Part shown: piece after piece, positions 1-64,000 of the stretch | How positions within the stretch are numbered: the first letter of the stretch is position 1 | Layout: each line of letters starts with the position of its first letter | Assembly (NCBI RefSeq): GCF_001305515.1 | Contig: NZ_LJYW01000001.1 | Coordinates: forward strand, 2,381,618 to 2,445,617 | Direction: 5' to 3' | Source: Prosthecodimorpha hirschii | GTDB lineage: Bacteria; Pseudomonadota; Alphaproteobacteria; Rhizobiales; Ancalomicrobiaceae | Length of the DNA: 64,000 nt | The notes under the pieces: model-generated | Seen by the model: only the letters and a program-made list of their open reading frames with translations | Told to the model about the DNA's origin: nothing | The model's database searches: none | Made by a program: the position numbers and the translations under genes

Positions 1-729
1 CGCGCTCGACCCGTTCCAGCCGTCGCTCCGCGATCTCGGCCTCGGTCCGGGCATTGCGGGCCACCGCGCAGGCCGCGTCCAGCGCCTCGATCCGCTCGGT
101 CAGCCGCTTCCATTCCTGGGCGCCGAGTTCATGCTCGCGGATCGCCCGGCGGGCCGCCTCGTAGCGGTCGTGGGCTTGGGTGAAGCGGCGCGAGGCCTTG
201 GCGCGGGTGCCGAAGACCTGTTCGGCCTCGTGTTCGAGCGCCTGCCGCAGAGCCGGCACGCCGTTGATGCCGTAGTCCGCCGCGAAGAACTGGCCGCCGC
301 TGTCCTGGGCCTGTTGCGCCAGTTCCTTGCCGCCCGACTGCAGGGTCGCGGCGGAAAGGCCGAAACCGGCGAGAAACTGCGCGCGATCGATGCCGCCGAG
401 AAAGGGCAGCAGCGCATCGTCGGGCAACTCGCCGCCCGACGGGTCGACCAGGGCGCCCTTGCGCCGCTTGCGCCGCCTGAAGGCCAGGCGGCGGCCGGCG
501 CGGTCGACGATCTCGGCGCCGATCCAGAGATCCGGATAGGGATGCAGGAAGTTGTAGACGCTGCGCTCCTCGATGCCGAACAGGAGATCGGTCACGGCGG
601 CGAGCGCGGTCGACTTGCCGGCCTCGTTCGGGCCGTAGACCACATGCAGCCGCGCATCCGGCCGGAACACGAGGCTCTTGTCGGAGAAGGGGCCGTAGCG
701 GCCGAGATCGAGCCGGGTGATCCGCATCA
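1..729 (-). CDS. SbcC/YhaN-like AAA ATPase, N-terminal part (gene continues past window start)
   Basis: Reverse-strand translation from ATG at 727-729 reads MRITRLDLGRYGPFSDKSLVFRPDARLHVVYGPNEAGKST (P-loop); start overlaps sbcD stop; no in-window stop, hence absent from ORF track. Confidence 0.75.
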
Positions 730-1962
730 GAACGCCCCCGGGCCGGCGACGCGGCCGAGCACCAGTGCACGGGCCTCCTCGACGATCGCGTGCAGATCAT
801 CCGCCAGCGGCGGCGCGCCCTCGATCGGCGGCAGCTTCGCCGAGACGATGGCGATCTCGCCGGCGATCCGCTCCCTGAAGGCCGGCTCCGCACCGATCCG
901 GGCCAGCAGCGCCCCGAAATTCGCGGTATCGACCGGACCGGCGACTGACGACGACGGCTCCCGGGTGGCCAGCTTGACGCTTTCCACCCAGACATCGCCA
1001 TGGACCCGGTCGGCCGCCGCCTGGATCTCGGTGCGCAGCGTTTCCGGATGCGCCGAGAGCCCCAGGTGCAGCGCCGTCGTCCCGGTCAGCGTCACGCGCA
1101 AGACCAACATCGTCTCCCGGTCGGCGGGAAGATGCTGTGCGACCGCCGCCTCGACGGCCGCCAGCAAGCCGGTCCCTTCGCCGATCCCGGTCAGGTCGAC
1201 GGCGGCCATCGCCCATTCGGCGCGGGCGGTCAGGACACGGCGGAGATCGACCACGCGGCCGTCCTCGACATCGACCAGCACAGCCCCCTTGGCACCGCAT
1301 TCGCGCACGCTGCGGCCCTGGATGTTGCCGGGATAGACCACATGCGGGTCGGTCGCGACCACCTCGTGCTCGTGGACATGACCGAGCGCCCAGTAGTCGT
1401 AGCCGCGCGACCTGAGGTCGGAGAGCGAGCAGGGCGCATAGGGGGCGTGGCCCGGACGGCCGTCGAGGGAGGTGTGCAGCAGGCCGATATTGAACCAGCC
1501 GGGGATCGGATCCGGATAGTCGAGCGCGATATTCTCCTCCACGGCCCGGTCCGGGAAGCTACGCCCGTGGACCGCGACGCGCAGGGCGTCCAGCCGCAGG
1601 GTCTCGGCCTTGCGGGTCGAGAACTGACCGACGCTCTGCGGCAGCGTGATGGTCCGGGTCACGACGCTGGCGGCATCGTGATTGCCGCGGATCATGAAGA
1701 CCGGAATGCCGTCGCGGTGCAGGCGGGCGACCTCCTTGTTGAAGAAGAGGCCGATGGCGTTGTCCTGCCATTCGCGGTCGTAGATGTCGCCGGCCAGCAG
1801 GACGAAGGCGACCTTTTCGTCGAGGGCCCGGTCGACCAATGCCGAGAAGGCCTCCCGGCCGGCCAGGGCGATGCGGCGCGCGACGGACGGGTCCCTGCCC
1901 GCAAGGCCGGCCAGCGGACTGCCGAGATGCAGGTCGGCGGCATGCAGGAACGTGAAGCGCAT
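727..1962 (-). CDS. sbcD: SbcD/Mre11-like DNA repair exonuclease (calcineurin-like metallophosphoesterase)
   Basis: 411 aa ORF; N-term MRFTFLHAADLHLG and GNHD motifs typical of SbcD nuclease subunit; operonic with downstream ATPase. Confidence 0.85.
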   Translation of the reverse strand: MRFTFLHAADLHLGSPLAGLAGRDPSVARRIALAGREAFSALVDRALDEKVAFVLLAGDIYDREWQDNAIGLFFNKEVARLHRDGIPVFMIRGNHDAASVVTRTITLPQSVGQFSTRKAETLRLDALRVAVHGRSFPDRAVEENIALDYPDPIPGWFNIGLLHTSLDGRPGHAPYAPCSLSDLRSRGYDYWALGHVHEHEVVATDPHVVYPGNIQGRSVRECGAKGAVLVDVEDGRVVDLRRVLTARAEWAMAAVDLTGIGEGTGLLAAVEAAVAQHLPADRETMLVLRVTLTGTTALHLGLSAHPETLRTEIQAAADRVHGDVWVESVKLATREPSSSVAGPVDTANFGALLARIGAEPAFRERIAGEIAIVSAKLPPIEGAPPLADDLHAIVEEARALVLGRVAGPGAF

Positions 1963-2452
1963 GGGGCGGTTCTCGGCGGAAGGCGGGACCGGCGACGGGC
2001 CGGGAATCGGGCCCGGGAATCAGGACCGGGAGTTTAGCCCGAAACCGCCTGCAGCCCGAAAGCGCAAAGATGGGGATTGATCGCCATGCCGGGTGGCGGT
2101 TTCGGCGGGCTCGTCTATAAGGGTCCGGCTGGCGGGGGTGGAGGACGGCAGGATGCCTCACCGCCCCCCGGATGCCCGTCATCGTGGGATATGGCGGGGC
2201 TCGGGCATTCCACGATGGCAGTACGTGATCGGCGGCCTAGCTACCCGCCTCGATCGCGTCGTGACCGTCCGACGATACCCCCGCCGGTTTCTCCTTTCGA
2301 CCGATCCCTCTCCCCGACCGATCCCTCTCCCCGTCCGATCGCCTCCGCCCCTCCTGCGGGACCGGCCTGCAGGCCTGCCGCCCGCCGTCAGCCGTTGCCG
2401 CAGGGCGATCCGGCCCCTAACGTTCCGCGGCACGGACAAGGGAGATCCCGCC

Positions 2453-3403
2453 ATGGAACTGCGCCGGCTCGGCCGCTCCGACCTGATGGTCACGAAACTC
2501 TGCTTCGGCGGCAACGTCTTCGGCTGGACCGCGGATGCCGCCGCCTCCTTCGACCTGCTCGACCGTTTCGTCGGCGCCGGCTTCAACTTCATCGACACGG
2601 CCGATGTCTATTCGACCTGGGTGAAAGGCCATACGGGCGGCGAATCGGAGACCATCATCGGCGACTGGCTGAAGGCGCGCGGCGGGCGCGACCGGCTGGT
2701 CATCGCCACCAAGGTCGGCTCCGACATGGGCGGCGACCGCAAGGGCCTGTCGCCGCGCTGGATCCGTCAGGCGGTCGAGGATTCGCTCCGGCGGCTGAAG
2801 ACCGACCATATCGATCTCTACCAGTCGCACCGGGACGACCCCGAAACGCCGATCGAGGCGGTGCTGGAGGCCTATTCCCGGCTGATCGAGCAGGGCAAGG
2901 TGCGCTTCATCGGTGCCTCGAACTTCACCGCCGAGCGGCTCGGCGCCGCGCTCGATCTCGCCGAGAAGACCGGCCTGCCGCGCTACGAAAGCCTGCAGCC
3001 GGAATACAATCTCTATGCCCGCCAGGACTACGAGGCCGCGCTGGAGCCGCTCTGCCGGGAGCGCGAGGTCGGCGTCATCAACTACTATGCGCTGGCGGCC
3101 GGCTTCCTGACCGGCAAGTACCGCAGCGAGGCCGATGCCGGCCTCAGCGTGCGTGGCCGCACCATCGTCACCCGCTATCTGAACCCGCGCGGCCTGAAGA
3201 TCCTCGCGGCGCTCGACCGCGTCGCCAACCGCTACGCCACCGAGCCGGCCGCCGTCGCGGTCGCCTGGCTGATGGCCCGGCCGGGCATCACGGCGCCGAT
3301 CGCCAGCGCCAGCCGGGCCGACCAGCTCGCCCCCCTGTTCGCCGCCGCGAAACTCGATCTCGACGCCGCCGCCATTGCGGAGCTCGACGAGGCGAGCGCC
3401 TGA
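2453..3403 (+). CDS. aldo/keto reductase
   Basis: MELRRLGRSDLMVTKLCFGGNVFGW...IDTADVYS motif set of AKR family; internal ATG at 2453 chosen inside longer track ORF. Confidence 0.85.
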   Translation: MELRRLGRSDLMVTKLCFGGNVFGWTADAAASFDLLDRFVGAGFNFIDTADVYSTWVKGHTGGESETIIGDWLKARGGRDRLVIATKVGSDMGGDRKGLSPRWIRQAVEDSLRRLKTDHIDLYQSHRDDPETPIEAVLEAYSRLIEQGKVRFIGASNFTAERLGAALDLAEKTGLPRYESLQPEYNLYARQDYEAALEPLCREREVGVINYYALAAGFLTGKYRSEADAGLSVRGRTIVTRYLNPRGLKILAALDRVANRYATEPAAVAVAWLMARPGITAPIASASRADQLAPLFAAAKLDLDAAAIAELDEASA

Positions 3404-3600
3404 GACAGGACGGCCGGGACGACGCGAAATTGCGGGCAAAGGAAACGAAACGAACGATCGAAGAAACCGGAAGGAAAAGAAGTTCCGGTAGGGTCCTGTC
3501 GAACAGGCTCGCGCCGACCGGGTGATGGCGCCCGGCGGCGCGGGCCGCCCCGACCGCACGCGTGGCCGCCTCCGCGCCTCCTCGACCGTCCGGAGACCCG

Positions 3601-6600
3601 ATGTCCCGCCCGCTGATCCTGCAACGGCGCTTCGCGCCGCTCTTTGTCTGCCAGTTCTTCTCGGCGCTGAACGACAATTTCCTGAAGAACGCGCTGGTCT
3701 TCCTGATCCTCTACCATGTCTCCGAGGCATGGTCCGGGGCCCTGGTCGCGCTGGCGGGAGCCGTGCTGGTCGCGCCCTACTTCTTCCTGTCGGGGCTCGC
3801 CGGCGAGATCGCCGACCGCTACGACAAGGCGCGCGTGGCCGAGCGGGTCAAGTTCCTGGAGATCTTCGTCGCGCTCATCGCCGTGATCGGCTTCGCGCTG
3901 CATTCGATCGTGATCCTGTTCGTGGCGCTCGGCGGCTTCGGCGTCATCGCGGCCCTGTTCGGACCGGTGAAATACGGCATCCTGCCGGATCACCTGGCGG
4001 AATCCGAACTGCCCGGCGGCAACGCGCTGATCGAGAGCGCCACCTTCATCGCCATCCTGACCGGCACGGTGATCGCCGGCGTCGCGGCCGCCGGCGGCGG
4101 CGATCCGGCGACGCTGTCCGGCCTGATGATGGTCTTCGCGCTGATCTCCTGGGGCGCCGCGCGGATGATCCCGCCGGCCGGCGAGGCCGCGCCCGGGCTC
4201 GAGATCGAGCCCAACGTGATGGTCTCGACGCGCGGCCTGATCCGCGATCTGAAGGCCGACGCCCGGCTCTGGTGGCTGGGGCTGGTCACGAGCTGGTTCT
4301 GGCTGATCGGCGCGGTGGTGCTGTCGCTGCTGCCGCCCATGGTGAAATCCGTCATCGGCGGCTCGGAAAGCGTCGTCACCGCCTTCCTGGCCATCTTCTC
4401 GATCGCGATCGCGCTCGGCTCGGGCCTCGCCTCGTTCCTGTCCAGCCAACGCATCGTGCTCCTGCCGACGCCGGTCGGCGCGGTGCTGATGGGGCTGTTT
4501 TCGCTCGATCTGGCCTTTGCGCTGTGGGGCGTCAAGGCGACCGGCGCGCCGGTCGGCGCCGTCGAGGTGTTCACCAGCGCGCGCGGCCTGCATATCGGCA
4601 TCGATCTGTTCGGCCTGGCGATCGCCGGCGGCCTGTTCATCGTGCCGTCCTTCTCGGCCCTGCAGGCCTGGGCCGGCAAGGACCGGCGCGCCCGCGTGAT
4701 CGGCGCCTCCAACGTGCTCTCCGGCGCCTTCATCGCCGTCGGCTCGATCTCGACCGCCATCCTGCTGGCGCTCGGTCTCGGCGTCGCCGGGGTCTTCGCG
4801 GTGCTCGGCCTCGCCACGCTGGCGGTCGGCGTCGTCATTTTCCGGACCCTGCCGACGAGCCCGTTCCGCGACCTGCTCTCGATCGTCTATCGCGGCATCT
4901 TCCGGCTCGAAGTACGCGGCCTGGAGAATGTCGCCAAGGCCGGGCCGCGCCGGATCATCGCGCTCAACCATGTCAGCTTCCTGGATGCCGGCCTGGCCCT
5001 GTCGCTGCTCGATCAGGAGCCGGTCTTCGCGATCGATTCCGGCATCGCGCAGCGCTGGTGGGTGAAGCCGTTCCTGAAGATCACGCGGGCCATGCCGCTC
5101 GATCCGACCAAGCCGATGCAGACCCGCACGCTGATCCATGCGGTCCGGAACGGCGAGACGCTGATCATCTTCCCCGAGGGGCGGCTGACCGTCACCGGAT
5201 CGCTGATGAAGGTCTATGACGGAGCCGGGCTGATCGCCGACAAGGCCGACGCCATGGTGGTGCCGGTGCGCATCGAGGGCCTGGAGCAGACACCGTTCAC
5301 CCGGCTGAAGCCGCACCAGATCCGCCGCCGCCTGTTCCCCAAGGTGCGCGTCACCATCCTGGAGCCGGTCAAGCTCGATGTCGATCCGGCGCTGAAGGGC
5401 AAGATGCGCCGGCTCGCCTCGGGCGCGGCGCTCTACCAGATCATGTCGGATCTGGTCTACCGGACGACCGCGATCGACCGCACCGTGTTCCGCGCGCTGG
5501 TCGATGCCGCCCGCCACGAGGGCCCGGGCCGGATCGCGCTCGACGATCCGCTGTCGGGGCCGCTTTCCTATCGCAAGTTCCTGGCCGGTGCGCGGGTGAT
5601 CGGCCAGCGCCTGATGCCGCTCGCCGCGCCCGGCGCCCATGTCGGCGTGATGCTGCCCAACGCCAATGCGGCCGCGGTGGCCACGATCGGCCTGATGTCG
5701 GCCGGCCGGGTGCCGGCAATGATCAACTTCTCGGCCGGGCCGACCAACATCCTGGCCGCCTGCCGGGCGGCCGTGATCGAGACGGTGGTGACCTCGCGCG
5801 GCTTCATCGAGAAGGCCCGCCTGCAGCCGATCGTCGATGCGCTCGACGGCCAGGGCATCCGGCTGGTCTATCTGGAGGACATCCGCGCCACCGTCGGCCT
5901 GACCGACCGGCTCGCCGCGCTGTGGCACTGGCAGACGCCGCTCGCCACGCGCGGGCCGGACGATCCGGCCGCGATCCTGTTCACCTCCGGCTCGGAGGGC
6001 ACGCCGAAGGGCGTGGTGCTGTCCAGCCGCAACATGCTGGCGAATGCCGCCCAGGCGGCGGCGCGGATCGATTTCGGACGCACCGACAAGGTCTTCAACG
6101 TCCTGCCGCTGTTCCATTCCTTCGGCCTGACGGTCGGCCTGATCCTGCCGCTGGTCTCCGGCGTGCCGGTCTATCTCTATCCCTCGCCGCTGCACTACCG
6201 GATCGTGCCGGAGCTGGTCTACGGCTCCAACGCGACCATCTTCTTCGGCACCGACACTTTCCTGACCGGCTATGCGCGCTCCGCGCACCCCTACGACTTC
6301 CGCTCGCTGCGCTACGTCGTCGCCGGCGCCGAGCCGGTCAAGGAGACGACGCGGCGGGTCTGGATGGAGCGCTTCGGGCTGCGCATCCTGGAGGGCTACG
6401 GCGTCACCGAGGCGGCGCCGGTGGTCGCCATCAACACGCCGATGTTCAACCGCTTCGGCACGGTCGGCCGGCTGCTGCCGGGGCTGCGGCACAAGCTGGA
6501 GCCGGTGCCGGGCGTGACCGAGGGCGGGCGGCTGATGCTGCGCGGGCCGAACATCATGCTCGGCTACCTGCGCGCCGAGGCGCCGGGCGTGCTCGAACCG

Positions 6601-7164
6601 CCGCCGGAGGGCTGGTACGATACCGGCGACATCGTCGCCATCGACCGCGAGGGCTTCGTCACCATCAAGGGCCGCGCCAAGCGCTTCGCCAAGGTCGGCG
6701 GCGAGATGATCAGCCTGGCGGCGGTCGAGACGCTGGCCTCGGACCTCTGGCCGGACGCCATGACGGCGGTCGTCGCCGAACCCGATCCGCGCAAGGGCGA
6801 ACGGCTGGTGATGGTGACCACGGCGCGCGGCGCGTCGCGTGCGGCCTTCCAAGCCTTCGCCAAGAGCCGTGGCGCAGCCGAACTGATGGCGCCGTCGGAG
6901 GTCGTCGTGGTCGACAAGCTGCCGGTCCTCGGCTCGGGCAAGACCGATTTCGTCGGCGTTGCGAAGCTGGTCCGCGAACGCACGCCCGCCCCGGCGGAAA
7001 TCGTGGTGGCGGCCGCCGGGACCGTCCCGGATGGCGGGTCGGAGCCGGGCGCCGCAGACCGCGCGGCGGCTGGCTCCGGCGGGTCCCCTGCCGCGGGCGA
7101 CGCAACGCCGGTCGCCTCCGATGGGGCGTCGACGGTCTCGCCCGGGACGCTGCCGGCCGCCTGA
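3601..7164 (+). CDS. aas: fused lysophospholipid transporter (MFS, LplT-like) / 2-acylglycerophosphoethanolamine acyltransferase / acyl-ACP synthetase (Aas-like)
   Basis: ~1188 aa; N-terminal 12-TM MFS region, central PlsC-type acyltransferase (NHVSFLD), C-terminal AMP-binding (TSGSEGTPKGV); Ala/Pro-rich tail. Confidence 0.8.
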   Translation: MSRPLILQRRFAPLFVCQFFSALNDNFLKNALVFLILYHVSEAWSGALVALAGAVLVAPYFFLSGLAGEIADRYDKARVAERVKFLEIFVALIAVIGFALHSIVILFVALGGFGVIAALFGPVKYGILPDHLAESELPGGNALIESATFIAILTGTVIAGVAAAGGGDPATLSGLMMVFALISWGAARMIPPAGEAAPGLEIEPNVMVSTRGLIRDLKADARLWWLGLVTSWFWLIGAVVLSLLPPMVKSVIGGSESVVTAFLAIFSIAIALGSGLASFLSSQRIVLLPTPVGAVLMGLFSLDLAFALWGVKATGAPVGAVEVFTSARGLHIGIDLFGLAIAGGLFIVPSFSALQAWAGKDRRARVIGASNVLSGAFIAVGSISTAILLALGLGVAGVFAVLGLATLAVGVVIFRTLPTSPFRDLLSIVYRGIFRLEVRGLENVAKAGPRRIIALNHVSFLDAGLALSLLDQEPVFAIDSGIAQRWWVKPFLKITRAMPLDPTKPMQTRTLIHAVRNGETLIIFPEGRLTVTGSLMKVYDGAGLIADKADAMVVPVRIEGLEQTPFTRLKPHQIRRRLFPKVRVTILEPVKLDVDPALKGKMRRLASGAALYQIMSDLVYRTTAIDRTVFRALVDAARHEGPGRIALDDPLSGPLSYRKFLAGARVIGQRLMPLAAPGAHVGVMLPNANAAAVATIGLMSAGRVPAMINFSAGPTNILAACRAAVIETVVTSRGFIEKARLQPIVDALDGQGIRLVYLEDIRATVGLTDRLAALWHWQTPLATRGPDDPAAILFTSGSEGTPKGVVLSSRNMLANAAQAAARIDFGRTDKVFNVLPLFHSFGLTVGLILPLVSGVPVYLYPSPLHYRIVPELVYGSNATIFFGTDTFLTGYARSAHPYDFRSLRYVVAGAEPVKETTRRVWMERFGLRILEGYGVTEAAPVVAINTPMFNRFGTVGRLLPGLRHKLEPVPGVTEGGRLMLRGPNIMLGYLRAEAPGVLEPPPEGWYDTGDIVAIDREGFVTIKGRAKRFAKVGGEMISLAAVETLASDLWPDAMTAVVAEPDPRKGERLVMVTTARGASRAAFQAFAKSRGAAELMAPSEVVVVDKLPVLGSGKTDFVGVAKLVRERTPAPAEIVVAAAGTVPDGGSEPGAADRAAAGSGGSPAAGDATPVASDGASTVSPGTLPAA

Positions 7165-7292
7165 CGGCAATGGCCGCGGGTCGGAAACCCGGCCGCCCGG
7201 CTTCACAGCCGAGCCGGCTTAATGTATAGACATATCATTCGGACCGGCCGACCCGGTCACGCCCTGCCCCGTTGCCGAGACCGGATGCGCCC

Positions 7293-8660
7293 ATGACCGT
7301 GCTTCACGCCGACCACGCCTTCCTGCCGGGCGGTTGGGCCCGCGACGTGCGCATCGCGCTGGCCGACGGCGCCATCGCGACGGTCGAGACCGGTGCGGCG
7401 CCTCAGCCCGGCGACGCGCGCCATGCGGTCATGGTGCCCGGCCTGCCGAACCTGCACAGCCACGCCTTCCAGCACGCCATGGCGGGCCTCGCCGAGCGGC
7501 GCGGGCCGGGCTCGGATTCGTTCTGGAGCTGGCGCGAACAGATGTACCGCTTCGCGCTGACCATGACGCCGGACGATGTCGAGGCGGTCGCCGGGGCGCT
7601 CTACTGCACCATGCTGGAGGCCGGCTTCACGCGCGTCGGCGAGTTCCATTATCTGCACCACGACCGCGACGGCCGCACCTATGCCGACCCGGCCGAGATG
7701 GCGGCGCGCATCGCCGCCGCCGCAGCCACGACCGGCATCGGCCTCACCCTGCTGCCGGTCTTCTACGCCCATGCCGGTTTCGGCGCGAAGCCGCCGGCGG
7801 AGGGGCAGCGCCGCTTCATCTCCGATCTCGACCTGTTCGCCCGCATGCTGGACGGCGCCGCCGCGGCGATCCGGCCGCTCGACCGTGCCGTTCTCGGCCT
7901 CGCCCCGCATTCGCTGCGCGCGGTCGCCCCCGGCGAGCTCGCCCGGCTGGTCGAGATGGCGCCGGACGGCCCGATCCATATCCATGTCGCCGAGCAGGTG
8001 CTGGAGGTGGAGGATTGCGTGGCCTGGTCCGGCCGGCGCCCCGTCGCCTGGCTCCTCGATCACGCCCCGGTCGATCGGCGCTGGTGCCTGATCCACGCGA
8101 CCCACATGCTGCCGGAGGAGACCCGCGCGCTCGCCGGGTCGGGTGCGGTCGCCGGGCTGTGCCCGGTCACGGAGGCCAATCTCGGCGACGGCATCTTCGA
8201 CGCGCCCGAATTCCTCGGCGCCGGCGGCCGCTTCGGCGTCGGATCCGATTCCAACGTCGAGATCGGCGTCCCAGCCGAACTGCGCATGCTGGAATATTCC
8301 CAGCGCCTCGGCCGCCGCGCCCGCAACGTGATCGCCGCCCCCGGCGGGTCGACCGGCGAAACGCTCTATGCCGGCGCTCTGGCGGGCGGCTCCCGGGCGC
8401 TCGGGGCCGCGACCGCGGCTCCCGGTTCGGACGCGATTGGTCTCGCCCCCGGCGCCCCCGCCGACCTCGTCGCGCTGGCGCCGACCCGCGACCTGCCTGT
8501 CGCGCCCGAGACCCTGTTCGATGCCTGGATCTTCGCCGACGGCTGGCGCGTCGATGCCGTCCGCGTCGCCGGTCGGCTCGTCGTCGAGAACGGCCGCCAC
8601 AAGGCGCGCGACGCCATCATGGCCCGCCACGCCGCCACGATGCGGACGCTGCTGGCCTGA
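7293..8660 (+). CDS. hutF: formimidoylglutamate deiminase (amidohydrolase family)
   Basis: HSHAFQ metal-binding motif, length and overall similarity to HutF-type amidohydrolases; start at ATG 7293 in frame of track ORF. Confidence 0.7.
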   Translation: MTVLHADHAFLPGGWARDVRIALADGAIATVETGAAPQPGDARHAVMVPGLPNLHSHAFQHAMAGLAERRGPGSDSFWSWREQMYRFALTMTPDDVEAVAGALYCTMLEAGFTRVGEFHYLHHDRDGRTYADPAEMAARIAAAAATTGIGLTLLPVFYAHAGFGAKPPAEGQRRFISDLDLFARMLDGAAAAIRPLDRAVLGLAPHSLRAVAPGELARLVEMAPDGPIHIHVAEQVLEVEDCVAWSGRRPVAWLLDHAPVDRRWCLIHATHMLPEETRALAGSGAVAGLCPVTEANLGDGIFDAPEFLGAGGRFGVGSDSNVEIGVPAELRMLEYSQRLGRRARNVIAAPGGSTGETLYAGALAGGSRALGAATAAPGSDAIGLAPGAPADLVALAPTRDLPVAPETLFDAWIFADGWRVDAVRVAGRLVVENGRHKARDAIMARHAATMRTLLA

Positions 8661-8706
8661 CGGAGACTTCGGGCAATCGGCGGCGGAGACGCGCGGGGCA
8701 GCGCGA

Positions 8707-9453
8707 CTATTTCGTCTTGATCAGGTCGAGCGGCTTGCCGCTTTCCTTCTCGGATTTGGCGTAGGCACCGGGCGCCCGCGGGGTGAAGGCGAGGCTGTCG
8801 CCTTCGAAGCTGTAGAACATCAGATCCATGCCCTCGATCCGCCAGGTCGACAGTTTCAGACGGACCAGGCCGGCATCGCATTCACGCGCGAGGGAGAGCG
8901 TATAGCTGCCCTGGTCGCCCGGCGCGGTGCGTTCGAGCAGCGAGACGGTGCACAGGACGGGGCCGCCAGGCCGGCGCATCTGCCATTCGCCGAAGAGGTC
9001 GCCGGGGCTCGGCACGCGGTCCATGCTGCCGCGCGCCGGGAACATCACCAGAGCCTTGCCGGGGCCGGCCGGCTCCTGCCGGTAGGTCGCGGTCTCCTGC
9101 TCGACCACCTCGAGAAGACGCTTGCGCAGCGCGTCGCGGAAGACGATGCCGCTCTTCTCGTTGTCGAAATCCCAGGACGCCGCCTCGGCCATGGCGGGCA
9201 CGGCGCCCTTGCAGCCGGCCGTCCCGTCCAGGCGGCGACCGCCGATGGTGGTCTCGGTCGAAAGCGTGATGACGCAGCCCTTGCCGCCGCCCTCCGGCGC
9301 GATCAGCCAGCGGCCGGCCGTCGCCCGGTAGACGGCCTCGTCGACGGCGCCGGCCGACAGGGCGGCGCCGGCAGTGAGGATAGCGCCGGCCGCCGCGGCG
9401 AACGCGGAGAGGCAGACGCTGCGGATCGTTCGGCGACGGGGCGACATGGTCAA
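8707..9453 (-). CDS. secreted protein with two tandem Inh/Omp19-like protease-inhibitor domains
   Basis: N-terminal signal peptide (LSAFAAAAGAILTAGAALSAGA); two internal repeats each with conserved W...KGCxITL / CTVSL pattern. Confidence 0.45.
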   Translation of the reverse strand: MTMSPRRRTIRSVCLSAFAAAAGAILTAGAALSAGAVDEAVYRATAGRWLIAPEGGGKGCVITLSTETTIGGRRLDGTAGCKGAVPAMAEAASWDFDNEKSGIVFRDALRKRLLEVVEQETATYRQEPAGPGKALVMFPARGSMDRVPSPGDLFGEWQMRRPGGPVLCTVSLLERTAPGDQGSYTLSLARECDAGLVRLKLSTWRIEGMDLMFYSFEGDSLAFTPRAPGAYAKSEKESGKPLDLIKTK

Positions 9454-9502
9454 ATGCTAGCGCCGGCACGGAGGAAAAACCAGACCGGGCGGCCGTCCGG
9501 AT

Positions 9503-11083
9503 CTATCCGAACAGGAGTTTCAGCGCGATCGCGGCCAGCGCCAGGGCGCCGATCCAGGTCGGCAGACGGCGGCCCCGCCCCTCCTCGCGGCCGATGGCGC
9601 GCGCGGTCTCCTCGTCCAGGCGGAAGCCGTGGCGGGTCATGTCGGCGAGACCCGCCGAGACGGTCTCGACCCGCTCCGCCAGCGCCGGCAGGCGCATCAC
9701 CAGGCCGCCGACCGCACCGGCACTGCCGGCCAGTTCGCCGAGCTTGGCGCCGGGGCCGAGATTGCGCTCGATCCACTCGCGCACGACCGGTTCGGACGCC
9801 GTCCAGATGTCCAGATCGGGATCGAGCGTGCGGGCGACGCCCTCGACCACCACCATGGTCTTCTGCAGGAGGATCAGCCGCGGCTGGGTCTTCATGTCGA
9901 AGACCTCGGTATATTCGAACAGCTGGTTGAGCAGATGCGCCATCGAGATCTCGCGCGCCGGCCGGTCGCGCAGCGGCTCGCCGATGGCGCGCAGCGCCTG
10001 CGCGAAGACCTCGACCTCCTGCTCCGGCGGCACGTAGCCGGCCTCGAAATGCACCTCGGCCGTGCGCAGGTAGTCGCGCCGGATGAACCCGAACAGGATC
10101 TCGGCCAGGAAGCGCCGCTCGGCCGGGTTGAGCCGCCCGGTGATGCCGAAATCGACCGCCACCAGCAGGCCGTCGGCATCCACGAACAGGTTGCCCTGAT
10201 GCATGTCGGCGTGGAAGAAGCCGTCGCGCATGGCGTGGCGCAGGAAGGACTGCATCACGGTCTTCGACAGCGCGACCCGATCGTGACCGGCCGCCTCGAT
10301 GCCGGCGAGGTTGGAGACCTTGACGCCGTCGACCCATTCGAGCGTCAGCACCGGCTTGGCGGTGCGCTCCCAGTCGACGCCGGGCACGCGGAAGCCGGGA
10401 TCGTTGCGGCTGTTCTCGGCCATCTCGGAGAGGGCGGCCGCCTCCAGGCGCAGATCCATCTCCAGGCGCACCGAGCGGGCGAGCGTGTCGACGACCGCGA
10501 CCGGCCTGAGCCGCCGGACCGCGGGAACCAGCCATTCGATCAGCCGGGCGGCGAGGTAGAAGCTGTCGAGATCGCGCCGGAACCGGGCCTCGACGCCCGG
10601 GCGCAACACCTTGACGGCAACCTCCCGGGTCTCCCCGTCGGGCGTGCGGACGCGGGCCTTGTGGACCTGCGCGATCGAGGCGGCGGCGACCGGCGGGCCG
10701 ATCGAGACGAAGGCCGCCTGCCACGGCCGTTGCAGGGCGCGCTCGATGGTGGCGATCGAATCGGCGAGCGGGAAGGACGCGACCCGGTCCTGCAGCGCCT
10801 CCAGATCCTTGGCCATGTCCCGGCCGACCACGTCCGGCCGCGTGGCCAGGAACTGGCCGAGCTTGACATAGGACGGGCCGAGCCGGTTCAGCGCCTCCGA
10901 GACGCGGGTGCCGCGGTCGACGCCCGTCAGTCCCCGGCGCTCGATCAGGGCGGAGACCGCCAGGACGATCCGCCCGACGGTCGGCGGGTCGGGCGGCGCC
11001 ATGGCCCGGAGCACGCCCTCCCGGGCCAGGACGAAGCCTGCCCGGGCGAGCCGCAGCAGCGGACCGACGACCGCTCCGGACAT
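9503..11083 (-). CDS. ubiB: ubiquinone biosynthesis regulatory kinase UbiB (ABC1 family)
   Basis: [16 protein letters not shown]...YVKLGQFLATRPDVVG...VAVKVLRPG ABC1 kinase motifs; ATG overlaps ubiE stop (ATGA); embedded in artefactual 1216-aa track ORF. Confidence 0.9.
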   Translation of the reverse strand: MSGAVVGPLLRLARAGFVLAREGVLRAMAPPDPPTVGRIVLAVSALIERRGLTGVDRGTRVSEALNRLGPSYVKLGQFLATRPDVVGRDMAKDLEALQDRVASFPLADSIATIERALQRPWQAAFVSIGPPVAAASIAQVHKARVRTPDGETREVAVKVLRPGVEARFRRDLDSFYLAARLIEWLVPAVRRLRPVAVVDTLARSVRLEMDLRLEAAALSEMAENSRNDPGFRVPGVDWERTAKPVLTLEWVDGVKVSNLAGIEAAGHDRVALSKTVMQSFLRHAMRDGFFHADMHQGNLFVDADGLLVAVDFGITGRLNPAERRFLAEILFGFIRRDYLRTAEVHFEAGYVPPEQEVEVFAQALRAIGEPLRDRPAREISMAHLLNQLFEYTEVFDMKTQPRLILLQKTMVVVEGVARTLDPDLDIWTASEPVVREWIERNLGPGAKLGELAGSAGAVGGLVMRLPALAERVETVSAGLADMTRHGFRLDEETARAIGREEGRGRRLPTWIGALALAAIALKLLFG

Positions 11084-11928
11084 CAGATCTTCCAGCCCGA
11101 ATGGATCGCCGCGATGCCGCCGGTCAGGTTGGTGAAGTCGACCCGCTCGAACCCGGCCGCGCGGATCATGCCGGCGAAGCGCTCCTGGGGCGGGAACTTG
11201 GCGATCGATTCGACCAGATACCGGTAGGGCTCGTCGTCCCCGGCGATCAGCTTGCCGAGGACCGGGATCACCTTGAACGAATAGGTCTCGTAGATGCGGT
11301 CGAGCACCGGCACGTCGACGGCCGAGAATTCCAGGCACAGCAGCCGCCCGCCGGGCTTGAGCACCCGGTAGGCCTCGGCCAGCGCCTTGTCGATGCGCGG
11401 CACGTTGCGGATGCCGAAGGCGATCGTATAGGCGTCGAAGGACGACCGTTCGAACGGCAATTCCTCGGCATTGCCCTCGATGAAATCGACCTTGCCGGCC
11501 AGCCCGCGCTTCTCGGCCCGTTCGCGGCCGACGCCCAGCATCGAGGCGTTGATGTCGCAGACCGTGACCTTGGCATTGCCGTCGGCGCGCTCGACGATGC
11601 GGAAGGCGATGTCGCCGGTGCCGCCGGCCACATCGAGCACCCGGAGCGGCTTGCGGGTGGTCCGCGGCGGCGCGAGCCGCGACACCATCGCGTCCTTCCA
11701 GAGCCGATGCAGGCCGCCCGACATGGCGTCGTTCATGACATCGTAGCGCGCCGCGACCCGGTGGAACACTTCGTCCACAAGGCCTTGCTTCTCGCCGATC
11801 GGCACGTCGCGAAAGCCGAAGCTCGCCGTCTCGGCACTGGCCGCGGCCGCCTCCGGCGGAATCCGGCCTGCCGCGGAAGCCGCGTCCGGACGGCTCTCGG
11901 CCGCCCCGCTCGACGGATGCTGCGTCAT
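11083..11928 (-). CDS. ubiE: demethylmenaquinone/ubiquinone C-methyltransferase UbiE
   Basis: [42 protein letters not shown]...[12 protein letters not shown]-MTase motifs; start MTQHPSS at 11928 with AAGGAG RBS. Confidence 0.9.
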
Positions 11929-12013
11929 GGGGTTCTCCTTTTGGCGCGGGACCATAGCGGAAGCCGGTCGGGAGCGCTATCGTCCCGGCCCCGGATGCGA
12001 GAGCCTGTCGCCG

Positions 12014-12922
12014 ATGCCCGAATTGCCCGAAGTCGAAACCGTCCGCCGGGGCCTCGCCCCGGTCATGGAAGGCGCCGAGGTGACGGGTCTGGACTGTCGC
12101 CGGCCGGACCTGCGCTTCCCCCTGCCCGAGCGCTTCGCCGAGCGCGTCACCGGCCGGCGCATCGTCTCGCTCGCCCGCCGCGCCAAGTATCTTCTGGCCG
12201 ACCTCGACGACGGCGCCGTGCTGATCATGCATCTGGGCATGTCCGGCTCGTTCCGGATCGCCCTCCCGGCTGCGCCCAGCGCGGACACGACTGGCGCGGA
12301 CGGGGAGACGCCCGGCGCCTTCCAGTATGAGCGCTCCAAGAATGCCGCCCACGACCATGTCGTGTTCACCCTCTCCAACGGGGCGACCGTCACCTACAAC
12401 GACCCGCGCCGCTTCGGCTTCATGGTGATGACCGAGCGGGCCGGCCTCGCCGACCACCCGATGATGCGCGGCATCGGCCTGGAGCCGCTCGGCAACGCCC
12501 TGACCGGCGCCGCCATCGCGGCCCTCTTCCAGGACCGCCGGACCTCGCTCAAGGCGGCCCTGATGGACCAGCGCCTGATCGCCGGGCTCGGCAACATCTA
12601 TGTCTGCGAAGCCCTGTGGCGCGCCCGGCTGTCGCCGATGCGGGCGGCGGGAACGATCGTGACGAAGACCGGCCGGCCGCGCGCGGAGGCCGAGCGGCTG
12701 GCCGACGCCATCCGCGACGTGCTCGGCGAGGCGATCGAGGCCGGCGGCTCGTCGCTGCGCGACTATGTCAATGCCGACGGCGAACTCGGCTACTTCCAGC
12801 ACCGCTTCGCCGTCTACGACCGGGAGGGAGAACCCTGCCCGCGGCTCGAATGCGCCGGCGTCATCGAACGGGTGGTCCAGTCGAACCGCTCCACCTTCTT
12901 CTGTCCGGTCTGCCAGCGCTGA
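12014..12922 (+). CDS. mutM: formamidopyrimidine-DNA glycosylase (Fpg/MutM)
   Basis: N-terminal MPELPEVE, C-terminal zinc finger CPVCQR; divergent from ubiE. Confidence 0.9.
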
Positions 12923-12924
12923 GT

Positions 12925-13085
12925 GACCGGCCAGCGGCTCCGTCGCTCCGTGGCGTCGCAACCGCGGTGGGTCCCCGCCGTTCGGTCCGGTTGAAACCGG
13001 ATAGGACCTCCCCCGTTTGGTCCGGTTGAAACCGGATTGGGCCTCCCCCGTTCGGTCCGGTTGAAACCGGACCGGGCCTCGGGTA
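12925..13085. repeat. three tandem ~41-bp REP-like hairpin repeats (core GGTCCGGTTGAAACCGGACC)
   Basis: Direct reading: ccccgttcggtccggttgaaaccgga[t/c][a/t/c]gg[a/g]cctc repeated 3x between mutM and crotonase gene; each has 8-9 bp inverted repeat. Confidence 0.8.
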
Positions 13086-13151
13086 GCGCTTCTTGGACCA
13101 AGACCGGGGCCGCCGCCATGCGCGCTCCGGCGCGATCGAAGGGAGCGCCCC

Positions 13152-13925
13152 ATGGCCTACGAACTGATCATCGTCGAAACCGAGGGCCGCGTCGGCCGCA
13201 TCACGCTGAACCGGCCGAAGGCGCTCAACGCGCTCAACTCCGATCTGATCAACGAGATCAATGCCGCGCTCGACGCCTTCGAGGCCGATCGGGCGATCGG
13301 CGCCGTGGTGATCACGGGTTCGGAGAAGTCCTTCGCGGCCGGCGCCGACATCAAGCAGATGGCGAACCTGCAGTATCCGGACGCCTATCTGGACGACTTC
13401 ATCACCTCCTGGGACCGCATCGCCCGCTTCCGCAAGCCGATCGTCGCGGCGGTGGCCGGCTTCGCGCTCGGCGGCGGCTGCGAGATGGCGATGATGTGCG
13501 ACTTCATCATCGCCGCCGACAATGCCCAGTTCGGCCAGCCCGAGATCAAGCTCGGCGTCATGCCGGGCGCCGGCGGCACCCAGCGCCTGACCAAGGCGAT
13601 CGGCAAGGCCAAGGCGATGGATCTCTGCCTGACCGGCCGGATGATGGGGGCCGAGGAGGCCGAGCGCTCCGGCCTGGTCGCCCGCGTCGTGCCTCTGGCC
13701 GAGCTCCTGCCGACCGCCATGAAGGCGGCCGCCGACATCGCCGGCTTCTCGCTGCCGGCCGCGATGATGACCAAGGAGGCCGTCAACCGCGCCTTCGAGA
13801 CCACGCTCGCCGAGGGCCTGCGCTTCGAGCGGCGCATCTTCCACTCGATGTTCGCCACGGCCGACCAGAAGGAAGGCATGAACGCCTTCGCGGAGAAGCG
13901 GAAGGCCGAATTCACCCACCGCTGA
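13152..13925 (+). CDS. enoyl-CoA hydratase/isomerase (crotonase family)
   Basis: 257 aa; [19 protein letters not shown] crotonase signatures. Confidence 0.9.
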
Positions 13926-14121
13926 GGCCGCATGCCCGCCCGGGACGGCCGGTTCGGCGTTGACGCGGGCCGGGACCCTGGCTATAAGCTCGCTCCGACC
14001 GGTGGCGGCGCGTCCGCCGCCGCTTTCGTTTGATCGGCACCCGGTACGCGAGGCCCGGCGGGAGACCCGCCGAAGCCGCGGACGGAGCGCCTCTCAGGAT
14101 CGTTCCAGGAAAGGCTCGTCC

Positions 14122-14388
14122 ATGGCCAATACGCCGTCCGCCAAGAAGGCGGCCCGCAAGATCACGCGGCGCACCGCGGTCAACAAGAACCGGCGCAGCC
14201 GCGTTCGGACCTTCGTGCGCAAGGTCGAGGAGGCGCTCGCCTCCGGCGACAAGGTGGCCGCCGCCGCCGCGCTCCGGGCCGCTCAGCCCGAGCTGCAGCG
14301 CGCCGCGTCGAAGGGCGTGCTGCACGCCAACACCGCGTCCCGCAAGATCTCGCGCCTCGCCAGCCGGCTCAAGGCTCTCGGCGCCTGA
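14122..14388 (+). CDS. rpsT: 30S ribosomal protein S20
   Basis: [39 protein letters not shown] typical S20; internal start of longer track ORF. Confidence 0.9.
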
Positions 14389-14418
14389 TCAGCACGCTGC
14401 GATTGTCGAATACTGCGC

Positions 14419-14450
14419 AAAGCCCGGACCGGTGGTCCGGGCTTTTCGTT
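14419..14450 (+). terminator. rho-independent terminator of rpsT
   Basis: AAAGCCCGGACC-GGT-GGTCCGGGCTTT perfect 12-bp stem followed by TTTCGTTTG. Confidence 0.85.
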
Positions 14451-14499
14451 TGTCCGGCTAACCTCAACGGCCCGCCCGGCGCCACCCAACCGGTTTCCG

Positions 14500-15000
14500 G
14501 AGAGACTCGGAAGGACCCGGGCTGATCAGAGAAATTTATGATATTCCAATATGTTACAAGAATGTTCCAAGAGCATCTGGAAAGGCCCGACACGGTCGAA
14601 GAGTCAAGGCCTTGATGGCAAAATTCTTGGCCGGCTGGTTTCCGATCCGGTCTCCGGAGCGGTCCCGACGGAGACCACATTGACTCCACATCGCTTCTCG
14701 ATATGAACCCGTTCTCGACGATTTTCCGAGTGCGGACTCTCGGCAACACCGGACCCCACCGGGGACTCGTCTCTGTTGCACCCTACGACCCCGCTGTGTA
14801 AAGTTGGGGTCATGAAGGGCCCGCCCTTCATGACCCTCAGACAAAATCCTGGGACACGGAGCTCATGATGAGCATTGGGCGCGTTATGCTCAAAAATGGC
14901 GAGTAAAATGCTCAGTTGAAAGTTCCGGGATCTAGTGTCGCGTTCCGTTCAATTCAAGAATAACTAATCTGAAACGAAGATAAAGGCAGCCAATGCCTTG
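14500..15000. promoter_or_regulatory. AT-rich non-coding region upstream of rhodanese/dnaA with strong palindromes (candidate dnaA control region)
   Basis: GC drops sharply vs flanks; 14-bp perfect IR GGGTCATGAAGGGC-cc-GCCCTTCATGACCC at ~14803-14832; further IR TGAGCAT-n10-ATGCTCA ~14873-14896. Confidence 0.4.
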
Positions 15001-15052
15001 CTTCGTCAAAGATTTTGGAATATGCGGCGCAGTCCGCATGCGGGGGCCGAGA

Positions 15053-15499
15053 ATGTCATTGATGACTGGCGAAGCCTACGCGGGGGATATCCCCCCTGCG
15101 GAGGCCTGGAGATTGCTGTCCGACAGCGGGCCGGCGCAGCTGGTCGATGTGCGTACCCGTCCCGAATGGTCTTTCGTCGGACTGCCCGAGCTGAGTGGGC
15201 TCGGCAAGGCGCCTCTCCTCATCGAGTGGCAGGTCTATCCCGAAATGGCTGTGGACGATGCTTTCGTGGACCGCCTGTCGGCGGCCCTCGATGGTGTCGG
15301 TGCGTCGCGGGAGGATCCCGTTCTTTTCCTGTGCCGGTCCGGCGTCCGCAGTCGATCCGCCGCCATCGCGGCGACCGCTGCAGGATGGCAGCGCTGCCTC
15401 AACGTCGCAGGCGGCTTCGAAGGCCCTCTCGATCCGAACGGCCATCGTGGCCAGCGGGACGGGTGGAAGGCTGCCGGACTTCCCTGGAAGCAAACCTGA
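15053..15499 (+). CDS. rhodanese-like sulfurtransferase domain protein
   Basis: LVDVRTRPEW...FLCRSGVRS active-site Cys loop; start ambiguous (ATG 15038 or 15053). Confidence 0.7.
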   Translation: MSLMTGEAYAGDIPPAEAWRLLSDSGPAQLVDVRTRPEWSFVGLPELSGLGKAPLLIEWQVYPEMAVDDAFVDRLSAALDGVGASREDPVLFLCRSGVRSRSAAIAATAAGWQRCLNVAGGFEGPLDPNGHRGQRDGWKAAGLPWKQT

Positions 15500-15649
15500 A
15501 CTGTTTGATCGTCGGGGACCCCGCGAGGCCGCAGGGTCCCCTTGGCTTCGCGTTTTAGTTGCATAAGCGTGCGCCAATTCAACAAATCATAGTCGAACCT
15601 GGACTGGCGGGTCCGGGCCGACCCAAGGACTACGAAGGAGGCTGGAACG

Positions 15650-17095
15650 ATGAGCGTGGGGCTGTCGGGCCATGCGGAATGGGATCGCATCAAGAAACGC
15701 CTGCGGGCGGAGCTTGGCGAGGATGTCTTCAACAGTTGGTTCGCAAGGGTGGATCTGGAATCGATCACGGACGGCGCGGTGCATCTGTCGGTGCCGACGC
15801 GCTTCCTCAAGAACTGGCTGCAGAACCGCTACCGAGACCGTCTCCTGGCCCTCTTCCAGGAAGAGTTCGAGGGCGCGCGGCAGATCGAATTCACCGTCCG
15901 CTCGGCGATCCGTCCGCGGACGCCCGGCGCGGCGGTCGGCGCCGAGCCCTATGACGGGCCGACGCTCGATCCGCGCCCGGTCGCCCAGGCGCCGCAGCCG
16001 CTGAAAGTCCAGCGCGAGGCCGTCTTCGCCGAGGTCAGGACCGACGACGCCCTCTATGGCTCGCCGCTCGACCCGCGCTACAGCTTCGACACCTTCGTGG
16101 AAGGCCGTTCGAACAGCCTGGCGCTGGCCGCGGCCCGCCGCGTGGCGGAGGCCCGTCCGGGCGAGGCCGTCGGCTTCAACCCGCTCTATCTCCATGCCGC
16201 CGTCGGACTGGGCAAGACCCATCTGCTGCAGGCCGTGGCCCGGGCCGCGAAGGAGCAGGGCCGGCGCGTGCTCTACCTGACCGCCGAGCATTTCATGTAC
16301 CGCTTCGTCGCGGCGCTGAAATCGCAGTCGGCCATCGCCTTCAAGGACGGCCTGCGCGGCATCGATCTCCTGCTGATCGACGACATGCAGTTCCTGCAGG
16401 GCAAGCAGGTGCAGCAGGAATTCTGCCACACGCTGAATTCGCTGATCGATGGCGCCCGCCAGGTCGTCGTGGCCGGCGACCGGCCGCCGGTCGAGCTTGA
16501 AACGCTTGACGAACGGGTTCGCTCCCGCCTCGGCGGCGGCCTGCTGATCGAACTGCATGCGCCCGATCTCGACCTGCGCCGGCGCATCGTGTCCGGCCGG
16601 ATCGCGGCGGCGCGACGCAGCTATGCGGCACTCGCCGTTTCGGATGCGGTGATCGACTATGTCGCCGAGAACGTCACGTCGAGCGGCCGCGACCTCGACG
16701 GCGCGGTCAACCGCCTGGTCGCCCACAACCAGCTGACCGGCGAGCCGATCAGCGTCGAAATGGCCGAGACGGCGCTGCGCGACCTGCTGCGCGTGCGCGA
16801 GGCCAAGCGCGTCAAGATCGAGGACATTCAGAGGATCGTCTGCAAGCAGTACAATGTCTCCAAGGCCGATCTTCTGTCGAGCCGGCGCACCCGCACCGTG
16901 GTGCGGCCGCGCCAGATCGCGATGTATCTGTCCAAGACGCTGACGCCGCGCTCCCTGCCGGAGATCGGCCGCCGCTTCGGCAACCGGGATCACACCACGG
17001 TGCTGCATGCGGTGCGCAAGATCGAGGACATGATCAAGACCGACCGCGCCTTCCAGGACGAGGTCGACGGGCTGAAGCGCCAGATCGACCTCTGA
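15650..17095 (+). CDS. dnaA: chromosomal replication initiator DnaA
   Basis: 481 aa; Walker A GLGKTHLL, LLIDDMQFL, C-terminal DNA-binding domain HTTVLHAVRKIE; GAAGGAGG RBS. Confidence 0.97.
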   Translation: MSVGLSGHAEWDRIKKRLRAELGEDVFNSWFARVDLESITDGAVHLSVPTRFLKNWLQNRYRDRLLALFQEEFEGARQIEFTVRSAIRPRTPGAAVGAEPYDGPTLDPRPVAQAPQPLKVQREAVFAEVRTDDALYGSPLDPRYSFDTFVEGRSNSLALAAARRVAEARPGEAVGFNPLYLHAAVGLGKTHLLQAVARAAKEQGRRVLYLTAEHFMYRFVAALKSQSAIAFKDGLRGIDLLLIDDMQFLQGKQVQQEFCHTLNSLIDGARQVVVAGDRPPVELETLDERVRSRLGGGLLIELHAPDLDLRRRIVSGRIAAARRSYAALAVSDAVIDYVAENVTSSGRDLDGAVNRLVAHNQLTGEPISVEMAETALRDLLRVREAKRVKIEDIQRIVCKQYNVSKADLLSSRRTRTVVRPRQIAMYLSKTLTPRSLPEIGRRFGNRDHTTVLHAVRKIEDMIKTDRAFQDEVDGLKRQIDL

Positions 17096-17281
17096 CCTTC
17101 CGGACATTGTGCCGTTTTCGGAAGCCGCCCCCAGTCGAGGGCGGCTTTCGGCGTTTCGGCGCCCGGCGTCCGCCGCTCGGAACCCGCCACCCCTGCGAAA
17201 GGCGGGACCGCGCCCCGCGCCCGCGCGGTTGCGCCGCAGAGGCCGGCTCTCTATAGCTCCAGCCTGGACAGGAGGAGCGCC

Positions 17282-18097
17282 ATGGCCGACATGCGGCTGA
17301 TCGTGGTGGGAGCGGCCGGCCGGATGGGCAAGACCCTGATCCGGACGATCGCCGGCATGGACGGCGTGACCGTGGCCGGGGCCGTGGAACGGTCCGGTTC
17401 GCCGGAGATCGGACGCGATGCCGGCGTCCTCGCCGGGCTCGAACCGCTCGGCGTGACGGTGACCGACGATCCGCTGCCGCTGTTCGCCGCGGCCGAGGGC
17501 GTGCTCGACTTCACCGGACCGGCCGCGACGCTCGAATTCGCCGAACTGGCCGCGCAGGCGCGCATCGTCCACGTGATCGGCACGACCGGCCTGTCCGACG
17601 CCGACAATGACCGCATCCGCGCCGCCGCGCGTCACGCAGTCGTGGTCAAGTCCGGCAATATGAGCCTCGGCGTCAATCTGCTCGCACTGCTGGTGCGACA
17701 GGCCGCCCGCGCGCTCGATGCGGATTTCGATATCGAGGTGGTCGAGATGCACCACCGCATGAAGGTCGACGCGCCCTCCGGCACGGCGCTGATGCTCGGC
17801 GAAGCCGCCGCGCGCGGGCGCGGCATCGATCTCGGCGATCACGCGGTCCGCAGCCGTGACGGCCATACCGGCGCCCGCCGGCGCGGCGACATCGGTTTCG
17901 CGACGCTGCGCGGCGGGACGGTCATCGGCGAGCATGCCGTGGTGCTGGCCGGCGAGTTCGAGCGCGTGGAACTGGTCCACAAGGCCGAGGACCGCTCGAT
18001 CTTCGCCCGCGGCGCCGTCAAGGCCGCGCTCTGGGGCCGCGGCCGCAAGCCGGGCCTCTATTCCATGGCCGACGTGCTCGGCCTTTCCGACGACTGA
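17282..18097 (+). CDS. dapB: 4-hydroxy-tetrahydrodipicolinate reductase
   Basis: [17 protein letters not shown]-binding N-term, [18 protein letters not shown] motif. Confidence 0.92.
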
Positions 18098-18110
18098 CCG
18101 GAGTCTCTCG

Positions 18111-18731
18111 ATGGACCGTCTCCTGGTGCTGTGCCGCCACGGCGAAAGCGAGTGGAACAAGCTCAACCTGTTCACCGGCTGGAAGGATCCGGGCCTGACC
18201 GAGAAGGGCGTCGCGGAAGCCCGGGCGGCCGGCCAGAAGCTGAAGGCGCTCGGGCTCGGCTTCGACCTCTGCTACACCTCGGCGCTCAAGCGGGCGCAGA
18301 CCACGCTCGACCTGATCCTCGCCGAACTCGGCCAGACCGACCTGCCGATCGTCCGCGACCAGGCCCTCAACGAACGCGACTACGGCGAATTGTCGGGCCT
18401 CAACAAGGACGATGCCCGCCAGCGCTGGGGCGAGGAGCAGGTCCATATCTGGCGCCGCTCCTACGACATCCCCCCGCCCGGCGGCGAGAGCCTGAAGGAT
18501 ACGGCCGCGCGGGTGCTGCCCTATTTCGAGGCGCATATCATGCCCGACGTGATGGCCGGCCGGCGCGTGCTGGTCGCCGCCCACGGCAATTCGCTGCGCG
18601 CGCTGATCATGAAGCTCGAAGGCCTGACCGGCGAAGAGATCATCAAGCGCGAACTCGCCACCGGCGTGCCGATCGTCTACCGCTTCGCCGAAGACGGCGC
18701 GATCCTGTCGCGCCAGGACCTGGCGGCCTGA
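18111..18731 (+). CDS. gpmA: 2,3-bisphosphoglycerate-dependent phosphoglycerate mutase
   Basis: [20 protein letters not shown] histidine phosphatase motif; ATG 18111 inside longer track ORF. Confidence 0.92.
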
Positions 18732-19173
18732 CCGCTCGGGATATCCTGCGGACGGCCCGATCGGCGGTCCGCCCCAATCGCCGGAACTGAACGCCGGACG
18801 AGACCGCCGACCAAGCCGGCGGACGCCGGGGCGCGCCTGCGGGCCGCCCCAAAAGCCATCCGGATGAAGGCCTACCCGGCTGAGACTCTGACCTCGGTCA
18901 AGGCATAGCTTGTCAGGATCGCTACGATCCGGAGCTGTGGTCGCCGGCGGATCGCGGCCAACTGACAAACCTCCTGGCGCCACGGCCCGTGCCTGACGGA
19001 CGGCGTACGGCGGTGGGTCGAGCGGCAGCCTGCCGGACACCGACGGATCCGGCAGACGGCCTTGCGGCCGAACGGGAGCTCGAAGGGTGGGCCGGAGGCC
19101 TCGGCGCAGATACGACCTTGCCACGACGACGGCGCTCGGCGCCGTCCGCCGCGAGGTCGCGTCCGCCCTCGGC

Positions 19174-19557
19174 ATGCTGGTCGTCCTGACCAATCTCCTC
19201 GTCGCCATGATGGTGGCCGCCGGTGCACCGGCGGGTGGCGCGCAGGCGGGAGGCGCTCCGACGGGCATCGACCGCGCACTCGACCCGTTCGGCAGCGACC
19301 GCATCGTCATCTGCACCGGCTCCGGCCTGGTGATCCTCGACCGCGATGGCCGCCCGATCGGCGAGGAGCCGGGCGGCGCCACCTGTCCCTTCTGCCTGCC
19401 GCTGATCGGCGGCCTCGCCGACATTCCCGCCGACATCCCGCTCGCCCCGAACGGCGGCGCGATCGTCGCCGCGATGCTCGCCGTCCTCGAACGGGATGCC
19501 GCCGCCGTTGTCGTTCGCGACCGGGCCAAGCCGCCCACCGGTCCGCCGGCAGCCTGA
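19174..19557 (+). CDS. DUF2946-like small exported/membrane protein (CPFC motif)
   Basis: N-terminal hydrophobic segment MLVVLTNLLVAMMVAAGA, conserved ICTGSG and CPFCLP motifs. Confidence 0.5.
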   Translation: MLVVLTNLLVAMMVAAGAPAGGAQAGGAPTGIDRALDPFGSDRIVICTGSGLVILDRDGRPIGEEPGGATCPFCLPLIGGLADIPADIPLAPNGGAIVAAMLAVLERDAAAVVVRDRAKPPTGPPAA

Positions 19558-19666
19558 TCGTCGGTCAGTTCGTCGATCGGCAGCCCCCTGGCGCGTGCGG
19601 TCCTGCGACCGCCATGCGCGCCGGGTCCCGATCCTCAGCGCCCGTCTCCTCACCTCGAGGTCTTCC

Positions 19667-19882
19667 ATGTCCGGCTCCGTTTCCGCGCTGGCCGCCTTCC
19701 TGCGCGCCGCGATCCGCCCGCAGACACCGCTGGCGCGCGCGATCGTCGCCGCCCTCGCCCTCAAGCTCTGCGTCGTCATCGCGATGCGGGCCTATCTCAT
19801 CGGGACCGATGCCGTCGTGCCGGTCGACGAAGCGGCCATGTCCCGCCTCATCGCCCCGGCGCCGACCCGGTCCCTTCCCTGA
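19667..19882 (+). CDS. hypothetical small membrane protein upstream of cydA
   Basis: 71 aa, high GC3, one hydrophobic helix (AIVAALALKLCVVIAM), weak GAGG RBS. Confidence 0.35.
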   Translation: MSGSVSALAAFLRAAIRPQTPLARAIVAALALKLCVVIAMRAYLIGTDAVVPVDEAAMSRLIAPAPTRSLP

Positions 19883-19922
19883 CCGTCCGGGGCCTTCGAG
19901 CCCCTTGCCAAAAGGACAAGCC

Positions 19923-21488
19923 ATGCTGGACATCGATCCGGTGGGGCTGGCGCGATTGCAGTTCGCCGCAACCGCCCTCTACCATTTCCTGTTCGTACCC
20001 CTGACCTTGGGGCTCTCCCTTCTGCTGGCCATCATGGAGAGCGTCTATGTCATGACCGGTCGCGTCATATGGCGCGAGATGACGCAATTCTGGGGCAAGC
20101 TCTTTGGCATCAACTTCGCCCTGGGCGTCGCCACCGGCATCACGATGGAATTCCAGTTCGGCACGAACTGGGCCTACTATTCGCACTATGTCGGCGACAT
20201 CTTCGGGGCGCCGCTGGCCATCGAAGGCCTGATGGCCTTCTTCCTGGAGAGCACGTTCGTCGGCCTGTTCTTCTTCGGCTGGGACCGCCTTTCCAAGGTC
20301 GGGCACCTGACGGTGACATGGCTGGTCGCCATCGGCTCGAACCTTTCGGCGCTTTGGATCCTGGTGGCCAATGCCTGGATGCAGAACCCGATCGGCTCGG
20401 CCTTCAACCCCGACACGATGCGCATGGAACTGACCGATTTCGGCGCGCTGCTGCTCAACCCGGTCGCCCAGTCGAAATTCGTCCACACGGTCTCGGCCGG
20501 CTATGTGACGGGCGCGGGCTTCGTCCTGGCGGTGTCGGCCTACTATCTGCTGCGCCGGCGGCACCGTGCCTTCGCGACGCGCTCGATGATCGTGGCCTCG
20601 GCCTTCGGGCTCGCCTCGGCCCTGTCGGTCGTCGTGCTCGGCGACGAGAGCGGCTACACGGTCAACGAGCATCAGCACATGAAGATGGCCGCCATCGAGG
20701 CCATGTGGGAGACCGAAAAGGCTCCGGCAGGCTTCACAGTGGTGGCGCTGCCCGACCAGCAGCGGCAGGCCAACACGGCCGAGGTCAAGATCCCCTGGAT
20801 GCTCGGGCTGATCGCCACGCGCTCCACGAGCCAGGAAATCCCCGGCATCAAGGATCTGGTCAAGAAGACCGAGGCCCGAATCCGCGACGGACTGGTCGCC
20901 TACGACGCCCTGGAACGCCTCAAGGCCGACCGGACCGACAAGGCCGCCCGCGAAACCCTGGTCGCCCATGCCGACAATCTCGGCTATGCGCTGCTCCTGA
21001 AGCGACATATCGACGATCCGCGCCGGGCCGACGAGGCCACGATCGCTCGGGCCGCTCTCGACACCGTGCCGAACGTCGTGCCGCTGTTCTGGGCCTTCCG
21101 GATCATGGTCGGGCTCGGCTTCTTCTTCATCGTCCTCTTCGCCACCGCCTTCTGGCTTTCGACCCGGCGCAGCTTCGAGCATCCCGCCTTTCTGAAGCTC
21201 TGCCTGTTGAGCCTGCCGCTGCCCTGGGTCGCGGCGGAACTCGGCTGGTTCGTCGCCGAATACGGCCGTCAGCCCTGGGCCATCGACGGTGTCCTGCCGA
21301 CCCGGCTGGCCTCCTCGGCGCTGTCGCTGCCGCAGGTCACGTTCACGCTGGCCGGCTTCGTCATCTTCTACACGACGCTGCTCGTGATCGAGGTGAAGCT
21401 CATGCGCAAATACATCGTCATGGGTCCCGTCGCCGCGCTCGACATCCGTCCGCGCCCGGCCGGCGCCGCCCTTCAGCCCGCGGAATGA
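19923..21488 (+). CDS. cydA: cytochrome bd ubiquinol oxidase subunit I
   Basis: MLDIDPVGLARLQFAATALYHFLFVPLTLGL canonical CydA N-term, Q-loop region present. Confidence 0.95.
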   Translation: MLDIDPVGLARLQFAATALYHFLFVPLTLGLSLLLAIMESVYVMTGRVIWREMTQFWGKLFGINFALGVATGITMEFQFGTNWAYYSHYVGDIFGAPLAIEGLMAFFLESTFVGLFFFGWDRLSKVGHLTVTWLVAIGSNLSALWILVANAWMQNPIGSAFNPDTMRMELTDFGALLLNPVAQSKFVHTVSAGYVTGAGFVLAVSAYYLLRRRHRAFATRSMIVASAFGLASALSVVVLGDESGYTVNEHQHMKMAAIEAMWETEKAPAGFTVVALPDQQRQANTAEVKIPWMLGLIATRSTSQEIPGIKDLVKKTEARIRDGLVAYDALERLKADRTDKAARETLVAHADNLGYALLLKRHIDDPRRADEATIARAALDTVPNVVPLFWAFRIMVGLGFFFIVLFATAFWLSTRRSFEHPAFLKLCLLSLPLPWVAAELGWFVAEYGRQPWAIDGVLPTRLASSALSLPQVTFTLAGFVIFYTTLLVIEVKLMRKYIVMGPVAALDIRPRPAGAALQPAE

Positions 21489-21501
21489 GGAGGGTCGCCC
21501 C

Positions 21502-22653
21502 ATGAACATTCCCGTCGACTACGAAACGCTCCGTCTCATCTGGTGGCTGTTCCTCGGCATTCTCCTGATCGGTTTCGCGATCATGGACGGCTTCGATCTC
21601 GGGGCCGCAACGCTCCTGCGCACCGTCGCGCGAACCGACAACGAGCGCCGCCAGGTGCTGAACGCCATCGGTCCGGTCTGGGAGGGCAACCAAGTCTGGC
21701 TGATCCTCGGCGGCGGCGCCATCTTCGCCGCCTGGCCGGCCGTCTATGCCACGGCCTTTTCGGGCTTCTACATCGCCATGTTCCTCGTCCTGGCGACCCT
21801 GATCCTGCGCCCGGTCGGGTTCGAATACCGCAACAAGATCGCCGACCCGCGCTGGCGCGCATCCTGGGATTGGGCGCTCTTCGCCGGCGGGCTGGTGCCC
21901 TCGCTGGTCTTCGGCGTCGCGATCGGCAACCTGCTCCAGGGCGTTCCGTTCCGCATCGACAACGACATGCGCGTGCTCTACGAGGGATCCGGCCTGTTCG
22001 AACTGCTGAACCCCTTCGGACTGCTGTGCGGCCTGGTCTCGCTCGCCATGCTGACCGGCCACGGCGCCGTCTTCGTCGCCCTGAAGACCGAGGGACCCGT
22101 TGCCGATCGGGCCCGGGTGGCCGGCGCCTTGTTCCCCGGGCTCCATGTCCTGCTGTTCACCCTGGCGGGCCTCTGGATCGCCAAGGGCCTGCCCGGCTAT
22201 GCGCTCGTCGGCGCGGTCGCGCATGACGGGCCGTCCAACCCCCTCGTCAAGGAGGTGGCGATCGTGCCGGGCCAGTGGCTGAAGAACTACGAGGCCTGGC
22301 CGCTTCTGAAGGCCGCGCCGATCGCCGGTCTCGCCGGATCGGTTCTCACGGCCGTCCTGGTCGTCGTCAAGCGTCCCGGCTTCGCCTTCGTGACATCGGC
22401 CATCGCAATCTTCGGCACGATCTCGACCGTCGGCGTCAGCATGTTTCCCTTCCTGATGCCGTCCTCGATAGCGCCCGGGGCCAGCCTGACGGTCTGGGAT
22501 TCGTCGTCGAGCCAGTTGACGCTCTTCGTCATGCTGTGCGCGACCTTGCTTTTCCTGCCGATTGTCCTCGCCTACACGGCTTTTGTCTTTCGCGTCCTGC
22601 GCGGCAAGATGACGGCCGAAGCGATCGAGGCCAATTCCACGCATCTCTATTGA
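21502..22653 (+). CDS. cydB: cytochrome bd ubiquinol oxidase subunit II
   Basis: 383 aa multi-TM, MNIPVDYETLRLIWWLFLGILL typical CydB. Confidence 0.95.
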   Translation: MNIPVDYETLRLIWWLFLGILLIGFAIMDGFDLGAATLLRTVARTDNERRQVLNAIGPVWEGNQVWLILGGGAIFAAWPAVYATAFSGFYIAMFLVLATLILRPVGFEYRNKIADPRWRASWDWALFAGGLVPSLVFGVAIGNLLQGVPFRIDNDMRVLYEGSGLFELLNPFGLLCGLVSLAMLTGHGAVFVALKTEGPVADRARVAGALFPGLHVLLFTLAGLWIAKGLPGYALVGAVAHDGPSNPLVKEVAIVPGQWLKNYEAWPLLKAAPIAGLAGSVLTAVLVVVKRPGFAFVTSAIAIFGTISTVGVSMFPFLMPSSIAPGASLTVWDSSSSQLTLFVMLCATLLFLPIVLAYTAFVFRVLRGKMTAEAIEANSTHLY

Positions 22654-22671
22654 ATCGGGGAGACGGTCGAT

Positions 22672-22779
22672 ATGTGGTACTTCACCTGGGTGCTCGGCCT
22701 CGGCTTCGCCTGCGGAGCCGCCATCCTCAACGCCATGTGGCATGAGTTGCACATGCCCGATCCCGGCCACACGGACTGA
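22672..22779 (+). CDS. cydX: cytochrome bd oxidase small subunit CydX (YbgT family)
   Basis: 35-aa ORF MWYFTWVLGLGFACGAAILNAMWHELHMPDPGHTD with GGGGAG RBS, 18 bp after cydB; not in ORF track (too short). Confidence 0.75.
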   Translation: MWYFTWVLGLGFACGAAILNAMWHELHMPDPGHTD

Positions 22780-22886
22780 CGACGAACGCCGGCAGGCCGG
22801 CCGCCGTGCCGGCCTGCGAAGCCGAAGCGGTTCAGGGACTGTCGGCGCGTCGGCCGCTTGCCGCCCGAACCGCGGGATCGTCGGGG

Positions 22887-24263
22887 TCACGCCGGCAGGG
22901 CGCCGTTGGCCTTGAGCACTTCGCCGGCGAGATAGAGCGAGCCGCAGATCAGGATGCGCGGCGCCTCGTCCGACTGCCAGCCGGAGGCGAGACGGGCGAG
23001 CGCGGCCTCCAGGCTGGCGACCGGTTCGGCCGAGAGCCCGCCGGCGGTCGCCGCCGCCGCGAGATCCTCGGGCGTCCGCGTCTCGTGGCCGCCGTGGATC
23101 GGGACGGTGAAGACATGGCGGGCGAGGCCCGCGAAGGGCCGGAAGAAGCCGACCGGATCCTTGGTCTTGAGCATGCCGGCGATGAGGAACAGCGGCCGCG
23201 GCACGCGCTCCTCCAGATCGCCCATCACCTGCGCGACGACCTCGCCGGCGCCCGGATTGTGGCCGCCGTCGAGCCAGACCTCCGCACCGGACGGCGCCAG
23301 CGCCGTGACCGGCCCCGGTCCGAGCCGCTGCATCCGCGCCGGCCATTCGACCGTCTCCAGGCCGCGCCCGATCGTCTGGTTGTCGGGCGCGATCCCGGCC
23401 GCACGGAGCGCCGCGACGGCCGTGCCGGCATTGACGAACTGGTGGGCGCCAAGGAGGCGCGGCGCGGTCAGGTCGAGCAGCCCGTCGGCATCCTGGTAGA
23501 CCAGCCGGCCGTTCTCCGGGCCGGCGATCCAGTCCTGGCCGCCGAACTGGATACGGACGCCCTCGCGCGCGGCGCGCCGCTCCAGGATGGTCACGACCTC
23601 GGGCGTCTGCGGCGACGAGACGGCCGCAGCCCCGCGCTTGATGATGCCGGCCTTCTCGGCGGCGATCTTCTCGATCGTGTCGCCGAGGAATTTCTCATGG
23701 TCGACCGAGATCGAGGTGATCACGCTGACCAGCGGCGCCGGGATGACGTTGGTGGCGTCGAGCCGTCCGCCGAGGCCCACTTCCAGCAGGGTATAGTCGG
23801 CCGGATGCTGGGCGAAGAGCCGGAAGGCGGCGACCGTCGCCAGCTCGAAGAAGGTGATCGGCCGGCCGGCATTGACCCGCTCGGCCTCCAGGATCGCGGC
23901 CGCCAGCACGTCGTCGTCGGCCAGCCGCCCGCCGCCCGGATGGGCGATGCGGATGCGCTCGTTGAAGCGGACCAGATGCGGCGAGGTGTAGACGTGGCAG
24001 GTCTTGCCGGCGGCCTCCAGGATCGCGCGGCAGAAGGCCGTCACCGAGCCCTTGCCGTTGGTCCCGGCGACATGGATCACCGGCGGCAGGGTGTGGTGCG
24101 GATTGCCGAGTTCGGCGAGCAGGCGCTCGATCCGTTCCAGGCCGAGATCCCACCCTGCCGGGATCGCCATGGTCAGGCGATCCAGGAGGGCATCGAGGGC
24201 CGAAGGGGGCATCGCCAGATGAGCTCCGGAGTGGGCGCGGACGGGCATCCGCGAGCCGGGCAC
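22887..24263 (-). CDS. folC: bifunctional folylpolyglutamate synthase/dihydrofolate synthase
   Basis: VIHVAGTNGKGSV P-loop, Mur-ligase fold; several possible starts (M1/M6/M18). Confidence 0.9.
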   Translation of the reverse strand: MPGSRMPVRAHSGAHLAMPPSALDALLDRLTMAIPAGWDLGLERIERLLAELGNPHHTLPPVIHVAGTNGKGSVTAFCRAILEAAGKTCHVYTSPHLVRFNERIRIAHPGGGRLADDDVLAAAILEAERVNAGRPITFFELATVAAFRLFAQHPADYTLLEVGLGGRLDATNVIPAPLVSVITSISVDHEKFLGDTIEKIAAEKAGIIKRGAAAVSSPQTPEVVTILERRAAREGVRIQFGGQDWIAGPENGRLVYQDADGLLDLTAPRLLGAHQFVNAGTAVAALRAAGIAPDNQTIGRGLETVEWPARMQRLGPGPVTALAPSGAEVWLDGGHNPGAGEVVAQVMGDLEERVPRPLFLIAGMLKTKDPVGFFRPFAGLARHVFTVPIHGGHETRTPEDLAAAATAGGLSAEPVASLEAALARLASGWQSDEAPRILICGSLYLAGEVLKANGALPA

Positions 24264-24275
24264 GGCAGACGGCGG

Positions 24276-25178
24276 TCAGGCCGCGGGCTGCTCGACCTCG
24301 ACAGGTTCGAGTTCGACGACCTCGACCTTGGGCGTCTTGGTCAGGACGTGGCAGAGGCGCGACAGTGTCGCGCGCAGGTCCTGGCGCTGGACGACCATGT
24401 CGACCATGCCGTGCTCGAGCAGATATTCCGAGCGCTGGAAGCCGTCGGGGAGCTTCTCGCGGATGGTCTGCTCGATGACGCGCGGGCCGGCGAAGCCGAT
24501 CAGCGCGCCCGGCTCGGCCAGATGCACGTCGCCCAGCATGGCATAGGAGGCGGTGACGCCGCCGGTGGTCGGATTGGTCAGCACGACCAGATAGGGCAGC
24601 CTCGCCTCGCGCAGCGCCTGGATCGCGGCCGTGGTGCGCGGCATCTGCATCAGCGACAGGATGCCCTCCTGCATGCGCGCGCCGCCCGAGGCCGCGAACA
24701 GGATAAACGGCGCCCGCCGCTCCACCGCCGCCAGCATGCCGGTGACGATCGCCTCGCCGGCAGCCATGCCGAGCGAACCGCCCATGAAGTCGAAATCCTG
24801 CACGGCGGCGACCACGGTCATGTCGTCGAGCTGGCCGATGCCGAGCAGGACCGCATCCTCGTTGCCGGTCTTGGCCTTGGCGTCCTTCAGGCGGTCGGTA
24901 TAGCGGCGCTCGTCGCGGAACTTGAGCGGGTCGACCGGCGACGGCGGCACGGCGATCGTCTCGTAGCGGGCACCGTCGAACAGGACCTCGAGCCGGCGCC
25001 GGGCCGGCATGCGCATGTGATAACCCGACGACGGAATGACGAACTGGTTCGCCTCCAGGTCGCGATGGAACACCATCTCGCCGGTCTCCGGGCACTTGAT
25101 CCAGAGATTGTCCGGCGTCTCGCGCTTGGCGAGCAGGCTCTTGATCTTGGGTCGGACGACGTTGGTCAGCCAGTTCAC
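24276..25178 (-). CDS. accD: acetyl-CoA carboxylase carboxyltransferase beta subunit
   Basis: N-terminal Zn-ribbon region CPETGEMV plus FDFMGGSLG carboxyltransferase motif. Confidence 0.93.
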
Positions 25179-25408
25179 GGGGGTCGGTCTCCGAGGCCTC
25201 GACGAGGCCGGTCAGGCGACGGCTCGACGGCCGGACGCCGTGGCGTCGCCGGTCGTCGAATAGGACTGAATTCCGGCCATCCGAGGGCCGCCCCGCCGCA
25301 TGCGGGGCCTCTCGAATAGGCCGAAGCGAGGCCGGACGCAACGCTGCCGCCGACATCGGCTCGCCCGTGGGCGCCATGTCGCGGGACGGGCGGCGCCGGC
25401 GGCGCGGA

Positions 25409-26248
25409 TCAGGCGGCGGAGCGCTTCGCCGCCCGGACGCCGGCGGCCAGTTCGCCGACCAGCGCCTCGACCGCCGGAACGGTCGCCCCGGTGGCACGAT
25501 CCTCGGCGTCCAGGCTGCCCTTGATGGCCGCGACGATGGCCGAGCCGACCACCACGCCGTCGGCATCCTGGCCGATCCGCTGCGCCTGCTCGGCGGTCTT
25601 GACGCCGAAGCCGACCGCGACTGGCAGGCTGGTGTGCCGCTTGATCCGCTCGACCGCGCCGCCGACCCGGACCGCATCCGGCGAGGCCGTGCCGGTGATG
25701 CCGTTGATCGAGACGTAGTAGACGAAGCCGGAGGTGTTGGTGAGCACGGCCGGCAGGCGCCGGTCGTCGGTGGTCGGCGTGGCCAGGCGGATGAAGTTGA
25801 TCCCGCGTGCCATGGCCGGCAGGCAGAGCTCGTCATCGGCCTCCGGCGGCAGGTCGACGATGATCAGGCCGTCGACCCCGGCCGCCTTGGCGGCATCCAG
25901 GAAGGCCTCGGGACCCCAGGAATAGATCGGATTGTAGTAGCCCATCAGCACGATCGGGGTCGTCTGGTCGGTCTCGCGGAAGGCGCGAACCATGGCCAGG
26001 GTCCGCACCATGGTCTGCCCGGCCTTCAGCGCGCGCAGGCCGGAGGCCTGGATGGCGGGGCCGTCGGCCATCGGATCGGAGAAGGGCATGCCCATCTCGA
26101 TCACGTCGGCGCCGGCGCCGGGCAGCGCCTTCAGGATGGCGAGCGAGGTGTCGTAGTCCGGATCGCCGGCGGTCACGAAGGTGACCAGGGCCGGCCGCCC
26201 GGCGGCGGCGGTCTCGGCGAAGCGTCGGGTGATGCGGCTCTCGGTCAT
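25409..26248 (-). CDS. trpA: tryptophan synthase alpha chain
   Basis: [12 protein letters not shown]...[11 protein letters not shown]...[18 protein letters not shown]; start 54 codons inside track ORF. Confidence 0.92.
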
Positions 26249-26349
26249 GACGGATCCCACGGATTTCTCGCCGATGTCATCGACGAGGAAGGGGTCGAAT
26301 GCAAGGGGTGGGCGGACCCGCGACGCGGCGGGTCCCCGGACGGAAACCG

Positions 26350-27639
26350 TCACATATCCTGGCCGAGATGCTTGGCCACCGTGAACACGTCCTTGTCGCC
26401 GCGGCCGCACATGTTCATCAGGATGATCTGATCCTTGGCCATGGTCGGGGCGAGCTTGATGACATGGGCGAGCGCATGGCTCGGCTCCAGGGCCGGGATG
26501 ATGCCCTCCAGGCGGGTGCAGACCTGGAAGGCGTCGAGCGCCTCGCGGTCGGTCGCCGGCACGTAGGAGACGCGGCCGGTATCCTTCAGCCAGGAATGTT
26601 CCGGCCCGACGCCCGGATAGTCGAGGCCGGCCGAGATCGAATGGCCCTCGAGGATCTGGCCGTCGCCGTCCTGCAGCAGATAGGTGCGGTTGCCGTGCAG
26701 CACGCCCGGCCGGCCGCCCGCCATGGAGGCGGCATGGCCGTTCGGCACGTCGAGCCCGTGGCCGCCGGCCTCGACGCCGAAGATCTGCACGTCGCGGTCG
26801 TCCAGGAACGGATGGAACAGGCCGATCGCGTTGGAGCCGCCGCCGATCGCCGCCACCAGCGCATCCGGCAGGCGCCCCTCGGCCGCCAGCATCTGCTCCT
26901 TGGCCTCCGTGCCGATCACCGACTGGAAGTCGCGCACCATGGCCGGATAGGGATGCGGGCCGGCCGCGGTGCCGATGATGTAATAGGTGTCTTCGACATT
27001 GGTGACCCAGTCGCGCAGGGCCTCGTTCATGGCGTCCTTCAGCGTGCCGGCGCCCGAGGTGACCGGATTGACGGTGGCGCCGAGCAGCTTCATGCGGAAG
27101 ACGTTCGGCTTCTGCCGCTCCACGTCGGTCGCGCCCATATAGACCGTGCAGGGATAGCCGAAGCGGGCCGAGACGGTCGCCGAGGCGACGCCGTGCTGGC
27201 CGGCACCGGTCTCGGCGATGATCCGGGTCTTGCCCATGCGCCGGGCGAGCAGGATCTGGCCGAGGCAGTTGTTGATCTTGTGGCTGCCGGTATGGTTCAG
27301 CTCGTCGCGCTTGAAGTAGATCTTCGCGCCGCCGAGATGCTCGGTCAGGCGCTCGGCGAAGTAGAGCGGGCTCGGCCGGCCGGTATAGTGCTTGCCCAGA
27401 TGCGCCAGTTCGGCGTGGAAGGCCGGATCGTTCCGGGCTTCGTCATAGGCCTTCTCCAGTTCCAAGATCAGCGGCATCAGCGTCTCGGCGACGAAGCGGC
27501 CGCCATAGAGGCCGAAGAAGCCGCGGTCGTCCGGGCCGGAACGGAGTGTGTTGGGCGTGATGGTCACGGGAGCGTCCTCGGGCAGGTCATTCTGTGTGGG
27601 AAGGTCGGTCAGGCGGTCGCGACAGCCGGCGCCCGCCAT
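26350..27639 (-). CDS. trpB: tryptophan synthase beta chain
   Basis: [12 protein letters not shown] lysine motif; start uncertain (ATG at 27639 overlaps trpF 3' end by 31 nt; alternative CTG start downstream). Confidence 0.9.
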
Positions 27640-28277
27640 CGTACGGCGCGGATGAAGGCGCGGATGAGGTCCGGGTCCTTGACGCCGGGGGCGCTCTCGA
27701 CGCCGGAAGAGACGTCGACGGCCGGCGCGCCCGTCAGGTCCAGCGCCTCGGCGACATTCGCCGGGTCGAGACCGCCCGACAGCATCCAGGGCCGGCCCGG
27801 ATCGAGGCCGCGCACCAGACGCCAGTCGAAGGCGAGGCCGTTGCCGCCGGGCAGCGCACCGGTCAGGCCGGGCGGCGGCTTGGCATCGAACAGGAAGCGA
27901 TCGACATGCGCGGCGAAGTCGGGCACCGGCGCCAAATCGGCCGCCTCACCGACGCGGATCGCCTTCATCACCGCAATCCCCGTGCGCGCCCGGATCGCGG
28001 CCGCGCGGGCGGGCGTCTCGGCGCCATGCAGTTGCAGGATATCGGGCCTGAGGCCGGCGACGATCGCGTCGAGCGCCGCGTCGGACGCATCGACCGTCAG
28101 TGCGACGATCTGCGCGCGGCCGCGCGCCGGACCCGCCAGGGCGGCCGCGGCCTCGACGGCGACATGGCGCGGGCTGCGGGGAAAGAAGACGAAGCCGAGC
28201 ATATCGGCGCCGGCATCCAGCGCGGCAGCGACGGTTTCGGCGGTGCTGAGCCCGCAGATCTTGACGAGGGCTGGCAT
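27609..28277 (-). CDS. trpF: N-(5'-phosphoribosyl)anthranilate isomerase
   Basis: [11 protein letters not shown]-term; classic trpFBA-accD-folC synteny. Confidence 0.88.
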
Positions 28278-28445
28278 GGTCTTCGCGGCCGGGGGCTCCA
28301 TTGGGGAGGTGATCACTGGCACGGAACGGCCGCGCCGTCCACCGTTCCGTCGGACGCGGACACTGCAACGCCTTTGCCGGAACCGCGCGTCCGGTCAGTC
28401 TTCGGACAGGCGGCGTCAGTTAGACTGGGCAAGAAGGATCCTTCG

Positions 28446-28838
28446 ATGCCTCGTCTCCGCCATTCGGTCGCGGCCGCCCTGCTGGCCGTCATCGCCACAC
28501 CGCCCCCGTTCGCCAGCCCGGCCGAGATGGGTCGCGGGACTTCCCGCACGGGTGCCGTTGCGGCGCCGGATCGTCCGGGCGGCCGCCGGCACCTCGAGTC
28601 GGCTGCGGCCGACCACGAGAAGGCCCGGCAGGCCCTGGCGCGCGGCGAGGTGAAATCGTTGGACGAAATCCTTGGTCTCGTCACATTGAGTGGGCAGGAC
28701 AACTTCGTCGAGGTCTCCCTCGATCGCACCGATGGCCGTTGGATCTACGCCATGACGCTGCTGACCGCGGGCGGTCGCTACCGGGTCGTGACGATCGACG
28801 CCGCTACAGCAAAAGTCCTCAAAGAAGAGCTCAAATAG
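28446..28838 (+). CDS. PepSY domain periplasmic protein
   Basis: Signal peptide MPRLRHSVAAALLAVIATPPPFASPA; C-terminal PepSY-like domain; immediately precedes response regulator (stop/start abut). Confidence 0.6.
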   Translation: MPRLRHSVAAALLAVIATPPPFASPAEMGRGTSRTGAVAAPDRPGGRRHLESAAADHEKARQALARGEVKSLDEILGLVTLSGQDNFVEVSLDRTDGRWIYAMTLLTAGGRYRVVTIDAATAKVLKEELK

Positions 28839-29498
28839 ATGCGCGTGCTCGTCGTGGAAGACGAAGACCGGATCCGCCGCGATCTGGCCGTCCAGCTCAA
28901 GAATGCCGGCTACGTGGTCGAAGAGGCCGCGGACGGCGAGAATGCCTGGTTCCGGGGCGACACCGAGGAGTTCGACGCCGTCGTGCTCGATCTCGGCCTG
29001 CCCAAGATGGACGGACTGCAGGTTTTGAAGCGCTGGCGCGACGCCGGGCGCGACATTCCGATCCTGATCCTGACCGCGCGCGGCAGCTGGACCGACCGGG
29101 TCGAGGGCATCGACGCCGGCGCCGACGACTATCTGGTCAAGCCGTTCCGGATGGAGGAGGTCGTCGCGCGGGTGCGCGCCCTGATCCGCCGGTCCGCCGG
29201 CCGCGCCAATCCGGTTCTCTCCGCGCATGGCATCACGCTCGACACGCGGCGCGCGCGGGCGACCGTCGACGGCCAGCCGATCCCGCTGTCGCCGCTCGAA
29301 TTCCGCCTGCTCTCCTATCTGCTGCACCATCGCGGCCGCGTGGTCAGCCGGGCCGAGCTGGTCGAACACATCTATCACGAGGATGTCGAACCGGATTCGA
29401 ACGCGCTCGAAGTGCTGGTCGGACGCGTCCGGCGCAAGGTCGGGTCCGAGGTGATCGAGACCCGGCGCGGCCACGGCTATCTGGTTTCGACCGACTGA
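28839..29498 (+). CDS. OmpR/PhoB-family response regulator
   Basis: MRVLVVEDE...DAVVLDLGLP receiver plus winged-helix output (GHGYLV). Confidence 0.93.
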   Translation: MRVLVVEDEDRIRRDLAVQLKNAGYVVEEAADGENAWFRGDTEEFDAVVLDLGLPKMDGLQVLKRWRDAGRDIPILILTARGSWTDRVEGIDAGADDYLVKPFRMEEVVARVRALIRRSAGRANPVLSAHGITLDTRRARATVDGQPIPLSPLEFRLLSYLLHHRGRVVSRAELVEHIYHEDVEPDSNALEVLVGRVRRKVGSEVIETRRGHGYLVSTD

Positions 29499-29641
29499 TC
29501 GGCCCGGCCCCGGGCGCGCATCGCGGCCGGATATCCCGGCCGCGGCCCTTGAACGCCTGCGCTCCCCGGCTATCTTCCGCCCAAGCCTCAACCGATCGGG
29601 TCTGACGGACCCGGATCAGACCCCGCACCCATGGACGGCCT

Positions 29642-31003
29642 TTGGTCCCCGGCTCGCTCCGCCTCAGGCTGATTCTCTCGGCCGTGATCTCCTCCGCTCT
29701 CGCGGTGGCGGCGGCCGGCGTCGCGCTCGTCGTGCTGGCCGACCGCCATGTCGAGCGCCGGCTGGTGCAGGAGGTCGGGGCGCATCTCGACCAGTTGACG
29801 GCGCTCCTGCGCGTCGGCGCGCGCGGACCGGAGGTGATCGACGACCTTGCCGATCCGCGCTTCGTGCGTCCCTTCTCGGGGCTCTATTTCCAGATCGTCG
29901 AGGCGGGCGACATCAAGATCCGGTCGCGCTCGCTCTGGGACCAGACCCTGCCGATCCCGCCGGAAGCGCCGGAAGGCGAGGTGCGCGAACTGAAAGGACC
30001 GCGCGACCAGGCGCTGATGACGCTGGAACGGCGCGTCTCGATGGCGGCCGAGGGCGGCGACCTGCGCACCTTCCGCCTGTTCGTCGGCGAGGACCGCGCC
30101 GAGATCGACGGCCTGGTGTTCGACTTCGCGCTCGAAGCCGCCGCCTTCCTGTTCGTGCTGGTCGCCTTCCTGACGCTGGCCGGCTGGGCTTACATCACGG
30201 TCGGCCTCAAGCCCCTGGAAAATCTGCGCGATCTCGTCCTCCAGGTACGCCGCGGCAAGACCCGCCGCCTCGACGGCGCCTTCCCGAACGAGGTCCTGCC
30301 GCTGGTCGAGGAGCTGAACGGGCTGATCGACGCGCAGGAGCAGGCCGTGGAGCGCGCCCGGGCGCGGGCCGGCGACCTCGCCCATGGCCTGAAGACCCCG
30401 CTCGCCGTGCTGTCGGCCGAATCCCGCTCCCTGCGCGAGCGGGGCGAGACCGAGGCTGCCGACGCGATCGACATCGAGGTTGCGGGTCTGTCGCGCTTCG
30501 TCGAGCGCGAACTCGCCCGCTCGCGCGCCGCCGCCGTGCCCTATCTGAACCGGCTCGATCTCTCGCGCGCGCTCGACCGCATGGTCGGCGCGATGCAGCG
30601 CCTGCCGCGCGGCGAGGAACTGGACTGGCTGGTCGAGATCCCGCCCGGGCTGACGGCGCCGCTGCATCCCGAGGATGCCAACGAGATCCTCGGCAATCTG
30701 CTCGACAACGCCCGCAAATGGGCCGCCGGCCGGATCGAGGTCAGCGCCCACGCGGCCGGCGAGCGCATCGAGGTGGTCGTCGCCGACGACGGACCGGGCG
30801 TCCCGGAAGCGCGCCGCGAGGCCGTCTTGAAGCGCGGCATCCGGCTCGACGAGACGGTGCAGGGCTCCGGCCTCGGCCTCTCCATCGTCGACGATCTGGT
30901 CACCAGCTATCGCGGCACGCTGGCGCTGTCGGAAACGCCCGGCGGCGGCCTGACCGTTCGGGTCGAACTGCCGCGCAGTCCGAGCGCGGTCGAGACGGAG
31001 TGA
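29642..31003 (+). CDS. sensor histidine kinase (two TM, HAMP, HisKA, HATPase_c)
   Basis: H-box LAHGLKTPLAVL, N-box NLLDNARKWA, G-boxes DDGPGVP / GSGLGLSIV; TTG start per track. Confidence 0.9.
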   Translation: MVPGSLRLRLILSAVISSALAVAAAGVALVVLADRHVERRLVQEVGAHLDQLTALLRVGARGPEVIDDLADPRFVRPFSGLYFQIVEAGDIKIRSRSLWDQTLPIPPEAPEGEVRELKGPRDQALMTLERRVSMAAEGGDLRTFRLFVGEDRAEIDGLVFDFALEAAAFLFVLVAFLTLAGWAYITVGLKPLENLRDLVLQVRRGKTRRLDGAFPNEVLPLVEELNGLIDAQEQAVERARARAGDLAHGLKTPLAVLSAESRSLRERGETEAADAIDIEVAGLSRFVERELARSRAAAVPYLNRLDLSRALDRMVGAMQRLPRGEELDWLVEIPPGLTAPLHPEDANEILGNLLDNARKWAAGRIEVSAHAAGERIEVVVADDGPGVPEARREAVLKRGIRLDETVQGSGLGLSIVDDLVTSYRGTLALSETPGGGLTVRVELPRSPSAVETE

Positions 31004-31075
31004 TCCGCCCGCGCCGACGGCCGCGCGCCCCGGCCCGTCCGGCTTGCGCGGACCGGCGCCCGGCCCCCGCGCCGG

Positions 31076-32926
31076 TCACGGCTTCGCGGCCGCCGCGCCG
31101 CCATGTTGCGCACCCGCCAGCGCGCCGCCGAGAATCGCCGCCGCTCCGGCCAGACCGGAGCCGTCGGACGAGACCACGGTCTGCGGCACCAGCCGGGAGA
31201 TCAGCCCGACGATCTCGGGCTTGCGTTCGAGCGTCAGCAGAACCTTCTCCAGCGCCTGCAGCATGGCAACCCGATCCTGACCGAGGACGCCGGCCTGGGC
31301 CATCTGGCCCTTGGCCAGTTCCTCCAGGAACTTGCGTTCCGCGCGGCCGAGGGCCTCGCGCTCCTGCTCGCGCTGGCCGGCGACCTGCACGGCGATCTGG
31401 CTCTCCACCAGGCGCGGCTGCTCGTTGGCGGTGGCGCGGGCCTGTTCGGTCTCGATGCGCTTGGTCTGCGCCGCGGTCTCGCGCACATAGGATTGTGACA
31501 GCTGGTCGGCGAGTTGCTGGCGCAGCCGCGGGATCAGGATTTCCGGCGGGATGGCCGGCTCGCCGAGCCGGATCTCGCGGATGTCGACGCCGGCCTTGCG
31601 GCCTTCGATGCGGATGATCGACGCGATGGTCTGCTCGATCGCTTCGCGATTCTCGATCAGGTCGAGCACGCGCGTGGAGCGGACCTCGAAGCGCGCCGGC
31701 TGGGCCAGCGACCCGTCGGCATTGCGCACCGGCACGCGGATCGCCGATCCCGAGACGGTCCGGACCACCGAGCGGATCGCCGGCACCAGGATGCGGTCCT
31801 CGATCTCGCGCAGGCCGCCGACGCTGCCGACCACGATCGGCGCATCCTGCGGATCGACCTGGACCAGGACGCGCAATTCGATCGGGATGTCCCAGCCTTC
31901 GATCTTGACGAAGACCGCGCGATCGGCGGCATTCTGCGGCACCGGCTCGTTCGAGGAGCGTTCGTTCTGGCGGATGTTGCCCTGCTGGTCGACGGAGAGA
32001 TCCACCGAGCGCTTGAGATAGCCGCCCTTGAATTCCCAGGTCTGGACCCGGGTATCGACCAGCGTCACCTCATAGGCGCGCTTGTTCATGTAGAAGGCGC
32101 CGGGCAGCAGCGGTTCCTTCCAGATGCCGACGCAGCCGCGCGGCACCAGCGGCACCGAGAGACTTTCCGAGTTCGGCGCCTGTGCCACCGTCGGCGTCGC
32201 CGGGCCGCCGACCACCGGCGCGGCCGTGACGCGTTCCTCCCGGCAGACCACGCCGGGCGTCGCGACGTTGGATTTGACCACGCCGACATGGCCGGCCGGG
32301 ATCAGGGTGGCGGGCGTCTCCTTGTCGACCTTCACGTCGAACAGATAGCGGTTCAGCCGGTAGGAACCGGGCTTCAGCACCGTCTCCTGGGGGCCGCGAT
32401 AGCCGCCCTTGCGCAGGAAGCTCTCCGCATCGAGCATCTCGGCGAGCCGGTCGTCGGGAATCGCCGGGGCCATGAACATGCCGGCCGGCATCGGCGCGCC
32501 GTCGACCGCGGTGACCTGGCCGTAGAAGCCTTCCGGCACGTCGACCAGCGCCATTTCCTCGATCTGATAGAGGACGCGCACGAAGGGAATGACGTGAAAG
32601 CCCGGTCCGAGCACGGTCGCCTGCGGCCCCTTCTGGCCGGGCAGCGCGACGACATGGCCGGGCGGCAATTCCTGGAAGGCATAGACCCGCTTGAGATGCC
32701 CGACCTGATCGGCCGCGACATAGACGAAGGATGTGTTGGCGAGCATCAGGACGCCGAGCGCGATGAATCCGAGCCCGATCGCGCTGCGCCCGAGGCCGGC
32801 GAGGAGCGTCTGCACCAGGTTCGGCTTGCCGGACGGGGCATTGTCGGGTGCCGCCGAAAGGCCGCGGCGGAAAAAGAGGTACAGCCCGATCGCGATGGCG
32901 ACGGAGCCCCAGAAAATCCACATCAT
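31076..32926 (-). CDS. SPFH/band-7 flotillin-like membrane protein (YqiK family)
   Basis: N-terminal TM MMWIFWGSVAIAIGLYLFF, long SPFH domain and coiled-coil EA-rich region. Confidence 0.8.
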   Translation of the reverse strand: MMWIFWGSVAIAIGLYLFFRRGLSAAPDNAPSGKPNLVQTLLAGLGRSAIGLGFIALGVLMLANTSFVYVAADQVGHLKRVYAFQELPPGHVVALPGQKGPQATVLGPGFHVIPFVRVLYQIEEMALVDVPEGFYGQVTAVDGAPMPAGMFMAPAIPDDRLAEMLDAESFLRKGGYRGPQETVLKPGSYRLNRYLFDVKVDKETPATLIPAGHVGVVKSNVATPGVVCREERVTAAPVVGGPATPTVAQAPNSESLSVPLVPRGCVGIWKEPLLPGAFYMNKRAYEVTLVDTRVQTWEFKGGYLKRSVDLSVDQQGNIRQNERSSNEPVPQNAADRAVFVKIEGWDIPIELRVLVQVDPQDAPIVVGSVGGLREIEDRILVPAIRSVVRTVSGSAIRVPVRNADGSLAQPARFEVRSTRVLDLIENREAIEQTIASIIRIEGRKAGVDIREIRLGEPAIPPEILIPRLRQQLADQLSQSYVRETAAQTKRIETEQARATANEQPRLVESQIAVQVAGQREQEREALGRAERKFLEELAKGQMAQAGVLGQDRVAMLQALEKVLLTLERKPEIVGLISRLVPQTVVSSDGSGLAGAAAILGGALAGAQHGGAAAAKP

Positions 32927-33047
32927 GGCCGGGTCTCTCCCGAAGACCGCATCCCCCGGGATCAGACTATGCTGACGTTACGACGTTCACGCAACGCATG
33001 CAGAGATTCATTCTGAAGCATGCTGAAGCATGCGTTCCGGAACCCGG

Positions 33048-34142
33048 TCAGCCCCCGAGCGCGGCCGCCAGCCGCGACCAGGCCGGTGCGGTTCCGGGCA
33101 GGCCGAAGCGCAGCCAGGTCGGCTCGGCGAAGGCGCGGGTCAGGATGCCGGCGATGGCGAGGCGGTGATGCAGTCCCGCCGCGTCGGCATGTCGGGCGAG
33201 CCGGAACAGCGGCGTGCCGCCGATGATCTCGAAGCCGGCGCCGACGAGCAGGCGGTCGAGCCGCGCCGCGTCGGCCTCCAGCCGCGCGGTGGCGACTTCG
33301 AGCCAGGCCCGATCGGCGAGCGCGCGCGCGCCGATCTCGAGCGCCGGCCCCGGCACCGCCCAGGGGCCGAGGGCCGCGCCGAGACGCGCGACCAATGCGC
33401 CATCGCCCAGCGCGAAGCCGAGGCGCAGGCCGGCCAGCCCATAGGCCTTGCCGAAGGAGCGCAGCACCAGGGTGCCCGGCGGCCGGAGCGGCAGGAGGCC
33501 GGCCGGAAAGGCGCCGGGAGCGGGCCGGATCACGTCCATGAAGGCCTCGTCGACCACCAGCGTGCCGCCCGCCGCCGCGATCCCGTGCGCGATTTCCGCG
33601 AGCGCCGCCGGCGCGATCAGGCGGCCGTCCGGATTGTTCGGATTGACGATCACCGCCACGTCCGCGCCGGCCAGCGCAGAAGCCTCCGCGACCCGCTCGA
33701 CCCGGCGCCCGGCCAGCCGCCAGACCGATTCGTGCTCCTGGTAGGTGAAGCCGAGGACGCGCACCCGGGGGCCCGGCAGCAGGTCCGGCAGGCGCTGGAT
33801 CAGGGCCTGCGTGCCGGGCGCCGCCACAACGGCGGTCTCCGGCCCGGCGCCGTAGGCGATCCTGGCGGCAGCGATCAAGCGGTCGACCGCATCCCGGCCG
33901 GGCAGGCGCGTCCAAGCGTCGGCCGAGATCTCGCCGACCGGATAGGGCACCGGGTTGATGCCGGTGGAGAGGTCGATCCACGGCGAAGGCGCATCCGGAT
34001 GGAGCCGGCGGGCGGTCGCCAGATCGCCGCCGTGATGTATGGCGGCGCCATGCTGCATGGCTGCGCCATGATGCACGGCTGCGCCGTGGTGCACGGCTGC
34101 GCCGGCCTCGGCCACACCGCCGGCCTCCCCGGTCCGGTCCAT
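33048..34142 (-). CDS. cobC: L-threonine-O-3-phosphate decarboxylase (CobC, P. denitrificans nomenclature; CobD in Salmonella)
   Basis: Class I/II aminotransferase fold with HGGD...LSTGINPVPYP signature; unusual N-terminal His-rich in-frame repeat precedes HGGD. Confidence 0.8.
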   Translation of the reverse strand: MDRTGEAGGVAEAGAAVHHGAAVHHGAAMQHGAAIHHGGDLATARRLHPDAPSPWIDLSTGINPVPYPVGEISADAWTRLPGRDAVDRLIAAARIAYGAGPETAVVAAPGTQALIQRLPDLLPGPRVRVLGFTYQEHESVWRLAGRRVERVAEASALAGADVAVIVNPNNPDGRLIAPAALAEIAHGIAAAGGTLVVDEAFMDVIRPAPGAFPAGLLPLRPPGTLVLRSFGKAYGLAGLRLGFALGDGALVARLGAALGPWAVPGPALEIGARALADRAWLEVATARLEADAARLDRLLVGAGFEIIGGTPLFRLARHADAAGLHHRLAIAGILTRAFAEPTWLRFGLPGTAPAWSRLAAALGG

Positions 34143-34756
34143 CAGAACTCGATCCCCTGCTGGGCCTTCACGCCGGCGGCGAAGTGATGCTTGACGAGGG
34201 TCATCTCGGTGACCGTGTCGGCCGCCTCGATCAGCTCCGGCTTGGCATTGCGCCCCGTGACCACGACGGTCAGGTCCGGCCGGCGGGCCTGCAGCGTCTC
34301 GATCACCTCGGCCAGCGGCAGGTAGTCGTAGCGCAGCGCGATGTTCAGTTCGTCGAGAACCAAGAGGCGGATCGCCGGATCGGCCATCAGCTCGCGCGCC
34401 TTGTCGAAGGCGCGGGTGGCGGCGGCCACGTCACGGGCGCGGTCCTGGGTCTCCCAGGTGAAGCCCTCGCCCATCGAATGCCAGCGCACCTGATCGCCGA
34501 AGCGGTCGAGTGCATGCCGCTCGCCGGTGTCCCAGGCGCCCTTGATGAACTGCACGACGCCGACCGTCCAGCCGTGGCCGAGCGCCCGCATGACGAGGCC
34601 GAAGGCGGCCGTCGACTTGCCCTTGCCGGGGCCGGTATGGACGATCAGCAGGCCCTTTTCGGCGATCGTCTTGGACGCCACCTCGGCATCCTGGACCGCC
34701 TTGCGCTTGGCCATCTTGGCGCGGTGGCGGGCTTCGTCGTCGGTCTCGTCGGTCAT
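34142..34756 (-). CDS. cobO: cob(I)yrinic acid a,c-diamide adenosyltransferase
   Basis: HTGPGKGKSTAAFG P-loop, LLVLDELN; start MTDETDDE with GAGGAG RBS; overlaps cobC start. Confidence 0.88.
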   Translation of the reverse strand: MTDETDDEARHRAKMAKRKAVQDAEVASKTIAEKGLLIVHTGPGKGKSTAAFGLVMRALGHGWTVGVVQFIKGAWDTGERHALDRFGDQVRWHSMGEGFTWETQDRARDVAAATRAFDKARELMADPAIRLLVLDELNIALRYDYLPLAEVIETLQARRPDLTVVVTGRNAKPELIEAADTVTEMTLVKHHFAAGVKAQQGIEF

Positions 34757-34914
34757 GGCGGTCTCCTCGCCTGCCTGAAGACCACGACGCCGCCGCCCGG
34801 GCAAGCCGCCAGGCGACGCGACCCGTCGCATCCGGGGTGTCGATCCGGCCGGTCGACCGTCGACGGCCTTGCGGACGATTGACAGGACGCGGATGCCGCG
34901 CCCATAAACGAGAA

Positions 34915-35125
34915 TGCGTAGGTCCCTCCTTCGAACGAGGGTGAAAAGGGAATGCGGTGATCCCGAAGGGGCTTCGGCCCGGCGGGCTACTCCGCAGCTG
35001 CCCCCGCAACTGTAAGCGGCGAGCTGTGCCGCCGAACGCCACTGGTCCCTCGGGATCGGGAAGGCGGCGGCCTCGGCGACGACCCGCGAGCCAGGAGACC
35101 TGCCGACGCATCCGATCCAGCCAGG
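34915..35125 (+). ncRNA. cobalamin (AdoCbl) riboswitch
   Basis: GGTGAAAAGGGAATGCGGTGA core, downstream B12 box GCCACTG (35038-35044); TTGACA -35-like at 34879; leader of cbtB-cbtA-cobW-cobN. Confidence 0.85.
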
Positions 35126-35154
35126 TCCGCCGGAGGGGCGGAGAGGAGAAGACC

Positions 35155-35364
35155 ATGACCGTCAGCATCGCCGCCGCCTCGACCGCCAGCACCGAAACCG
35201 GCCTCGCCGAAGCCGGCATCGACCGCGTTGTCGCCCTCAAGGCCGCCGCGGTCGCCGCGCTGATGGGCCTCGCGCTGGTCTTCACGACCGGCTTCGCGCA
35301 TCCGGAGCTGCTGCACAACGCGGCGCACGATTCGCGCCACGCCATGAATTTCCCCTGCCACTGA
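35155..35364 (+). CDS. cbtB: cobalt transporter subunit CbtB
   Basis: 69 aa, one TM, C-terminal His-rich HNAAHDSRH; GAGAGGAG RBS. Confidence 0.8.
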   Translation: MTVSIAAASTASTETGLAEAGIDRVVALKAAAVAALMGLALVFTTGFAHPELLHNAAHDSRHAMNFPCH

Positions 35365-35377
35365 CGGCCTGATCGTC

Positions 35378-36205
35378 ATGCTCGGACGGGTGCTGTGGGT
35401 CGGCCTGTTGGCCGGCCTCGCGGCAGGACTTGCGACGGCGGTCCTGCAGCACGTCACAACCACGCCTCTGATTCTGGTCGCCGAGACCTACGAGACCGCC
35501 GCCCCGCACCAGCACGGCGCCCTGCCGGGCCAGCACGGCGCTTTGCCGGGCCATGGTGTTGCGGGCGCTGTCGTGCCGGGCGCTGTCCTGGCCGGCCGCG
35601 CCCTGCCGGACGGCGCGGTGCGGGTCGCCCACAATCACGGCACGCCGGCGGCGACCGCGACCGATGCGAGCGCCGCCGCGGCCGAGGCCGACGAGGGCTG
35701 GAAGCCCGCAGACGGCTGGCAGCGCACGGCGGTGACGGCACTCGCCACCGTCCTGACCTCGATCGGTTGGGCCCTGGTGCTGATCGCCGGCATGCTGATC
35801 GCCGGCGACCGGATCACGGTACGCAACGCGATCGGCTGGGGCGCGGCGGCCTTCGCGGCGACCGGGCTCGCGACCGGTCTGGGGCTCGCCCCGGAACTGC
35901 CGGGCTCGGCGGCCGGCGATCTCGTCGCCCGCCAGATCTGGTGGATCGGCACCGCCGCGGCGAGCGCGGCCGGCCTCTACGGCCTGCTCCGCCTGCAGTC
36001 GATCGGCGCGCGGATCGGCAGCCTGATCCTGATCGCGATCCCGCATCTGGTCGGCGCGCCGCATCCGGCCAAATACGAGAGCACGGTGCCGGCCGAACTG
36101 GCGGCCCATTTCGCCGCCTCCTCGCTGGCGCTGACGGCCGCGATGTGGATGCTGATCGCCTGCGCGGTCGGCATGATCTGGGAGCGGTCGGCGCACCGTG
36201 CCTGA
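35378..36205 (+). CDS. cbtA: cobalt transporter subunit CbtA
   Basis: 275 aa multi-TM with HQHGALPGQHGALPGH His-rich loop; follows cbtB. Confidence 0.8.
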   Translation: MLGRVLWVGLLAGLAAGLATAVLQHVTTTPLILVAETYETAAPHQHGALPGQHGALPGHGVAGAVVPGAVLAGRALPDGAVRVAHNHGTPAATATDASAAAAEADEGWKPADGWQRTAVTALATVLTSIGWALVLIAGMLIAGDRITVRNAIGWGAAAFAATGLATGLGLAPELPGSAAGDLVARQIWWIGTAAASAAGLYGLLRLQSIGARIGSLILIAIPHLVGAPHPAKYESTVPAELAAHFAASSLALTAAMWMLIACAVGMIWERSAHRA

Positions 36206-36227
36206 TCCCGCCGAGAAGGGGCACGCG

Positions 36228-36626
36228 ATGCCCGACACGACGGTCACCATCCTGGTCTGCGCCAATTGCCGGCGGGCCGACGAGCCCGGCGAACCGCGCG
36301 ACGAGCGCTCCGGCGCCCGCCTCGCCCGTGCCCTCGCCGCTGCCGCAGAGGGCGCTCCGGGCGTGACGGTGCTGCCGGTCGAATGCCTCAGCGTCTGCAA
36401 GCGCCCGGTCACGATCGGGTTTGCGGCGCCCGGCAAGTGGACCTACGTCTATGGCGATTTCGCCGAGACCACCGACGCGGCGGCCGGACGCATCCTCGCC
36501 GCCGCCGAACAGTATCGCGCCGCGCCGGACGGGCTGATCCCCTGGAAGGAGCGTCCCGACGCTCTGAAGAAGGGCGTCGTCGCCCGCATCCCCCCGATTC
36601 CCGCAGTTCCCGAGGCCGCCGAATGA
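36228..36626 (+). CDS. DUF1636 metal-binding protein (cob-cluster associated)
   Basis: CANCRR...C...C Cys pattern, conserved position before cobW. Confidence 0.6.
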   Translation: MPDTTVTILVCANCRRADEPGEPRDERSGARLARALAAAAEGAPGVTVLPVECLSVCKRPVTIGFAAPGKWTYVYGDFAETTDAAAGRILAAAEQYRAAPDGLIPWKERPDALKKGVVARIPPIPAVPEAAE

Positions 36627-37669
36627 ACCCTCCCGCCCCCTCCCTCGCCAAGGTTCCGGTGACCATCGTCACCGGCTTCCTGGGCGCCGGCAAGACCACG
36701 CTGATCCGGCACGTCCTGGAGACGGTGCGCGGCCGCCGCCTGGCGCTGATCGTCAACGAGTTCGGCGATGTCGGCGTCGACGGCGAGATCCTGAAGGCCT
36801 GCGGGGTCGACTCCTGCCCCGAGGAGAATATCGTCGAGCTGGCCAATGGCTGCCTGTGCTGCACCGTGGCCGACGATTTCGTGCCGGCCATCGAGGCGCT
36901 GCTCGCCCATCCGAACCGGCCGGACCACATCATCGTCGAGACCTCCGGCCTCGCCCTGCCGAAGCCGCTGGTCAAGGCCTTCGACTGGCCGCCGGTGCGC
37001 GCGCGGCTGACCGTCGACGGCGTCATCGCCGTGGTCGATGCCGCTGCGGCGGCGGACGGCCGCTTCGCCGACGATCCCGAGGCCGTGCAGGCCCAGCGGG
37101 CGGCGGATGAGGCCGTCGACCACGACAATCCGCTCGAGGAGGTCTACGAGGACCAGCTCCTGTGCGCCGACCTGATCATCCTCAATAAGGCCGATCTGAT
37201 CGCCACCGAGGAGGTCGGCCGCATCGGCGCGGAGATCGGCGCCGCCATCCCGCGCGCGGTCAAGATCGTGGCGACCCGCGACGGCAAGATCGACGCCGCC
37301 GTGCTGCTCGGCCTCGGCGCCGCCGCGGAGGACGATCTCGCCGCCCGGCCGTCGCATCACGATAACGAGGCGGAGCACGACCACGACGATTTCGACAGCT
37401 TCGTCGTCGAACTGGCCGAGACCACCGATCCGTCGGCGCTGGTTGCGCGGCTCGCCGACATCGCCGAAGCCCATGACGTGCTGCGCATGAAGGGCTTCGT
37501 GGCGGTCGCCGGCAAGCCGATGCGGCTCCTGGTGCAGGGCGTCGGCACGCGCTTCCGGCGCGATTTCGACCGCGCCTGGGCGCCCGGCGAGGCGCGCCGC
37601 AGCCGGCTGGTGGTGATCGGCCGCAAGGGGCTCGACCGCGCGGCCATCGAGGCGGCCCTCGCCGCCTGA
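36623..37669 (+). CDS. cobW: cobalamin biosynthesis GTPase/metallochaperone CobW
   Basis: GFLGAGKTTL P-loop, CxCC motif GCLCCT, His-rich stretch HHDNEAEHDHDD. Confidence 0.92.
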   Translation: MNPPAPSLAKVPVTIVTGFLGAGKTTLIRHVLETVRGRRLALIVNEFGDVGVDGEILKACGVDSCPEENIVELANGCLCCTVADDFVPAIEALLAHPNRPDHIIVETSGLALPKPLVKAFDWPPVRARLTVDGVIAVVDAAAAADGRFADDPEAVQAQRAADEAVDHDNPLEEVYEDQLLCADLIILNKADLIATEEVGRIGAEIGAAIPRAVKIVATRDGKIDAAVLLGLGAAAEDDLAARPSHHDNEAEHDHDDFDSFVVELAETTDPSALVARLADIAEAHDVLRMKGFVAVAGKPMRLLVQGVGTRFRRDFDRAWAPGEARRSRLVVIGRKGLDRAAIEAALAA

Positions 37670-37706
37670 CGCCCGCACCGCCGACCGGCGGGGAGAGGGA
37701 GGAAAG

Positions 37707-40700
37707 GTGCATCTCGTCGCGGAGGACGTGCGCTCGCTGGACGAGACCGAGGCGGCCGTGGATCTCGGCCAGTCCCCGGGCGAGATCGTCGTGCTGTCCT
37801 TCTCCGATTCCGATCTCGGCGCCGTCGCGGCCGCCGCCGCGGCGATGCCCGATCCGTCCGGTCTGCCCAGCCTGCGCCTCGCCGCGCTCGGCCGCCTGAA
37901 GCACCCCTATTCGGTCGATCTCTATCTGGAGAAGACCTGCGCGGACGCCCGCATGATCGTGGTCCGCTGCCTCGGCGGGGCCGACTACTGGCGCTACGGC
38001 ATCGACGAACTGGCCGTGCTCGCCCGCGCCCGCGGCATCGCGCTGGCGGTGGTCCCGGGCGACCACATGCCGGATCTGCGCCTCGAACGCGCCTCGACGC
38101 TGCCGCCCGACGATCTCGGTCGCATCTGGGCCTGGTTCCAGGAGGGCGGGCCGGACAACATGGCCTCGCTCATCGGCTTCCTCGCCGACAAGGCCGGCCG
38201 ACCGAGCCCCTGGGCCCCGCCGGTGCCGGTGCCGGCGGCCGGCCCCTTCGCGGCGGCCTGCCGGGAGGCTCCCGCCCCGGACGCCCCGCGCGCGCTGGTC
38301 GTGTTCTATCGCTCGCAGCTGCTGGCCGGAGACACCGCGCCGCTCCTGGCCCTGGCCGACGCCCTCCAGGCGCGCGGCTTCGCGGTCGCCACGCTGTCCG
38401 TGACCAGCCTGAAGGACCCGCGCGCCATCGCGGCCGTCGCAGCCGAGATCGCCGCGCACCCGCCGGCCGTGATCGTCAACACCACCGCCTTCTCGGCGCG
38501 GCTCGACGCCGGCGCTTCGGCGCGGCTCGATGCCGGCGCATCGGCGCGGCTGGACGCCGAGTCTGCGTCTTCGTCAGCGCCCGACGCCGCCGACGGCACG
38601 GTGCTCGACCGCGCCGGCGTGCCGGTGCTGCAGGCCATCCTGCCGACCACGCCGCGCGCGGCCTGGGCGGCTAACCGGCGCGGGCTGGGCGCCGCCGATC
38701 TGGCCATGAATGTCGTCCTGCCGGAACTGGACGGGCGCATCCTGGCCCGAGCCATCTCATTCAAGGCCTCGGAAGCGCCCGTGCCGGGGCTCGATTTCGC
38801 GATCGTGCGGCATCGGCCCGAGCCGGACGGCATCGCCTTCACGGCCGATCTCGCCGCCGCCTGGGCGCGCCTCGGGGCGAAGCCGCCGGCCGCGCGCCGG
38901 GTGGCGATCGTGCTGTCGGACTATCCGGCCAAGGGCGGCCGCACCGGCTATGCGGTCGGCCTCGACACGGCCGCCAGTCTCGCCGCCATCGTGGCCAGTC
39001 TGGCGGGAGCCGGCTATCGCGCCGGGGGCTTCCCGCCGGAAGACCACATGATGGCTGCCCTGGAAGGCCGGATGGCCGCCCCGGAGGAGGCGACGGTCGC
39101 CAAGGAGCGCCACCGGCATGAGCCCGACGGTCGAAACGCCGAGCCGCCGGCCGCGCCGGAGACCCCGACGCTCGGCCTCGACACCTATCGCCGGCTGTTC
39201 GCGGCCCTGCCGGCGGACTTCCGCGCCAGCGTGACGGCGGCCTGGGGCGATCCCGCGGAAGACCCGGCCGCGGCCGGCGGCGCCTTCCGGTTCCGGATGC
39301 TCGGCGCCAGCGCGGGTCTCGGCACCGACCTCGCGGAGTGCGCCGGCGCGATCGTCGCCGCGGTGCAGCCGGATCGCGGCCGGTCTGGCGCCCGCAAGGC
39401 CGACTACCACGACCCGAACCTGCCGCCCTGCCACTTCTATGTCGCCTTCTACCTCTGGCTCCGGCACGTCTTCCGGCTCGATGCGCTGGTCCATCTCGGC
39501 ACCCACGGCACGCTCGAATGGCTGCCCGGCAAGTCGGTCGCGCTGGCGGCGGACTGCGCGCCGGCCGTGCTCGCCGGCCCGGTGCCGGTGCTCTATCCGT
39601 TCATCGTCAACAATCCCGGCGAGGCCGCCCAGGCCAAGCGCCGGATCGGCGCCGTCACGATCGGCCACCTGACCCCGCCGCTCGTCCGCGCCGGCCACCA
39701 TGGCGCCGCGGCCGAGATCGAGCCGCTGCTCGACGAATATGCCGAGGCGCAGGGCTTGGATCCGCGCCGCGCCCGCCGTCTCGCCGCCGCCATCCTGGAC
39801 AAGGCCCGCGAGACGGGGCTGGCCGGCGAGGCCGGCATCGGGCCGGAGATCGAAGCCCGCGAGGCGCTGGCGCGGCTCGACGCCTGGCTGTGCGACCTGA
39901 AGGACATGCGCATCGGCGACGGCCTGCATGTCTATGGCCGCGCGCCCGCCGGCGAGCCCCGCCGTAGCACGGTCGCGCTGCTCGCCGAGGCGACCGGCGC
40001 AACGCCCAAGACCGTCGCCGACCGGCTCGACCGCTCGGCAGCAGCCGAGACCGCCGCCCTGCTGGCGGCGCTGGACGGTCGTTTTGTGGCGCCCGGCCCG
40101 GCCGGGGCGCCGGGGCGCGGCCGGCTCGACGTGCTGCCGACCGGGCGCAACCTGACCGCCGTCGACCCGCGCGCGATCCCGACCGCGACCGCCTGGGAGA
40201 TCGGCAGCCGTACCGCCGCGGAGGTGATGACCCGGCACGCCCAGGAGCACGGCGAATGGCCGCGCCGGGTCTTCGTCGACCTGTGGGGCTCGGCGAGCCT
40301 GCGCACCGGCGGCGACGATCTCGCCCAGGCCTTCGCCTATCTGGGCGTCCGTCCGGTGCGCGATCCCGGTTCAAGCCGGATTTCCGGCTTCGAGATCCTG
40401 TCGCCGTCCCGGCTCGACCGGCCGCGCGTCGACGTGACCTTGCGCATCTCCGGCCTGTTCCGCGACGTGTTCCCGGCCCAGATCGCGCTCTTCGACGAGG
40501 CCGCCCGCGCGGTCGCCCGCCTCGACGAGGACGACGACGTCAACCCGCTCGCCGCCGCCCGCCGCGCCGGCGAGGCCGAGGCCGCCCGCATCTTCGGCGC
40601 CGCCCCGGGCGCCTACGGGAGTGGGCTGTCGGATCGCCTCCAGGCGGACGACTTCGCCGACCGGGCCGATCTCGGCGCCGCCTATCTGTCGGCCTCCGCC

Positions 40701-41282
40701 TTCGCCTATGGGGCCGGACGCGACGGCGTCGCCGAGCCGGACCGGTTCCGCGCCCGCGTCGCGACCGCCGATGCCTTCGTGCATGTCGAGGATGACGGGC
40801 ACCGCGACATCCTCGATTCCGATGCCTTCGCGACCCATGAGGGCGGCTTCTCGGCGGCGGCCGCATCGCTCGGCGCCGCCCCGGCGCTCTACCATGCCGA
40901 CACGACCGGCCCCGGCCCGGCCAAGGTCAGGACGCTCGGCGAGGCGATCGCCCGGGTGGTGCGCGGGCGGGCGATCAATCCGCGCTGGATCGCCGGCCAG
41001 ATGCGCCACGGCCATCGCGGCGCGGCCGAGATCGCCGAGACGGTCGGCAACCTCTACGCCTTCGCGGCGACCACCGAGGCGGTGACCAGCCGGCAGTTCG
41101 ATCTCGTCTACGACGCCACGCTCGGCGACGACGCGGTGCGCGACTTCCTGCTCGCCGCCAATCCGGCCGCCGCCCAGGCCATCGCCCGCAGCTTCGCGGC
41201 GGCGCGCCGGCGCGGCTACTGGCACTGCCGGCGCAACGCCCCGCTCGCGCTCCTCGCCGAACTGACCGGGGACGCCGCATGA
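37707..41282 (+). CDS. cobN: aerobic cobaltochelatase subunit CobN
   Basis: 1191 aa CobN/Mg-chelatase H family; GTG start with GGGAGGGAGG RBS; internal [16 protein letters not shown] repeat. Confidence 0.93.
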
Positions 41283-42670
41283 TGCCCGCCGCACCGTCCC
41301 CCCGACCCCCGGCACCGCCCTCGTCCGCTCCCGATGCCGCCGGCCTCGCCCCGGTCGACCCCGCCATGCCGAGCCCGCCCCTGCCCCATCGCGTCAAGGG
41401 CTGGTGCCCGGGCGCGCTCCGGCCGATGGCGACCGGAGACGGTCTCCTGGTGCGGCTGCGGATCTCCGGCGGGCGCCTGTCGGCCGACCGCCTCGCCGCC
41501 GTCGCGGCACTGGCCCGGCGCCACGGCAACGGCCTCGTCGACCAGAGCCAGCGCGCCAATCTGCAACTGCGCGGGGTCACCGAACGGACCTGGCCGGACC
41601 TGATCGCCGCCCTGAACGATCTCGGCCTTCTCGACGCGGATGCCGAGGCGGAGGCGATCCGCAACATCGTGCCGAGCCCGCTGGCCGGCTGCGACCCGAC
41701 CGCGCCGGTCGACGGCACGGCGATCGCCGCGGATCTGGAACGGCGGCTCGGTGCCGACGAGGCCCTGAAGGCGCTGCCCGGCAAGTTCGGCTTCCTGGTC
41801 GACGAGGGTGGGCTTTTCCCGCTCGACGGGACCGCCACGGATATCCGCCTGACCGGCCGGACCGGCGGCCGCGTCCTGATCGCGCTCGCCGGCACAGCCA
41901 GCACTGCCGTATCGGCAACCACCGTACCGGAAGCACAAGCCGGGGCAACCGCGGTCGCCCTGGCGCAGGCCTATCTCGCCCTGCGGCAGCCGGAGGAACG
42001 GCGCCTCGCCGCCCTCCTCGCCCGGATCGGCGCACCGGCGCTCGTCCGCGCGGCCGGGCTCACGCCGATCGAGGCGCCGGCGTCGGTCCCTTCCCCGCAG
42101 CGCGGCGCGGCGCCAGCCGTCGGGTTCCATCCTTGGCCTTCCAGCGACGGGCGCGGCTTCCTGCATCTCGCCGCCCCCTTCGGCCGCTGGGACGCCGACC
42201 AGCTCGACGCGCTGGCCGATCTCGCGCGCCGCTTCGGGGACGGCGATATCCGCCTGACGCCCGGGCGTGCCGTGGTCCTGTCCGGCATCGCGACGGCCGC
42301 GCGCGCAGCCGCCCTCGCCGCAGCGGCAGGGGCCGGGATCGTCACGACGCCGCAGGATGCGCGGCTCGCTGTGGTCGCCTGCGCGGGCCGGCCGGATTGT
42401 TCCTCCGGTCTGCAGCCCGCCCGGACCGATGCCGCCCGCTTCGCCGCCGCGGCCGTGCGCCTGCCCGGCAGCGGCGTGCGCCTGCATGTCTCGGGTTGCC
42501 CGAAAGGCTGCGCCCAGCCCGGACCCGCCGCCTTGACGCTGGTCGGCCGGGAAGCCGGCTACGATCTCGTGCTCGACGGCGCGGCCGACCAGAGCCCCCA
42601 GGAATCCGCCCTCTCGGCCGAGGACGTGCTTGCACGGCTCGCCGCTCTGGCCGACAAGGGCCGACCATGA
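41279..42670 (+). CDS. cobG: precorrin-3B synthase CobG (O2-dependent)
   Basis: sulfite/nitrite-reductase-like ferredoxin half-domains, KGWCPG and SGCPKGC Fe-S motifs. Confidence 0.85.
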
Positions 42671-43314
42671 CCGATCATCGACCCGCCACCCGCGATCACC
42701 ATATCCGCGACGGCCAGGCCATCTACGACCGCTCCTTCGCGATCATCCGCGCCGAGGCTGATCTGGCGCGCTTCTCAGCGGACGAGGAGAAGGTCGCGGT
42801 GCGCATCATCCATGCCTGCGGGATGGTCGAGATCGCCGCCGATCTGGCCTTCTCGCCCGGCGCCGTCGCGGCCGCCAAGGCGGCGCTCGCCGCGGGGGCG
42901 CCGGTGCTGTGCGATGCCAAGATGGTCGCCAACGGCGTCACCCGGGCGCGCCTGCCGGCCAGCAACGACGTCGTCTGCACCCTCGACGACCCGTCCGTGC
43001 CCGACCTCGCCCGTCGCATCGGCAACACCCGCACGGCCGCCGCCATGGAACTCTGGCGCGATCGGCTGCCCGGTTCCGTGGTGGCGATCGGCAATGCGCC
43101 GACCGCGCTGTTCCGGCTGCTGGATCTGCTCGATGAGGGCGTGGCGCCGCCGGCCGCCGTGATCGGCATGCCGGTCGGCTTCGTCGGCGCGGCGGAATCC
43201 AAGGAGGCGCTGATGGCGGACGGGCGGGTTCCCTATCTGGTCGTGCGCGGGCGCAAGGGCGGCAGTGCCATGACGGCGGCGGCGGTCAACGCGGTGGCGA
43301 GCGAGCGGGAATGA
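42667..43314 (+). CDS. cobH: precorrin-8X methylmutase
   Basis: 215 aa; IIRAEADL...VRIIHACGM motifs; ATGA overlap with cobG. Confidence 0.88.
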
Positions 43315-44084
43315 ACCTCTTCGATCCCGCCTTCGTCCCCGCCCGCGCGCCCGGCCAGACCGTCGGCACGCTGCACGGCATCGGCCTCGGGCCGGGCGAT
43401 CCCGATCTGCTGACCGTCAAGGCCGTCCGGCTGATCCGCGCGGCGCCGGTGGTCGCCTATTTCGCGAAGAAGGGCCGGCGCGGCAACGCCCGCACCATCG
43501 TCGATTCCTGGCTCGCCGCGAGCGTCGAGGAGATGCCGCTCGAATATCCGGTGACGACCGAGATCGGCTTCGCCGAGGAAGGCTACCGGCGCGAACTCGG
43601 CAGCTTCTACGAGGAGGCCGCCGCCCGGCTCGGCGCGGTGCTCGCTTCGGGGCGCGACGTGGCGCTGCTCGCCGAGGGCGATCCGCTGTTCTACGGCTCG
43701 TTCATGCATCTCTTCGTGCGCCTGGACGGCCGCTTCCCGGTTTCGATCGTGCCGGGCGTCACCGGCATGTCGGGCTGCTGGACGGCGGCGCGCAGCCCGA
43801 TCACCTGGGGCGACGACGTGCTCACCGTGCTGCCCGGCACGCTGCCCGAGGCGACCCTGGTCGAGCGGCTGAAGGCGACCGACGCGGCCGTGGTCATGAA
43901 GCTCGGCAGCCATTTCGCCAAGGTGCGGCGCGCGCTCGCCGCTGCCGGACGCGACGACGAGGCGATCTATGTCGAACGCGGCACCATGGCGGGCGAGACC
44001 GTGATGCGGCTCGCCGACAAGCCGGACGACGACGCGCCCTATTTCTCGATCCTGCTCGTGCCCGGCCACGGGAGGCGGCCGTGA
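43311..44084 (+). CDS. cobI: precorrin-2 C20-methyltransferase
   Basis: [16 protein letters not shown] tetrapyrrole methylase motif. Confidence 0.88.
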
Positions 44085-44926
44085 TCGCTGCCTCTGTGGC
44101 TCCGGCGACCGATGCCCCTGCGACCGGGAGTCACGCGACCGGGACTCCGGCGCCCGGGACTCCGGCGACCGGCCGCCTGCGCGTCGTCGGCCTCGGCCCC
44201 GGCCCGGCGCGCTGGCTGACGCCCGAGGCGGCCGAGGCACTCGATGCGGCAACCGATCTGGTCGGCTACGGCCCCTATGTCGACCGGGTGCCCGCGCGGC
44301 CCGGCTTGACCCGCCATGCCACCGACAACCGGGTCGAGATCGACCGCGCCCGCCATGCCCTCGAACTGGCGTCGGCCGGCCGTTCGGTCGCGGTCGTCTC
44401 CGGTGGCGATCCGGGCGTCTTCGCGATGGCGGCGGCCCTGTTCGAGGCGGTCGAGGCCGGCCCGGCGGTATGGCGCGCGCTCGATATCGAGGTCCATCCC
44501 GGCATCAGCGCCATGCAGGCCGCCGCGGCCCGGCTCGGTGCGCCGCTCGGCCACGATTTCTGCGCCATCTCGCTGTCGGACAATCTGAAGCCCTGGGAGC
44601 TCGTGCTGCGCCGGCTGACCGCCGCGGCGACCGGCGATTTCGTGATCGCGCTCTACAATCCCGCCTCCAAGGCGCGGCCCGACCGCATCTTCCAGGCCTT
44701 CGACCACTTGAGGACCCTGAAGGACCCCGCGACCCCGGTCGCCTTCGCGCGCGCGGTCGGCCGGCCGGACGAACGCATCCGCATCGCCGCGCTCGGCAGC
44801 GCCGATCCGGGTCTCGCCGACATGGCGACCCTGGTGATGATCGGCTCCAGCGAGACCCGTCTCATCGACCGGCCCGGCCGCGATCCCTGGATCTACACGC
44901 CGCGCCAGGCCGGGGGCGCCCGGTGA
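44081..44926 (+). CDS. cobJ: precorrin-3B C17-methyltransferase
   Basis: VVGLGPGPARWLTPEA..VVSGGDPGVF motifs. Confidence 0.88.
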   Translation: MIAASVAPATDAPATGSHATGTPAPGTPATGRLRVVGLGPGPARWLTPEAAEALDAATDLVGYGPYVDRVPARPGLTRHATDNRVEIDRARHALELASAGRSVAVVSGGDPGVFAMAAALFEAVEAGPAVWRALDIEVHPGISAMQAAAARLGAPLGHDFCAISLSDNLKPWELVLRRLTAAATGDFVIALYNPASKARPDRIFQAFDHLRTLKDPATPVAFARAVGRPDERIRIAALGSADPGLADMATLVMIGSSETRLIDRPGRDPWIYTPRQAGGAR

Positions 44927-46164
44927 GCGAGGCCGTGCCGGCGCGCTGGCTGACCCTGATCGGTCTCGGCGAGGACGGGCTCGACGGCCTCGCGCCGACG
45001 GCCCGGCGCGTGCTGGCCGATGCCGAGCTGGTCGTCGGCGGCGCCCGCCACCTGCGCCTCGCCGGGCTCGATTCCGATCGGCCCTCGGATTCCGGACCGC
45101 AGCGTCTGGTCTGGCCGTCGCCGCTCGTCGGCGCGATTCCCGACATTCTTGGCTGGCGCGGCCGCCGGGTGGTGGTGCTCGCCTCCGGCGACCCGTTCCA
45201 CTACGGCGTCGGCGCGACGCTCGCCGCCCATGTGCCGGCCGACGAGATGCTCTGCCTGCCGGCCCCGTCCGCCTTCGCGCTCGCCGCCGCGCGGCTCGGC
45301 TGGGGCCAGCAGGATTGCACGCTCCTGTCGCTGCACGGCCGCAGCTTCGAGCGGATCGTGCCCACGCTGCAGCCCGGCGCCCGCATCCTGGCGCTCAGCT
45401 GGGACGGCACCACGCCCGGACGGATCGCCGCGACGCTCGCCGCCCGGGGCCTCGGCGACACCCGCATGACGGTACTCGAATGCCTCGGCGGCCCGCGCGA
45501 ACGCATCCGCACGACGACCGCGGCCGGCTTCGAACTCGACGGCATCGACCCGCTCAACACCGTCGCGCTCGAGGTGGTCGCCGGCCGCGACGCCTGGATC
45601 CTGCCGCGCGCGGCCGGCCTGCCCGACGAGGCCTTCGAGAGCGACGGTCAAATTACCAAGCGCGAGATCCGGGCGATCACGCTGTCCGCACTCGCGCCCC
45701 GGCGCGGCGAACTTCTGTGGGATGTCGGCGCCGGCTCGGGCTCCGTCGGCATCGAATGGATGCTGGCCGACCCAAACCTCGCAACAATCGCGATCGAGCC
45801 GCGCCGCGACCGCGCCGCGCGGATTGCCCGCAACGCGGCCGCGCTCGGCGTGCCGGGTCTCCAAATCGTCGACGGCGCGGCCCCGGCGGCGCTCGCCGGA
45901 CTGCCGACGCCGGACGCGATCTTCGTCGGCGGCGGCGCCACGGCGGAGGGCGTGATCGAGGCCTGTCTGGCGGCGCTGAAGCCCGGCGGGCGATTGGTCG
46001 TCAACGGCGTCACGCTGGAGGCGCAGGCGCGGCTCGGCGACGAGCGGCGTCGGCGCGGCGGCGATCTCATCATGCTGCAGGTGGCGCGGGCCGAACCGCT
46101 CGGCGGCTTTCTCGGCTGGCGACCGGCCATGCCGGTGGTGCAATGGCGGATGGAGAAGCCATGA
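44923..46164 (+). CDS. cobL: precorrin-6Y C5,15-methyltransferase (decarboxylating)
   Basis: GTG start overlapping cobJ stop (GTGA); [11 protein letters not shown]-domain plus C-terminal SAM-MTase [10 protein letters not shown]. Confidence 0.85.
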
Positions 46165-46583
46165 ATCGACGCGGCGCAAGGCTTGCCGTCGGCATCGGCT
46201 GCCGGACCGGGGTCGCGGGACCGGCCGCCGCGGCGCTGATCGAACGGGCGCTGGCGGCGGCGCGCGCGCTTCCCGAAGCGGCCGGCTTCGCGCCGGGCGC
46301 GGCGGTGTTCACGGCTGTGGAGAAGCGCGCCGAGACCGGCCTGGTCGAGGCCGCGAGCCGGCTCGGCCTGGCGCTGGTCTTCCTGCCGCGCAATGCGCTC
46401 GAGGCCGTCTCGGACGGCACCGTGACCCGGTCGGAACGCGTCGTGCAGCTGTTCGGCGTGCCCTCGATCGCCGAGACCGCCGCGCTTGCCGGTGCCGGAC
46501 CGGGCGCACGGCTGATCGTGCCGCGCATGGCCTCGGACGGGATCACCTGCGCGGTCGCGGTGGCGGACGGGAGGGCCGGATGA
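46161..46583 (+). CDS. cobE: cobalamin biosynthesis protein CobE (CbiG C-terminal domain-like)
   Basis: 140 aa [18 protein letters not shown]...; overlaps cobL stop and cobM start. Confidence 0.7.
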
Positions 46584-47353
46584 CGGTGCATTTCATCGGC
46601 GCCGGGCCGGGCGCCCCGGACCTGATCACCCTGCGCGGCCGCGACCTGATCGCCGCCTCGCCGGTCTGCCTCTATGCCGGCTCGCTGGTGCCGGCGGCGC
46701 TGCTCGGCCATTGCCCGCCGGGTGCCCGCATCGTCGATACCGCGCCGCTGTCGCTCGACGAGATCGAGGCCGAATTCGTCCGCGCCGCCGCGGCCGGCCA
46801 GGATGTCGCGCGGCTGCATTCCGGCGACCTGTCGGTCTGGAGCGCGATGGGCGAGCAGATCCGCCGGCTCGACCGGCTCGGCATTGCCTACACGGTGACG
46901 CCCGGCGTGCCGGCCTTCGCGGCCGCCGCCGCGGCGCTGAAGCGCGAACTGACGCTGCCCGAGGTCGGCCAGTCGCTGGTGCTGACCCGCACGCCCGGCC
47001 GTGCCTCCTCGATGCCGCCCGGCGAGACGCTGGCCGGTTTCGCCGCGACCGGGGCGACGCTGGCGGTGCATCTCTCGATCCACGCGCTCGCCGAGGTGGT
47101 CGACAGCCTCGTACCGCATTACGGCCCCGACTGCCCGGTGGCGATCGTCTACCGCGCCTCCTGGCCGGACGAACGCGTGCTGGAAGGCACGCTCGCCAGC
47201 ATCGTCGCGACGGTCGCCGCCGACCCGATCGAGCGGACCGCGCTGATCCTGGTCGGGCCGGTGCTCGGGAAATCAGATTTCCGCGAGAGCGCCCTCTACG
47301 ACCCGGGCTACCAGCGCCGCTACCGCGGCCGCGGCGGACCCGGCGAGGGGTGA
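46580..47353 (+). CDS. cobM: precorrin-4 C11-methyltransferase
   Basis: [20 protein letters not shown] tetrapyrrole methylase. Confidence 0.9.
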
Positions 47354-47369
47354 GCCGCCGGAGGAGGCG

Positions 47370-47447
47370 GTCGACGGTCGACGGTCGGCGGTCGGCGGTC
47401 GGCGGTCGGCGGTCGGCGGTCGGCGGTCGGCGGTCGGCAAAGCCTGA
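47370..47447. repeat. heptanucleotide microsatellite (CGGTCGR)x11
   Basis: Direct reading: cggtcga cggtcga cggtcgg x9 immediately after cobM stop. Confidence 0.9.
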
Positions 47448-47604
47448 CGGACGATCGGGCTTATACGTCCATATAAAAGACGATCCCCACATCTCGGATT
47501 TCGCTTGAGGTCCGCAGGCCGACAGCGGTCCCGCCATCGATCACGAATTCGTTTCTTTCATGATTTCAGTACCTTGAAAAATTCGCATCGGCACCGATCC
47601 GATC

Positions 47605-47620
47605 TGGCACGCGGCTCGCA
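47605..47620 (+). promoter_or_regulatory. sigma54 (RpoN)-type -24/-12 promoter candidate upstream of rsr
   Basis: TGGCACGcggcTCGCA matches TGGCACG-N4-TTGCW with one mismatch; 37 bp upstream of rsr ATG; GAAGGAG RBS at 47643. Confidence 0.5.
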
Positions 47621-47656
47621 GTAGAGGGGGCATGACAGACCGAAGGAGATCGTGTC

Positions 47657-49213
47657 ATGGCCAACAAGTCCCTGTTCGCATCCTATATCGGGAAGCTGCT
47701 CCCGAAGGCGAATGCCAAGAATCGGCACGGGGCGCCGGCCTATGAGCTGTCGCCGCGCCACCGCCTCGCCCAGCTCGCCGCCACCGGCACGCTGAACGCG
47801 ACCTTCTATGCGGATGCCAAGGAGCAGCTCGACGCGATCCTGGCGCTCGCCCGCGAGGTCGACGCGACCTTCATCGCCAAGACGGCGGTCTATGCCCGCC
47901 GCAAGGGGGCGATGAAGGACATGCCGGCGCTCCTGGTCGCGCTCCTGTCGACGATGGCGACCGACCTGTTCGCGCCGGCCTTCGTCCGCACGATCGACAA
48001 CGGCCGCATGCTGCGCACCTTCGTGCAGATCATGCGGTCCGGGGCGGTCGGGCGGAAGTCGCTCGGCACGCGGCCGAAGCGGATGGTCCAGGCCTGGCTC
48101 GAACAGGCCTCCGAGGCCGAGTTGATGCGTGCCGCGGTCGGTGCGGATCCGTCGCTCGCCGACGTCGTCAAGATGGTGCATCCGCGGCCGGCCGATGCCG
48201 GACGGCGCGCCTTCTACGCCTGGCTGATCGGCAAGCCCTATGACGTTGCGGCCCTGCCGCCGCTCGTCACCGCCTTCGAGGCCTTCAAGCGCGATCCCTC
48301 GCTCGAAGTCCCGGAGGTGCCGTTCCAGATGCTGACCTCGATGCCGCTGACCGCGGCGCATTGGGCGGCGATCGCGGAGCGCGGGGGCTGGCAGATGCTG
48401 CGCATGAACATCGCCACCTTCGCGCGCCACGGCGTGTTCGAACGGCCCGGCATGGTCGAGCGGATCGCCCGCCGGCTCGCCGATCCGGCCGAAATCCGCC
48501 GGGCGCGGGCGCTGCCCTACCAGCTCATGGCGGCGCACGCCATGGTGGCCGGGACGGCGCCGGAGCCGATCGTGGCGGCGCTGCAGGACGCGCTGGAGAT
48601 CGCCCTCGCCAACGTGCCGAAGGTCAAGGGGCGCGTGGTCGTCTGCCCGGACGTGTCCGGATCGATGCGCTCCCCGGTGACCGGCTATCGTCGCGGCTCG
48701 ACCACGGCGGTGCGCTGCGTCGACGTGGCGGCGCTGGTGGCGGCGGCCTTCCTGCGCGCCAACCCGGACACGGAGGTGCTGCCGTTCGAGAACGACGTGA
48801 TCAAGCTCCGGCTCGATCCGCGCGACACGGTGACCACCAACGCGGCCAAGCTGGCGGCGATCGGCGGCGGCGGGACCAACTGCTCGGCGCCTCTGGAAAT
48901 GCTCGTCAAGCGGCATGCCAGGGTCGATCTGGTGGTGTTCGTCTCGGACAACGAGTCCTGGGTCGATGCCGCCGAGGCGCGCGGCTCGACGGCGCTGATG
49001 CAGGCCTGGACCCGGCTCAAGTCCTACAACAAGGACGCCAAGCTGGTGTGCATCGACCTGCAGCCCAACGCCACCACGCAGGCCGTCGATCGGCCGGACA
49101 TCCTCAATGTCGGGGGCTTCTCCGACGCGGTGTTCGAAACGATCGGCGCCTTCATGGAGGGCCGCTCCGCCGCCGACCACTGGGTCCGCGAGATCGAGGC
49201 GACCAAGCTCTGA
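47657..49213 (+). CDS. rsr: Ro60 ribonucleoprotein orthologue Rsr (TROVE domain + C-terminal vWA/MIDAS)
   Basis: 518 aa; TROVE-like N-terminal region and vWA motif VVCPDVSGSM...GGGTNCSAP, matching the bacterial Ro60 domain architecture. Confidence 0.8.
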   Translation: MANKSLFASYIGKLLPKANAKNRHGAPAYELSPRHRLAQLAATGTLNATFYADAKEQLDAILALAREVDATFIAKTAVYARRKGAMKDMPALLVALLSTMATDLFAPAFVRTIDNGRMLRTFVQIMRSGAVGRKSLGTRPKRMVQAWLEQASEAELMRAAVGADPSLADVVKMVHPRPADAGRRAFYAWLIGKPYDVAALPPLVTAFEAFKRDPSLEVPEVPFQMLTSMPLTAAHWAAIAERGGWQMLRMNIATFARHGVFERPGMVERIARRLADPAEIRRARALPYQLMAAHAMVAGTAPEPIVAALQDALEIALANVPKVKGRVVVCPDVSGSMRSPVTGYRRGSTTAVRCVDVAALVAAAFLRANPDTEVLPFENDVIKLRLDPRDTVTTNAAKLAAIGGGGTNCSAPLEMLVKRHARVDLVVFVSDNESWVDAAEARGSTALMQAWTRLKSYNKDAKLVCIDLQPNATTQAVDRPDILNVGGFSDAVFETIGAFMEGRSAADHWVREIEATKL

Positions 49214-49214
49214 A

Positions 49215-49376
49215 CCGGCCGGCCGATCCCGATCGGCCGGCCCACCGAACGACACCGCCGGCATCCGCCGGCCGGCCGGTCCCGATCGGCCGGACCACCC
49301 AAAGACGCCGCCGGCATCCGCCGGCCGGCCGATCCTGATCGGCCGGACCACAGAACGATACCGCCGGCATCCGCCG
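49215..49376 (+). repeat. three tandem ~53-bp repeats each with two hairpins (CCGGCCGATC-cc-GATCGGCCGG and GCCGGC-atcc-GCCGGC)
   Basis: Direct reading immediately after rsr stop; units at ~49215, 49268, 49321. Confidence 0.85.
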
Positions 49377-49450
49377 GCTGGGCCGACCGCCCGGCATCGC
49401 CCGGCCGGTCAGGCCATCGACAAGCCCCTGCCGGGTCCGCCCGGCAGGGG

Positions 49451-49528
49451 GGACGGCCGGGGGGAATGCTTCCGGGGACTCCATCGCTTCTCACGATCCA
49501 AAGTCCCAGGGTTTCGTCTCGTCCCCCC
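49451..49528 (+). ncRNA. short Y-RNA-like module 1 (G6-AAUGC ... GGGACU hairpin ... CUCGU-C6)
   Basis: GAATGC 49464-49469, GACTCCATC 49477-49485, hairpin GGGACT/AGTCCC, CTCGT 49518-49522, C6 49523-49528 pairing with G6 49459-49464. Confidence 0.5.
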
Positions 49529-49759
49529 GACCCGCTCTTTCCGGGGCCCTGCCGCCGGGGATCCGCGACGATCCCGGCGGCCGCGCTCCGAGCCGCCCGG
49601 CCGACGACAGTCGGCCGAACGATCATAACTTGCTGACGCCCGTCGGCCGACCGAACCGAACGTGCCGGTATCCGCCGGCCGATTGAAGCGGACCGGTCGG
49701 CAGCGACCGGCCGACCGTCAACCCATCCCTGCCGGGTCCGCCCGGCAGAACCGAAAGCC

Positions 49760-49827
49760 GGGGGGAATGCCTCCGGGGACTCCATCGTTTGTGACGACCC
49801 TGGTCCCCGGTTTCATCTCGTCCCCCC
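49760..49827 (+). ncRNA. short Y-RNA-like module 2
   Basis: Same architecture: G6 49760-65, GAATGC 49765-70, GGGGAC 49775-80 / GTCCCC 49804-09, CTCGT 49817-21, C6 49822-27; embedded in ~210-bp tandem unit. Confidence 0.5.
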
Positions 49828-49971
49828 GACCCGTCCGTCCCGGGTCCCGCCGCGCGCGGTCCTCGGGTGTCCCCGGGGGCGGCACCCCAACCAACCGAGC
49901 GACCGGCCGGCAGCGACCGGTCGGCCGTCAACCCATCCCTGCCGGGTCCGCCCGGCAAAACCGAAAAGGCC

Positions 49972-50038
49972 GGGGGGAATGCCTCCGGGGACTCCATCAC
50001 TCCCATGACCCAGGTCCCCGGAACAAACTCGTCCTCCC
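49972..50038 (+). ncRNA. short Y-RNA-like module 3
   Basis: G6 49972-77, GAATGC 49977-82, GGGGAC/GTCCCC hairpin, CTCGT 50028-32, CCTCCC 50033-38. Confidence 0.5.
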
Positions 50039-50169
50039 GGCTCGCTCTTCCGCCAGCCTCGCGTCCCCCGGCACCCGGATCTCCCGATCCCGGTGCCGGG
50101 GGCGGCGCCGATCAGCCAATGCGAAGCCGTGCCGCCACGTCCGGGCCTCGTGCCCGGGTGCGACGGCTC

Positions 50170-50220
50170 GTGGTTCGATCGAGCCGGATGGCACCCATCC
50201 GGCTCGCGAATCCGAACCAC
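50170..50220 (+). ncRNA. long interrupted stem-loop (8 bp + internal loop + 11 bp, loop CAC)
   Basis: GTGGTTCG-atc-GAGCCGGATGG-cac-CCATCCGGCTC-gcgaat-CGAACCAC. Confidence 0.5.
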
Positions 50221-50247
50221 CAACTCTTTGATGGCGTGGTCAATTCG

Positions 50248-50280
50248 ATCTGACATATGCGGGACGCACATGTCCGATTT
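50248..50280 (+). terminator. candidate rho-independent terminator within the RNA array
   Basis: ACATATGCG-gga-CGCACATGT stem (one mismatch) followed by CCGATTTTG. Confidence 0.4.
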
Positions 50281-50301
50281 TGACCACCAAGGCGGCCCGA
50301 A

Positions 50302-50381
50302 CCGGGCGGAGGGAATGCGGCATGGGACTCCATTCTTTGGGTGAACGACGGTCCCGCGCCTTGACTCGTCCCTCCGACCGG
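50302..50381 (+). ncRNA. short Y-RNA-like module 4
   Basis: terminal stem CCGGGCGGAGG/CCTCCGACCGG (one mismatch), GAATGC 50313-18, GGGAC...GTCCC hairpin, CTCGT 50365-69. Confidence 0.5.
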
Positions 50382-50396
50382 TTCGGACTGCTGTCC

Positions 50397-50530
50397 GGCC
50401 GAGACGAATGCCGAAGGAACTCCATCCAACGTGAATGGCGCGGGTTCAAATCCCGCCGGACCGGCAACGGGCCGTAGCTCAGCGGATAGAGCGTCATGTG
50501 CGATTCCTTCAAAGCCTCGTCGTCTCGGCC
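50397..50530 (+). ncRNA. YrlA-like Y RNA with circularly permuted tRNA-like domain (module 5)
   Basis: 10-bp terminal stem GGCCGAGACG/CGTCTCGGCC and second helix GAAGGAA/TTCCTTC flank internal loop AATGCC / AAAGCCTCGT. The interior holds a T-arm GCGGG-TTCAAAT-CCCGC (50440-56), an acceptor-like stem CGGACCG/CGGGCCG closed by a GCAA tetraloop, and a D-arm TA-GCTC-AGCGGATA-GAGC (50475-92). No anticodon arm; T5 tract follows at 50534-38. Confidence 0.65.
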
Positions 50531-50561
50531 ACCTTTTTCTCGAAACACGCGGCGCTCGGAA

Positions 50562-50729
50562 GGCCGCGGCGAATGCAGGCGGGACTCCATCGGTAAGCCC
50601 CAGGGCGAGAGGTTCGAATCCTCACGCCGGCTGCCGGCAGCACGGTTCGATCGGGCCACCAGGCCCGACCGGCACCGCAATGCTCTCGGCCGGCCGACGT
50701 TAACCCCGCCGCCTCTCGTCGCCGCGACC
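50562..50729 (+). ncRNA. divergent Y-RNA-like module 6 (two T-loop-like motifs, no canonical D-arm)
   Basis: terminal stem GGCCGCGGCG/CGCCGCGACC (one mismatch), GAATGC 50571-76, GGTTCGAATCC at 50611-21 and GGTTCGATC at 50644-52, CTCGT 50715-19. Confidence 0.45.
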
Positions 50730-50766
50730 TCCACCGCGCCGATCCGCAGCCCTATTCCGGCCGCAA

Positions 50767-50929
50767 GGCCGTGACGAATGCCGACGAAACTCCATCATTG
50801 TGCTGACCAGGTCGCGGGTTCGACTCCCGCCGGGTCCACCCTCGGGTGGCCCGTAGCTCAGCGGTAGAGCAGGGGCCGACGGCTCTCCGGAGCCCGAAGC
50901 CACGTTTCGTCCCCCTCGTCGTCACGGCC
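50767..50929 (+). ncRNA. YrlA-like Y RNA with circularly permuted tRNA-like domain (module 7)
   Basis: 10-bp terminal stem GGCCGTGACG/CGTCACGGCC, helix GACGAAA/TTTCGTC, internal loop AATGCC / CCCCTCGT; T-arm GCGGG-TTCGACT-CCCGC (50814-30), acceptor-like stem CGGGTCCACC/GGTGGCCCG closed by CTCG loop, D-arm TA-GCTC-AGCGGTA-GAGC (50854-70). Confidence 0.65.
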
Positions 50930-51159
50930 TCGCCGCCGGAATTGGGAGACCGTGCACTGCCCATTCTATTGTCCCCGCTATTGTTATTGTTAAGTCCACC
51001 ACGCGATATAATACCATTTCAGTCTGCTGGATGCTGTAGCCTAAGTAAGCACTCCGATCATATAAGCCAGACAATTTACTCGTTTACGGACGCAACATAG
51101 TTTGAAATGCGATTCCCGGCTATTCTCGTGAACTCAAAAGAATCAGCGAGGCCCGTCCG

Positions 51160-52398
51160 ATGAAACTAAGTAAAACCGAGATCGGAGAGAAATGGATAAG
51201 GCAATTCGCTATATGCGACCAACCCACGGCGGCCACTATGCTTGACGCGCTTATGTTATTAAATGAAGATCAGGTGTCCATCGCAATTAGGAGCACTCTC
51301 GACAGAATATGTAGAGGTTATCGCCATCGGAATAAGCGAATTGCCCTCTATGCAGAGCGAGAGTTTCAAGAGTCAGAAATTTTTCCTTCCATCCTCACGC
51401 CCGATCGCTACGGAGTACTTCGGCGGCGCGCTGTCGGATCGACAGGACCTTCAGCTGTTAAGCCGTTGCGCAATAGTCCTCGAGTCGGCAGCGAGGGGTT
51501 TATTGCTTTTCTAGCTTCTCAGCAGAAGGATGCATGGCCGAAAATTTTCAAAAACCATCCAGGTCCGGATCGCCTGCGCGCAAAATCGGCGCCGGCAGGC
51601 GAAATTATTATTCTCACGGATTTTATAGGTTCTGGAAATCGCATTCGCTCGATGCTTGATAAATTCTGGTCCGTCCCTAGTATCAAATCTTGGGTCTCGC
51701 GAAAATTAATCACTTTTCGAGTAGTTTCAGCGGCAGCAACAGATTCAGGTTTGAAAAATGTTCGACATCATAGACTAAGACCGGAAGTCATCAGTGAGTG
51801 GATCGCCCCAGTAGTTTATTCTTCTAGTTCACAAAATGTCAAGATCGAATGGTGTCAATTAATTGAAAACTACGGACCCCCGAACGGGCGCGGTTGTGGC
51901 AGATATGGTTTCGGTGGGGAAGCAGCTCTAATAGCATTCAGTTATCGCATTCCAAATAATACTCCTAACATTCTCCACCAAAGCGAAGGCGCATGGCACG
52001 CACTTTACGAGGGGCCCGCACCTACGGCACTATCTGCATTGTTTGGCATCCGCCCAATGTCACAGATCTTACAACTTGCCGCGTCAGCTAATGGAATTAA
52101 ATTGGAACCTTCGTTACTCGAATACGAAAAAAATATGATAATTATCTTAAGTCTTTTGCGCGGACGAATGTACACTGGATCAGAGATAGAATTAGCTGAG
52201 AAATGCGGAATTCCGGTTCCCATCATATTTGATATACTACGCGAAGCCTCGAAGAGAGGATTTATTACGAGCAATGGACGATTAACCGACGACGGCTATA
52301 AGTTTCTAAGGGCCGGCACCATCTGCGACAGGAAAAAACCTATCGTTGCAACTAGGCAAGAATCATATTATCCAAAATCGCTGAGGGTCCCACGATAG
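51160..52398 (+). CDS. retron-associated candidate effector: PRTase-like motif protein with C-terminal winged-helix-like region
   Basis: 412 aa, AT-rich codon usage; IIILTDFIGSGNRI resembles type I phosphoribosyltransferase PRPP-binding loop (hhhhxDhhxxGxx); directly upstream of retron ncRNA/RT, stop TAG embedded in TAGC next to a1. Confidence 0.5.
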   Translation: MKLSKTEIGEKWIRQFAICDQPTAATMLDALMLLNEDQVSIAIRSTLDRICRGYRHRNKRIALYAEREFQESEIFPSILTPDRYGVLRRRAVGSTGPSAVKPLRNSPRVGSEGFIAFLASQQKDAWPKIFKNHPGPDRLRAKSAPAGEIIILTDFIGSGNRIRSMLDKFWSVPSIKSWVSRKLITFRVVSAAATDSGLKNVRHHRLRPEVISEWIAPVVYSSSSQNVKIEWCQLIENYGPPNGRGCGRYGFGGEAALIAFSYRIPNNTPNILHQSEGAWHALYEGPAPTALSALFGIRPMSQILQLAASANGIKLEPSLLEYEKNMIIILSLLRGRMYTGSEIELAEKCGIPVPIIFDILREASKRGFITSNGRLTDDGYKFLRAGTICDRKKPIVATRQESYYPKSLRVPR

Positions 52399-52624
52399 CA
52401 TCTAGACTATGTCATTCGAAAGAATGGCCGTAATTGTGGATACTAATCCACTGTTGTGGGGAATGGAGTTTTCCATTGCCGTTGAAAGAGCACTCGAAAG
52501 CAGGTCCACGCCAGATCGTCCATCATGGCCCTTCGGGCCACCCCCTCGGAATGGCTCGGTTTGATGAACGATCCGGCGCGACTGGGCTGCGCTAAAGTAG
52601 ATGTCACACCCGTGGGACCCTCAG
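52381..52624 (+). ncRNA. retron non-coding RNA (msr-msd) bounded by 14-bp a1/a2 inverted repeats
   Basis: a1 CTGAGGGTCCCACG (52381-94) is exact reverse complement of a2 CGTGGGACCCTCAG (52611-24); TAGC immediately 3' of a1; internal hairpins GTGGAT-acta-ATCCAC, GGAATGGA-gttt-TCCATTgCC, GGCCC-ttc-GGGCC; a2 overlaps first codons of RT. Confidence 0.7.
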
Positions 52625-53755
52625 ACCTTCATATCAGGCGCCCGCAGTTTCGGTATCAGCGCGACAACCATCAACGCCTGCATTGCAACAGCAAATGCAA
52701 TAAAGAGAGTCCACCCCGACCTGCCGGTCATCTTTACGATCGAGCACCTTGCGCATTTAGTTGACGTTAACTCAAGTTTCCTGCAAGAAGTTGCCAATCG
52801 GAAGGTCGATGCATATCGTGTTTTCAGGGTAAAGAAGCGCGGCGTTTCCAATCTTGTGCCCACCCCTTCAAGGCGATACCGAACTATATGCGTACCAGAA
52901 CCGAATCTTATGAGGGTTCAGCGCTGGATAGCGCAAAATATTCTTCAAACAACGTCATCGCATGACGTAAGTTTTGCATTTATCAGGAATCGTGACATCA
53001 CAGATTCAGCGAAGCGCCACACTAATTCAAAGTGGCTAATCAAAATGGATGTGCGGCATTTTTTTGAGTCCATCTCTGAATCGGCAGTTTATCGCGTTTT
53101 TAGGTCTTTTGGGTACGGCGCGCTGCTATCTTTCCAAATGGCACGTATCTGTACACGACTACCCCGCTACAAAGGACGTGATGCTCCGCGGCTTCTCAGC
53201 CGAAGCGGCAAAGTACCATATCGTTCATATCCAATGGGGCACTTGCCACAAGGTGCACCGTCAAGTCCGATGCTTGCAAATCGTGCGGTTGAAGCACTCG
53301 ATTGCAGGCTCCAACGGATAGCACTTGGCGTAGGTTGGACCTACACTAGGTATGCAGATGATTTAGCATTTTCACGCACAACCACCGGAACACGCCACGA
53401 AGCGATGAGGCTGGTCAAACTTGTCGAGTACTCTTTGCGACATCACGGATTGGTGGCGCATCGCCAGAAGACCAGTATATCCCCTCCCGGTGGCAGAAAA
53501 ATTCTCCTAGGTATGCTAGTTGACACAGGTGAACCAAAACTCACTAAGGCGTTTCGTAATAACATCGAGACGCATCTCTATGCCCTTTTGCACAAAGATA
53601 TCGGCGCCGAACGGCATCGTGAGCATCGAGGTTTCTCATCGCTAATTGGAATGCGACGACATATATTAGGGCTGATCGCATACGCCCATCAAGTTAATAG
53701 TAAATACGCCTCTAAGCTTTACAAAAAATTCAATTCCGTTAACTGGATGCTATAG
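52601..53755 (+). CDS. retron-type reverse transcriptase
   Basis: 384 aa. Motifs: YRVFRVKKRG...RTICVPEPNLMRVQRWIAQNIL (RT0-1), LIKMDVRHFFESI (RT2), LPQGAPSSPMLANRAVEALD (RT4), YTRYADDLAFS (YADD, RT5), RKILLGMLVD-TG (retron VTG-region analogue). Start may be downstream of annotated ATG because it overlaps a2. Confidence 0.85.
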   Translation: MSHPWDPQTFISGARSFGISATTINACIATANAIKRVHPDLPVIFTIEHLAHLVDVNSSFLQEVANRKVDAYRVFRVKKRGVSNLVPTPSRRYRTICVPEPNLMRVQRWIAQNILQTTSSHDVSFAFIRNRDITDSAKRHTNSKWLIKMDVRHFFESISESAVYRVFRSFGYGALLSFQMARICTRLPRYKGRDAPRLLSRSGKVPYRSYPMGHLPQGAPSSPMLANRAVEALDCRLQRIALGVGWTYTRYADDLAFSRTTTGTRHEAMRLVKLVEYSLRHHGLVAHRQKTSISPPGGRKILLGMLVDTGEPKLTKAFRNNIETHLYALLHKDIGAERHREHRGFSSLIGMRRHILGLIAYAHQVNSKYASKLYKKFNSVNWML

Positions 53756-53978
53756 TAAATTAATGTTTTATTTTCAAATTGCACTAAGTGAATAATATAT
53801 AGTGAGAATCTGGGGTAAGAATTTTGATTCTTGAATGAATTCGCATCTACGTAAAAGATGCCCCACCCCTACGCCTTTCCCCTCATCTCCCCCGTTGACA
53901 CCCGTCCGCCGCCATCCTAACCTCCTTTCAAATAACAAAACGTCGTTTCATATAATGAAATGACCGGGACGGAAACAG

Positions 53979-54779
53979 ATGACGACCGAGGCGGACGACG
54001 CGTCGGGCAAGCTCGCGGGGGGGACCAGCACGCTGGATCTCGCGCTTCGGGTGCTCGACTTTCTGGTCGGCGAGAGCCGGCCCCAGGCGCTCGCGCAGAT
54101 CGCGGCGGCGCTCGGGGCGTCGAAGTCGACCGTCTATCGCCATCTGGTCACGCTCGGCCGGCACGGGCTGGTGCGCCAGGACCCGCAGACCGACCGCTAC
54201 GAGCCGGCCGTCAAGCTGGTCGTCTGGGGCGAGGCCGTCCGGGCGCGCTTCGACGTGATGACGGCGGCGCGCGACGTGATGGTGCGGCTGCGCGACGAGA
54301 CCGCCCAGGCGGTCACGCTGTGCGGTCCCATGGACGGCGGCGGGGTGGTGGTGCTGGAACTGATCCAGGGCCGCACCGTGATCGAGTTCGGCACCCGACC
54401 GGGCACCCGGCTCGACTATCACGCCTCCGCGCATGGCCGCGTCTGGCTCGCCTTCGGGGCCGCCGCGCGGCGCGAGGCGGCGCTCGCCGGCCCGCTGCGC
54501 CAGTGGACGCAGCATACCCTCACCGACCCGGCCGCGCTCCGGCGCGAGATCGAGGCGATCCGGGCGCGCGGCTGGGCCACCGCCCCCGACGAGATCGTCA
54601 TTGCCGTCAACGCCCTCGCCGCGCCGGTCTTCGACCATCGCGGCGAGCAGGTCGGCTCGCTCGCCATTGCCGGGCCGACGCAATTCATTCCCTCACCCCC
54701 CACCGAGGCCCAGATCCGGGCCGTCCTCGCCGCCGCACAGGACATCTCCCGGCAGCTGGGCTGGAGCGCGAAGCCATGA
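53979..54779 (+). CDS. IclR-family transcriptional regulator
   Basis: N-terminal HTH LAQIAAALGASKSTVYRHL plus IclR effector domain. Confidence 0.9.
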   Translation: MTTEADDASGKLAGGTSTLDLALRVLDFLVGESRPQALAQIAAALGASKSTVYRHLVTLGRHGLVRQDPQTDRYEPAVKLVVWGEAVRARFDVMTAARDVMVRLRDETAQAVTLCGPMDGGGVVVLELIQGRTVIEFGTRPGTRLDYHASAHGRVWLAFGAAARREAALAGPLRQWTQHTLTDPAALRREIEAIRARGWATAPDEIVIAVNALAAPVFDHRGEQVGSLAIAGPTQFIPSPPTEAQIRAVLAAAQDISRQLGWSAKP

Positions 54780-56839
54780 CCTATTCCCTGGCCGTCGATA
54801 TCGGCGGCACCTTCACCGATATCGTGCTCAGGAAGTCCGACGGCTCGCTCACCGTCGACAAGACGCTGACCACCCATGACGACCTGCTGCGCGGCTTCTT
54901 CGGCGGCGTGCATGCGGTGCTGGCCAAGGCCGGCATCGAGGCCCGCGACGTGAACGGCGTCGTCGTGCACGCCACCACGGTGGTCACCAATGCGCTGATC
55001 GAGCGCAAGGGACCGCCGACCGCGCTGGTCGTCACCGAGGGCTTCCGCGATGTGCTCGTGATCCGCAACGAGCACCGCTACGATATGTACGATCCGCAGA
55101 TCGAATTCCCCGAGCCGCTGGTGCCCGAGCACCTGACCTTCGGGCTCGCCGAGCGCACGCTCGCCGACGGCACGGTGACGCGCGTGCCGGACGACGCCGA
55201 GATCGAGGCCCTGGCGGCGGCGATCCGCGCGTCGGGCGCGCAGTCGGTCGCGATCTGCTTCCTCAATGCCTTCGCCAATCCGGCCAACGAGACCAAGGTC
55301 GCCGGCGCGCTCACCCGGCTGCTGCAGGATGTCTTCGTCTGCACCTCGTCCGACGTGGCGCCGCAGATCCGCGAATATCCGCGCGCCTCGACGACCACCG
55401 TCAACGCCTATGCGATGCCGATCTCGCTGCCGTATCTGAGGCGGCTAACCACCCGCCTCGACCAGGAGGGTATCGGCCAGACGCCGCTGATCATGCTCTC
55501 CTCCGGCGGGGTCGTCGGCGCGGAGACGGCCGGGCGCAATCCGGTGCGCATGATCGAGAGCGGCCCGGCCGCCGGCGCGCTCGCCGCCTGCCACTATGCC
55601 GAGATCCTCGGCATCGACCGGCTGATGTCCTTCGACATGGGCGGCACCACCGCCAAGGCCTGCCTGATCGAGAACCGCACCCCGCTGGTCACCGGCCTGT
55701 TCGAGGTCGACCGCCGCTATCGCTTCAAGGAAGGCAGCGGCATCCCGGTCACGGTGCCGTCGATCGACCTGATCGAGATCGGCGCCGGCGGCGGCTCGAT
55801 CGCCCGCATCGACGATCTCGGGCTCCTGAAGGTCGGCCCGGACAGCGCCGGATCCGATCCGGGACCGGCCTGCTACGGCCGCGGCGGGCAGGGCGCCACC
55901 GTCACCGACGCCGACCTGATGCTCGGCCTGATCGACGCCGACAACTTCCTCGGCGGCGAGATGAAACTCGACCGCGCCGCCACCGAAGCCGCGCTCACCC
56001 GCCTCGGCAGCGCGCTCGGCGCCTCGCCGGTGCAGGCCGCGCGCGGCATCTACCGGGTGGTCACCGAGGCGATGGCCAATGCGGCACGCAGCCACGCCAC
56101 CGACCGCGGCGTCGACTATCGCGGCCTGCCGCTGTTCGCCTTCGGCGGCGCCGGCCCGCTGCATGCCTGCGGGGTCGCCGAACTGCTGCAGAGCTCGTCC
56201 GTGATCGTGCCGCCGCAATCGAGCGTGCTGTCGGCCTTCGGCACGCTGGTCACGCCGGTCCGGCTCGATCTGGTCCGCTCCGATCTGGTCCGCCTCGATG
56301 CGGTCGATTGGGCGCGCGTCGAGCGCATCCTCGGCGACCTGGAGCGCGAGGGCCGCGCGGCGCTGCGCGAGGCCGGCTGCACGGATGCGGAAATGCGCAT
56401 CCGGATCGGCGCCGACATGCGCTATTCCGGCCAGCAGAACGAGGTCCCGGTGACCTTCGCCGCGGATCCGCGCCGGACCCGCGACGTGGCCGCCATCGCG
56501 GCGATCTTCGCCGAGGATTACCGCGTCCTCTACGGCGTCAATCCCTCGCATGTGCCGATGGAGATCGTCACCTGGCGCGTGGTCGTCGAGGGGCCGCCGA
56601 TCCGCTTCCACGCCGCCGGCCGCCCGGCCGCCGCGGCCGGCGAGGCGCGCCGCGTCCGCCCGGTCCATGCCTGGCAGGACGACCAGCCGGTCGCCGTCTG
56701 GAACCGGGCCGACCTCGCCGTCGGCCAGACCATCCAAGGCCCGGCGATCATCGAGGAGCGCGAGACCACCACGGCCATCCCGCCGGGCTGGAGCGCCACC
56801 ATCGACCCCGTCGGCTGCATCGTCGCCACCAAGGCCTGA
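54776..56839 (+). CDS. hyuA: hydantoinase/oxoprolinase A subunit (HyuA family)
   Basis: LAVDIGGTFTD N-terminal ASKHA motif; 687 aa; ATGA overlap with iclR. Confidence 0.88.
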   Translation: MTYSLAVDIGGTFTDIVLRKSDGSLTVDKTLTTHDDLLRGFFGGVHAVLAKAGIEARDVNGVVVHATTVVTNALIERKGPPTALVVTEGFRDVLVIRNEHRYDMYDPQIEFPEPLVPEHLTFGLAERTLADGTVTRVPDDAEIEALAAAIRASGAQSVAICFLNAFANPANETKVAGALTRLLQDVFVCTSSDVAPQIREYPRASTTTVNAYAMPISLPYLRRLTTRLDQEGIGQTPLIMLSSGGVVGAETAGRNPVRMIESGPAAGALAACHYAEILGIDRLMSFDMGGTTAKACLIENRTPLVTGLFEVDRRYRFKEGSGIPVTVPSIDLIEIGAGGGSIARIDDLGLLKVGPDSAGSDPGPACYGRGGQGATVTDADLMLGLIDADNFLGGEMKLDRAATEAALTRLGSALGASPVQAARGIYRVVTEAMANAARSHATDRGVDYRGLPLFAFGGAGPLHACGVAELLQSSSVIVPPQSSVLSAFGTLVTPVRLDLVRSDLVRLDAVDWARVERILGDLEREGRAALREAGCTDAEMRIRIGADMRYSGQQNEVPVTFAADPRRTRDVAAIAAIFAEDYRVLYGVNPSHVPMEIVTWRVVVEGPPIRFHAAGRPAAAAGEARRVRPVHAWQDDQPVAVWNRADLAVGQTIQGPAIIEERETTTAIPPGWSATIDPVGCIVATKA

Positions 56840-56851
56840 GGAACACGCCCG

Positions 56852-58420
56852 ATGACCCGCGATCTCACCCGCATCGATGCCGTCGAGCTCGAAATCCTCT
56901 GGTCGAACCTGATCGGCATGGTGACCGAGCGCGCCAAGGCGTTGCAGCGCATCGCCTTCAGCCCGATCGTGCGCGAGGCCGGCGACCTCGCCTATGCGCT
57001 GTTCGACCAGCGCGGCCGCATGGTCGCCCAGGCCAATACCGGCACGCCCGGCCACATCAACTCGCTCGCCTTTGCCGGCAAACATCTGGCCGGCCTGTTC
57101 ACCGGCAAGGTCGAGCCGGGCGACGTGCTGATCACCAACGATCCCTGGCTGTCGGCCGGGCACTTCTTCGACATCACCACCCTGACGCCGATCTTCAACG
57201 GCGCGGCGGTGATCGGCTGGGTCGGCTCGACCATCCACCACACCGATATCGGCGGCTACGGCATCGGCGCCGGCGCCCGCGATGTGCATGAGGAAGGGCT
57301 CTGGATCCCGCCGCTCAAGCTCTACGAGCGCGGCGTGCCGAATGCCGTCCTGCACGACATCATCCGCCGCAACGTGCGCACCCCGGACGCGGTCTTTGGT
57401 GATCTCGCCGCCCAGGTCTCGGCCGGACGGACGGCCTCGGAACATCTGGTCGCGCTGTGCGAACGGCACGGCCTCGCCGATATCGAGGGACTGTCGGACG
57501 AGATCCTGCGCCGTTCCGAAGAGGCCACGCGCGCCGCGATCCGCAAGCTGACGCCCGGCACCTATCACGGCGTCTCGCGCTTCGACGTGCCGGGCGGCGA
57601 GATCATCACCCTCAAGGCCGCGGTCACCATCGATGCCGAGGCCGGCCATATCGTGGTCGATTTCGACGGCTCCTCGATGCAGACCACGACCGGCATCAAC
57701 GTGGTGCTGAACTACACCCACGCCTATTCGACCTTCGCGGTCCGCTCCTGCCTGAACCCGGAGCTGCCGAACAATTCCGGCTCGCTCGCGCCGATCGAAG
57801 TGCGCGCGCCGCTCGGCTCGATCATCAATTGCGAGTATCCGGCGCCGGTCAACGCGCGCCACGTCGTCGGCATGTATGTGCCGATGCCGATCCTGAAGGC
57901 GCTGCACCAGGTCATGCCGGACCGGGTGCTGGCCGAGGGCTCGGGCGCGGTCTGGACCATCCAGATCCAGGGCAAGCGCTCGGACGGGCGCGCCTTCACC
58001 TCGTCGATGTTCAACTATTCGGGCGGCATGGGCGCGCGCGCCGGCAAGCCCGGGCCGAGCGCGACCTGCTACCCGACCGGCGTCGCGGCCGTGCCGGTCG
58101 AGATCCTGGAAGCCTCGATGCCGATCGTGTTCGACCGCAAGGAGCTGCGCCGCGGCTCCGGCGGCGCCGGCCGGATGCGCGGCGGCGACGGCCAGTCGAT
58201 CGGCTTCCACATGAACACCGACCAGCCCTGGCTGCTGAATGCCGTCCCGAGCCGCATGGAAGACGGACCGGAAGGCATCGGCGGCGGCGAGGCCGGTGCG
58301 CCCGGCCGCTTCCTGATCAACGGCGAACCGGTCAGCCAGGCGCGCAAACTGTCGATGAATCCGGGCGACGCGGTGCTGCTGGAGACGCCCGGCGGCGGCG
58401 GTTTCGGCCCGAAGGCATGA
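56852..58420 (+). CDS. hyuB: hydantoinase B/oxoprolinase B subunit (HyuB family)
   Basis: 522 aa; typical HyuB motifs DPWLSAGHFFDIT; 21-bp duplication of 3' end just downstream. Confidence 0.88.
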   Translation: MTRDLTRIDAVELEILWSNLIGMVTERAKALQRIAFSPIVREAGDLAYALFDQRGRMVAQANTGTPGHINSLAFAGKHLAGLFTGKVEPGDVLITNDPWLSAGHFFDITTLTPIFNGAAVIGWVGSTIHHTDIGGYGIGAGARDVHEEGLWIPPLKLYERGVPNAVLHDIIRRNVRTPDAVFGDLAAQVSAGRTASEHLVALCERHGLADIEGLSDEILRRSEEATRAAIRKLTPGTYHGVSRFDVPGGEIITLKAAVTIDAEAGHIVVDFDGSSMQTTTGINVVLNYTHAYSTFAVRSCLNPELPNNSGSLAPIEVRAPLGSIINCEYPAPVNARHVVGMYVPMPILKALHQVMPDRVLAEGSGAVWTIQIQGKRSDGRAFTSSMFNYSGGMGARAGKPGPSATCYPTGVAAVPVEILEASMPIVFDRKELRRGSGGAGRMRGGDGQSIGFHMNTDQPWLLNAVPSRMEDGPEGIGGGEAGAPGRFLINGEPVSQARKLSMNPGDAVLLETPGGGGFGPKA

Positions 58421-58547
58421 TGGGCTTCGGCACCGAGGCCCTGGCGGGCTTCGGCCCGAAGGCATGACCGGCCGAGGGCGGCCGCAGAATGCCGCCCCGA
58501 CCGCGCGACATCGAGAATCCCCAAAAACATCCACGGAGGAAACGGCA

Positions 58548-59696
58548 ATGGATACCAGAGACCAGATCAAGACCGCCCTGGCGGCGCTGCTTCTCTCGGC
58601 CGGGTTTGCGAGCCCGGCGACGGCCGCCGACGGCGTCTACAAGATCGGCATCTCGGCCGGCCTGACCGGCTATGCGGCGACCGTCGACCGCGCCTGGCGC
58701 GACGGCGTCCAGATCGCCGCCGAGGCGGTCAATGCGCGCGGCGGCGTGCTCGGCCGCAAGCTGGAAGTGGTGGTCGAGGACAACCGCTCCGAGCCGCAGG
58801 AGGCCGTCACGGTCTACCGCAAGATGATCTCGTCCGATCAGGTCGACATCTTCATTTCCGGCTGCGTCTCGGCCGGCAACTTCGCCGCCGCCCCGATGGT
58901 GGTGAAGGCCGAGATCCCGATGATGCTGTGCTCGATCCTGCCGCAGCAGCCCGCGCAGGTGAAATGGGCCTTCTCGACCCTGCCGCCGGCCGGCTTCGAG
59001 GTCGAGAAGCGCTTCGAATATCTGAAGGAGCAGACCGACATCCGCAAGGTCGGCGTGCTGCACGACCCGACCCCCTACGCGCTGCTGCAGAAGGGCGTCG
59101 CCGAGAAGGTCGCGGCCAAATACGGCATTGAGGTCGTCGCGGTCGAAGCCTACAAGCAGGATGACGCCGATCTCTCCGTGCAGCTCGGCAAGATGCAGGC
59201 GGCCGGCGCCGGCGCGGTCCTGAAGATCGGCCTCGGCGGCACCACGCTGACGGCAGCCAAGAACCTGAAGCAGCTCGGCTCCAAGATGCTGCTCCTGACC
59301 TCGCTGGAAGACCTCGCGGTGTTCCGCCCGGTCGCCGAAGTGCTCGGCGAACAGTTCTTCTTCGTCGCCTCGCCGTCGCAGGTCTACGAGACCCTTCCCG
59401 AGGGCGCGCTGAAGACCGAGATCGGCAAGTTCCTGGTGCCGTGGCGGGCGAAGTTCGCCGATCGCGACCCGAACTGGGCCTCGCGCGGCTGGGACGGCGT
59501 GATGCTCGCGGTCGCGGCGATCGAGAAGGGCAAGTCGGCCTCCGGTCCGGCGGTGCGCGACGCGATCGAGGCCATCACCGGCTGGCAGGGCACCACCGGC
59601 ACCTACGATTTCGGCCCCGAACAGCACCAGGGCATCACCAAGAACCCCTTCGTGATCGCCACCATTGCCGGCGGCAAGATCAAAATCGTGAAGTGA
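58548..59696 (+). CDS. ABC transporter periplasmic substrate-binding protein (branched-chain amino acid/amide LivK-like)
   Basis: signal peptide then YKIGISAGLTG; type I PBP fold; GGAGGA RBS. Confidence 0.85.
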   Translation: MDTRDQIKTALAALLLSAGFASPATAADGVYKIGISAGLTGYAATVDRAWRDGVQIAAEAVNARGGVLGRKLEVVVEDNRSEPQEAVTVYRKMISSDQVDIFISGCVSAGNFAAAPMVVKAEIPMMLCSILPQQPAQVKWAFSTLPPAGFEVEKRFEYLKEQTDIRKVGVLHDPTPYALLQKGVAEKVAAKYGIEVVAVEAYKQDDADLSVQLGKMQAAGAGAVLKIGLGGTTLTAAKNLKQLGSKMLLLTSLEDLAVFRPVAEVLGEQFFFVASPSQVYETLPEGALKTEIGKFLVPWRAKFADRDPNWASRGWDGVMLAVAAIEKGKSASGPAVRDAIEAITGWQGTTGTYDFGPEQHQGITKNPFVIATIAGGKIKIVK

Positions 59697-60418
59697 TGGC
59701 ACCCGACCCGCACGCGCCGCTGCTCCAGGTCCGCGGACTGACCGCCCGCTACGGTCATGTCCGCGCCCTGGAGGCGACCGACCTCACCGTCGATCGCGGC
59801 GAACTCGTCGCGATCCTCGGCCCGAACGGCGCCGGCAAATCGACGCTCCTGCGCGCCATCCTGGGCCTCGTCGCCAATACCGGCGAGGTCCGCTCCGAGG
59901 GCGTGGTGCTGCCGCGGGCCGATCCGGTCGCGGTCGCCTCGGCCGGCATCGTGCTGGTCCCGGAGGGCCGCGGCATCTTCGGACCGATGACGGTCGCCGA
60001 GAATCTGCGGCTCGGCGCCTACCGGGTCCGCGACCGGCGGGAGGTCGAGCGGCGGCTCGCGCGCACCTTCGAGCTGTTCCCGCGCCTCTCGGAGCGGCTC
60101 GGCCAGACGGCCGGGTCGATGTCGGGCGGCGAGCAGCAGATGGTCGCCATCGGCCGCGCGCTGATGGCCGACCCGAAGGTGCTGCTGCTCGACGAACCCT
60201 CGCTCGGCCTCGCGCCGCGCGTTACCGCGGAGATCCTGGAGACGCTGCGACGGCTCAACCAGTCCGGCCTCTCGGTCGTGCTGGTCGAGCAGAAGGCGCC
60301 ATTGGCGCTGGAACTGGCGGTGCGCGTCCATCTCCTTTCGCTCGGCCGCACCGTCGCGGTGATCTCCCCCGATCAGGTGAAGTCGCATGACGAACTCGCC
60401 CGCTACTACTTCGCCTGA
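59696..60418 (+). CDS. ABC transporter ATP-binding protein (LivF-like)
   Basis: GPNGAGKSTLL Walker A, LSGGEQQM signature. Confidence 0.9.
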   Translation: MAPDPHAPLLQVRGLTARYGHVRALEATDLTVDRGELVAILGPNGAGKSTLLRAILGLVANTGEVRSEGVVLPRADPVAVASAGIVLVPEGRGIFGPMTVAENLRLGAYRVRDRREVERRLARTFELFPRLSERLGQTAGSMSGGEQQMVAIGRALMADPKVLLLDEPSLGLAPRVTAEILETLRRLNQSGLSVVLVEQKAPLALELAVRVHLLSLGRTVAVISPDQVKSHDELARYYFA

Positions 60419-61409
60419 CGCCGGGCCGCCGGGGCTCGGCTCGGAAGCCGAAGGGACCCCGGCCCGCTCGGGCCTCGCCCTGGTGCTCGGCGCCCTGCCC
60501 TGGCTGGTCGCCGCCGGCCTGGTCGGCGCGGCCGGCTATCTCGGCGGCTATCTCGCCACCATCGTCGCCTTCGCGCTGATCTATGCGGTCTTCGTGACCG
60601 GGCTGAACATCTTCATGGGCTTCACCGCCCAGGTCTCGTTCGGCCACAACGCCTTCGCGGCGATCGGCGGCTACACCTCCGCGGTCCTGACGACGACCTA
60701 CGAATGGCCCCCGCTCGCGGCCTTCGCGGCCGGCCTCGCCGGCAGCCTCGCGCTGGCCGGCCTGATCGGCTGGCCGACCTTGCGCCTCAAAGGCCACTAC
60801 CTCTCCATGGGGACGCTGGCGATCGGCCTGATCGTCTACGAGATCGCCGTGCAGTGGGAGAGCGTCACGCAGGGCTATCTCGGCATTTCCGGCATTCCGT
60901 CGCTCGGCATCGGCCGCTTCGAGGCGACCGGCGACCGCCAGATCCTGGCGGTCCTGACCGCGATCGTGCTCCTCGGCGCCTTCGTGGTCGCCCGCATGCG
61001 CCGGTCGCGCTTCGGCCGCGCGCTGTCGGCGGTGGCCGGCAGCGAGGAGGCGGCGCGCGCGCTCGGCATCGACGTGGCCCGCTACAAGCTCGCCTCCTTC
61101 CTGCTCTCCGCCGGCTTCGCCTCGCTCGCCGGCACGCTGTTCGTGCATGTGGTCGGCTATGTCAGCCCGGAGGTGTTCGGGCTGCACATGGTCATCCTGG
61201 CCTTCACGATGCTCTATGTCGGCGGGCTCGGCACCGTGGTCGGGCCGATCATCGGCGCCCTGGTCATCTCGCTGCTGCCGGAGACCTTCCGCGGCTTCCG
61301 CGACTACCAGGATCTCGGCTACGGCGCGGCGCTGATCCTGCTCCTCATCTATGCCCCGCGCGGCATGGCCGGCCTGATCGACCTGGCCGCCGGAAGGAAG
61401 GCGTCATGA
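60387..61409 (+). CDS. branched-chain amino acid ABC transporter permease (LivM-like)
   Basis: multi-TM permease, overlaps neighbours. Confidence 0.85.
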   Translation: MTNSPATTSPDAGPPGLGSEAEGTPARSGLALVLGALPWLVAAGLVGAAGYLGGYLATIVAFALIYAVFVTGLNIFMGFTAQVSFGHNAFAAIGGYTSAVLTTTYEWPPLAAFAAGLAGSLALAGLIGWPTLRLKGHYLSMGTLAIGLIVYEIAVQWESVTQGYLGISGIPSLGIGRFEATGDRQILAVLTAIVLLGAFVVARMRRSRFGRALSAVAGSEEAARALGIDVARYKLASFLLSAGFASLAGTLFVHVVGYVSPEVFGLHMVILAFTMLYVGGLGTVVGPIIGALVISLLPETFRGFRDYQDLGYGAALILLLIYAPRGMAGLIDLAAGRKAS

Positions 61410-62161
61410 CCGTCCGTCTCAGCGTCGAGGGCGCGACCAAGCGCTATGGCGGCCTGACCGCCGTGGACGATGTCAGCTTCGTCGTGCCCGATCGCGGCGT
61501 CACCGCGATCATCGGCCCGAACGGGGCCGGCAAGACCACCCTTTTCAACCTGATTTCCGGCGCGCAGCCGCCGACGGCCGGCCGGGTCGTGTTCGAGGGC
61601 GAGGACGTGACCCGTCTGCCGCCCGAGGCCAAGGCGGCGCGCGGGCTGGTGCGCACCTTCCAGCTGGTCAAGCTGTTCGCCGATCTGACCGCCGCCGAGA
61701 ATGTCGCCGTCGGCACCCATCTGAAGACCCGCGGCGGCTTCCTGTCGGCGGTGTTCCGGCCGCCGTCGATCCGGCGCATGGAGGCCGGCATCGCCGCCCG
61801 CTCGCGCGAACTGCTCGACCTGGTCGGGCTCGGCGCGGTCGCCGACCGCAAGGCCGCGACGCTCAGCTACGGCCGCCAGCGGCTGCTTGAGGTCGCCCGC
61901 GCGCTCGCCGCCGAACCGAAGCTGCTGCTGCTCGACGAACCGGCCGCCGGCCTCAACGCCGAGGAAAGCGCCCGGCTCTCCGACGTGATCCGCAAGATCG
62001 CCGCCTCCGGGACATCGGTCCTGTTGATCGAGCACGACATGACGCTGGTCATGAACACCGCCGACGACGTGGTCGTCATCGATTTCGGCCGCAAGATCGC
62101 CCAGGGCGCTCCGGCCGAGGTCAAGGCCAATCCGGCGGTCATCGCCGCCTATCTGGGCTGA
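61406..62161 (+). CDS. ABC transporter ATP-binding protein (LivG-like)
   Basis: GPNGAGKTTLF Walker A, LSYGRQRLLEVARAL signature, LLLLDEPAAGL Walker B. Confidence 0.9.
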   Translation: MTVRLSVEGATKRYGGLTAVDDVSFVVPDRGVTAIIGPNGAGKTTLFNLISGAQPPTAGRVVFEGEDVTRLPPEAKAARGLVRTFQLVKLFADLTAAENVAVGTHLKTRGGFLSAVFRPPSIRRMEAGIAARSRELLDLVGLGAVADRKAATLSYGRQRLLEVARALAAEPKLLLLDEPAAGLNAEESARLSDVIRKIAASGTSVLLIEHDMTLVMNTADDVVVIDFGRKIAQGAPAEVKANPAVIAAYLG

Positions 62162-62171
62162 GGAGAGAGCG

Positions 62172-63050
62172 GTGACCCAAGCGGACCTCGTCCTGCAAAG
62201 CCTCGTCTCCGGCCTCGGCATCGGCTGCGTCTACGGGCTGATCGGCATCGGCTTCTGCGTCATCTACAATGCCAGCGGCATCGTCAATTTCGCCCAGGGC
62301 GCCTTCGTGATGCTCGGCGGCATGATCACCCATGTCCTGCTGGTGCGCTACCACGTGCCCTATGCGCTCGCCGCGTTCGTCGCCGTGGTCGCGGTCGCGG
62401 CGGTCGGCGTGGTGCTCGAACGGCTGGTCGTGCGGCCGCTTTGGATGCGCAAGGCGCCGGTCTTCGTGATGATCCTGGCCACGCTGGCGGCCCAGATCGT
62501 CATCGAGCGGGTGACCTTCCTGCTCGTCGACGACCAGCCCAAGACGCTGCCGGTGTTCCTCGACTGGCCGCCGATCATGCTCGGGCGCGTCGCGATCAAC
62601 TACCAGTCGCTGTTCATCATCGCCGGTTCGCTGGCGATCGTCGGGGCGCTCGCGCTGTTCTTCAAGGTGACGCTGACCGGCAAGGCGATGCGGGCCTGCG
62701 CGATCGACCGCGAGGCCGCCCTCCTGCAGGCGATCCCGGTCTCGACCATGCTGGCGCTCGCCTTCGCGCTGTCGGCGGGGCTCGGAGCGGTCGCCGGCAT
62801 CCTGCTGACGCCGACCCAGTACACCGCCTTCAATGTCGGCGTGCCCTTCGCCATCTCGGGTTTCATCGCCGCGATCATCGGCGGCTTCGGCCGGCCCTTC
62901 GGCGCCTTCGTCGGCGGGCTCGCGCTCGGCCTCGTGCAGTCGATCGCGATCCTGTGGCTCGGCGCCGGCCTGAAGAGCGCCGCCGCCCTGTCGGTCCTGC
63001 TCCTGTTCCTGTTCGTGCGGCCCGCCGGTATCTTCGGCGCCGCCAAGTGA
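62172..63050 (+). CDS. branched-chain amino acid ABC transporter permease (LivH-like)
   Basis: 292 aa multi-TM; GTG start. Confidence 0.85.
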   Translation: MTQADLVLQSLVSGLGIGCVYGLIGIGFCVIYNASGIVNFAQGAFVMLGGMITHVLLVRYHVPYALAAFVAVVAVAAVGVVLERLVVRPLWMRKAPVFVMILATLAAQIVIERVTFLLVDDQPKTLPVFLDWPPIMLGRVAINYQSLFIIAGSLAIVGALALFFKVTLTGKAMRACAIDREAALLQAIPVSTMLALAFALSAGLGAVAGILLTPTQYTAFNVGVPFAISGFIAAIIGGFGRPFGAFVGGLALGLVQSIAILWLGAGLKSAAALSVLLLFLFVRPAGIFGAAK

Positions 63051-63073
63051 CCCCCGCACCGTTGGAGACACCC

Positions 63074-63406
63074 ATGCCGGCCCGCTCGATCGATTGGAAC
63101 GCCATCCCCTGGACCCCGGTCCGCCCCGGGGTCGACCGCAAGGCCTTCGGCGGCGACGGCGCCACCGTCACGCTGCACCGGCTGATGCCCGGCCACGAGC
63201 CGAAACCGCATTCCCATCCCAACGAGCAGATCGCCTATATCCTGGCGGGCACGATCCGCTTCTTCGTCGGCGACGAGGAGCATCTGGTCGGCCCGGGCGG
63301 GCTCCTGGTCATTCCGCCCAACGTCGTCCACTGGGGCGAGGTGGTCGGCGACGAGCCGGTCTTGAATTTCGACGTCTTCACCCCGGCGCGGCCGGAATAC
63401 TACTGA
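63074..63406 (+). CDS. cupin domain protein
   Basis: 110 aa; HSHPNEQIAYILAGT cupin motif 1 and GGLLVIPPNVVHWG motif 2. Confidence 0.75.
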   Translation: MPARSIDWNAIPWTPVRPGVDRKAFGGDGATVTLHRLMPGHEPKPHSHPNEQIAYILAGTIRFFVGDEEHLVGPGGLLVIPPNVVHWGEVVGDEPVLNFDVFTPARPEYY

Positions 63407-63429
63407 ACAGCCACGGGAGGGCTCGGGCC

Positions 63430-64000
63430 ATGAACATTGCGGGATGGCTCGCCGGCGCGGGACGCTCCGATCCGTCGCTGCCGGCTGTCGGTCACGGCAC
63501 GCGCGTGGTCGCGACCTACGGGCAACTGGCCGAGGCGACGGCGCGGCTGGCCGGCGGCCTTGCCGGGCTCGGCGTCCGCCCGGGCGACCGCGTCGCGATC
63601 ATCGCCAAGAACGAGCCCGACTATGTCGCCGCCCTGCATGCCGTCTGGTGGGCCGGCGCGGCCGCCGTCCCGGTCAATGCCAAGCTGCACCCGCACGAAT
63701 TCGCCTATGCGCTGGAGAATTCCGGCGCGGCGGTCGCCTTCGTGTCCGAGGGGCTGGAAACCGCGGTCGCCGCGACGGCCCCGGCCGGGCTGAAGCATCT
63801 CGTCCCGCTCGGCGGCGCCCTGCATGCCCGCCTTGGCGCTTCCGAACCGCTCGACCTCGTCGAACGGGCCGACGATGCGCTCGCCTGGCTCTTCTATACC
63901 AGCGGCACCACCGGCCGGCCGAAGGGTGCGATGCTGTCGCACGGCAACCTCTCGGCCATGACGCATGCCTATCTGGCCGAGGTCGATCCGACCGCGCCGG
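63430..64000 (+). CDS. AMP-dependent synthetase/ligase (acyl-CoA synthetase), 5' part, continues past window end
   Basis: Frame from ATG 63430: MNIAGWLAGAGRSDPSLPAV...YTSGTTGRPKGAMLSHGNL AMP-binding motif; not in ORF track because no stop in window. Confidence 0.8.
   Translation, partial: MNIAGWLAGAGRSDPSLPAVGHGTRVVATYGQLAEATARLAGGLAGLGVRPGDRVAIIAKNEPDYVAALHAVWWAGAAAVPVNAKLHPHEFAYALENSGAAVAFVSEGLETAVAATAPAGLKHLVPLGGALHARLGASEPLDLVERADDALAWLFYTSGTTGRPKGAMLSHGNLSAMTHAYLAEVDPTAP

Follow-up and report, generated by a model that had tools for sequence, protein, structure and literature searches.

The window analyzed here is a stretch of 64,000 nucleotides from Prosthecomicrobium (Prosthecodimorpha) hirschii. 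On its forward strand lie, in this order, an effector gene (51160–52398), a non-coding RNA (ncRNA, msr-msd) whose minimal extent from 5′ arm to 3′ arm is 52381–52624 as delimited by fold, inverted repeat and covariation, and the gene of a reverse transcriptase (RT; 52601–53755). The ncRNA overlaps the 3′ end of the effector gene as well as the 5′ end of the RT gene, and the three parts probably share one transcript. The same order is co-conserved among alphaproteobacterial relatives: an intact YADD RT of 378–395 aa lies about 205 nt 3′ of the effector in 22 of 27 homologous loci, and in four (L013, L018, L020 and L029) the RT is frameshifted or absent. A previous sequence-only reading had claimed a complete retron in an alphaproteobacterial host at this place. 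Both parts of that claim are borne out, the first by the two ORFs, their motifs and a 14-bp inverted repeat.

The effector gene codes for a PRTase-like protein of 412 aa (WP_420848227.1) that has a winged helix fused at its C-terminus and ends in a conserved tail, and an SD-like GAGG is found 8–11 nt upstream of its ATG. The PADLOC model PRTase_III-A (PDLC02933) matches the protein over its full length (E 4e-102), Pfam identifies the PRTase-CE domain and its associated winged helix (PF24390 and PF24409), and the structure model resembles uracil and orotate PRTases as well as MarR-type winged helices. The PRTase fold, PRPP loop and winged-helix C-terminus proposed from the letters alone are supported. 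The PRPP-binding loop IIILTDFIGSGNR is encoded at 51604–51642 (aa 149–161, with IIILTDFIGSG at aa 149–159), and all 18 homologues compared share its residues D154, G157 and G159 without variation. The retron-PRTase signature Gx14PNNxP, a motif defined in the study of Retron-Eco11 (Garcia-Rodriguez et al., NAR 2025, PMC12746101), is present as GFGGEAALIAFSYRIPNNTP at 51907–51966 (aa 250–269); here G250, P265, N266 and P269 are invariant. The protein ends with the peptide YYPKSLRVPR (52366–52395, aa 403–412), in which P405, L408, R409 and P411 are invariant (18 homologues for both), and the codons for LRVPR at the same time form the stem's 5′ arm in the ncRNA. A search of viral contigs for relatives of the effector found none, which leaves the idea of a phage-borne cassette unsupported.

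The RT (384 aa, WP_083463522.1) is matched best by the PADLOC model RT_III-A (PDLC02944) with E 5.8e-162 and 539 bits, the best match outside III-A reaching 212 bits. All of its top PADLOC matches are retron RTs, and so are all of its matches in the PDB, where the closest solved structure is the Ec86 RT (E 2e-30). The motifs that had been quoted as a full retron-RT set are all there: RTICVPEPNLMRVQRWI in the RxIxxPxxxLxxxQxxI region at aa 94–110, LPQGAPSSP at aa 215–223, YADD at aa 251–254 (53351–53362) and LLGMLV at aa 302–307. Models for group II introns, Drt2, Drt3a and Drt4 gave 12–48 bits, with cut-offs of 200–450, in agreement with the earlier view of a retron RT and not one of the Abi, DGR or group II kind. 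PADLOC names the 412-aa protein PRTase_III-A and the 384-aa protein RT_III-A, the next III-A models lying 260–280 bits below the two top ones. Judged by sequence, all three parts of the retron are present and intact, with undamaged PRPP loop and YADD motifs.

The ncRNA is closed by an outer stem with the 5′ arm CTGAGGGTCCCACG (52381–52394, IRa2 in the Eco11 nomenclature) and the 3′ arm CGTGGGACCCTCAG (52611–52624, IRa1), the latter lying inside RT codons 4–8 (PWDPQ). The arms are 14 nt long, 100% complementary and 216 nt apart, in line with the sequence-only reading, which gave the same coordinates and a spacing of about 215 nt. In 2000 shuffles of 52300–52700 the longest inverted repeat at 100–350 nt spacing was at most 13 nt; none of the 2000 reached the length of the 14-bp repeat, which is not due to chance. 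The RNA 52375–52630 folds at −112 kcal/mol with z = −6.8, a value equalled by none of 200 shuffles. In the minimum free energy fold an inner stem is formed by GCATCTA (52398–52404) and TAGATGT (52598–52604), the 3′ strand of which includes the RT start codon ATG (52601–52603), and CATCTA and TAGATG of this stem are nearly invariant among the homologues.

For the comparative analysis the 27 alphaproteobacterial homologous loci were used, which gave an alignment of 28 sequences. The outer stem is kept in these loci and covaries, with compensatory changes at 6 of its 14 pairs. Three msr hairpins follow the inner stem: the first at 52411–52428 (RNAalifold columns 42–47 with 54–59, compensatory changes at 6/6 pairs), the second at 52430–52457 (columns 65–74 with 79–88, 9/10 pairs) and the third at 52459–52480 (columns 92–100 with 105–113, 6/8 pairs). 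A conserved single-stranded element, TTGAAAGAGC at 52482–52491, is found 3′ of the third hairpin. Over the whole alignment 92.7% of the cells are paired and 27 pairs have changed on both sides, so the several hairpins previously seen between the arms hold up in a covariance analysis; 0 of 500 shuffles reach the observed values, and slid controls are 39–49% paired. On this comparative evidence the fold is under selection, and it comprises the outer stem, the inner stem with the RT start codon, the three hairpins of the msr and a long hairpin in the msd. An Rfam search of 47000–55000 in evalue mode returned no retron or msr family for the ncRNA, only Y-RNA-like matches upstream.

The position of the branching G had earlier been sought in a TAGC just 3′ of the first arm. 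This TAGC is indeed present at 52396–52399, but its TAG is the effector gene's stop codon, and the position is not conserved in homologues with a C-terminal extension. The sequence comparison points to G52405, the invariant G of a conserved TCTAG and the first G left unpaired beyond the inner stem, as a more likely branch point than G52398 of the TAGC. The G of TCTAG is found at the equivalent place across the homologous loci (with an offset of 3 nt in the alignment for L007–L009), and the type III-A locus of Shigella likewise has ACTAG after its stem. Counted from the start of the stem G52405 is position 25, the Eco11 counterpart being G28 (PMC12746101). The predicted msd template of about 100 nt spans 52495–52597, its ends being inferred, and contains a long hairpin at 52509–52578 built from an inverted repeat with 17-nt arms (I1, 52509–52525 and 52562–52578). 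The cDNA strand forms one long hairpin (−25 kcal/mol, z −2.9). Nearly all homologues have a long hairpin at this place with a differing sequence, i.e., the shape is kept and the sequence is not. It should be noted that experiments on other III-A retrons have demonstrated that they make msDNA (PMC12746101, PMC12548924).

Taken together we regard the locus as very probably a type III-A retron with all three parts intact, its most probable subtype being III-A3, and with a mechanism predicted to be Eco11-like. Fusion of the PRTase to a wHTH was thought, before this analysis, to set the locus apart from known systems. This is not so, because the fusion is what defines subtypes III-A3, A4 and A5 (PMC7736814), it corresponds to the Pfam pair PF24390 and PF24409, and one such system, Retron-Eco11, has been characterized. 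Effector cluster 67_3 corresponds to III-A3, whose RTs fall in retron clade 9 together with that of Ec86, and clusters 67_2a/b to A4/A5 (PMC7736814); an experimental retron census paper makes no mention of type III-A. The choice of III-A3 as the most probable subtype is judged from sequence motifs and from the top-scoring PADLOC models.

A rather unlikely alternative, to which we nevertheless give some weight, is that the locus belongs to A4 or A5, or to a sister group in the Alphaproteobacteria that has an ncRNA family of its own and may respond to a different trigger. The effectors of A4 and A5 are also PRTases fused to a wHTH (PMC7736814), and the one enterobacterial III-A member compared, a Shigella/E. 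coli locus hit by the same PADLOC models, shares only 27% (effector) and 35% (RT) identity with the P. hirschii proteins. The covariance model of the alphaproteobacterial msr gave no significant match to the Shigella III-A locus, also with the filters off. The YYPxxLR tail is found in this divergent enterobacterial locus too, and it is therefore uncertain whether the tail is specific for cluster 67_3. Against this alternative, the P. hirschii and enterobacterial proteins share their best models, PDLC02933 and PDLC02944, which are 260–280 bits ahead, and the PRPP loop (9/13 residues), the length (412 versus 413 aa) and the motif positions fit Eco11. The PRPP loop of the P. hirschii effector is nearer to that of Eco11 than the Shigella loop is. 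The possibility that the Shigella/E. coli locus is itself Eco11 was ruled out by its different PRPP loop; blastn of this locus against 5426 E. coli genomes gave one near-identical copy only.

It is, in our view, very unlikely that the cassette was acquired recently and is inactive or silenced, i.e., that an operon of 48% GC is unexpressed, or gives no msDNA, in a host of 71% GC. The mismatch in composition is extreme, a promoter and terminator consensus scan of 50900–54000 found nothing convincing (sites no more frequent than in shuffles, including those 5′ of the effector), and in four of the homologous loci the RT has been damaged or lost, as mentioned above. This is opposed by the full length of both ORFs, by the retention of every catalytic and signature residue, by the perfect stem and by the SD-like GAGG in front of the effector ATG. 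Finally, a toxin module built on a PRTase, of the ShosTA/PsyrTA type, systems in which PRTase toxins occur too (bioRxiv 10.1101/2025.09.30.679545), placed beside an Abi/DRT defence RT with the repeat as terminator or attenuator, can hardly be credited. It is already contradicted by the exclusively retron-type top PADLOC matches, the low Drt and group II scores and the covarying hairpins between arms 216 nt apart, and a T-run terminator is lacking.

If the retron works as homology to Eco11 and Ec86 suggests, the 2′-OH of the unpaired G52405 would prime the RT, and reverse transcription would proceed from about 52597 back to about 52495. The product would be a branched msDNA, about 100 nt in length and carrying a DNA hairpin of about 70 nt. 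A complex of RT, msDNA and effector would hold the PRTase inactive until a phage helicase of the UvsW/D10 type acts on the msDNA and turns the PRTase on. The active enzyme would then use up PRPP, the nucleotide supply would fail, and the infected cell would abort the infection. Abortive infection triggered by a helicase and accompanied by PRPP depletion has been described only for Eco11 and five relatives (PMC12746101). In that study the effector alone was not toxic and PRPP dropped only by about 50%, so the killing mechanism is not fully settled even for Eco11.

The retron is the only content of a strain-variable, low-GC cargo of 2.9 kb (50948–53860, 47% GC), situated between a Ro60/Y-RNA array and iclR. 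The GC content of the retron is 47.9% compared to 70–72% in the flanks, which confirms the low-GC islet that had been proposed. Neither an integrase nor a tRNA gene lies in the cargo, and no repeat flanks it: a search of the whole window for tRNA and tmRNA found none, and the one att-like pair of direct repeats around the islet is weak (25 nt, 76% identity) and was taken as chance. Homology with sister contigs ends at about 50940–50947 on the left and about 53861–53876 on the right. What occupies the same site in near-identical strains is a retron of type XI, a nuclease of the HNH kind or genes of unknown nature. Altogether the site between the last YrlA Y-RNA gene and iclR holds five different low-GC cargos in backgrounds 96–99% identical, two of the five being different retron types. 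The unannotated cargos code for DUF6883 (514 aa) and a 201-aa protein in one contig and have ORFs of 157, 262 and 59 aa in another. In three contigs the homology stops exactly after the Y-RNA T-arm and a 3′-acceptor-like GGGTCCA. Two metagenome scans with the flank sequences for an empty site gave zero matches, and relatives sought via the Rsr protein turned up on short contigs only.

From these observations it could be speculated that P. hirschii has, in the gap between the last YrlA Y-RNA gene and iclR, a hotspot dedicated to defence cassettes, with the tRNA-like Y-RNA module serving as a recombination target in the way that tRNA genes do, and that the unannotated cargos, should this be true, would be new anti-phage systems. 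We find this doubtful. A functional link between the retron and the Y-RNAs was also considered and rejected, since a motif search found no Y-RNA modules in the 27 homologous retron loci; their adjacency is thus specific to this genome.

The cassette is an ordinary addition to an already described retron family consisting of PRTase-winged-helix effector, non-coding RNA and reverse transcriptase, and it does not change the understanding of retrons in general. What it offers is an intact alphaproteobacterial example, with comparative ncRNA structure, of a retron type of which a single member, from E. coli, has been studied mechanistically. The alignment of 28 sequences yields a covariation-supported msr-msd model for the clade and a specific prediction of the branching G, G52405. 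Use in retron-based editors is possible, as III-A3 retrons have been reported to work in genome editing, and the putative hotspot supplies a few candidate new defence genes through guilt of location.

Among known systems ShosTA and PsyrTA likewise employ defence-associated effectors with a type I PRTase fold that act on nucleotide metabolism (bioRxiv 10.1101/2025.09.30.679545), but they have neither RT nor msDNA and their toxin is controlled by a protein antitoxin. Retron Ec86/Eco1 (type II-A3) provides the closest solved RT, and there, too, the effector carries a wHTH at its C-terminus, with a terminal peptide in contact with the msDNA. The enzymatic domain of that effector is, however, nucleoside-deoxyribosyltransferase-like and not a PRTase, and the system is triggered when phage Dcm methylates the msDNA. 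Retrons of type III-A1/A2 (Mestre et al. 2020, PMC7736814; Retron-Bpu1, Retron-Ppe1 and Sda1, PMC12548924) also combine a retron RT, a PRTase-like effector and a winged-helix module, but there a separate gene downstream codes for the winged helix, whereas it is fused in the P. hirschii effector. The PADLOC models for A1/A2 (267–271 positions) cover only aa 142–282 of this effector (E 5e-08 and 3e-05).

The closest likeness is to Retron-Eco11 (III-A3), for which the comparison was made against the published description (PMC12746101). The host of the present retron is alphaproteobacterial, unlike that of Eco11, the inner arm is 7 bp instead of 11 bp, and in the bulge AUA faces 6 nt where Eco11 has two As. 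The gene order and the overlap of the ncRNA with both genes are the same, and so are the 14-bp outer arm, the stop codon at the bulge, the inner arm followed by an unpaired G, and the three msr hairpins. Both RTs are related to the Ec86 RT. Both effectors, of 412 aa here and 413 aa in Eco11, have the Gx14PNNxP motif and a C-terminal wHTH; the Eco11 PRPP loop VVILTDTIGSGNQ at aa 148–160 shares 9 of 13 residues with the loop starting at aa 149 here, and the Eco11 tail YYPxxLRxx at aa 405–413 corresponds to YYPKSLRVPR at aa 403–412. The msDNA of Eco11 is 101 nt long with a DSLb hairpin of 69 nt, to be compared with the approximately 100 nt and 70 nt predicted for P. hirschii.

The sequence-only reading described a complete retron. 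It consists of an effector gene (51160-52398, 412 aa), an ncRNA and a reverse transcriptase (RT) gene (52601-53755, 384 aa). Both genes are on the plus strand with the coordinates first proposed, every motif quoted for them was found, and the observation of a complete retron is confirmed and its interpretation supported. The GC content of the cassette is 47.9% against a background of 70-72%. The host is Prosthecomicrobium (Prosthecodimorpha) hirschii. NCBI holds the RT under WP_083463522.1 ("reverse transcriptase family protein") and the effector under WP_420848227.1 ("phosphoribosyltransferase-like protein"). In a further NCBI record, WP_152982001.1 (386 aa), the effector begins at Met27, which concerns 51160-51237. 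Conservation and modelling indicate that the 412-aa form is the correct one, since the 26 residues upstream of Met27 are conserved in homologues (LSxTxxGxxWLxQF) and form confident helices in a structure model, and an SD-like GAGG precedes 51160.

The effector matches the PADLOC model PRTase_III-A (PDLC02933) from end to end with E 4e-102, and Pfam finds in it the domains PRTase-CE (PF24390) and "wHTH-PRTase associated" (PF24409); both are present in nearly all of the more than 160 homologues retrieved for this large effector family. The RT, with the Pfam domain RVT_1, matches RT_III-A (PDLC02944, E 6e-162) with 539 bits, the top RT model outside III-A reaching 212 bits. Group II intron and Drt models from NCBIfam scored far under their cut-offs on the RT, and its relatives of solved structure are retron RTs only, Ec86 being the first (E 2e-30). 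The retron reading therefore stands, the RT lying within the retron lineage and the effector having the PRTase fold.

The arms a1 (52381-52394) and a2 (52611-52624), 14 nt each and 216 nt apart, are perfectly complementary as had been claimed. No inverted repeat of at least 14 nt at comparable spacing was found in 2000 shuffles of 52300-52700, the longest being 13 nt. For the RNA between them, the predicted fold (-112 kcal/mol, z = -6.8) is much more stable than those of shuffled sequences. For comparison 28 alphaproteobacterial genomic loci were fetched, 27 of which were usable. An intact RT (378-395 aa, YADD) lies about 205 nt 3' of the effector in 22 of these; in the remaining loci the RT is frameshifted (3/27), cut by a contig end (1/27) or absent (1/27). 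The frameshifted RTs are in loci from metagenome-assembled genomes (L013, L018 and L020), and in the locus L029 (7233-7480) the effector and the 5' portion of the ncRNA remain, without an RT and with a degenerate 3' arm; decay of the retron or an assembly error may explain each of these cases.

The intergenic region between effector and RT could be aligned over its whole length in the homologous loci. RNAalifold together with an explicit pair count gave 44 pairs with 92.7% of cells paired, 27 of the pairs showing compensatory changes. These values were reached in none of 500 shuffles, and sliding the partner columns left 39-49% of cells paired. The a1/a2 repeat is thus conserved outside the window, as an outer stem in which 6 of the 14 pairs covary. 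It is followed by a short bulge containing the effector stop codon and by a nearly invariant inner stem (CATCTA/TAGATG) that includes the RT start codon. After the inner stem come an invariant unpaired G (52405), three covarying msr hairpins (52411-28, 52430-57 and 52459-80), a conserved TTGAAAGAGC and a region of about 100 nt in which nearly every locus forms a long hairpin, of differing sequence. The outer arms are also coding: the 5' arm (52381-52394) specifies the conserved C-terminal LRVPR of the effector and the 3' arm (within 52598-52624) RT residues 4-8. The RT start codon itself is base-paired within the inner stem, and the folded ncRNA could thereby hold back translation of the RT.

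The branching G had been placed in the TAGC at 52396-99. This now looks less likely: the TAGC is the effector stop codon, and its position is not conserved in homologues with a longer C-terminus. The G of TCTAG past the inner stem is conserved in the homologous loci, and from this alignment G52405, at position 25 from the stem start, is our corrected prediction. In the ncRNA of Retron-Eco11, a characterised E. coli retron of type III-A3, the outer arm measures 14 bp and the inner arm 11 bp, the stop codon contributes two bulged As, and the branching G is at position 28 (PMC12746101). An enterobacterial III-A locus has a corresponding ACTAG after its stem.

Effector, ncRNA and RT are all intact and under selection. 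If the system works as Eco11 does, the RT would prime at the 2'-OH of G52405 and reverse-transcribe the msd template, giving a branched msDNA about 100 nt long, and RT, msDNA and effector would assemble into a complex. A phage helicase of the UvsW/D10 type, by its ATPase activity on the msDNA, would then turn on the PRTase, and the resulting drop in PRPP would abort the infection. With Eco11, PRPP falls by about 50% and the effector by itself is not toxic (PMC12746101), so that even there the lethal step is only partly established.

Upstream of the retron lies a Ro60/Rsr orthologue (47657-49213; Pfam vWA_Ro60 and TROVE). Behind it, in the same orientation, come seven tandem Y-RNA-like modules with GAATGC...CTCCAT in each, the array with rsr spanning 47657-50929. 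Four are YrlB-like (starts at 49454, 49756, 49969 and 50303). The other three are YrlA-like and include a tRNA-like part (50401-50529, about 50557-50700 and 50767-50929). None of the seven reaches the Rfam gathering thresholds. The array is unusually large. Between rsr and the first module, 49215-49390 holds tandem repeats of about 53 nt with CCGGCATCCGCCGGCCGG...GATCGGCCGG units, whose copy number varies between strains (blastn self-hits at 53-nt offsets). Within the second YrlA-like module, the minus strand at 50648-50703 gives a weak Rfam match to c4-a1b1, the target of the phage P1/P7 C4 antisense RNA (25.3 bits, the gathering score being 46.7; E 0.001-0.004); the hairpins of that module have probably produced it by chance.

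Downstream are genes for an IclR regulator and hydantoinases. In contigs with an identical IclR protein and flanks 96-99% identical, the gap that separates the last YrlA-like module from iclR (50838-53876) holds other cargo: a type XI RT-protease retron (L031, 3917-5500, minus strand; PADLOC E 9e-180, NCBI genome), an HNH endonuclease (L032 and L035), a DUF6883 protein of 514 aa with a 201-aa ORF (L034), or ORFs of 157, 262 and 59 aa matching no family (L033 and L036). All these cargos are low in GC (41-61%). They share a right junction at about 53861-53876; the left junction is either at about 50940-47, just past the YrlA-like module, or at about 50838, right after the T-arm and acceptor-like GGGTCCA of its tRNA-like part. 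In L033, L034 and L036 homology ends inside this tRNA-like part, directly past GGGTTCGA(C/A)TCCCGCCGGGTCCA. No integrase or transposase was present in any cargo examined, and neither a target duplication nor an empty site was found by inspecting islet flank repeats, scanning metagenomes for the flank sequences and looking up the Rsr protein. In the other 27 loci the retron family shows no association with Y RNAs, and no effector relative was found in viral contigs. We therefore read the gap as a hotspot for defence genes that varies between strains, with the retron as one of its interchangeable cargos.

The retron belongs to a standard type that databases already recognise and of which a relative has been characterised. 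What it adds is modest: an ncRNA model that covariation supports in an uncharacterised alphaproteobacterial clade, a corrected branching-G prediction, and a hotspot with unannotated neighbouring cargos. Type III retrons are defined by the PRTase-like protein (Mestre et al., 2020; PMC7736814). Fusion of PRTase and winged helix was first taken as a twist on known systems; it is instead the textbook form of III-A3, III-A4 and III-A5, where the winged-helix partner is fused to the PRTase C-terminus (PMC7736814).

An enterobacterial III-A member, found on a Shigella sonnei IncF plasmid and one E. coli chromosome, has the same PADLOC models as best matches, with 27% identity in the effector and 35% in the RT; the alphaproteobacterial msr model did not find its ncRNA. 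The plasmid copy (L030, NZ_OP038295.1, 12480-15136) lies on a conjugative IncFIA/FIC resistance plasmid beside IS26 and mph(A)-mrx(A). Its genes carry no annotation beyond "hypothetical protein" and "reverse transcriptase family protein"; the element occurs in 1 of 5426 complete E. coli genomes. We assign the window's locus to type III-A with confidence and to subtype III-A3 with moderate confidence, because Eco11 was compared by its published description and the enterobacterial member is distant. In that description the Eco11 effector has 413 aa, a PRPP loop VVILTDTIGSGNQ at aa 148-160, Gx14PNNxP and a YYPxxLRxx tail at aa 405-413, and the ncRNA overlaps both genes and yields an msDNA of 101 nt with a 69-nt hairpin (PMC12746101). 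The window's effector is a close match, with 412 aa, IIILTDFIGSGNR at aa 149-161, Gx14PNNxP at aa 250-269 and a YYPKSLRVPR tail at aa 403-412.
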